Source: Blastocystis sp. Blastoise (Eukaryota; Protista; Bigyra: Opalinata). Taken from it: a stretch of DNA of 64,000 nt. Shown here piece after piece: positions 1 through 64,000 of this stretch. Position numbers and translations under genes: made by a program. The stretch lies in assembly GCA_039096225.1 (NCBI GenBank), contig JBBPEB010000009.1:1674001-1738000 (forward strand). The letters are read 5' to 3'. The notes beneath the pieces were generated by a model. That model saw only the letters and a program-made list of their open reading frames with translations. It had not been told where the DNA came from and made no database searches. Position 1 is the stretch's first letter, and the number at the start of each line of letters is the position of its first letter.

Positions 1-106
1 TTAGAAAACAATTAGAAATAAATAGATCAGTATATGGAATTTTATGAATATATATATAATAGATACTATATATATGTATAATGAATTTACAAAGGTTATT
101 TTGTTT

Positions 107-2162
107 TTACTTTCTCTTCTTAATATAAAGAGGGACATTTGTATCTGCGTCATCATCATCATCACTGTATATATATATATATATATATATGTATATAATA
201 TAATAATGAAATAAAGATTTTTTTGAAATTAAAAATATTAAAAATATTAAAAATAAATAAATAAATAGATAAATAAATAAATAAATACCTTGAGAATTCG
301 ACAGGAGGAACGGAAGTATCTACTCCAAAGAGAATGCCTCCTGTGGCGTTATTTGCTTCATTCTTAAGCATTTCTGTGCTTTTCTTAAGTTCATCTCTAG
401 TATATTCCATAGTATTCTTAAATAATGTTATACTGTCTTTAATTAAATATCCTATAGCAAATAGACATCCGCCTAGAATAATAAGAATAAGAAGAGTAAA
501 GAAGAAACGACGATAGAAGAAGGAGAAATATTGATGATATGCCCATTGTTTAATAGTATCTGTTTCATCATTTAAATAATTAGCAGCACAAGTAGAAAAA
601 GTAGGAACAGCATTATAATATACATAAAGAATATCATAGAGTTTATATATATATTGAATTAATGTAATTAAGTCATCACGAATTTCCTTGGGAATTTGTT
701 CATATAGACTGATATCATCTCCATGAATAAGATGAGATGCAAATGAAGTGATTTCTGTTGTCGAATTCTTTAGAATGCCACTAACAATAGTAACATTAGT
801 AGAAGCTTCTTTATAGAAAGCATCAAAATCGTGAATAAAACTATCTTTAAATATATGATAAGGAAGATTTGTCATAAATGTTTTATCTGTAAGATTATAA
901 ATAGTAATATCATAAATACTATCTAATAAAATAGGATATTGATTAAAGAAATCATGTACTGTTTGTTTAGATAATGATTCATAAGGATGAGATTCAATAA
1001 ATAAAAATAATTCATATAAATGAGCACTTGAACTAGGTATATATTTAAGAAGAGGAGCAAGAGTAGTTTTCTTTAATAAATCACCATATTCAGGTAATTT
1101 ACTAAGTATTTGTTCATTAGACTTAATAAACATAAAGATTTCTGAAGTTAAATTTTTAATTTCTGAAAGAGGAGGAAAGACAGAAGAACAGTTTTTCACA
1201 AGATCTATACCTTCTTCTGAACTAAAAACAACTAAATCTTTATATACACCATTTAAAGGTATATCATCAATAGGTATATGTTGATTATATACTATATCAT
1301 TAAGAAGAGTAGTAGAATTAATAGATTGTGGATTCACTACTTGTGTTGTAGAAATAAATGGCTTCACGAAAACACTATATGCCGGGAAAACAGCAGCAAA
1401 TCCGAGAACAGACACGAAAACTACAAATAAAACAATAAATAAAAGTATATAGAAATAGATCATCACTTTATTACACATTCTCTTTCTATAGATATATTAA
1501 TTCATTTTAAGAAATTATTATTGTTTATATACATGATTATTATTAATATTATTATTATTATTCGTATAAATAGAATAAATATAATAAATATAATAAATAT
1601 AATAAATAAAATAATATATATACCTCTCTTTAGTAATCATTTTCTTTTGATTAAAATTACGAGGTAACTTTTGACCACAATGAGGGCATAATTTCTTATT
1701 AATATCCGTTGAAGTGACAACACCAGTCTAAAAATATGTATAAAATATTGAATACAAGAAAATAAAAATAATATATATATAAGATATAATATATATATAA
1801 ATATAAAAATAAATATATATATATAAACAAAAAAAAAAATTAAAAATAAATAAAAAAAAAATATAAAAATCAATAAAAATAAAAACAAATTACTGTAGCT
1901 TTTTTAGTTACTTCTTGTAACATTGCTTGATAATCTTCTTCTTCATCAAAAACTCTAAATAAATAAAAAGGTAAAAAATGTTATTTATTTCAATAAAAGA
2001 AACAAAATTTACTTGACTCCTTTCCAAAGCAACTATAGAAGAAATATTAATATTTATAAATATTGTAAATCAATATAAATATACATATTCTTGACGTAAA
2101 GCACGAATAATTAAAGTTAATGTTGACACATAAGAAATTAATGTGAAGATATTATACTTCAT
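107..2162 (-). CDS. Multi-exon predicted membrane protein of unknown function
   Basis: GT-AG splicing gives MKYNIFTLISYVSTLTLIIRALRQEY...VFDEEEDYQAMLQEVTKKA...KKLCPHCGQKLP, then the 438-aa ORF with two hydrophobic TM segments, then a last exon DDDADTNVPLYIKKRK*. No family recognised. Confidence 0.6.
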
Positions 2163-2452
2163 TAAGAAATTAATGATTGTCATAAACATCTTTAGAAGAT
2201 CTTTATTTAAATAGTAATGGATAAAGAAAGCAAAAAGATATACACAGTATTTAATGAAAATGAGAGAAAGTGTCTTTTTTTTAATTACAAAAAAAAATCA
2301 TATTTGTTTCGAAGAATTCCCCTCAAAAACAATAAATAACCTTGAAAAAGAAATTCTTGATTCAAACCATCCTTTGGGCTAATAGTTCGTTATCTTGATA
2401 TTTTAATTCGTCTCAACAGTTTAAGTTATCCTATTTTATATGATAATTGAAT

Positions 2453-4236
2453 ATGGGTGATACTTCAGACAAATCTATTGTTTATCAGGATCAGATTACT
2501 AAAGTGGCGAAGGCTTTACGTAGAGCACAAGCAATATACTTATTATCTGGAGCAGGAATGTCAGCAAATTCTGGATTAAAAACATATAATGACATTGCAA
2601 GTATTTTCTTGTTATTTTCTTTATGTATATATTCATTAACTGATCATTAGATGTTCCACAATATACGAAGAATAAAATTGAATATCATGATTTGTGTGAT
2701 TCTGAGTTAGTATGTATTTTATTATTCCATTATCTATAGTTATTTTGTTATGTTGATTATTTGAGAATCATAACTTGTTTCTATTATTAATCATATATTT
2801 GTATAGGAAACAACGAATCCTAAGTTATTTTGGGGTTTTTGGGGTCAATGTGCTGAAAGTTATAAAGAAGCTATTCCTCATCAGGGGTATGATTCTTGAC
2901 ATTATTTATTTCTGTAGAGACTATTTTATATTTATAAATGGCTTTTATATTCATTTATAGTATTAAAAATTATAGTAAATACATTTAAATATTTGTATAT
3001 ATATATAGATATTTGATATTAAAGAAATGGCGTGATGAAATATGTGCTAAAGAGAGTAATCAGGAATTCAAGAAATCTATATTAAAACAATATAAAAAGT
3101 TATATAAATTAGACGTTGATGATAAAATCCCTAAAGCAATTCCCACTTGTTTTTTTAGCTATACTTCAAATGTTGATGGATTATTTTTAAAAGCAGGTTT
3201 CTCTTCTTCAGAATTACTTGAAATTCACGGGAATTGTCTGAAATTACAGTGTAAAAATGAGGATTGTAATTATATATATGATTATCCTGATGATTTTAAT
3301 ATACAAAATAATGAAGAATTATTAGCAACAAATGTGGGTATATATATAGTTTGTTTTATGATTATATTTTTATGATTTTTATGATTATATGGTTATTAAG
3401 ATTTTTATGATTATTATTCTATTCTTCTTCTTATTGATATTATACTTTTATTTATTCTATTATTATGTAATACTATATATAATATACTATTCTTTAAAGA
3501 GGATCTTCCAAAATGCCCGCTATGTAATACTATTCCCCGCCCTCACGTGATGATGTTTGATGATGAGGATTTTGTTCCTATTCAAGAACAATATGATAAT
3601 TATGATATTTGGGAAGAAGCTTTAGAAGATGTATATATATAAATAGAGTATTATTAATTATATTATTATTATATTATTATTATTATATTTTTATAATATT
3701 TCTTCTTCTTCTTTTTCTTCTTCTTATTATTATTATATATATATAGGTATTATGTAGTAAAGATGATTATAGTTGTGTTATGCTTGAAATTGGATGTGGA
3801 ATGAAAGTATATATATATATATATATATATATAAATATATATATAGAATTATAATAATAACAAAATATCAATTCATTCTACCTAACAATACTATTCTATA
3901 TAGGTATTAAGTATAAAATATGAGAGTGAAGCTGTTTTAGGTGATATTTTAACTCATTATATTCCCACGGAAATCACGCGTTCTCTTCCTCAAAGAAGTC
4001 CTGAATTTCTTCTTAAAAAAGTTTTATTAGTTCGTATTAATATAGAGAAAGGAAGTTATTTAGATTATTATCAGGAATGGAATGATACTAAAGTAGACTA
4101 TGATTTTAGATTGAATATTATTGATATTGTAGGTAATGCAGAACAAGTACTATGTGATATTGATAATGAATTATATATACTTAAAGAGCTAGACGGAGAT
4201 ACTCTCTCTGAAATTGAAAATAAACAACAAGAATAA
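2453..4236 (+). CDS. Sir2-family NAD-dependent deacylase (divergent sirtuin), spliced
   Basis: Motifs in order across exons: GAGMSANSGLKTY, YTSNVDGLFLKAG, LEIHGN (catalytic His), Zn knuckles CKNEDC and PKCPLC, PRPHVMMF, LEIGCG, LVRIN. Confidence 0.92.
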
Positions 4237-4858
4237 TCTGTTATATATATATGTTCTTTTTTATAGTTTTATATCTTGGTGTTCAATTATTCTTGTTGGA
4301 TTTTATTTCAAATATAAGATGAAAGATACACATTTAAAATAGAAAAACAAATAAACACCACGTGATACTTTTTCAAGTGTATTTGTTTTTTGACTAATTA
4401 ATGAAAAAAAAAGAATATTTAAGATAACCATTCAAAACATAAAGACTAATAAAAATAATATACACAATATATAAATGAATAAGAATGAAAAAATAAAAGA
4501 TTATTACATAACAATGACTGTTTTTGACACATTTATCAATAAATAAAATAGTCATTGATGAACTAATCTTTCTATATTTATTTAAATTTGTGAAAAGGTA
4601 AATAACAACATCGTTGAGTTGAAAAAAAAATGAAGATATGTTTGAAAATGTCCAAAATTAGCTGGTATTCCTTAAAATTTCTTTGGGAATCCTCGAAAAA
4701 ATGGAATTGTTTTCTTTATTCATTTTAAATGATTTACTCATCGCATATTATTTAAAAAGGTTTTTATTTGTATTACATATATTTATCGAAACGTATATAT
4801 AGAATCCTTACTTGTTTAGAATTATTCTCGTTAGTTTTTAATTTTTTTTATCGCTGTT

Positions 4859-6688
4859 ATGCTTGAAGAACAAGATATTTCGATACTATTAGATATTATT
4901 CATGTATCAGATTCTTAGTTATACATTATTTTTACATTAGCTCTCTACAACTCCACTTGATGAAGTCTATAATCGTTTTATAACGGTATTTCCAGATTCA
5001 AAAATATTTATTTTATCTACATGTCTATCTACGTTGTTACGAGACAATTATCTTACTGAATCAGAGGTATTTGCTTTTCATTTCTTTTTTTTTCATTTTA
5101 TTTTTAAATATAGAGAATTATTGCCTATTATATTTTATGCAAATTATATCCAGCAGATGAAAATAACATGAATCCTTATATTGATTTGTTTATTATCGAC
5201 TTAGAAAATGTATTTTTATGAGTAATAAGTTAGTTAGTTTTTTTCATTCTTCATATATATATTTGTGTGCTATTATATATTATTGAATATAGTCACCCAA
5301 TGTTATTGAAATCGATTTTCTTGAAGATATTATTATTAATAATAATATAGCAAAGGTATATTGTTGTTCCGTTTATGTTTATTATTATTATGTTTAAAGT
5401 AGTATAAATTATTATTATCTTTTACTTATTATATATATATAGTATGATTCTATTACTTCATCTCTTCTTCTTTCTCAGTATACGAATCAACAAAATAAAC
5501 AAATAGTCAGACCGTCAACAGAAACACTTCGTCATTCATTCGATTCATTTTATCCTATTCCTCCAGGTATATATATATGTAATTATTATTATTGTTAATA
5601 TTATTGTTAATATTATTAATATTATAATGGCTTTAAAATAACATTAAAATAATATACAATTTTATTATGAATATTATAATAAATATTTTTCATTAATTAT
5701 TTTTTTATTTTTAATATAACTGTATATATAGCATTAAGAGAAAAAGGTGTTTCGAATTCGTTTAATACATATCTTTCTATTACTAATAATACTATATATC
5801 AATTTCAAAGACCTACAGATTCATTATCTTCTATTACATTAAGTGGAATAATCACGGGGAATATCATGAATTGGATGGGTATGGAACCTGAATTACCTGA
5901 TATACAACCGCCTGTTTTTCCTATGAATAAATCACAATTATTTTTCACATGTCCCTCGTTGATCCCTCTTTCATTTGAATGTGTTCCAGATCCCCTCGTG
6001 GCACCTGACTTCTCAACGGTAATCACACTATTACAAAACAGTTTAAACCGTATTTTAACAGAAGAAGAAACAAATACTGTATATTTTAATATTATTATTA
6101 GTATATTTATAGTTTATTCCATTTTTATTTATTATTATTATCTTATATATAGTTATTATTATTCTTTTATATATACTTATTATTATTATCTTATATATAC
6201 TTATTATTATTATCTTATATATAGTTATTTACAACTACATATGATATTAAGAATTATATGGATTATATATATACATCGTCATCAGTAACATCGTCATTCA
6301 CACTTTATTCACAGTCAGTGAACTCACTATGCGCGTCACTCCTTCAAAAACCAATCGTTGAAACTGTATTCTCTCCGCACGTGATGAAATCCCTCATATA
6401 TTATAATCATAACATAGCAATTTGGTTTTTAAATTATATATTTTCTAACAGTATTCAAACAGATGAGTATAAATAATATTATTGATCTATATTATTATAA
6501 TTTATTTTTATTTTATTATTTATTTTTATTTTATAATTTATTTTTATTTTATAATTTATTTTTATTTTATAATTTATTTTTATAATTTTTATAATTAAAA
6601 CCATTGAATATAATATTTACATTTTTTTTTAATCTTTGCCAATATTTAAATATTTCTATAAAATAATATATATATTATATTTCTATAA

Positions 6689-6779
<91 letters not shown>

Positions 6780-7265
6780 TTTAGATGCTATTGTGTCTAT
6801 TCCTATATCAAAAAAAGTGATGGATGTTGTATATAATTTATGCTTAAGATTCAAATTCCCCAAAACATTTTTCAAATTATTTATTTCTAATTGTATTGAT
6901 TTTGTTAATAAAACAGAAGACAAAAAACAACAAGTATTTTTTATTATTATTTATTATTTTTTTTTATTATTTATTATTGTTTATCATTATATATTTGTTC
7001 ATTATGGAACTATATATAATCATATATATATATAGAATAAAAATGCTATTTTACTGTCTATCTTTCTTCAATCTTTGATTAAAAATAATATATTTGATTG
7101 CAAGGTATATTGATTATTATTATTATATGTGAACTCTATATTTATATATTATTTTATTGAAATATATATATTTTTTTATAGGAATTATCAAATGAAATCT
7201 TATCATTCTGTTTCTTCTTTTCGTACCTAAGAGAAGTCCTTCTATTACTTCAACAAATGAACTGA
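4859..7265 (+). CDS. CNOT11: CCR4-NOT complex subunit 11, spliced
   Basis: C-terminal exons splice to ...VMDVVYNLCLRFKFPKTFFKLFISNCIDFVNKTEDKKQQNKNAILLSIFLQSLIKNNIFDCKELSNEILSFCFFFSYLREV..., matching the CNOT11 C-terminal consensus (LYISNCI...FLQSLIRNKI...FC.EFS.IRE). Confidence 0.88.
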
Positions 7266-7703
7266 TTATAAAAAAAAAAAAACAGAAATTATATTTTGTT
7301 TTGTTGTATTTTAAATAGTAAGAAACACTAGAATCAATATATCTATATATAAAGATTATATCTTTAGCTTTATAGGATCTAATTTAAAAAAATATATCCT
7401 ATGATCCATCAATTCTGAAAGTTATTCTTATATTATTGATTTAACAAAACATAAAGATATGATTTATATATCATACATTAGTAAAAACTCTGAATTATAA
7501 TGTATACACCCAATCATTAAATAAATAAAGAATAAAAAAAACTGTCTTTCATACTTATCATTTTTAAAGCCATTATATACAGAAAACCGTAAAACATCTT
7601 GGAATCAAAATCTTTTTTTTTTTCATTTTTTGATTATATTAATTTTTCATTATTAAATAGCATTAATTTGTTTTTTTAACTTTTATAAATATTATAAACG
7701 AAT

Positions 7704-8465
7704 ATGGAAGAGCAACGTGGACATTGGATGAAGTATTCTCAACCTAGTTATGGTGATGAAGCTGGTGAAGTTTATTTTTATAATACTATAACTGGAGAAT
7801 CTACTTGGGATATTCCTGAGGAATTTAAAGATGAAATTCATGAAGAAAAAATTGGTATTTTTCTTTTTGATGATCTATTTCAGTTTATTTATTTTTGTTT
7901 TATTCATATATTATTGATGATTGTAATAAACAAATAATATATAGATGAAGTTGTATTAAAACATGCTTCTACTGTATCAAAAGCTGAAGATTTAGCAAAA
8001 TTCTTGAAAGATATTGGCTTAGATAAACAAGAAAATATAAAACCAAATTCGGTTCGTTTATTATATGAAGGATGCAAAAGTATGATATAAATATTATTAT
8101 ATAATTCGATGAAATTATTATATTCTATATTTCTATTTTTTAAATATTTTCTTTCTTTATAGATATTGCTACTCCTGAAGACTGGGCTGAATATATGAAA
8201 CAAAAAGATTATTTATTTATTCAAATCTTATTATTTATATTTGTATATTATTTATTTTTTTATGTTATTAATATATTATTTATTTTATGTTCTTATTATA
8301 TTATTAATATTTTTATGTTATTAATATATTATTTATTTATATTTTAATGCTATTAATATATTATTAATATTTTAATGTTATTAATATATATATATATAGA
8401 ATAAAACGACTGATCTTGAAGAATTGATTGCTACTTGCCATATATTTATATTTTTAGGTATATAT

Positions 8466-8497
<32 letters not shown>

Positions 8498-8636
8498 GCT
8501 GAATTTGATGAGTCTATTTTGGGATTAATAAAATATGAAAAATTTATTTCAATGAAATATGTATATTTATATATTATTATATTATTATAATTATATATAG
8601 TTATATAATACAATAGGAAAAACTATTTTACAACAT

Positions 8637-8701
<65 letters not shown>

Positions 8702-9339
8702 ATATATATATATAGATGAAGATTTGTTGCCTTTATATGTATTTTTAGACGCTCTTTTAAGATATGATACTAAACAAATTATTAAATGTATATATAGTAT
8801 ACAATATATAGTATATAGTATATATATAGTATTACCAACAATGTCATTTTTAAAGGTATTAACTGAATATGCAAATAATCGTGACGAACTCTTCGTCAAT
8901 TATGCTCTCTCTATCTCTGTATATTCATCTATTCCCATGAGAATCATTATATATATATATAGTTATCTATTTCTTATTATTGTTCTGTTCCCGATAAAAA
9001 TCCATTTTTACAACTTGTGTATTCAAGTATATATATTAATATATATATATATATAATATATATAGATACATTTCCTTTTATTACTTCTGATATATTGAAA
9101 ACAATAAATCTTTTAGGTACTCCTTGTAAAGTAAATTATATATATATTTATATATTTATATTTCATATAAATTATATATATATTCTATATAGGATGATGT
9201 GCTATTACTGTTTATATTAGTGTTTTTGGGAGAAGTATTTTCTACAGAACGAAATAAAGATGTGTTTTATACAAATGATATTCATATGTTAATAGATATT
9301 ATTATTCGAGAAGTTCAAGATTTACCAAGACAAGATTTA

Positions 9340-9428
<89 letters not shown>

Positions 9429-9746
9429 TATATATATATATAGAGTCGTACAAGATATTTAATGGTTTTACAAGGTATTCTAGAAACATCTGATTGGAAA
9501 CAAGTATATATATATAATATATATATAGTATATTATAACTATATATAACTATAAATCTATATATAACTATATATAACTATAAATCTATATCTATATAAAT
9601 ATAAATATATCTATATATAGGATCTTTATAGACATAAGGATATATATGAATGTTTGCATAGTCTTATGTATATAGAAGGAGTAGAAGAAACAGCTCGAAA
9701 AACAGCGGATGAACTGGTTGTTCAATTCTTAGAATATTTACAATAA
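7704..9746 (+). CDS. WW-domain protein with SPIN90/Ldb17 (WDS family Arp2/3 activator) C-terminal domain
   Basis: N-terminal WW (HWMKY...GEVYFYNTITGESTWDIP) and the C-terminal signature FYTNDIHMLIDIIIREVQDLP. About 12 short exons. Confidence 0.8.
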
Positions 9747-10249
9747 TATATATATATATAAGTAAAACAATTCTTATTATTATTTTTCATCACTCTCTTC
9801 ATTTATAAATTTATATGTATAAATATATATATAATCAATATACATCCAAATAGATATACATAGTTTTTAAAATATATATGTATATACATAATCATTTTAT
9901 TTTCCTTACTTTTTTTGTATTTACATATTTATATATATATATGTTTTTTTTTGAAATATTTATACTAAATATATATATGAATTCATCATATTATTTGAAA
10001 TTTGTTTGTTCTAGTATTTATTTTATTACTTACTATTTCAATATATATTTAACTATGCATAAAATGATATCCTTAATAAGGATAATATATCATGTAATTC
10101 ATTCTTTGATATATATGTTTCAAGTCATATATTCATTAAAAAAATAACAAAAACAACAATAAATAATTATATATTTGAACAAGAAAAATTAGATAATAAT
10201 AAAGTAATTAGGATATATATATTAATAAGAATTAAAAAAAGAGAATAGT

Positions 10250-14791
<4,542 letters not shown>

Positions 14792-15586
14792 GGTAGAGAA
14801 TTTCGTGAATAGTCTCAGAACAAATCTAATCTTTAAAAAAATGCAAAAAAAAGATTATCTGTTTAGTGATTGATAATTGAAAATTTTGCATCTAATTTCT
14901 ATGACTTTTTAGATCACTTTTCAAACATAACAACTGAAAAAAGCTGAAAATGTTTTGTGTTTTAAAGACTTTTCTTTTATTAATTTTTAAGATTACATTT
15001 TTGTATACCGAATATAATTATTCAGACTGATCATATAATACTTAAACAGTTCATAAAAATAAAAATTGTTGAGATCTAACAGTTTTTTAAAATAGAATCA
15101 TAACTAATGCTTCTATTTATTGTGTGAAGGTGTTTCTCGAAAGATTAGAAGATATAAGCAAGTATAAAATATAAATGAAATTGACTAATATGAATAATTA
15201 TTTTTTTGTACGAATTTGTTTTTATTAAAAAGGAAATATATTTATTTTTCCAATCCTCACATGTATCACTGAAATCAAAGAATAGAAAATTAAGCTAATA
15301 CATCACATGATCAGTAGGAAGAACAACAATATATTCAGATATTATTATAAAAATAAGATATCTGAGGCTTACAATGTTCAATAGTTTATTGAAATACATG
15401 AATTGAGTTCAAAAAGTTTTTATTCCTAATAATTCTTAAATGAAAAAAAAGAAAATAGAATCTAAAAAAGTAAAAATGAACTAAAATTTTTATTAGAATC
15501 GTGGATTTCTTTATAAACTTTTCTTCCGTTTTTAAAGTTTTATATATTATAAAGAAAGTGTAATCTGTGTTTCCTATTTGATTACA

Positions 15587-18582
15587 ATGAGTTCTCTAAG
15601 ATTATTCATGTTCTTTATGATCGTGTTGTTATCTTTAATTCAAGTAATTTCTTCAATACTCTTTTTCATTCTAATTCTTCTTATTCTAGAATGCATATGC
15701 ACAACCGAAAGAGAAAGAAAAAGTGAATTCAAAAACGAATCATAATATAGAAAATAAAGATTTTATTATTCAGAATTATATGACATTATTAGAAAAAAGT
15801 ATTTTAAAAATTTATTTGTAGTTCCTTAGAGACTGCTATACGTTTTTAAAATTGATATTCTATATTTTTTAGATCCTAATGACATTGTCATTCGAAATAG
15901 TCTTGGATTATTGTTGATAGAAAGTCAAGAATATGAAGAAGCATTAAAACAATTTGAATTCTTGGTTAATAAAGTTCCTACGTAAATATTTATGTTTTTT
16001 TAATGTTAAATAGATGTTTTTTTCAAATTTTTCTTATATATTTATTTATATAGTGAACTTAAATATCGTTTATCGAGATGGGAATGTATATATAAATTAA
16101 AAACTGTATCGAAATATATGAATGAATTACAAAGAGATATTCGTAAATATAAAAATATATCCATATTGAGAAACTGTCTTTATGAAGCTTTTTTTGAATT
16201 AGAAAAAGTTAATGTATATAGATATTTATTTATGTTTATAGATTTATTTTAATGTTTATTAATGCTTTTTTGATTATATTTATTTTTTATGATTATATAT
16301 ATATTTTATGATTATATATATTATATATATTATATATTATATATATTATATATATTATATGTATTATATATATATATAGGATATGGAAGTATTTATTTTG
16401 GAGGATGAAAAACTAAAGCAAATAGATGATGTTGTATAATATATAATATATATAATATATATAATATATAATATATAATATATATAATATATATAATATA
16501 TATAATATATATAATATATAATATATATAATATATAATATATATAATATATATAATATATATAATATATATAAATAGTATTATTATTGGAAGTCTGTGAT
16601 ATTTTATAAGAGAGAACAATATAAATATGCATTAATGAATTTTGATCGAATGAAAAGTATATATATAATAATAATATGTATAATAATATGATATATATAT
16701 ATATATATATAGCTCCGTTCGCTTTTAACCCTGATTTCAGTTGGTATTATGGGTCTGCGGCCTATTACGCAAAACTATTTGATAAAGTGGGTATGTAATA
16801 ATAAATAATAATAATAAATATAATAAGTTTTAAAAATAAGTATAATAATAATATATATATATATATAGTGACTCCATTTATGTATTTAGTTAAAGATGGA
16901 AAAAACATGTATATATATATATAATATAATATATAATTATATATATATATATATATAGTCCCTCAGATCGAATGTTAACAGTATTCCAGTTTCTGATGGA
17001 ATCATTGGATATTATTCAATCCCCCAAAGAGGGTATTGAAGTTTATATTCAATTTAATAGTCGATTTCCTAAATTTATGAAACCATTATATGATATATAT
17101 ATAGCAAATCATTATTGCTCATTAACATTATTAGGAAAACAATATAAAGAAACTTATTCTAGAGGTATGTATTATTTATATTATTTATATTATTTATTAT
17201 TTATTATTTCCATTATTTATATTATTTATTATATATATTATATATATTATATATATTATATATATATTATATATATATATATATAGGTATAAGTATAATT
17301 GATAAATTGAGTCAACGAACGGGTTCTGGTTATAATGCTACTCATATTTATTTAAATTATATGAAAGGTGTATGTTATACTTTAGCTGGCCATTATATAC
17401 AAGCTGCATATACATTATCACCCTATATACTTCCTCTGCCTCAAAAAGATAGTAATAACCACGGGAATCCAAAAGATATTCAAGATGATAGTATTCCATT
17501 CTCTAGCCAATCCTCTGTTTCTACTCCATTTGTGTTCCATTATACCCCCACATCGTTAGAATATATAACGGATGATATGTTAACAGTATTATATAATAAT
17601 ATTCATCCTCAGAAGTGTCCGTTAATGGATTCGTTGCACGTGGATGTTGAAACGGCTGAGGGATTTAAAGATGTGATTGGTTCTTATGAATATAAACGTC
17701 AAGTACAAACGTATTATGAACAAGGACCCAACGTTGAACCAGGAGAATATCTAGATCATATAGTCAAAGAATTCTGGAGTAATTATCAAGGTATATTTAT
17801 TATATATTATATATTATATATTATATATTATATATCTTTTTTTACAGATTTTTCAGAATCAAAATATATATATAATAATCCATATGAAGAACCAAGAAAA
17901 AGGTATATATTATTATTATTAGTATGTTTATATATAATAATTATTATATATATAGTAAAGTAGTTGATCGATCTATATCCTTATATATATATATATATAT
18001 AACTATTATCACTATATATAAATATCTTAATAAATAACGTGTCTGACAGTACAATTGCCCGCTTTTATGTTTATATTATGGCGCCCTCTGTGTCTCCTCT
18101 TCGATTATATATACTTAAAGATTTTATCTTTATCGACCAAAAGAAAGAAAAGTATATATATATTCTTTTTTTTATTATAGATAATAGTTTTTATTAGTAT
18201 TCTTTAGTTATATATATATATATATATATATAGATCTCAAGGGGAATCAATGGAATGTGGAGTATATAAACAATATATATATATAACTATATATATATAG
18301 GTATCCTATTCTATTACAAATACCACCCTTGAAATTGGCGGGAAAAACATTGATATGGAACCTCATATTACAAGAATAAAGTATATATATATAATATATA
18401 TATATATATATAACTATATATATAGGCATATATCCTATATGTCTATATATTCAATAATGAAATTGGCTCAAATAAATAATGAAACATTAGACATCGAACA
18501 ACCTTATATTATTCCTGAAGAAGATAAAGAATATCCTTACATATATATATATATATATATAGTTATATTTTTATATATCTAG

Positions 18583-18616
<34 letters not shown>

Positions 18617-19576
18617 TTAATAATCACGATTATTCGTGGTCGAAAATTTGATTTTGCGACAGAAGGAGCAGAAAATATAAACAGATGTTTTAGGTATATA
18701 TATATAACTATATAACTATATAACTATATAACTATATATAACTATATAACTATATAACTATATAATTCTATATATAACTATATAACTATATAACTATATA
18801 ACTATATAATTCTATATATATAACTATATATATTACTATATATATAACTATATAACTATATAACTATATATATTACTATATATATCTAGTACATATCGCT
18901 TAGAGTTTTCTTTAATGAAAGATGATCAGATCTATTTACGTCATATAGTTAACGGCTTCTCTATATATAGACCATTCAAATGCTCTAATCAACAAATATG
19001 TATATATAATAATAATAATATATATATATATATATATAGATTTAACATATATGCGTCGTTTTGTATTAGCGCAAACTTATAATCGATATTTAGGACAACA
19101 TGAACAATATAAAGAAATGTATATATATAACTATAATAACAGTAAAACTCTAACCATATAAATTAACTATAATTATAATAATAATAATAACAATAACTAT
19201 CACTTTATATATATAGTGACGAGTCTATTCGTCATTCAATACATAAAAAGTATCCGTACACTTTATTTTCTCCATTATCTCCCGTACGTGAAACACAATT
19301 AGTTTTATTGGAGCGTGAATTATGGGGATTAGAATCGTATATAGAGCCACTTTTGGGATTCAAATTATTCTTTGATCGAATGAAAGTATATATATATATA
19401 TATAAATAATAAAAAAATGAATATCATCTATATCTATAAATAACTATTTATATATTTTATAGTTAATGAATTCTATCGAATCATTCACATATGATTATTA
19501 TTTATTACGAAAAGAAGAAGAATTACTGAAGCAAAAAGATCCAATCAAAATGCTTCTTTCCAAAAAGTGGAACTAA
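15587..19576 (+). CDS. Signal-peptide, TPR-containing protein of unknown function, many exons
   Basis: Hydrophobic start MSSLRLFMFFMIVLLSLIQ and TPR-like DPNDIVIRNSLGLLLIESQEYEEALKQFEFLVNKVP. The exon junctions I checked stay in frame, and the last exon ends LLSKKWN*. Confidence 0.7.
17975..18038 (+). other. U12-type (minor spliceosome) AT-AC intron
   Basis: 5' ATATCCTT, branch-like ATCTTAAT near the 3' end, terminal AC. Removal gives in-frame ...KVVDRS|VSDSTIARFYVY. Confidence 0.85.
18531..18627 (+). other. U12-type (minor spliceosome) AT-AC intron
   Basis: 5' ATATCCTT, branch TCCTTAAT at 18614-18621, terminal AC. Removal gives in-frame ...PEEDKE|IIRGRKFDF. Confidence 0.88.
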
Positions 19577-20239
19577 ACACAATTTGTTTTCTTTATTTAG
19601 TTTTTATTTTTATATAATTATTATTTTTCTAATAATTTGGCAAGTATTATTTTTATTTAATTCTTTAATTATTATATATATATATATATATAGTCTCATT
19701 GGATATGATAAAGTATTCTATCTGTTCATATATAAACATATTATATATATATATATATATACTATTTTTCATTTTTATTATGATAAATCTTATATGACGT
19801 TATTATTTTCAATTTCATTTTATTTTATCTTGTTTTATTATATATATATTCTTCTATAGATCCTATATGTTGATGTTATAAATAAATTATTTATAAAAAG
19901 AAATATAAAATTTTCTTTTTGAAAATAAAATATTTTTTTGAATCTAAAAAAGTCTGTATATTATATAAGATATACAAAAAATGTATTACCTTAAACACGA
20001 TAGAATTAAAAAATTAATATTAACAAAACAATAACAATAGATGAAAATGAAAGGAAGCAAATGCAAATAAGGAAGACAGAAAAACAATAACAAAACATAT
20101 GAATTCATTAATAACATAAAGAATAATAGACAAATAAATAGTATTAGAATTCAATAGTAATACTATTTTATAAAGTTATATAGTAAAGGAAAAGAATAGA
20201 ATAACTTTTAAATATTATATATATATATAATAAGAAGAA

Positions 20240-23314
<3,075 letters not shown>

Positions 23315-25241
23315 GGTTGTTCACAACGTCGGCTAATTCTATAGAAATGTTTGACATATAGACAATGTAAAATAAACTGAAAATAACTAATAAATAATAG
23401 ATTATTTAAAAAATCAATGCTAAAAGAAATATCGTAACATATTTATATGCATATATATACATGTAAAGAAATGTTTGCGATATAAAACAAATACGGAAAA
23501 TGAAATATGATTTCATTTCCAAAGAAAAAAATAATTACTAAAAACTTCAAATCTACTAAAACGTTTTAGTACTTTGTTTTTTTGTTTTTTTATTTTATTA
23601 TTTATTTTTATTGAATTAGCTTTCCATGGAAATGTTTTTATTGATTCTTGAATAATACAATGCATCTTATTGGAAGAATGTATTCATTATTATAATTGTA
23701 AACCTTTTGAAAATGCTAGTTTCGTGGGATATCTTTCTCGGAGTATTTACTAAAGGTTTTAGTGTTTTAAATAAATACCTATAGATATTCGGATATTTCT
23801 TTTTATTCAAAGTACTATATTGTTAGTGAAGAGTTCATTTTGTCGTTAGTTAAATTCTTAAAATAGTTTATTTAGAACGAGTATTGAATATAAAGATGCT
23901 TAAGGGTACAGATCAGTTATTTTTGAAAAGCTAGAAAAATATATGGCGATCGTCGTTGATTTGATCTTGATTTCTGGATCTCTGTTTGAGTCTACAGAAT
24001 ATTTACGTCTACCTTAATTGATTCAACTTGGTTTTGACTTCATTTATTAGATAGATCAATCCAAAAACTAAATTACATGGTAAATATTTTTTCTTCTCTT
24101 TTCTTTTTACATATATATATATCTAAAACTGTATTTAAAGCAATATATTTATGATTTCGTATCATATAGAAAATATCTGATAGTTGTATGATAGTTTTTT
24201 CTATTTTTTTTTTAACTTTTTAGGTTTATACTTGGAATACTAGTGATCTTATATATATAATATGATTTTGAAATTTAGTTGAATACAAATTGAGATAGGC
24301 AAGCTTCATACAGTTTCATTTGTGCGAAAAACATTATTCAAAAGTGGTTTTTCTTGTAGAATAATATCAAAACTTTTTGTTTTGAATTATATACATATAT
24401 TTTTTATTTTCTATATATTTTTATTCATACTTTCAATAGAGAATGTTTTAAGTATATGTGACAATGAGTGTAATCCACTTTATGAGTAATTTATCTCATT
24501 TAAATAGAATTCATATGAATTTATATATAGATTCTATGTACTAATTAGTATTGATAAGGTATTTATACCAATATATATATGCGTAGTAACCATAATATAC
24601 ATAAAACTCATTTAAAATCTATCATTATAAGTTACAGACTATCCACTCTATGTAAAGAAGTAACTATGATGACATTTAGAAAAGATGACATGAATACAGA
24701 TTTATTGACTGCCTATAAAATAAATGAATTTAATGAAAATAAGAATATATACAAAAAAGGAAGTACATAACAAGATTATTTTAGATATAACACAAAACAA
24801 TATAATACATGTTTGATTGAACTTTATTATAGAGTTGTAATTGATATATCTATATATAGATTATGGTCTTTAGAGTTAAATGAGAGAATCAAGATTTAGT
24901 TTTTGCTTTATTAATTATAATTATACTTTATACTTGTTCAGTATTGTTTTTCTTTTTAAGGTTGGTATAGTTATAGTATACACATTGATTATATTATGGT
25001 AGCTTGACTTAACAATAGCTGGCTATGAAGATTGAGAGATGATATAAATATGCTTTTTTGTCCCGTAGAAAAATAGGAAAAAAGAGAGATACAAATTGGA
25101 TCTCCAATGAAAAAATAGGTATCCATTTGTTAATCTTTAGATAACACAAAGACTTGTGTAAGAACTGTGGTATCATGTATATATATTCATATTCAATTTT
25201 ATTTATGATATATATTATTTAAAAATATAATTAATTCACAG

Positions 25242-26492
25242 ATGTGTCCTGGTATAAATCAAGAGAATTCTCTCGATTCAAATAGGGAGTCACCACATGA
25301 ATCTATTCAAGAATCCAAAATATTTATCTTTCAAGATGAAAGTGTAGTGAGTATTTCGATGTCTCTATTGGAGGAATTTCCAGAATCATTATTTTCATTA
25401 ACAATCAAAAGCACAGACAACTATATAGAAGAAGAAGATGCATACTATATTGATTCTCCGCCGCTTTCTATTTGTAAATTGATTTTATTTATGGAGAAAA
25501 ATATTAGTCTTGAGTCTTTAAGTGTAAATGATATTCTTGAAATGTATAACTCAATAGAATATTTCTTTAAAGATGATTCTATCAAGTATATGATAAAAAT
25601 GAAATTATTTCTGGAGGAGAAATTTTTACTATTTCTGAAACAGAATCAATGCACCTTGTATTTTTTTTTAGAAAATTTTACTTTTTATCGTATATAGAGA
25701 CAATGAATGTTTTCTTTTTGATGAAAATCGTTGCATAACTATGAATTGTATATTAAAAATAATATATATATAAGTATATTTTTTTTTAGTATTATTTACA
25801 AAGGATATCAATTTTGCATTTCTTCAATATTCAAAATTATTTGATTTCTTTTTAATAACAAAAGTCTCTTTAGGATGTATATATATATATAGTATATAAT
25901 TTGAAACTGTTTTTCTTAGTTGATTTTTCGTATGATATTCCTTATGACTATATATATCCATCAAATCTACATGAAATATTCCCAAAATTAGAAATATATG
26001 AACTGAGAGGTATATATATATATATATATATATAGATCGCTATAATACTATAAATAGTATTATACTATTGTCAAAAAAAGGAACTTCGATTAACACCAAA
26101 AGATCCTCATTATACAGAATTCTATATAGAATATAAACGACAATATTATGAACTTAATTGTCCTGAATTATATAATTGGTGTATACATTCAAATTTTGAA
26201 CTAGATGCCTGTTATATACCTGAAAGTATTTATTTATATTCATCAAACGATCCCCAGAAGAAAAAATATAGAACAACAGGATATATATATCCAAGTAATA
26301 ATCATATAGATATCAATGAAGAAATAATGAATGAAAAAGAAGAAGATAAACCTGTTTTATATATTCCTTCATTTTATAATGTTTTATGCGAAAATAGAAA
26401 AGATGATATAACGATAGAAAAGAAATGTATTAATAAATCTTCAAGATGTAATGCAACATTTTTAGTATTTTCTTATATAGATGATTGTGGAA

Positions 26493-26552
<60 letters not shown>

Positions 26553-28876
26553 TCATATTTTAGTTATCTTTTTTATTATTTACATTGATATATATACATT
26601 ATATATATGAAATAGAAATGAATATATCAAATCCGATATTAAAGTATTTATATTCACCAACATTTACATTTTTTATATATAAATGTTTTCCTATTCTTCT
26701 AGTTTAAAGTAATTCTTAGAGTCTATTTCTTTTTGTTTTTTAGATGTAACAATTCTTATAGTTTTTGCCCAGAAATATATCTTTATATATCTAATATACC
26801 GATTATGAAACAATTAAAAAGCTATCCAATTGATGAAAACATGTTGCCAAAAACACAATTAAAAACTCCCCCTTTTTTAAAGGCATTACAATATGGTTTT
26901 TTTGATTCTATCCAAATACTTACAATTCTTGATGGTATAATATACCAGTTATGTGATTATTTATATATATAGTTATTAGATTTAATTCTTTTAAAGAGTA
27001 TATACAGCTATTTGTTAGAATTATCAATACTCATATATTTCCAAATGTTACTACCCTTAAACTTACATATTGTGATGGTAATTATAATAATGATGAAATA
27101 TTTCGGGCAATACTTCCTTTTATTACGAGATATCATTTTCCTCGCTTATCTATATATGACTTATCTGATTATATAAAACGATTCTGTGAACGTAAGATAC
27201 ATGTCACTATATATTATATGTTTCCTGATTCTTTAATGGAAATAATAGATACAATTATTTTATGTAAGAACGATTCGAGACTATATGTTGATTTTTATGA
27301 ATTTAATTCTAAATGTTTTGCTGAAGTAAAAAAGAAACATAATCTTATTATTAATCTAGATTTTTTTGTACATCAGTATAATAATGTATGGAAACAATTA
27401 ATTGATTCAGAAGTAATCAGTATTAGTACACTTTGTATTGATTGTATATTAATTGATATTTCTAAATAAGTTTTATATTATATATATAGTTGATGCTAAT
27501 TATAGAGATGATTATTATTCACTTCTTGACTTAAATAATATTTCAATTAAAAAGATTTTTGTTAGTATGTGTTATTTAGAAATAGATATATATTAATATA
27601 GATTTGAATTACTATTTAAATCGGATCCTTAAAAAAATACCAAATATTCTAAAACGAATAAATTCTAAATCAATTCAAGAAGTTGAAATTAATATTATAG
27701 ATTCGGATGATATGAATGACCCAATTTCTTTTTTAAATGATGGACTATCTCTATTATGTTGTAGGAATTACTATACAGTCACGAAACTGAAAATTAGTAT
27801 TATATATTTTTTTACATTTTATTTATTATTATATAGATTGCATTTATTTTAATAGTCATGCTGATATTATTCAAGATATTAAAATGATAGAAATGAGAAG
27901 AGTCTTAACAGAATTCTTTTCATTATTCTCAGATAATATACAATCTTTATATTTATCTTCATTTATAATAAACTATTTATTTTTATCAAATGAATATGAA
28001 AATCTGTGTTTATGGAATAATCTCCAAGAACTATCAATTGATGTTGGTAGCAGTAATAATGTTTTTAGAGGACGTGAGCGTGAAGAGTTCCCTGATGAAG
28101 TAGTACAAAGGATAGAATGCTTTATAAAAAGTCGGAAACTCATTCATTTGAAATTATTGAATCTTCATGATTATTGGACTTTTTCATATATGGTAAACCG
28201 TTCTAACTCGCTTTATTCATTTTTTAAAATCATTATAAATATTACACCTGTTTCACTTCCATGTTTGGAACATATCTATTTTATTATTCCTTATGATAAG
28301 AAGATCGATGTATTTCACATGCTTCCATCTCTTTCTTTTTCATTTAGCAAGCCAATTAGAATGGTTATAATGCATTATAATTTTTTCAGAAATGAAAACG
28401 GGTTTTCTAAATATTCAGAATATATTTATACTCAATTACAACAGAAATATTCAAGAAATATTACTTATTTAAAATTATGTGTCACAAATAGTACATATAT
28501 GACAAAATATGTGAATTTAATAACAAAAGGGTGTTTTCCTTATTTGATAGAATTGGAAATTGCCGCTTATTCATATGAAACCTTTTCTAATAATTTAAAT
28601 CATTCAACAGATTCAACAGATTCTACAGATTCTACAGATTCTACAGATTCTACAGATTCTACAGATTCTACAGATTCAACAGATTCTACGGATTCAACAG
28701 ATTCAACAGATTCAACAGATTCTACAGATTCTAATAACCTATATAGTACAGAAAATTTAAATCCATTAGACGTTATAGAAAAATTTGATTTTCATGATTA
28801 TGAATTATTGCTGGAAAAGTATAAACAAGCTTATAACCCTAATTTAAATATTAAAATATACTCAAGAAATATATAA
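25242..28876 (+). CDS. Family A copy 1: BTB/POZ-like N-terminus + LRR-like repeats
   Basis: FIFQDESVVSISMSLLEEFPESLFS...DAYYIDSP resembles a KCTD-type BTB. Recurrent FPxL motifs (HIFPNVTTL, HFPRL, GCFPYLIEL). Homologous to the genes at 31183 and 41426. Confidence 0.65.
28604..28732 (+). repeat. Coding 9-bp tandem repeat (TCWACAGAT)n encoding (STD)n
   Basis: About 14 copies in the last exon of family A copy 1. Confidence 0.95.
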
Positions 28877-29256
28877 AATAGAGTTGTTCATTAAAAATTG
28901 TTGCTTCTTATTTGTATGATCATGATTGTATGTATATAGATTATGTTGCTTTATACTGTAGTAATGCTAAGTCTTATGTTTTATTTTATTTTATTGGAGC
29001 ACTCTAGTTTTGTATCAAATTTTTAATTAATAAATATTTAAAAATTGATTAAATATATAATTGCTTTTATATATTTGAATTGTACATATAATAAAAGTCT
29101 TATTCATTTTTTTTTACATACTCTAAATAGATAAATGAAAATATATTAATAATTAGTGTAAATAAAAAAAAATGTCATTTTATTCTTATTAATAAAAAAA
29201 GTTTTAATCTGTAATACAGAAAAAACAACATTGTAAATAATAATAAAAGAATAAGA

Positions 29257-30898
29257 TCAATAAGAAAACATATGATATTTTAATGAAAAAACGAGTAGAG
29301 AATTGCTATGAAACTTAATAGAAATAATATTTTTTGTCCTTCCCCTTACTTTATAATCTTCTAATGTAAAATTATTAAAAGAATTTGCATTATTAGCATT
29401 TACAAATAATGATGATTTTTGAGAAGTATTCATATCAGAATAATAAAATTCACGACAATAAGAATTAGTATTACTATGACATTGATCATATATATAGATA
29501 TCATAACCTAATCCAAATGTTGAACCATTAGAAGAACCACAACCTATACCATAGCTACTATTAGTATTATCATATTTAGTAGGAGGAATATTATGCTCAT
29601 TACTTAAAGTAAATAAAAATTCTTTAGAATAAGATTTAGAACTTATATAAATCACATTGAATAATTATATAAATAAATACACCTTTTGAACCAAATTTCT
29701 AACTTTGATTTGTGTATCCTCCAAATATATTCATATGATTATTATGACCTATATGTTTGATTAAAGTCACTGTTTCTCCTTTATTATCACAATATCTATG
29801 AAATTTGCTTGCTAAGTAATTATGTTCACTTGCTCTATATATATAAGAATAAGAAAACATAATATAAATATCTAAATAATAATTTCCATTTCTTTTTTTC
29901 ATCAAGCCAATTCACTAATGGAGTTTCAAAACATTTCTTCTTAATTATCGTTGAATCCACAAATACAGTTGGTATTTCATTCAAATATGTTTTAACAGCT
30001 TCTCTTCCTTGATCACCAAATACACTATACATTTCATTCTCTAATAAGATAATATCTATATTTTTGATTTCTTCTTTTTTTACATAAAAATAGCCACTTT
30101 CTATATATTCAGTAATACACTTCATATACTTATAGCTCATATTCATAGACCTAATATCATTTATATAATCATAATCAACATATCCATTGTTATATCTCAT
30201 TACATAATCATCCCATAAATTATTCTTCATAAAATAATTCTTAATCGTATCATCTTTCTTTCCATTAATATTTAGAGAAACTTCATCACATTTCTTATAT
30301 ATCTTTTGTTTTTCATCTCTTTTTCCTCTGCATTCTAATAACTCTATAGGAATTGGTAAATTACAAAATTCAAATAATTCAAGCAACTTGGCTTGTTCTC
30401 GAAACATAATCTGACTATAATCTACAACTTTACCATTCAAGTAATCTATTAAATAATAAACGGATGCATCGTTTCCTCGATAATCAAGGAAAACATCTCC
30501 ATCACTTGTTCTCAATTCTTCTTCAGATTGCTCATAAATATATGAATAAGGGATCGAATTGATAATTCTTTTCGATAATGAAAATAAAGGACCATTTCCA
30601 GAAAAAAAAATAAGCTCAGTATCATCTGTATCACTCGAATTCATTATTTCAGTAGTTTTTCCTTTAGTATTATCTAGAAAATGTTTCAATTTTGAGAATT
30701 TATCACTATTTCTTTGAATACAATCCTCATCAAGATTATACTAAGAGCACCTTAAAGTTTTTGGCCAGAATAGAGTGTCAAAGAAAGGATAAAAGTGAAT
30801 CCTTCAACGATCTTTTTTCATTAATTCATCTAAACCACTAACAGCTTCTTTAACTTGATTCAAAGAATCTAAATCAAATAAAGCACCTTCTTTTATCA
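29257..30898 (-). pseudogene. Family B copy 1: BTB-like + TLDc, disrupted
   Basis: Starts MIKEGALFD, like MVKEKVLFD of its paralogs. Lesions: frameshift in an A-run near 30815, intron donor AT instead of GT, conserved Trp changed to TAG at 29699-29701, and terminal EVWG changed to KVRG with loss of the normal stop. Confidence 0.8.
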
Positions 30899-31182
30899 TT
30901 TAAATAGAGTAAAAATAACAAAAAATGAATTTGAATTTTTTTTTCAATTTAAAACTTGCAAAGAAATAATCCAAGGAATAAAGCAACATGTCAGCTATTT
31001 TTCATAATTTTCATAATCTATCAAAAAATATTGAATATATATTATTCTGTTTTCTAGATAGCCTTAAGTGATTTTAATTAATTTGAGTAAGTTTTTAGCA
31101 ATTAATTAACATATATTTTATATATACCTGTTTTTTATTATGATTCTTGAACTCATTATGTCATTATAGTTCAATTACTATC

Positions 31183-34100
31183 ATGTCAAACGCTGAATTA
31201 CAGTTATCTGAAGATAAGTGTATGCAAATATAAACTAGAAATATTTATTTTCTTTTAGATTTATTTACTTTTCAAGATGAGACAAAATTATGGATTCCTA
31301 AAGAATTTATTGAGAAATATCGTCAATTTCCCTTTTATGATATTATTCAACACACTGATAAATATGATGATGGTAGTTATTATATAGATATGCTTCCTTT
31401 TCATATAGAAAAAGTGATTGTTTTTTTAATGGACAAAAACGTGGATATTTCTTCTCTAAATTTGAAAGATGGTTATGATATATATCAAACACTTGTTGAC
31501 TACTCAGTTACTATTGATAAAGGAGTTCAAAGTGATCTATTAATGCATATTAAAGAATTATTCTATAATTATTTGAAAGACAATAATTATAATATAAATG
31601 GATATAATTGTGAAGACATCGAATCACAATTACCTATAGAATTATTCAGTTTAGAAGAGAAAGGAATACTTATTAATGGTATTTTATATATTTATTTTAT
31701 ATATATATATAGGATTATTTACACCTCAACGAAAAGATGAGTTATTCTATTATTCATTACTTATTAAAATGATAAATATTACTAAAGTTAAAATAGAATG
31801 TAAATATATATATTATATTATATATTAATAGAAATATAGATCAATATGCCTCAAATATTCCAGTAGAATATATATGTCCATCATGTATTAAAGATCTGTT
31901 TACATCATTAAAAGAATTAAAGATAACTGGTATATATATAGTTTAAATACATTATTTATCTAGTAAATACGCATTTTAAGAAAACTAATCAATTATTGAA
32001 TCCAAATAGCGATGAATACACTAAGGAATATATTCGTTTATTTGGTAAATTAGATTATGAAATAAATCATTCTGAAAAGTATGAGTGTTACACAAAGTCA
32101 GAGATGAATGAATATAATGATAATTCTACTTTAAATCTTAATAATTCATATTATTCCCATGATTTTATTGATTCCTATAATGGAAAAAGAAGAAAGATTG
32201 AACTGCCAAAATTATTTAAATATGTAGTTAACGAAGCTACATATAATGATGATTATTCAAATATAAACATTAATGAAACAAGTGATGAATATATATTAAA
32301 AGATCAAATGAGTATTAAATATGATGGTATATATATTTTTTAAATCTTATTTTTTATTATTATTATATATAGATGAAACAAATGATAAAACAGTCGTGTA
32401 ATTTATTATATTATTTTATACTATTATTTTATACTATATATATATGTAATAGTATTGATTTAGTATCTTCTGAACATGGTATATCTCAATTATTACGTCT
32501 TCCTTCCTATTTATGTATTTCAGAAATCATTTTAAATACAGGTAAATAAATATATATAATATATATAATAATTTATTTTAGATTCTATTTCCCAATATAA
32601 TTCTTTGGTTTTTATGAAATTATTTGAAGAAAGTCTTTTCGATTGTTTAACTATATTAAATTTTAACGCAAGTATTTTCTTTTATTGTTATTATTTGCTT
32701 TATTATTCAAAATAGTTGAAGTTCTGGCTGATAAAATTGAAAATAATCTTTTTATTAAAATAATGGCAACACATGTATTTCCAAATGTTACTGAACTTAT
32801 ATATAGTTATTATGAAAGTATATATATAAATATATATATATATATATTGCTTTAGAATCATTCAAATTATCTTCAATAAAGAAAGAATGCTTCCCTAAAT
32901 TACATATTATCAATTACGACATTAAAATAGGTATATTTATATATAATATATAAACTATGATTCTTCATTTAGCTACTTTTAATTTTGAGTCTCTATTCCC
33001 TACTAATTTAATGTCTATAATTGATACTATTCGTATAAATATTATTGATATTGATCAAAAAGAGGAAATAGCTCTTCTTTTAGATACTTTAGTTTATACT
33101 AATTCAATTCATATTGATATAATTGATATATATACATGTATTATGTATACATTTAATATCATAATACTATTAATATAATCAATTATATTTATTTACTATT
33201 TATATAGATGATTTAGTTTATTATTTTTCACACTTAAATGAATTATTAGAGAAAAATCTTATTACCTTTCATAATCTTTCTAGTATGAAATATTTCTTTA
33301 TTATATAAAAATTTCTTTTTTATATATTATATATTATATATATACTATTTTATATAGTTGATTCTTCTCGTTATGAAAATATCAACATATTAGACTATAT
33401 TGAAGATAATAAGCAAAATATTGATAGTTTAAATATAGAATTTGATGGTATTCATTAATATATGTAATAAATATTTTTTTAATATATAATTATAATATTA
33501 ATATTGAGTCATTTATAGATAATAATCAAGATGAATTAGATATAAAAAATTCATTAGAAAGATTCTTAAAGAGTAATGTATTAAAACATTTGAATAGTTT
33601 ATATATTTCATGTATATTCTATATAAGTGTTATTTCTATTATTATTATTATTATATATAGTTAATGATACTATAAGTATAGAATATTTAACATGGATATC
33701 AACTCTTTTTAATAATAATGAGTTTAATACTATTCATAAATTAACGATTGATTGTATATTCTATTATAATATATATATATGAATATATATAGTATCTATC
33801 AATGAAGATTCATTATCTGAATATTTAACTGCATATGAAAATATTATGGAAAAATTAATTCCAAAGGCTTCTATGGTTACAATACAAGGTAATTATTTAT
33901 ATAATTAATAATAATTATTTTGGTAATATAACTATTCTTATTAGATAATACAATGAATTTTATAAATCGATTAATTCCTAAAGGTTATTTCCATAAAACT
34001 ACTCAATTAACTCTATGTATATATATATAGATTTAATATATAAATAATGTTTTTATTACAATAAATTATATATTTCACCATCTATTTTTTATAAATATTA

Positions 34101-35097
34101 ATTTAGATATTGATGATATACCAGATGATAATTTTTGTAAAATATATACTAAAGATAATTTCCCAAAATTAAAGTCTATCCAGTTTTGTATTTATATTAA
34201 TAATATAATAATATTTTATATTATATAAATCATGTATATTTATATTTTATCATTATTTAATAATTATTTTTTGTTTATTCATATTTGTATATATATAGTG
34301 AATGATAATGAAGATGATAATGATGAAGATAATGAAGATGAAGATGATGATGATGATGAAGATGATAATGATGATGATAATAATAATAATAATAATAATC
34401 ATAATCATAATCATAATCATAATCATAATCATAATAATAATAATAATAATAATCAAGAAGGGCTGATTTCTTTTATTACAACATTTTGTTCCTATATAAA
34501 TAATAATAACTTTCCATCCTCAACTACTGTCCAATTATGTGGTATGTCATAAATAAAACTATCCTATTCATAGTCATTTTTATTATATTTCTATAGATTT
34601 TCATCCTATTAATAATTATCTTTATAATCCTAAAAATTCTATATTTCGATATAAATATGATAGTAATTCATTTATGGACAGAATTATTGGTACTCAAGGT
34701 ATATATATAAATACATATACAACATATTATATATATATAGATAAAACGATAAGTAAATATGAGATAGAACAGTTGTTTGATTGTATAAACGAAAACAAAA
34801 ATCAAAGTCTAAGAAGGTTAAAATTATGTATTTTTATTCTTATTTCATATACTATTTTTTTATAGTTATTTATGATGAGGAACAATTATCAAAACTTATC
34901 AGTTTTATTACTACTGGAAAATTTCCCAAATTGGAATATTTTATTTTTTCGATGGGTATATATATATAGTTATTTTTTATATTATATTATATTGTATAGA
35001 CAAACATATTTCAACTGAACAAATCAATATATGCAAACAACAACTAAAGAATTCTTCATTTATTCTAGAAAATCATGTGGATTATAAAATTGACTAA
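31183..35097 (+). CDS. Family A copy 2: BTB-like + LRR-like, >20 exons
   Basis: LFTFQDETKLWIPKEFIEKY...DGSYYIDM, plus HVFPNVTEL, ECFPKLHII, NFPKLKSI and GKFPKLEYF repeats. Largely colinear exon structure with the 41426 gene. Confidence 0.75.
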
Positions 35098-36667
35098 GAA
35101 TATTTAATTCTTTATATAAATGATTATTTCTAGCTTATATGATTATTTTTTTTTTATAAATTTCTTGTCTTAATCATTTTTGGTTTATTAATGTTTCTAT
35201 AAAATATATATATTATTTTATTAATATTATTTCTTGTTTTATTTTTAAATATTAGTGATTTCATAAAATATTAATTTAGTATTATATGTAAATGATTATT
35301 TTATATAATACTATTTTGGGATTATTATATATTTAATTCTTTAGTATTCATAAAGGATCAACTTCATAAATATTTCTGCAGAATTCTAATTATCACGATG
35401 ATATCCTCAACTATGGCTAAAAACAGTTGTTAACGTTGTTTTTAAAAATACATTAAAATTAATGACTTTCTTGATAAACAAATTAATTAATATAATAAGA
35501 AAACCAATAAGTTTTTACAGTTTATTTTACTTACTATTTTTTACATAACATTTTTCTATTTAAGAACAGTTACTGAGAAAGTGTTATAAAATAATTAAAA
35601 CAGATAATTTACTCAAACATATTTTTCATCTTCAATGTGCATAATAGTTTATAATAAAGTATTAGTATATATATTAAATAAAAATAATAATGAATCGAGT
35701 CATAATTGTATTATTATATGTATTGTTAAGAAATATATTTTAATCTAAATATAATAAGAATAATCGAATATTGGTGTTTCAATTCTTATTAAGATTATTA
35801 TATATTAAATATTATTTAAATATAGAATATTATTTGAGAATTATACACAAATTATAGGTAAAATAAAACAATATATATTTATTCATGTATCTTTCTATTA
35901 ATAGACAAGCGACATATATATAATACACATTTTATTATTAATAATTCTTTATTGAATAAAATATCAAAAATACTTATTCTTCATCATATATATATAGATA
36001 ATTTAGTATCTATAAGAATATGATGATATGGATGTCTTAATAAATTATTTTATAAATATTAAGAGAATAAGATAGTGTAAATTTAAAATGGCAGAATAAT
36101 TAGAAGGAAATAGAAAATAAAGAAGAGATTTTTGTATCTAAAGACTACAGAAGAGATTATATTTGAGTAATGGAAATATATTGTGTAAATAAAATATAAA
36201 AATAAATAAAAATGTATTAGATTCAGCAGAAATCAGCAATGATTAAAAAGAAAATATAGCTATTCATCTCTAGATAAGCAATAATTAGTATATATAAATA
36301 TATAAATGTATGATAAATAAAAATAGAAATATATCTGTTTAAAAGAAGAGACTTATAAAACAAATTGAAAATTAATCAAGAGATATATACGAATTAAGCA
36401 TGTGATTATGTCTCTAGCATCATCCAGATTTTATAATATTATTCAGTCTTTTATTTAAAACAATCAATTAGGTAAAGATCCACAAGTATCTTTTTAATTT
36501 AAAGAATTCTTAGCAGATTCTAGTAGATCCTATTGAGTATTAATCATTTAATATAATATTATTAATTATAAATGAATAATAAGAGAATAACAAAGAAATA
36601 AAAGAAATAAAAAAAAAAATAAACAAGGGGAAACAAGTATATTTATTTAATTAGCATTATTTCATTA

Positions 36668-38255
36668 ATGGTGAAAGAAAAAGTGTTATTTGATATTGAT
36701 AAATTTAATAGATTGAAGGAAGATATCAATGTATATGAAGAATTGATGAAAGATGTAGTTAATGTATTTGGATCAGTAATGAATCTTGGAATACATTCTG
36801 GAATATCGATTAATAGACTTATAAAACATATTGGAGATGATTGTATTCAAAAAGAAGAAGAAAGAAATGAATTTGAAAAGAATTGTGTTTATGAAAGTAA
36901 TAATCATGAGAATATGAATGTCAATATGGATGATAATGATGATAATGATATGGATTTGATACGATTTACAAATAATGGTCCAATATTTCAAATATCGAAA
37001 TCTGTTTTAGATTCGTTGAAAGGTTCTTTTATTGATGATCAACGCGATGAAGAATATAGAACAAGCGATGGGTCTATATATCTTGATTATCCTGGAGATG
37101 ATGCTTTTATTTATTATTTAATAGATTATTTGAATGGAAAAAAAGTAAATTTTGATTCTTTTTCTTATGAAGAACAATTAGAAATATTAGATTTATTTGA
37201 ATTTTGTGGATTATTGATTCCTTTAGAATTAATAGATTGTAGAGAAAGAAGAGATACTAAGAAAAAGAAATATGAAAAAGAAGATGAAATAGACTTGATT
37301 ATAAATGGAAATAAAAATGATATTATTAAAGAATATATAGTAAAGAATGGATTATGGAATGCTTATGTTATGAATTGTGATAATGGATTTATTCATTATA
37401 ATCATATTGATAATTGTTTATATATGAATAAGAAATATGAATATATTGAATATATTAGTGAATATGTGAATAATGGAATTATAGATATAGAAGAAGACAA
37501 GATTATTGATATTAATAAAGAATTATTCGAGAAAGAAATGATTGAATTATTTGGTGAAAAAGGAAAAGAAGAAGCGAATTTATATTTAACCATGAGTCCG
37601 AAATTTTCTGATTCTTTGATTCTTCGTGATAAAGAGATGGATTATCAATTACAAAAATGGCTTGGTAAAGAAAAGAAATGGAAATTATTATTTAGGTATA
37701 TTATTAATTTATTATATTATATAATTATATATATAGAGCAAGTGAACATGAATATAAAACGAGTGAATTTCATAAATGTTGTGACAATAAAGGAGAAACA
37801 GTAACTATAATCAAACATATAGGTAATAATAATTTTATAAATATATTTGGAGGATATACAGATCAAAGTTGGAATAGTTCAAATGGTACATTTATTATTT
37901 ATTTATTTTATTTATATTATTATTCAATACTTCTTCTATAGGTTGGAAATCTTATTCTAAAGAATTTCTATTCACTTTAAGTAATGAACATGGTATTCTT
38001 CCTACTAAATATGATTATACAAACAGTAATAAAAGTTATGCTATTTATTGTCATTCTTCTTATGGTCCTGATTTTATTGGAAATGATATTTATATTCGTG
38101 ATCAATGTCATAGTAATAATAATTCTTATTGTGGTAGTAATTATTCGAGTACATGCAATACTCCTCAAAAATCATCATTATTTGTAAATACTAATAGTGT
38201 TAATTCTGATAATCATTTTACAGTAGAAGATTATGAAGTGTGGGGAAGAATATAA
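36668..38255 (+). CDS. Family B copy 2: BTB-like + TLDc domain
   Basis: After removing 2 introns, TLDc motifs read WKLLFRASEH..FH..CDNKGET...IFGGYT..SW..FLFTL...GPDF..DI.I...EDYEVW. N-terminal DGSIYLDY..FIYYLIDYLNG is BTB-like. Confidence 0.85.
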
Positions 38256-38850
38256 ATTATTTTTTTTTAATTATTTTATATATAATATATACATCTTTTA
38301 TTGTCTATATCATGAAGAATATTCTGATTTAATTATATATGTTTGCTGTTTTCTATCAATTAAATATAAAAATTATATTGTTTTGTAATTTAATTCTATA
38401 TATATTAGCGATAAATTAGTTAAAAAATATATTATAATTTGTTCTTAGCAATGAATTCTAATAATAAATTATTGAAAATAACCAGATATAACCAAACTAT
38501 TATATTCATTATTTAAGTAAAAATATTCGTTATATCTATAAATTTCATCGAGTATAATATCTGTGAATGATTTTAGTATTTAATAATTCATTTAAAATTA
38601 TATAATACATATGATAAATAATAATTTTTATTATAGAAATATTTATTTGAATAAATTAGTTATAAAACCTATGTAAAAAAATATTTTTATTATTTTATAT
38701 GAAAAATAAATATATTCATAGCATAGTAGACAAAATATATTTTTTATAAAAACTGTTTTTATAAAAACATAAAAATGGAATCTATTTTATTCAATGAAAT
38801 ATATAACTATTTAAGTATTTCTGATATATGTAGAATAAAATAAAATAATA

Positions 38851-39004
38851 AAGTACCTGTACCAGAGTGACCTCCTGTACCAAAGTGACCCGTTTTTGTT
38901 TTGTTTCCATATTTACGGGAAAAAATATTTTTTCACTGTATTTAATAAAGATAAACATGTAAATAACATTTTTTCAATAAAAATAGTCTTTTTTCTGTTT
39001 AAAA
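38851..39004 (+). repeat. Left TIR, with two internal CCTGTACCARAGTGACC direct repeats
   Basis: Reverse complement of 40741-40894. Confidence 0.95.
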
Positions 39005-39068
39005 AAGGTTTTTAAGAACAGAAATAGTATAATTTTTAAAATTTTCACAAGGAAAAAACGGAAAATAT

Positions 39069-39093
39069 ATTCTAGAACTTTCTAGAATATTCT
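39069..39093. promoter_or_regulatory. Candidate heat-shock element upstream of the transposase
   Basis: TTC-ta-GAA-ct-TTC-ta-GAA-ta-TTC: five in-phase alternating nGAAn units about 110 bp before the ATG. Confidence 0.6.
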
Positions 39094-39199
39094 TTTTGTA
39101 TTCAGTTAAAACGAATACTAACTGGCTTTATCTAATTGTTTTCATATTTTATTCATAATTATTTTATTATTGTTTTTTTTTAAATAAATTAATTATACG

Positions 39200-40627
39200 A
39201 TGAATATAGAAAATATATCCGAAAATGATAATACTATTAGTATTCCCCTTCCTGATCTTGATATTCTTGATTCTAATTTAACCCTAAATCAAGTTCTGAA
39301 TCATCCTGAAGTTGAGAAAGAAAGAAGTCCTAGAAAGAAGTCCTGTGCTATAAGAAAAGTGTTTAATGGAAAGAATGGTATGAAGAAATTATCCTTATCT
39401 AGTATTAGTGCTATCACTAAAGTGTCTCCGTCTACAATAAAACGTTCTGAAAAGAAACTGAATGAAGATGTATCACTTAATAATCGTGGTAATCAACATG
39501 TTCTTAATGAAAATGAAGAAGTAGAAATAATAGAATGGATTAAGTCACAAATTAATGTGAATAGCTGTCCTTCGAAGAATGAAATAGCTGAAGAAATACG
39601 TAAGAGATCAATTGAAAGGTGTCGAAACGGTATTGGATGTATGATTACTGTATCAGAAGGGTATGTAAGGAAGCTGCTTAAGAAGAATAATATTCTATTG
39701 AAAAGACCGCTAACAAATTATGAAGAAAAAGCTAGACCAACAAAGAAAGATGCGAAGATACTGTATAGGAATATTCATTATGTAATAAACAAAAGAAAAA
39801 TCAAAACTTCTCTTATATTCAACATGGATGAGTCATGGGTTACTCCTGGTGATAAAAGATCAAGAGTTACTGTTGCAGTTGATAATGATCACTTACCAAT
39901 AACAAAACAAGGTACTAGTGTTACTCATACAACACTAATTGGTTGTATTTGTGCTGATGGTACTGCAGTTCCTTCCTCTTATGTTGTTGATCGAGATACT
40001 TATAATATTAAAGAAATAGATAAGCAAAATCTGTCCTATATAAAAGTATGGTCTGCTAAGTCTGGATGGATAAATACACATGTGTTATACTCATGGATTC
40101 AAGATATTTTTCTTCCATATGTTAATAAAAAGAGAAAAGATATGAATCTTGATAGTACTAATGATTATTGTCTACTTATTCTTGATGCTCATACAACACG
40201 TAATGATACTGATTTTCTTCGTCTATGTGAAAATAACCGTATTGATGTTATTGTACTTCCTAAAAATACTACTAGTGTCTTTCAACCGCTTGATCTAGTT
40301 ATATACAATGTTTATAAATCAAAATTTAGAAGATATTATAAAACAACTAATCGATATTCGTTATTAGCAGCATCTGAAGATGCTTTTAGTGAAGCTTTTA
40401 CAAGAAGAAACATTTTAAGTGCATGGCAAGCTTCGAGACTTCTTATTGATGATGAGAATGAGTTTATCAAGGATTTTGATGATCGTCCCCGTAGTAAAGT
40501 AACTAGAAAATCATCTAAAGTGTCAAATAAAATCTTAACTAATATCAATAGAGAAATGATGGAGGATGAATTTAGTGATAAACTTGATAATACTGTTTCA
40601 GAAGATGAAATAATAGTTAATGAATAA
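39200..40627 (+). CDS. DDE_1 (pogo/CENP-B-like) transposase, intronless
   Basis: CENP-B-like HTH region, then FNMDESW, LILDAH and FQPLD, with 35 residues between the last two Asp. Confidence 0.95.
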   Translation: MNIENISENDNTISIPLPDLDILDSNLTLNQVLNHPEVEKERSPRKKSCAIRKVFNGKNGMKKLSLSSISAITKVSPSTIKRSEKKLNEDVSLNNRGNQHVLNENEEVEIIEWIKSQINVNSCPSKNEIAEEIRKRSIERCRNGIGCMITVSEGYVRKLLKKNNILLKRPLTNYEEKARPTKKDAKILYRNIHYVINKRKIKTSLIFNMDESWVTPGDKRSRVTVAVDNDHLPITKQGTSVTHTTLIGCICADGTAVPSSYVVDRDTYNIKEIDKQNLSYIKVWSAKSGWINTHVLYSWIQDIFLPYVNKKRKDMNLDSTNDYCLLILDAHTTRNDTDFLRLCENNRIDVIVLPKNTTSVFQPLDLVIYNVYKSKFRRYYKTTNRYSLLAASEDAFSEAFTRRNILSAWQASRLLIDDENEFIKDFDDRPRSKVTRKSSKVSNKILTNINREMMEDEFSDKLDNTVSEDEIIVNE

Positions 40628-40740
40628 AGATATTCCTTTCTATATATATATTTTTTATTTTTTTTTATATAATATATCATATATATACTTATTTTTTTAT
40701 AATTGTTATTAATTTATGTCAAAAAAAATTTCTTGTTTTG

Positions 40741-40894
40741 TTTTAAACAGAAAAAAGACTATTTTTATTGAAAAAATGTTATTTACATGTTTATCTTTAT
40801 TAAATACAGTGAAAAAATATTTTTTCCCGTAAATATGGAAACAAAACAAAAACGGGTCACTTTGGTACAGGAGGTCACTCTGGTACAGGTACTT
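40741..40894 (-). repeat. Right TIR
   Basis: Inverted copy of 38851-39004. Confidence 0.95.
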
Positions 40895-41425
40895 TAATAT
40901 TAAAGAATACATATAATAAAATTAAGAAAAAAGTGTGTTTAAAAAGCTTATTTCTTGAAAGAAATGTAGTGATTTAACAGTATAAGTAATTATATATATA
41001 CTAATGATAACCAAGAAAAGTATATATTCCATTTTAATAATTTGATGAAAGTAATCAGTGATATTTTAGGCATTCTTGATCAAAAATACATTTGAAACTT
41101 TAATATGAACACATTGTGTATTATTATATGAAAATATAGTTAAAAATAACCTTGAAAAATAAACTATTTTTTTAAATGAAAATTAAAAACAAATATAATG
41201 AAAAAATTAGAATATTTTTGTAATTAGAGCCAATATTTATTTATCTTCAAGAAAATGTTTCTAAAAAGATTTCCAGGTTTTATTTTTTTCTTTTTTACAT
41301 TGATTCATTATTTTTATAATAAAACACAGCTATTTTTTAAGTATTTATTTCTCAAATTATATAAAATTATATTTCTTAAGTATAATAATCTATGATTATG
41401 TTATCATTATAGTTGAATTCGAGTG

Positions 41426-44400
41426 ATGTCAGACAGTGAATCTTTATTAACTGAAAATAAATGTAAGTGAGTATGATTACAGACAATTTATTTACTTTTC
41501 TAGATTTGTTTACATTTCAAGATGAGACGCAATTATGGATTTCAAGAGAATTTATAGAGAAATATCCTCAATTACCCTTTCATGATATTATTCAACACTC
41601 AGATAAATATGAGGATGGTAGCTATTATATAGATATGGCTTCTTCTCCTATAGATAGAGTCGTTTCGTTTTTAAATGAAGAAATTGCTGATATTTCTTCT
41701 TTAAATCTACGAAATAGTTATGATATATATAAAACACTTCATGAATATTCAATTACACTTGATAATGAAATTCAAAGTGATTTATTCTTCCATGTTAAAG
41801 ATTTATTTATTGATTATTTAAAAGAAAACAATTATCGAATAAATGATTGTTATAACCAACATGACCAGTTACATATGTCGATGGAGTTATTTAGTTCAAA
41901 GAGTAAAGAAATAGTTATAGAAGGTAATTATTTAGTATTATATATGTCTTTAATATGTATAGGATTATTTACACCTCAACGAAAAGATGAATTATTGTAT
42001 TATTCGATTCTAATTAAAATGATGAATATTAGTGAAGTTTTTGTTTTTTGTATATATATATATATATATAGTAGTATATTAATGTATAATAATAATATAT
42101 ATAGATGATTATTCATCAGATATTCCATTAGAATACGTATGTCCTTCTTCTATTAAAGATATATTTCCATCATTAAGAGAATTAAAAATTTCTGGTATAT
42201 ATTATTTTATTATATATATATATATATAGTATCTACATATTACAAGGAAAGTGAACAGTTATTAAATCCAAATAGTGATGAGTATATAATGAAATATATT
42301 CGGTTATTCAGTAGATATGGATGTGGAATGGATATTCCTGATAATTACAACTATTTTACAGAATCAGAAATGAATGAATATAATAAAAAATCTACATTAA
42401 ATATGAATACTATATATTATTCTCATGACATGATTGATTCTTATAAAAAAAGAAGAGAAAACAATACGTTACCTAAATTATATAAATATATTGTTTATGA
42501 AGCTATATATAATAATGATGGTTCGGAAGCTGGAAATAGTAAAAATACTTATGGTAATTTTTCACGTAATGATGTCAGTATTAAATATAATAGTAAATAT
42601 ATATAAATATTTTAGAATTTTTTCTTTTTATCTCATTATATATAGATGAAACAAATGAGAAAACATTTTCGTATATAATTATCTTTATTGAATAATATTT
42701 ATTTAAATATATATCAAATAGTATAATGGAAATATCTTCAGAATGGGGTATAACTCAATTATTACGTCTTATTTCTTATTTCTCTATTTCAAAAATCGAG
42801 AAAAATTATTGTAAATAAGAATATATAGTACACTAATGAATTTTTTTAGTTGATTTTCAATATGATGCTATGATTGCTCTGAAAGTATTAAAAGAAGTTG
42901 TATTCGACTCTTTAACTACATTAAGTGTTGAATGGAGTATTTTTTAATTATTATTATCAATATTTTTATTCAATATAGTTGAAGTTCTGGCTGATAAAAT
43001 TGATAAGAATCTATTTAAAAAAATAATTACAACTCATGTATTTCCAAATGTTACTGAACTCATCTATGATGATCGTATGTATATATATAAATAAATGTAT
43101 GTATATTATATATATCTATATATGTATGTAGGATCATTTCAGTTATCATTCATAAAGAAAGAATGTTTCCCAAAACTACATATTATCAACTACAATATTG
43201 AAATATGTAAATTGATTTTTCTATAGATAAATTATAGTATATTATTATAGCTGCTGATACTCTTGAGTTCTTATTTCCACCGAGCTTAATCTCTATGATT
43301 GATACTATTATAATAAATGAAATTAATTCTAGCCAAAAAAATGAAATCATTTTAACTTTAGATAATCTAGCTTATACTCATTCAATTCATATCGATGGAA
43401 TTGGTATAGTCTTATATATATATATTTGATTTTATATAGATTTATTTATTAATGACTTTCCACATTCAAAAGAATTGTTAAACAAAAATCTTATATCTTT
43501 TGATAGAAATTATAGTATAAATTTTTTCTCACTCTTTTATATATATATATATATAATAATATTTAATATAATATAATAACATATAATAGTATATAATAGA
43601 TAATATAATCTAATATTTATTATAAAGTTAAGATTTTTTGTTCTGAAGATGTGAAAAAGTTAGATCGTTTTAAGAATTATATATACAATATTGATGTTTT
43701 ATATATTACATTCAAAAGTATTCAAGTCTATATATATATATATATAACATTAATTTCTTTTTATTTATAGATTACAAAGAAGATGAAATAAGAAATTCTT
43801 TAGAAAGATTCTTACAGAGTAATATATTACAACATTTGAACTATTTAAGTGTTTCATGTATATTCTTTTTTATCAATATATATTATTATTATACTTGGTA
43901 TACTATCTTTAGTCGATCATACTATAAGTATAGAATATTTAAAATGGATATCAAATATTTTTGATGATACTAAAATTAATACTATTTGTGAATTATTTTT
44001 TGATTGTATATATTTTATTATGAAACACATTATAATTAATATTAAGTGAGTTCTGTTGCAAAAGATTTATCATTTGAATATTTATATGTATATGAAAACA
44101 TAATAGAAAAATTAATTCATAAAGCTTCTATTGTTACGATACAAGGTAATTATTTTTAAATATGATTATTCTATTTAATAAAATATATTTAATTAATATT
44201 AACTATATTTATCAGATTGTTATATGATTTTTTTAAATCGATTAATTCTCAAAGGTTGTTTTCATAATACGACTGAATTGAGTTTAGGTATATAATTATT
44301 AAATAAATATTATATCTTCGTTGTAAACTATAATATATATCATTCTATTTTTATATTATTATTATTATAGAAATTGATGATATTCCAGATGATAGTTTTT

Positions 44401-45150
44401 ATGAACTATATACTAAAAACAATTTTCAACAATTAACACTTATTGAGTTTTGTATATATTAATAATAAGATTATAATTGTATCATGAATGCTTATATATA
44501 GTCTCTTATTCTATAAATAAATATTTTTCTAAAATATTAAATATTTCCATAGATATTCGTGATGAAAAATGGTGGCTTCATTTCATTCAAAAATTATGTA
44601 ACTATATGAATAACAATAGTTTTCCATCATCAAGTACTATTCGATTAATTGGTATGTTATTAAAGATGATACTATTTATATTCATTATTATTATATTCTA
44701 TAGATACATTTTATTATAATCTTGACTATATTTATAATCCAAGTACTTCTTCTCTTCAATGTAAATATGATAATGATTCATTTATAGATACAATTATGTG
44801 TACAGATGATGAAACGATGAATAAATATGAGATAGAAACATTATTTGATTGTATTAGAGAAAATAAAACTAAATATATAAGAAGTTTAGAAATATATATT
44901 TTTGATGAGGAACAATTATCAGAACTCATTAGTTTTTTAACTAATGGAAAGATTCCTAAATTGAAAGAATTTATTTTTAGTATTAGTATATATACAGTTA
45001 ATTCTATTGATATTTTTATATCATATAGGTAATGATATTTCTGATGATAGCACTAATATATATAAGCAACAATTGAATGATTCTTCATTTATTAAGGAAA
45101 ATCATATCAAATATGAACTGAAAAAAGTAGTATGTATAAATTATTTTTAA
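41426..45150 (+). CDS. Family A copy 3: BTB-like + LRR-like
   Basis: Close paralog of 31183-35097 (LFTFQDETQLWI..., GLFTPQRKDELLYYS, HVFPNVTEL, GKIPKLKEF). Confidence 0.75.
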
Positions 45151-45627
45151 CATCTATTTTTTTTGTTTTGCTATATTTATTATGTATTTCATTTCTTGTT
45201 TTACATATATATATTCAAGTTTCCATTGATTATATTAATATTATATGATTTAAAATATAAGAATCATGATAATTTATTATATGTACATTAATGTTTTAAG
45301 TATAAAACAATTTTAATAAAATGTATTATTATTGTTTAATATGACTATATTGTTATATTGTGTTTATTAGATATTCCTTATGGATAATAAATCTATCTAA
45401 AAATTATATTTTAATGATATTTTGAAATGTGAGTAATTAGCATGTTTATAAGAGGTGGCTGATATATTTATATAATATGGAAAAAATGACTTTTTTGATA
45501 CATATTTTTTTTTTAATAAAATGAAAGAGTTAAAAACATATTATTATGGTTGCCATTTATTTATTATATATAATTTCATTAGTTGTGTTTAATTTAGATT
45601 TATTAATTTGAAAATATATTCATATAT

Positions 45628-45717
45628 ATTATGAGCTAATCTAATTATTTATATATTATAAGCTAATTTAATTATTTATATATTATGAGTTAATCTAATT
45701 ATTTATATATTATGAGT
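45628..45717. repeat. Minisatellite, about 3.3 copies of a 27-bp unit (attatgagctaatctaattattttatat-like)
   Basis: Direct inspection; intergenic. Confidence 0.8.
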
Positions 45718-46606
45718 CTACATAAATATATGTATATGAATAATCATTAATACAGAACTTCACTCCATATAATACCAAACTACTTTTGAAAATAATTTTT
45801 TGGAGAAAGAATATATATTTTATGTATTATAATTATCTTGATGATAATAATTATTAACAATATATCATGATCAAATATCCTTAAGAATAAAAAGAATGTA
45901 GAGAGAATAAGATAACGAATATTATCAGTATTAGCAAGGATATTAAAGTTGAAACAAATAAAATAAAATTGAATGAATAGAGAAACATAGTGTAGACATG
46001 ATAAATAAATATAAATATAATAATTAAGGAAATAATTGGAATGATTATAAAAGGAAGTAATGTAATCATATAATATATAAGTTATTTAAACATCTCGTTT
46101 CCATTTAAATAATATACAACATTAATTGAAGTTCAAATAGATCCTATTAAGAAGATTTGAAACTATAATGATAATAAAAGAGACTATCTAGAAATAATAT
46201 ATATTGATTAATATCATCGAATACACACAAACTAATAATTCACAAATAATAGACTTGCTGCTATAGCTAATGAAATAAAGAATGAAAATGAGTTGCTTAT
46301 TTTAATCTATTTTAATACTTTTTTGTAGATCCCATAATTTATAAATACAAAAATATAATATTTTTCATCATAAATGTGTTTTAAATGAATAATAAAGAGA
46401 TTTAATGAATGAATTAAAAAGTTGATTAAAATCATGATTTATTTTAAAATGAAAGCTATTAAATGAAAATAATTATAAATTGATAAAATAAAAGTGTTTA
46501 AAAATATTTACGATTATTATTAATATTTTCGCTATAAAAGATAATAGTTTCATAATTTTGATTTAAAATAGTTTTCATTTTTATTTTATTTCTTTTATTA
46601 TTAAGA

Positions 46607-48126
46607 ATGGTGAAAGAGAAGGTAGAATTTGATGCGAATAAGATGGGTGATATTCAGAAGGATGTAATTCATTTTGAAAGACTGATTGGTGATTTGATTG
46701 GTATTTTAAGTAAGTCAATAAGTTTCTGTATTCATTCAGGTGAGTCTATAAATGAATTAGTAAAGCAATCCGTAAGATATTGTGAAGGAATGAATGATAA
46801 GAATGGTGATGATCCAAGTATAATTATCCAAGAATCTTCTTTTCTGAATGAAAATGATTCTACTATGAATAAAAATGATAATGGAATTGATTATATTCGA
46901 TTCACAAGTAATGGTCCAGTTTATTCTCTTCCTAAAAGAGTAACAAATAGTTTAGTAGGAGCATATTTATATGAACAATGTCAAGATGATCAAAAAACTG
47001 TTGATGATGAAGCTTATTTAGATTATCCTTATGATGAAACAGTAGCTCCTTTATTAATTGATTCTTTAATGAATAAGAAAGTGAATATTGATAAATTAAT
47101 GATGAAAGATCAAATTGATTTATTAAGGATGTTTGATTACTGTGAATTACCTATTCCTGAAGAATTAGTGAAGACTATATATAGAATGGATCGTAATATG
47201 ATACAATATAAAGAAAGTGATGATGTTATTCTATATATAAATGATAAGGAAGATGATAGATTAAAAAAATACTTAAAGAATAATGGATTAATGAATAAGA
47301 TTGTTAATGAATATGGTAGTGGATATGTAGATTATGATGAAGAGAATAATGAAATGTATATGAAGATGAATTTTGAATATATTAATTATATCAATGAATA
47401 TATTAAATATAATTGTATTTATATTTCTGAAGAAGAAACAAAGAATATAAATAAAGAATTATTAGAGAATGAAATGTATAGTTTATTTGGTGATAAAGGA
47501 AGAAATAGTGTAAAGAATGGATGGAATATTAATGTTTCATTTCTTCATTCATATATAGTTGATCCTACTAGTGAAGTCTCTTTAGTGAATTGGCTTGGTA
47601 AAGAAAAGAAATGGAAATTACTATTTAGGCATTTATTAATTTATTATATTATATCATTATATATAGAGCAAGTGAACATGATTATAAAACAAGTGAATTT
47701 CATAATTATTGTGATTATAAAGGAGAAACAGTTACTATTATCAAACATATAGGTAAAAATAATCATATTAATATATTTGGAGGATATACAGATCAAAGTT
47801 GGGATAGTTATAGTGGTTGGAAACCTAATTCTAAAGAATTTCTATTTACATTAAGTAATGACCATGGTATTCCACCTACTAAATATGATAATACTAATAG
47901 TAGCTGTGGTTTATATTGTGGTTCTTCTTATGGTCCAATGTTTGGAGGTGGCAATGATATCCATATATCTGATCAATGTCATAGTAATACTAGTTCTTAT
48001 TGTAAAGCATCTTCTTATTCTGAAGTGAATACTCCTCAAAAATCATCCTTATTTGTAAATACAAATAATGCTAATTCTGAAAATCATTTTACAGTAGATG
48101 ATTATGAAGTCTGGGGAAGAGCATAA
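46607..48126 (+). CDS. Family B copy 3: BTB-like + TLDc domain
   Basis: Same motifs as 36668 (ends DDYEVWGRA*). Needs a single GC-AG intron at 47629-47666. Confidence 0.82.
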
Positions 48127-49011
48127 AAAGAATAATAAATTACTATTTCTTTTTTATTTCTCTCTTTATATATATTGTTTTCTTTTCTTTATTGAGAAAA
48201 GTTTTTCATTATATATATATTATTTTTAATAAAATATAAAAAGTAGTTTTGTTAATTGTTTTCTAACTGCATTCATACTATTAAAAGTTTATTAATATTA
48301 ATTATTATATAATATTCTCAAGATAAATATATATTTTTTATTAAAAATAATTTTTATAAACATGTTTATTTTATAGATATATAACAAAGATTAAGATATA
48401 AATCATAAGAATAAAATCAATAAAATATATGAAGGATAGGAATTCTATGATAATAATAAACATCAATATATTTTGTTTATTTAAATAATTAAAAACAATA
48501 CTTATTGAAAGTTTAAAACAATATAGAGTTATCTATAATATAAAATGAAAAATGTTTTTATTCTTTTATTTATTAACAATTTAATATTTTTTATAAACTA
48601 TAATAATAGGAATATTATATATATGAATATATATTTATATAATATATATATAATTATATCATTGTTGAAAAAAAATAAATATAAAAATGATTAAAATAAA
48701 TATATAGAATGATTATTATTTAAAAAAATAAACAAATTCAAATAAATATTTAAAATAAAACTAAATAAAGTTTTTAAATATAAAAAAAAATAATTTTAAA
48801 CAAGAATAAGTTGAGAATAGTATAGAATTCATGAATAGTATACAATTTACAAAAGTAGCCAAATGAACATTTTAATAGTATTTATAACTATTATAAAATA
48901 AGAATGATTATGAAAATAGTTTTTATTATGATGAAGAGTATAAATATAGATGAATAATAGAATAATATAGAAAATTTGAATAAATAATAAAAAAGATAGA
49001 TTTGATGAGAT

Positions 49012-49190
49012 CAGTCCCTTCCCTCACTTTTGTGACAGTTGCCATGACCATGGCTGACTGTCACTTTCAGCCAGACTTAATTTGACTTAGTCAAAAATAA
49101 TTCAAATTACACTGTCAAAAATAAATATTTTGTCACAAATTTTGGTGACAATTGCCATATGGCAAAAAAAAAGGGCCTCAGGGAAGGCGT
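49012..49190. other. GC-enriched multi-hairpin island of unknown class (MITE, element end or structured RNA)
   Basis: Outer inverted pair CCTTCCCT/AGGGAAGG encloses four hairpins or palindromes built from TGACA and TGCCA motifs. Confidence 0.6.
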
Positions 49191-49343
49191 TATATATATA
49201 TATATATATTGTTTGTATAATATGTATCTATTATATATAATAATAATAATATATATATAGTACATAAATATTATATAGAGGATGATTCATCTTATTCATT
49301 TGTAGGTTCATTTGATCTATTTAATATACTTAATACCTTGATA

Positions 49344-49387
<44 letters not shown>

Positions 49388-49699
49388 CTAACAATAAAAA
49401 TTTATAAGAATATATATATATAGAGAGAGAGAAAATAATTCAAATATTAATCATTAAATAGCTATTTGAATGCTATTCTATATATATTCAATATATCCTA
49501 TATTTGGTCTTTATTATTTAAAAAGGAAATATTTTTTGGAATAAATGAATTGAATATTATATTTGAATTTTTGTTTTTAATAATAAATTATATTTGAATA
49601 TTTTTTATGTTAAAAAATATCTTATTAGTGAATATATAAATATATCGATTAATATAAAATATATAATATTATCTAAGAAGAAAAGAAATAAATTGTTGT

Positions 49700-52900
<3,201 letters not shown>

Positions 52901-53029
52901 TTATAATTAAATTGTATTATATATATTTATATTTATTTAAAGTCAACAAAATTATATATAAGAAATAGTAATTATAAATATATTTATTAAAAATATCATA
53001 TATACATAAAATAATTTATTTTTCTTTAT

Positions 53030-53270
53030 TTAGGTGATATAAAAAGAATTTATTAACGTTTAATTGTTCAAGATCTAAATCTATATTATCATAATCAAAA
53101 TTCCTATATATATATATATAAGAAACTATTGTATATATACATTTTATTTATTTTTTTAATATTTTTTTGAAACATATTATATTCTTTGATAAATTGTTGA
53201 ATCATTCCAAATATAAGAATTGCATTGTTATTATCATAAGATTTATCACACTTTATATATAATATTTATT

Positions 53271-53306
<36 letters not shown>

Positions 53307-53950
53307 TTTTTTATATTGAACAATAATTTTTGATGTATTAATTTTAAATAATCTATATATATATATATATAGATAATTATATCAGAATAATTAAATATAC
53401 TTTTTCATTTGATTTATAATTTGATTAAGATATTTATCATTTCCATTTTCAAATTCAAAAAAATTATATATATTAATTGTAAGCGTTTTCTTTTTATCAC
53501 CATTTGATAATTTATTAATTATTAAATAATATCTATCTTTATTTCTATAATAATATTAATATATATATATATATATAGATTAATACTTTAAATAGATTGT
53601 AAATATAAAAAATATTGGTGAATTGGAATTAAAATGAATCTGAATTTCATCAGATATATTATATAACTATATATATATTATTGTTAATAATAGGTATATA
53701 TATATATATATATATACATAAGAATCATTAATAAAATCATTATAATTATAGTAGTTATGAATGAATAAATTTATATTATTGGTTGTTACAATTTGGTTAT
53801 AAACATTCAAATATAAATATATATCAAATAATTCACTTGGAAAAGATCCTTCATGTAAGAATGTATACTATATATATTATATTATATTATATTATATTAT
53901 ATTATATTATATTATATACATATTGTTTTTCATTAACTATTATCTCATTA

Positions 53951-54024
<74 letters not shown>

Positions 54025-56118
54025 TATATAATACTAATTAGATTATATGTTTGTTTATTATTTATTTGTATAGGATCATTTTCATATTGACTATTTTGAC
54101 TATTATTATAACAACTAGCTGTATATATATATATATATAAATATTATATTATTATATTATATACATTATATATATATATATTATATTATATTATATTATA
54201 TATATATATACAAATATTAATATTATCATTTGAATAATTTATAGATAAATTTGATGATTGATTATGAATTTCTTTGCTTATATCATTATTTTCAGATAAT
54301 GAAGTATAATCATATACATCAGTAGGTATTATATTATCAGCATTAATATTATCAATATTATATTTAATAGATGATTGTATATTAGAATTATTAGCTGAAA
54401 TTATATTAGCTGAAGATTGGTTATTATTTTGAATAACTTTAGATGCATATTCATTAGTATTTTGAAGTTTTTGGAAAGAAATATTATTACTATTACTAAT
54501 TATTGGATTAGCCAAATTATTATTGATATTATTTAATAAGATATTAGGAGATGAAGAAATTATATTATCATTACTACTAATTATTGGATTTAATGAATTA
54601 TTGTAATTGATTGATGAATTAAGATAGTTATTATTATTTATTAATGGATTTGAAGAACTGTTATGATTAATGAATGAATTAGAAGAATTATTATTATTTT
54701 GATTATTAATATTGATTGATGAATTAAGATAATTATTATTATTGATTGATGAATTAAGATTGTTGTTATTATTGATTGATGAACTAAGATAATTGATATT
54801 ATTGATTGATGGATTAGAAGAATTGTTATAATTGATTGATGTACTAGATAAATTATGATTATTATTTACTATTGGATTAGATAAATTATGATTATTATTT
54901 GATATTGGATTAGATAAATTATGATTATTATTTGATATTGGATAAGAAGAATTGTTATAATTGATTGATGCATTAGATAAATTATGATTATTATTTGATA
55001 TTGGATAAGAAGAATTGTTATAATTGATTGATGTATTAGATAAATTATGACTATTATTTGATATTGGATAAGAAGAATTGTTATAATTGATTGATGTATT
55101 AGATAAATTATGATTATTATTTGATATTGGATAAGAAGAATTGTTATAATTGATTGATGTATTAGATAAATTATGATTATTAGTTGATATTGGATAAGAA
55201 GAATTGTTATAATTGATTGATGCATTAGATAAATTATGATTATTATTTACTATTGGATTAGATAAATTATGATTATTATTTGATATTGGATAAGAAGAAT
55301 TATTAATGAATGAATTAGAAGAATTATTATTATTTTGATTATTATTGTTGATTAATGGATTAGATAAATTATTTATTATTTGCTTAGAAGAATTATCATT
55401 GATAGAATTATCACTATTGGAAATGATAGAAATATTAAACTGATCAATATCTTCAACAGAATTATGAATACTTGGAATTGGAGAATAATAATTATTTAAT
55501 ATATTATTAGGGTTTAGATTATATTGATTATTTAATGAATCATTTATACTATAATTATTATCATTGTTATTAGAATTAAATGAAGGAAGAAGAAGAGGAG
55601 AAATAAGTTCTATACTTTTTTTATTTTCATCATCATTCATACTATTGAACTTTATAATGGGAGATATAATTATAGGAGATATTTGTTGATCTGATAATTT
55701 AATATATTTATTTTCATTGTTACAATTATTTATTTTAGCACTATCTTTTGATTCCATCTATGGGATATATATGATAATATGAATATACATGAATAAAAAA
55801 TATGAATATGAATATGAATATGAATATGAATATGAATATGAATATGAATATGAATACATATGGATAATATGAATATACATGAATAATATGAATATGAATA
55901 TATATGAATATGAATATGAATATGAATATGAATATGAATATGAATATATATGGATAATATGAATATACATGAATAATATAAATAATATCGATAATAAAAA
56001 TAATATGGATAATATTGATAATATGAATACTTTAGATGATATATCTTCTTTTGATTCAATATAACGATTTATATCATAATTGAATGTACACTTTCTAACC
56101 AGTAATTCATATGAGCAA

Positions 56119-56179
<61 letters not shown>

Positions 56180-57516
56180 TATCTACATACTAGAGCTTCA
56201 TGAATGGTTATTAGGTTACCATCAATATCTCTTTCTGGGACAAAATAATTCATTTCTTTAGCGAATTGTTTATCCAGGACATAATCAATGAATACTTTTA
56301 TACCAAGCTCAGAAGTACATAAATCATTTAATTTAAAATCATTATTATTATATATAGTTTTATATTTTATATTTAGATTATAGTATTTGTCATGAACATC
56401 ATTTGTATGATGGCAACTTCTGATGAAACTTTGGCAATAAAGAGGATTAACACAATTTGTTCTTCCAAACCAAGTGGCAAAACAATGTCTATAGGAATAA
56501 CCTGAGTGATCTTTAGGTATGTTACTAAATAATTTTTTTAATTGATGTTTACAACTATATAGGTATATAAGTTAATATATATATATATATATAGATTTAG
56601 ATAAATATATATATATAGGTATACATAGTGGGATAGGTACTATATGTGAATTGGGATGCTACATAATTACTATTAGTATTTGGTTTTCGTATATATAGGA
56701 ATAAATTTGTTGTATATTCAATATCATTATCTTTTAAATATTCACATATTTGATTTCTTATAATTATATATTTATCATATATCTTTTGAAATTTTTCGCA
56801 TAAAATATATATATCAGGAAATTTCTTGCCGTCAGAATAAGGAATATTTCCATTCTTAGATCCTGTATGTATTATATATATATATTCTTTTTTAGTATTT
56901 TCATTTCTATATTTCTTTAGGTTTTCAAATAATTTCAAATTATATATATCATTATTTCTAAGTGGACAGCCTGTGCAAGTCTGAAGGAGATACATCATAA
57001 GAATCGTAATAGTATGAAATTTTTTTATATATATATCATTAATATTTTTCTTATTATTAATTTCTTCTATATATATATTAATTTTTTCAAATAATGTTCT
57101 AATTATATTGTAGTAATCTTGTAAAGAGATAAGAGCTTCCATTTTCTTTTTCTTATTCAAATCCTCAAAAGCTTTACTATCATTTTTACTAATGAAATTG
57201 TTATCTGTAATCATAACTGAAGACTTGTGAGTAATATATGTTAGTGTTTCTTTTATTATATCTTTCATTTTATTATCTATATATACATTTTTTCTTTCTA
57301 TATAGGTAATTATAGATCTTATCTCTTGTATTCTATTATGAAGGGTTTTTGGACAATTTGATCTGGGCAGAATATTTAGAGTAACGTATTTATATATAAA
57401 ATCAGGAAATAGTAAAATATTCAAACCATAATGATCAAGTTCTTCCTGATATAATACAAAAGCAAAATTGATTATATCACAAATACTAAGCATAATTTCA
57501 TAACTATATATATATA

Positions 57517-57556
<40 letters not shown>

Positions 57557-57873
57557 TACAAAATTTGTTTCTCAGATAGAGAATATATAGATATATCCGG
57601 TATTTTATCCTCAACCCCGTTTTCATAGAAGTCTCCAGTAATCACAGATTTAATTAAAGGTAAAGCATATTTTATAAATATTTTTGTATTTGTATCCATT
57701 AGTAGAATTCTTTTTCTACTACACTTTCTTTGATATTTCCAATATTTTATTATATTATATAGGCGACTAATATCATCATCACTTAATCGTTCTGGTAAAA
57801 AGCAACCAAGAAGATTTTTATTTATTTCTAATGATTTCTCACCAAGATTTATTCTTTCATTTAATTTTACAGG

Positions 57874-57926
<53 letters not shown>

Positions 57927-58229
57927 TTCTTAATTCTTGAATTATATTTAATGATACTTCATTATTTTTCTTTTTCTTAATTATCTAGAATTATTATATT
58001 TATTAAATGTATATACATATAATATATATATAGATACATATCCTAATTGCAGATATATATAGGTTTGAAGATCCAAATCTTTTACAAGTAGTGGGTTAGT
58101 AATAATCTATAAATTAAAATTAAAATAAATATGATTATTATTTAAATATATACATGTTTAGTATAGTTTGTATCCGAGTTCAAAATTAAATTACACAAAT
58201 TATTCATAAAATCCTGTATATATATATTA

Positions 58230-58283
<54 letters not shown>

Positions 58284-58653
58284 GATTTTAAATATACTTC
58301 ATTATCATCAAGATTTATTTTGTATTGCTTCAAAAAATTATATATTTCTGATCTTATCTATTGAGTATATATATATATAAATCAAAAAATATTATTTTAA
58401 AATATATTTATACTTCTTCATCTATTTCATTATTATTCTTAATTATATTTTGAATATCTATATATCGTATGAATTATAATAATAATAATGCATTTAATAT
58501 ATAAACAATTATTACTTGATAATGTATATAGAAATGTTTTGAGTTCTTCTGAACTTATTAGAATTTCTTCATCATCTTCTTCTTCATTATTTTTAATTGC
58601 TAGTGGTATATAGTCTATTTTATTCTTATTTGATATAATTTTCCCATTATCAT

Positions 58654-58706
<53 letters not shown>

Positions 58707-60240
58707 GTGAGTCTATATCAATTACATTATCTTGAATTTCGTCATTATTCTTGTTAGAATTGAATTTATAAGATTGATTATTATTTATCTTAATAGAATC
58801 ATATTCTTTATTATCTATAGATTTCTTTTTTATTTTTATATTTTTATGTAGAATCGGTGAAAGAAATGATGCTTCAATAGGAAATTTATGACAAACAGGT
58901 AATTGTTTATTTGTAGAATTGGGATTACATTGATTATTTAAATTATTATTAGATATAGTAGATTTAATAGAATTATTAGAAATTGATATAGGTGGAGAAG
59001 GAGATGAATGAAAATTATTGATAGATGAATTATTATTATGATTATTATTAAAAGTTGATATAGGTGGAGAAGGAAATGAATGAAATTTATTGATAGATAA
59101 ATCATTATTATTATTATTAGAAATTGATATAGGTGGAGATAGAGATGAATGAGATTTATTGATAGATGAATTATGATTATGATTATTATTAAAAATTGAT
59201 ATAGGTGGAGAAGGAGATGTATGAAATTGATTAATAGATGAATTATTATTATTATGATTATTATTAAAAATTGATATAGGTGGAGAAGGAGATGATATAG
59301 AAGATGGAGATGAATTAAATTTATTGATAAATGAATTATTATTATGATTATTATTAAAAATTGATATAGATGGAGAAGGAGATGAATGAAAATTATTGAT
59401 AGATGAATTATTATTATGATTATTATTAAAAATTGATATAGGTGGAGAAGGAGATGATATAGAAGGAGATGAATTAAATTGAATAGAATGAATAGAAGGA
59501 GATGAATGAAAATTATTGATAGATGAATTATTATTATTATGATTATTATTAAAAATTGATATAGGTGGAGAAGGAGATGATATAGAAGATGAAGATGAAT
59601 TAAATTTATTGATAGATGAATTATTATTATTATGATTATTATTAAAAATTGATATATGTGGAGAAGGAGATGATATAGAAGGTGAAGATAAATTAAATTG
59701 AATAGAATGAATAGAAGGAGATGATATAGAAGGTGAGTAATATAGATCACTATTCATATATAATGGATTAGGGTCTTTAGATAAAGGACTAGGAGGAAAA
59801 GAAGAACAAGAAGAAGAATCATCGATCAAAATTGTATTAACTATATATATTATTTATGAAATGAAAATTATATTATTATTAATGTATATATATATATATA
59901 TATTACAATTATTATTTAATATTTTTTTATTTTGTTTTTGAAATTTATTGTTATTTGAAGATGAGATTTCTATTTTATTATAATATTATTATAGTATATA
60001 TATACTTTTTTTAGGTGTACTTGATTGACGAGTTTTTTCATAAGTAGAATCAATAGATAATTGTTGAGTTTCTAGTATATCATTTTTAAAACGATTGTTA
60101 TTTTTTTTGATTTTATTATTTTTAGTATTCGCTATAATTTTAATAATTGATATATAGATTTATTAATAATAATATATAAAATATTTTTATATTTATATTA
60201 GATACAATCAAATTGATTAATACTTATTTGGTTTTGCTAT
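53030..60240 (-). CDS. Large spliced tyrosine recombinase (phage integrase fold) with N- and C-terminal Asn/Ser repeat regions
   Basis: Splicing intron 56555-56624 joins TGCPLRNNDIYNLK...GSKN...NLF to HSGYSYRHCFATW...CHHTNDVHDKYY, giving R-K-(Y)xxR-H-Y. Further in-frame junctions link it to the 54186-55757 exon. The 5' and 3' limits are uncertain. Confidence 0.82.
54840..55290 (-). repeat. Coding tandem repeat, about 60-nt unit (NNHNLSNTSINYNNSSYPIS)
   Basis: Repeated units in the 523-aa ORF. Confidence 0.9.
55770..55980. repeat. Intronic (GAATAT)n compound satellite
   Basis: Lies within the intron at about 55758-56030. Source of the HI/YS-repeat ORFs. Confidence 0.9.
58970..59735 (-). repeat. 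Coding tandem repeat (SPSPPISIFNNNHNNNSSINxFHS)
   Basis: About 9 units in the 390-aa ORF. Confidence 0.9.
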
Positions 60241-60394
60241 ATAAAAATAAATAATTTATTTATCATGTATTATGTATATTATATCATACAATTCTTTTCA
60301 TTACTATTAAATAAGAAAAATAAATATTGTTATTTATAACTAATTTTTTTCTGAATAGTTTTTTTTAATCAATTATATTTTAATATAAAATAAA

Positions 60395-60558
60395 AACTGT
60401 AAACAAACTGTATATTAACTGTATATTAACTGTATATTAACTGTATATTAACTGTATATTAACTGTAAATAAACTATATATTAACTGTAAATAAACTGTA
60501 TACTAAATATAATTAAACTGTATACTAAATAAAATTAAACTGTATATAAACTGTATAC
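60395..60558. repeat. 11-bp tandem array (AACTGTATATT consensus)
   Basis: About a dozen copies, degenerating towards the right end. Confidence 0.9.
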
Positions 60559-63500
60559 AAAATTTTTCTGATCAACGAATGGTTTATATATATAGGATTT
60601 AAATATATTTTTAAATATAATTATTATATATATATATGTTTTTATATATCGTACATTATTTTTTTCCAGTTTAACACATTTAGAATATAAATTTATAAAA
60701 ACTTAATTATTTGAAAAATAAAATAATTAATACTAACCCTGTTGATACGATGACAATCAGTATCAGTATCATTTCTATTGTTAATTATATTTATTTTTTA
60801 TTGATGATTATATATATATTGTTTTTTATTTATGTATATAGTATATACTTTATAAGTCAAAAGAATAATATTAAAAATTAATTAAAAATTTTATAAGAAT
60901 ATCATCTATATTATGACTTATTCTCTTTGAATATGGTAGTTCTTTGATATATGACACCATTTTATTCTATGTATATAATCTAAAGATTATAAATATATAG
61001 ATGAGATTCATTTAAATATCATATTTCAGGATATAGAGCATAAAATTGTCGATGAAAAATTATAAAAAATCTTGCATCAAAAATCATTTTTTTCAATCAT
61101 AATTGATCCTATCAACTCATTCACACAAATTATAACACTTTTAAAGCTATATTATATATATACATGCTATTTAGATATTTCTTAGTAAATATGTTTCTTT
61201 AAAATATACAAGTCAAAGAAAATCGTTTAAGAAATCGATAGTCTAAAAAATAATATCATAAAAAAGTCATAACCACATTTATTGATTATATTTCTAGCAC
61301 TTTTAAATGCTATATATATTTATGACACTGTTGTTATTCTATAATAAAAGAATTATTATTATTAAATAAAAAATGATAGAGGTATATGACTTTTATTAAA
61401 GAGAGGCAAAAAAAAATTAAAAAAACTTAAATTTCTTCTTTTCATTTTTGATACCCTAGATAATGAATTTTGAAGCAAATCTGTTCGTATGCATTTAATA
61501 CATGATATAGCTTAGTAATAACTAAAAATAACAAATTTAGAAGACAAAAAAAAACAACATATTGCATTTTGACCCAATGTCGACTTGTCAAGATAAATCT
61601 ATTAAAGTGTTATTTCTTATGTATGGACAATGCTGTATATGAATATAAACGATATAAAGCCATTTAACAACATTATCCTAGTTAAAAGACCCTTTTTCCA
61701 ATCTTGCCAAAACTGATTCATTTTGTGCGAAAATTTTTATTTTTTTAATTGCTACTTTTCTCAATGATGGATTGTCGTTATATTATGTTTGACACCAAAA
61801 AATATATCTACGTTTTATAAACTTTATATCTAGTATGCTTTTATATTATTATTCTGAAAATGGAAGACACTATTACAATAACAAGATTAAAAAAGTGATT
61901 GATCATGATTTTTAAATAATCAATGCTACTGATCTCATTTTTGAACTAATATGTCTTAAATATATAAAATATGTATCTATATGTTATCCTTATTCGATAT
62001 TGGTGTCTTTCATATATATTTAATATATTTTTATTGGTGAATGAGTTAAAAGAAACTTGAGTATGCAAATTAATCTTTTCTAAAAATTTCAGTTTTTTAA
62101 ATCTCATTCGTAAGTACTCATTTAAGTTATATTTAAAAATTATGAATATACATATGTGTACTAGATCATTATTACTATCTATTTGATATACATATATGTT
62201 TGAATAAGGACGTTTTTCAAAACTGATGTAAATGCTGACTCAAGTAGAAAAGTATAAGTGTGTTATTCTAAACACATATCATATGTATTTTAGTTTAATA
62301 CACATTTTAGAAAGCATTTGGCACAGCATTCTCATTTCGAAATGTTAATTTTTCACTTTTAAAGAATCTAGTTGTAAGAAAATGTTCTACAGGTCAAAAT
62401 ATCTACAAAAAGTAAAAAATTGTGAATATTAATATTGTTTAATAGTGACTAAAAAGAAAATAAAAATAAATTGAAAAACAAATTATTTAAATAAAAAATA
62501 GAAAATAAAGAATTCTAAGAGATTTCTAGAATTCTAAAAGAAATGAAGAGAAAAACAGTCAACAATTTTAGAGTCATTTCAAAAATCAAAAATTTAATTA
62601 GAAAAAACAATATTTTTAAATGAAATATAGTTTGTTTTCAATACTTTATTATGCTATATGTAATCTTATATTTAGTAAAAGCTCGTTTAAACAGTCATAG
62701 ATACCTATATAAATTTATATGAAAAGTCATTCTTATATTATTTTTCTTAATTAATTATATGACTTTTTTTGAACACAATATTTGACCTCATAATTGAGTA
62801 TATAATATATGTCACATATCAAGTGTATTCAATCAAAACCTAAAAATATATTTTAATTGCTTTGAAGAATAGAAATGACTTGAAGATTTACTTGTTTTGT
62901 TATTTTAATAGAAATTAGATTTTAAACAAAAATATCATACTAATATATAAAAGATGATATGTAACTAAATATGAAAACTATATTTTTGATATTATTTATT
63001 ATATAATCGTTGAATGAGAAGAGTTTGTTTCTTTTTCTTTCTTTCACTTTTTATTCTTATATTTTAATTTCATTAGTTTATGTTATATTGATGATAAATA
63101 CTATTGTAAGGTAATTTAAAAAATATATCTTTAAGTATACAATTAAGAAATAATAGGCTCATTCTTGTTAATTTAACTTTCATCAAAATTTTATATATCA
63201 AAAAATTGTTTATTATATATTTTGCTATGTCTATATAGTCATCCACCTTCTTTCACTTTTTTTCATTAAATATTTTTTTATTTTCAAATATTAAACAAAC
63301 AGAATTTAAACTCATTCTTAAGACATCCAACATTTGTAAATATATATTTCCTTAAAACATTCACAAGAGTTATTCATTGTTTTAGTTTCATTCAAATCAA
63401 TAAAAAATATTTCAATAATTTGTTTTTATTTTCTAATATTCTCTTATAATCAAGTATTAAGTGTTGTTTTACAAATTGACTAATAATCATCTTTTGTATT

Positions 63501-64000
63501 CATAGACTAAACGATATATTATATATTTCTATATCTATTGATAGTGTTTTATTCATGTATGATATTCTTAAATTATTATATATTTTAATTTTAAGATATA
63601 TTCATTAAATTTAATTCTTAATCTTTTTTGTTTTGTTTTATTATCAAAGAATAAAGATATTTTATTTTATATATAACATTGAAACATTGTTAGGAAGCTA
63701 AACAAGTAATTTTTAAATAATAGTTACTAAAGCAAAGACACTTAAACAACACATTTGTTTTATAACAAAAAATATAAAGTTATTTATTTTATATACTCAC
63801 ACCTTATTCCAATATACATATTATTATAACATACTAATATACTATAATGAATGATATATTATGTCAATAGTCTCTGATGAAATATCATCATATTTTCAAC
63901 ATAATGATAAACAACAATGTATATAAACAATATTCTTTTTTTTTTGAAATTTCTTGTAAGTATTAAAGTTAATTATATGTAGCTATTATAGAATAAAAAG

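Follow-up and report, generated by a model that had tools for sequence, protein, structure and literature searches.

The window analysed here is a 64,000-nucleotide stretch of contig JBBPEB010000009.1 from Blastocystis sp. Blastoise, a Blastocystis of the tortoise gut. On its minus strand lies the gene WA158_000888, whose public protein KAK8809945.1 (Blastocystis sp. 'Blastoise', 1848 aa, annotated only as 'hypothetical protein') was mapped exon by exon; the whole gene occupies 53019..60301 in about 21 exons, from the start codon ATG at 60301-60299 to the coding end of the last exon at 53019. This is slightly wider than the extent of 53030-60240 given in the initial annotation, which had also called the recombinase-like gene hidden; such a description suits the ORF track but not the public annotation, where the gene is modelled. 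The gene family is unmentioned in the genome paper. In the ORF track, TGCPLR (R codon 56957-56959) and GSKN (K codon 56855-56857) were found in the minus-strand ORF 56597-57493. The corresponding exon, 56625..57503 (minus strand, aa 646-938), encodes a helical N-terminal part as well as the first half of the recombinase-like core, with Box I (TGCPLRNNDI) containing R827 and the hairpin (TGSKNGNIP) containing K861. The putative catalytic core is then interrupted by a 70-nt GT-AG intron of phase 2 at 56555..56624 (minus strand; GT at 56624-56623, AG at 56556-56555), across which the frame is kept. The second half of the core is encoded by an exon at 56191..56554 (minus strand, aa 938-1059) that is absent from the ORF track and is directly followed, after 56191, by a further donor GTATGT. 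Its translation includes ...GYSYRHCFATWFGR...SCHHTNDVHDKYY..., in which Y957-S-Y-R960-H961 (R codon 56488-56490), H986-H987 (56407-56412) and Y995-Y996 (56380-56385) were identified.

When the sequence was re-read, every codon named in the initial annotation (R, K, YSYRH, HH, YY) lay exactly where it had been placed, and the unlisted exon with its in-frame intron was borne out by KAK8809945.1, which has the identical junction (...STYPT-I-CKHQ...). Only intron models supported by RNA-seq were retained in the annotation pipeline (PMC12129017). The intron-rich gene and its 56555-56624 intron are real. The predicted Asn/Ser arms were likewise present, as two minus-strand low-complexity exons stand either side of the core, one Asn-rich (54213..55757, aa 1090-1604, 63/189-nt tandem repeats) and the other Ser/Asn-rich (58705..59838, aa 58-435, 72/141-nt tandem repeats). 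Eight short exons at 53019..54116 (minus strand) encode a non-repetitive C-terminal domain (aa 1606-1848), for which no match was obtained in Pfam, PHROGs or NCBIfam.

The candidate catalytic residues R827, K861, Y957-x-x-R960, H986/H987 and Y995/Y996 follow one another in canonical order and spacing (R to K 34 residues, K to YxxR 96, R to H 26-27, H to Y 9). This is the R, K, HxxR, H/W, Y arrangement of tyrosine recombinases with Tyr as the first His, precisely the layout that had been proposed for the protein. The order and spacing match those of XerC/XerD, lambda Int and Cre (PF00589), and TG..LR..D[IL]..L, G.K...IP and RH.FAT come close to the local XerC/XerD motifs TG.R..E/D-L, G.K...VP and RH.FAT. 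The canonical enzymes differ in having 22-23 residues from R to H instead of 26-27 and a first His where Tyr is found here; moreover, the Blastocystis core is intron-split, lies inside an 1848-residue repeat-rich eukaryotic protein and obtains an insignificant profile score. In a MAFFT alignment, R827 and P866 fell on columns in which XerC/XerD/FimB/FimE/lambda Int have an invariant R and an invariant P, and K861 is a candidate lysine whose identity is uncertain from this alignment and from the paralogues.

An ordered four-block motif test was carried out with lambda Int, Cre, FimB/E and XerC/D as references; the real score was reached by 41 of 5000 shuffles (p ~0.008), and the blocks landed on R827 and Y957..R960. 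When the genome was searched with an R-H-x-F-A-T DNA pattern, 22 matches were obtained as against 1 for the control, indicating that the recombinase-like motifs exceed chance; 17 of the 22 belong to the recombinase-like family. With ESM Atlas features, exon B alone scored 0.95 (PF00589, Phage_integrase, in 9/30 matches, plus one Phage_integr_3) and residues 770-1010 scored 0.97 (PF00589 in 12/30 matches, plus one ResT/TelK, the top clusters being from Preplasmiviricota viruses), where shuffled proteins attain 0.95-0.97 about once in 100 and a third of them also obtain ten same-clan matches. A collinear hhalign alignment of 157 columns placed R, YxxR and H on catalytic columns, but with P = 0.28. 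Residues 640-1075 look like a very divergent yet conserved tyrosine-recombinase-type core, of which the fold and the catalysis are predicted.

The assignment as a tyrosine recombinase was upheld only indirectly, as in the residue layout, and not by any significant profile match. Searches of Pfam, PHROGs and NCBIfam with an E limit of 10 matched no tyrosine-recombinase profile (PF00589, PF16795, PF16684, DUF3435 and others), and the Pfam hit of the spliced protein to PF00589 or DUF3435 that the initial annotation had envisaged did not appear. A Starship captain was rejected on the same ground, the DUF3435 domain not being found in Pfam. A PDB sequence search with the protein gave no recombinase match; a six-frame PF00589 search of the Blastocystis genome recovered 12 other loci, the recombinase-like family not among them; a custom HMM scored -1.2 bits, and 132 of 2000 shuffles were equally good. 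AlphaFold2, run on the single sequence without homologues, gave a pLDDT of 35.7. In a library of 1.8 billion cluster representatives, derived from ~15 billion proteins, no sequence relatives were detected, which agrees with the earlier idea of a new class, the family having no detectable sequence relatives outside the Blastocystis genome. These negative HMM, profile and PDB searches, together with the behaviour of shuffled proteins in the Atlas, would be expected if the protein were no tyrosine recombinase at all and the motifs had arisen by coincidence in a fast-evolving, lineage-specific protein of a different fold. Such coincidence is, however, opposed by four motifs in the correct order and spacing at the above p value, and by two Atlas queries pointing to the very family that had earlier been predicted from motifs alone.

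The diverged paralogues speak against coincidence as well. They share 59% identity in exon A and 78% in exon B, and the two core exons match them as separate blocks with a spacer of ~270-500 nt. Box II (GYSYRHCFATW) has the identical protein sequence in them, its 7 differences all being synonymous, with 0 replacements; SCHHTNDV is retained, and Box I reads TGSPLRNSDL with its R retained. The hairpin pattern around K861 was searched for in the paralogues and not found. It is clear that the conserved stretches coincide exactly with the putative catalytic boxes, and we regard a merely coincidental set of motifs as improbable. Among 12 copies the core exons vary by 0.16-0.43%, whereas the non-coding flanks in the unit vary by 1.4-8%, so that the core exons are ~10 times more conserved than the non-coding DNA of the unit. 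The low-complexity Asn exon, 0.22% different between copies, is as conserved as the core, and gene conversion may therefore add to the identity of the copies. On comparison of these sequences, the motifs and their selective conservation can be counted as demonstrated.

The gene was found to be the sole evident coding gene of a subtelomeric unit of 18-25 kb, whose in-window part covers 49190..64000 (blastn against 11 other copies, 93-97% identity). Beyond the window the unit runs to C3:1741085 (TTAGGG x2), followed by a 1-kb palindrome-bearing segment and then the terminal telomere; unit homology in blastn extends up to the telomere. A copy-number survey, as the initial annotation had suggested, revealed 13 near-identical intact copies in the genome, all 7-84 kb from chromosome ends, at about nine ends and in uniform orientation with the 5' end of the gene toward the telomere. 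Five further copies are diverged or broken, three of them at or near chromosome ends, and every copy has kept its introns. The copy survey turned up no dispersed insertions. Neither RT nor RNase H was detected in the 1795/1848-aa protein by Pfam or in the unit, in line with the earlier observation; long ORFs elsewhere in the unit, terminal inverted repeats, and capsid, packaging or replication genes were not seen either. A one-gene unit with a recombinase-like core and without visible RT, RNase H or terminal inverted repeats is what an ordinary Crypton-type DNA transposon with genome-wide insertion might offer. The previously proposed 'Crypton-like' nature nevertheless gave way before the confinement of all intact copies to telomere-bounded units near chromosome ends and before the failure to match any Crypton-related Pfam family, and Crypton membership is scarcely credible. 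The single orientation of the unit at about nine chromosome ends argues for a telomere-linked element instead. Membership of the DIRS/Ngaro/VIPER-TATE group was rejected too, given the lack of RT, RNase H and other long ORFs and the retained introns.

The boundaries of the unit are made of telomere sequence. Contig ends consist of 0.4-1.6 kb TTAGGG arrays, and short internal telomere tracts (12-60 bp) coincide exactly with unit boundaries. The proximal junction is constant, TTAGGG followed by A9-TATAAT in every internal unit, the start of each unit falling on one and the same nucleotide behind the tract. The distal ends are variable and capped by telomere repeats, ending at the terminal telomere or at a short internal tract plus the next unit, and they resemble healed breaks. 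Units form tandem arrays at C26 and C13, and perfect 43-bp palindromes are limited to the telomere-adjacent kilobase of each unit. Most of this could also be produced by a passive subtelomeric family like yeast Y', spread and homogenised by homologous recombination or break-induced replication alone, with copying primed from eroded telomeres at internal TTAGGG tracts; copying begun in such a tract would yield the constant proximal junction. The protein, whatever its fold, would then be dispensable for spread and would have another role or none. The short tracts, the healed-looking ends, the tandem arrays and a near-identity that extends to low-complexity exons all fit passive spread, but it leaves unexplained both the purifying selection on a recombinase-like active-site pattern in two 59%-identical lineages and the far greater conservation of the core exons over non-coding DNA. 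We hold it to be rather unlikely.

Our preferred reading, to which we give a probability of roughly 0.6, is that a telomere-associated DNA element has this protein as its recombinase, the fold, catalysis and role in spread of the protein being predicted. R827, K861, Y957 (replacing the first His of HxxR), R960 and H986 or H987 would form the candidate active site, with Y995 or Y996 as candidate nucleophile. DNA would be cut and rejoined via a 3'-phosphotyrosine link, the crossover would take place within or beside telomere repeats, and units would be added, excised or exchanged between chromosome ends. Against this, break-induced replication between ends accounts equally well for the short tracts and the healed-looking distal ends, no profile method detects a tyrosine recombinase, and Tyr stands in for the first His of HxxR.

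The nearest analogues, on our best reading, are Leishmania TATE and yeast Y'. TATE is the telomere-associated transposable element of L. braziliensis and other kinetoplastids, of the VIPER-like group; in Leishmania braziliensis it encodes a tyrosine recombinase and occurs in tandem clusters at one relative position within telomeric hexamers (PMC6681497). The likeness, one of described features, lies in the recombinase and the fixed position, each Blastocystis unit beginning directly after ...TTAGGG. TATE, however, is a retroelement and carries gag-like, RT and RNase H ORFs, whereas the Blastocystis unit has no RT or RNase H and keeps its introns. Yeast Y' elements encode a helicase and spread by homologous recombination. 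They resemble the Blastocystis units in having one long ORF, near-identical copies present singly or as several in tandem at some ends, short internal telomere tracts between copies and a fixed orientation to the telomere. The Blastocystis ORF has a recombinase-like core in place of the defining helicase, and the likeness is thus of architecture only. To our knowledge, recombinase-encoding elements tied to telomere repeats have been known solely as retroelements (TATE). What is new here would be a telomere-bounded DNA unit whose sole gene encodes a recombinase-like enzyme that selection has maintained. In a telomere-to-telomere assembly the unit is present at about nine ends, which makes it a tractable case for two questions: can telomere repeats serve a site-specific recombinase as its crossover site, and do elements of this kind contribute to the building or repair of chromosome ends?

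In ResT and TelA an additional active-site tyrosine stands three residues ahead of the box II arginine, a feature described as special to these two (PMC11317167); in ResT it was read from the cp26 record as Y293-x-x-R296. The Blastocystis protein has this Y-x-x-R in common with them, with R to H of 26-27 residues as against 28 in ResT, and the single ResT/TelK match in the Atlas and the perfect palindromes add to the likeness. The protein might thus be a nuclear eukaryotic functional relative of hairpin telomere resolvases with a Y-x-x-R active site. It would act on the 43-bp palindromes or directly on TTAGGG tracts, and chromosome ends would be cut and resealed so that terminal units are created, resolved or moved; if true, this would mean enzyme-driven, telomerase-independent remodelling of eukaryotic chromosome ends. 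Blastocystis ends are, however, ordinary TTAGGG arrays and not hairpins, box II is Xer-like and not ResT-like, and hhalign of the protein to ResT and TelN found nothing. We consider this alternative highly improbable. Membership among the hairpin telomere resolvases themselves was rejected in view of the TTAGGG arrays, although palindromes, as hypothetical sites of the enzyme, are present.

The best Atlas look-alikes, Preplasmiviricota clusters, suggest a relation to the tyrosine-recombinase integrases of virophages and polinton-like viruses from language-model features alone, and the unit differs from such viruses by its lack of visible capsid, packaging and replication genes. In Halocafeteria, a related stramenopile, endogenous virophages lie in tandem close to telomere repeats, and some of them encode such integrases (bioRxiv 10.64898/2026.07.28.741278). 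Finally, an 11-nt tandem repeat of ~15 copies was found at 60390..60561, upstream of the ATG at a distance of 90-260 nt, and this could possibly be a promoter element of the gene.

Both TGCPLR and GSKN were found within a single minus-strand ORF (56597-57493), and a 70-nt intron, running from GT at 56624-56623 to AG at 56556-56555, joins this ORF in frame to the exon 56554-56191, the translation of which contains GYSYRHCFATWFGR and, farther on, SCHHTNDVHDKYY. The initial annotation had described an intron-split tyrosine recombinase at 53030-60240; every one of its codon coordinates proved exact when the ORF and the exon 56191-56554 were read from the sequence, and its observation is confirmed. 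When the exons were queried one by one, an exhaustive protein search returned a public protein that was identical across the first exon queried. The product of the window's own gene is KAK8809945.1 (1848 aa, "hypothetical protein"); its record shows the identical junction and about 21 exons spanning 60301 to 53019. Such public protein records were used for the whole-protein analyses. Only introns with at least three RNA-seq reads were retained in the annotation of this genome (PMC12129017), which provides indirect support for the 56624-56555 splice. The genome paper itself makes no mention of recombinases, telomeres or subtelomeres (PMC12129017). An 11-nt tandem repeat of about 15 copies was seen at 60390-60561, just upstream of the first exon.

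The window, from the tortoise isolate Blastocystis sp. 'Blastoise', occupies C3:1674001-1738000 of an assembly that amounts to 33.3 Mb in 34 contigs. GC content is about 20%, and contig C3 ends 4.6 kb past the window. An origin from Plasmodium or Dictyostelium was rejected, since both the telomere repeats and the NCBI record identify Blastocystis. Exon A (56625-57503, minus strand) and exon B (56191-56554, minus strand), which encode the first and second halves of the putative core, each matched 13 places at 98-100% identity, with distances to a contig end of 7-84 kb for all 13. At contig starts the copies are read from the plus strand and at contig ends from the minus strand, so that the gene always turns its 5′ end toward the telomere. 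A terminal copy was present at nine chromosome ends, with three copies in tandem at the right end of contig C26 and two on C13. By blastn, homology of 93-97% runs from 49190 (51159 in a second subtype) through to the telomere, and TTAGGG arrays 0.4-1.6 kb long occupy the contig ends. The gene family and its element are linked to telomeres and recombinase-like, a new variation on systems already known. Moving outward along the right arm of contig C14 (C14:1287350-1380664), one meets first a 5′-truncated copy, 84 kb in from the end, then another partial unit, then a cluster of palindromes (at 1312506) and lastly, 5 kb short of the telomere, a diverged paralogue. This order looks like successive terminal additions.

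Internal copies of the unit, that is, of the 18-25 kb of telomere-linked DNA in which the recombinase-like gene is the only evident gene, terminate in TTAGGG tracts 12-60 bp long, placed precisely at the limit of homology. Every unit that follows such a tract starts at a constant first nucleotide, with TTAGGG followed by A9-TATAAT. The distal ends are variable, falling at window-equivalent coordinates 59536, 63983 (four copies), 66718, 66794 and 67085-67100 (five copies), and look like healed breaks. From these boundaries, the full unit therefore has three parts, namely a segment of 1 kb, ORF-poor DNA of about 6 kb and an 18-kb block with the gene; the window's copy represents a subtype that lacks the proximal 7 kb. 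About 180 bp of GC-richer DNA (49011-49190), which adjoins the start of unit homology at 49190 and is missing from the other copies, may be a small inserted element.

The 1-kb segment contains three or four perfect 43-bp palindromes of the build (TAGAATCG)2-TAGA / TCTA-(CGATTCTA)2, three of which are located distal to the window at C3:1741204-1741634 (3204-3634 of L020, the stretch of C3 beyond the window). The palindromes gave 46 matches in the genome versus 0 for a control, all within the telomere-adjacent kilobase of the units, and they may serve for protein binding or recombination. Between them, at L020:3268-3708, lie four copies of a 29-nt repeated motif with a telo-box-like TTAGGGT. At C26:1273415-1274422 (L024), the roughly 0.9 kb between two internal TTAGGG tracts is degenerate and G-rich; it could be decayed telomere or a long-read artefact.

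It is clear from the protein that the candidate residues R827, K861, Y957-x-x-R960, H986/H987 and Y995/Y996 follow the canonical order, with near canonical spacings of 34, 96, 3, 26-27 and 9 residues. Close local likeness to XerC/XerD was evident in TG..LR..D-I..L, G-S-K...I-P and R-H-C-F-A-T, and MAFFT, unaided, aligned both R827 and P866 with invariant columns. A scoring test with four ordered blocks, derived solely from six reference proteins (lambda Int, Cre, FimB, FimE, XerC and XerD), had its highest-scoring chain at R827 and Y957..R960; of 5000 shuffles, only 41 did as well. In the ESM Atlas feature search, exon B alone (0.95) and residues 770-1010 (0.97) both led to Phage_integrase clusters; the top clusters were of Preplasmiviricota viruses, and one match was a ResT/TelK cluster.

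The Pfam comparison proposed with the initial annotation gave no recombinase match up to E = 10, and none was obtained at that threshold in PHROGs, NCBIfam or PDB sequences (Pfam and PDB were also searched exon by exon). A six-frame search of the genome with PF00589 (Phage_integrase) returned 12 other loci, seven of them over the cut-off, and the recombinase-like family was not among them; these loci (C22:950088-950639, C23:222079, C26:35156, C16:969262, C15:125826 and others) are other recombinase genes, perhaps belonging to endogenous polinton-like viruses. Our own HMM, built on the six reference proteins, gave -1.2 bits, a score equalled by 132 of 2000 shuffles and not significant, and hhalign was likewise not significant (P = 0.28). 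The relatives of lambda Int and Cre that were retrieved were 99-100% identical copies only, unfit for a diverse profile. Homologues outside this genome were absent from 5.8 billion clusters, 1.8 billion representatives, IMG/VR and JGI metagenomes; word-index protein searches gave near-identical same-genome copies only, exhaustive phmmer recovered nothing beyond the cluster of the family itself and a single, spurious repeat protein, and tblastn against phages gave nothing useful. Because there were no outside homologues, AlphaFold2 was restricted to a single sequence as input, and its pLDDT was 35.7, too low for a usable model. We consider the claim of a tyrosine recombinase likely but unproven. 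The probability that the protein has a recombinase-type core is put at roughly 0.8, and such a core may be active.

Three intact paralogues were found in the genome, with 59% identity in the first core exon and 78% in the second, and with the intron at the same position (about 270-500 nt). Their motifs were read through back-translated pattern searches, one pattern being too degenerate to inform, and the comparison covered box I, the K861 hairpin, GYSYRHCFATW and SCHHTNDV. GYSYRHCFATW was identical in the paralogues, with 7 synonymous and 0 replacement differences, as was SCHHTNDV, with 1 synonymous difference; box I reads TGSPLRNSDL, the arginine being retained, and the pattern for the K861 hairpin recovered nothing from the paralogues. 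Among the copies of the unit, divergence was 0.16-0.43% in the core exons, 1.4-3.4% in the non-coding parts and 8% in the proximal part.

In one model that fits the architecture, the enzyme would recombine the telomere tract of the element with that of the chromosome, the 6-bp repeat offering an identical crossover region for each step. Such a model would explain why the orientation is fixed, why the proximal junction is constant and why the active site is conserved. The architecture fits break-induced replication as well, in which an eroded end is rebuilt with units copied from another end, the copying starting in an internal tract, as with yeast Y′; short tracts and healed ends are then explained without any enzyme. 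A role for the enzyme is favoured because selection keeps the catalytic boxes.

The position of Tyr957, at the first His of HxxR, is unusual. Among hairpin telomere resolvases, ResT carries the same Y-x-x-R (Y293-F-C-R296 in the cp26 record), and a 2024 structure paper describes this second tyrosine as confined to ResT and TelA (PMC11317167). Box II of our protein is otherwise Xer-like, unlike that of ResT, and hhalign gave no match to ResT or TelN; the relation to hairpin telomere resolvases is one of likeness only, and the protein is not a member. A DIRS- or TATE-type retroelement was rejected since RT and RNase H are absent, as the initial annotation had argued against DIRS, and introns are kept in every copy. 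The Crypton-like reading offered in the initial annotation was not supported; a dispersed Crypton and a Starship were both rejected as the identity of the element. For the Blastocystis unit, the nearest precedent as a recombinase element within telomeric hexamers is TATE (PMC6681497), even though TATE is a retroelement. In the related Halocafeteria, endogenous virophages lie near telomeres and some of them carry such integrases (bioRxiv 10.64898/2026.07.28.741278), in agreement with the viral origin of the enzyme at which the Atlas result hints.

Two Ser-rich ORFs of 184 and 108 aa were also seen in the unit at 50097-51075 (plus strand), opposite in strand to the gene. A 475-aa ORF at 39200-40627 (plus strand), located some 9 kb to the proximal side of the unit, contains the transposase domain DDE_1 (PF03184, E = 3.4e-19) and is probably a pogo/Tigger-type transposon.
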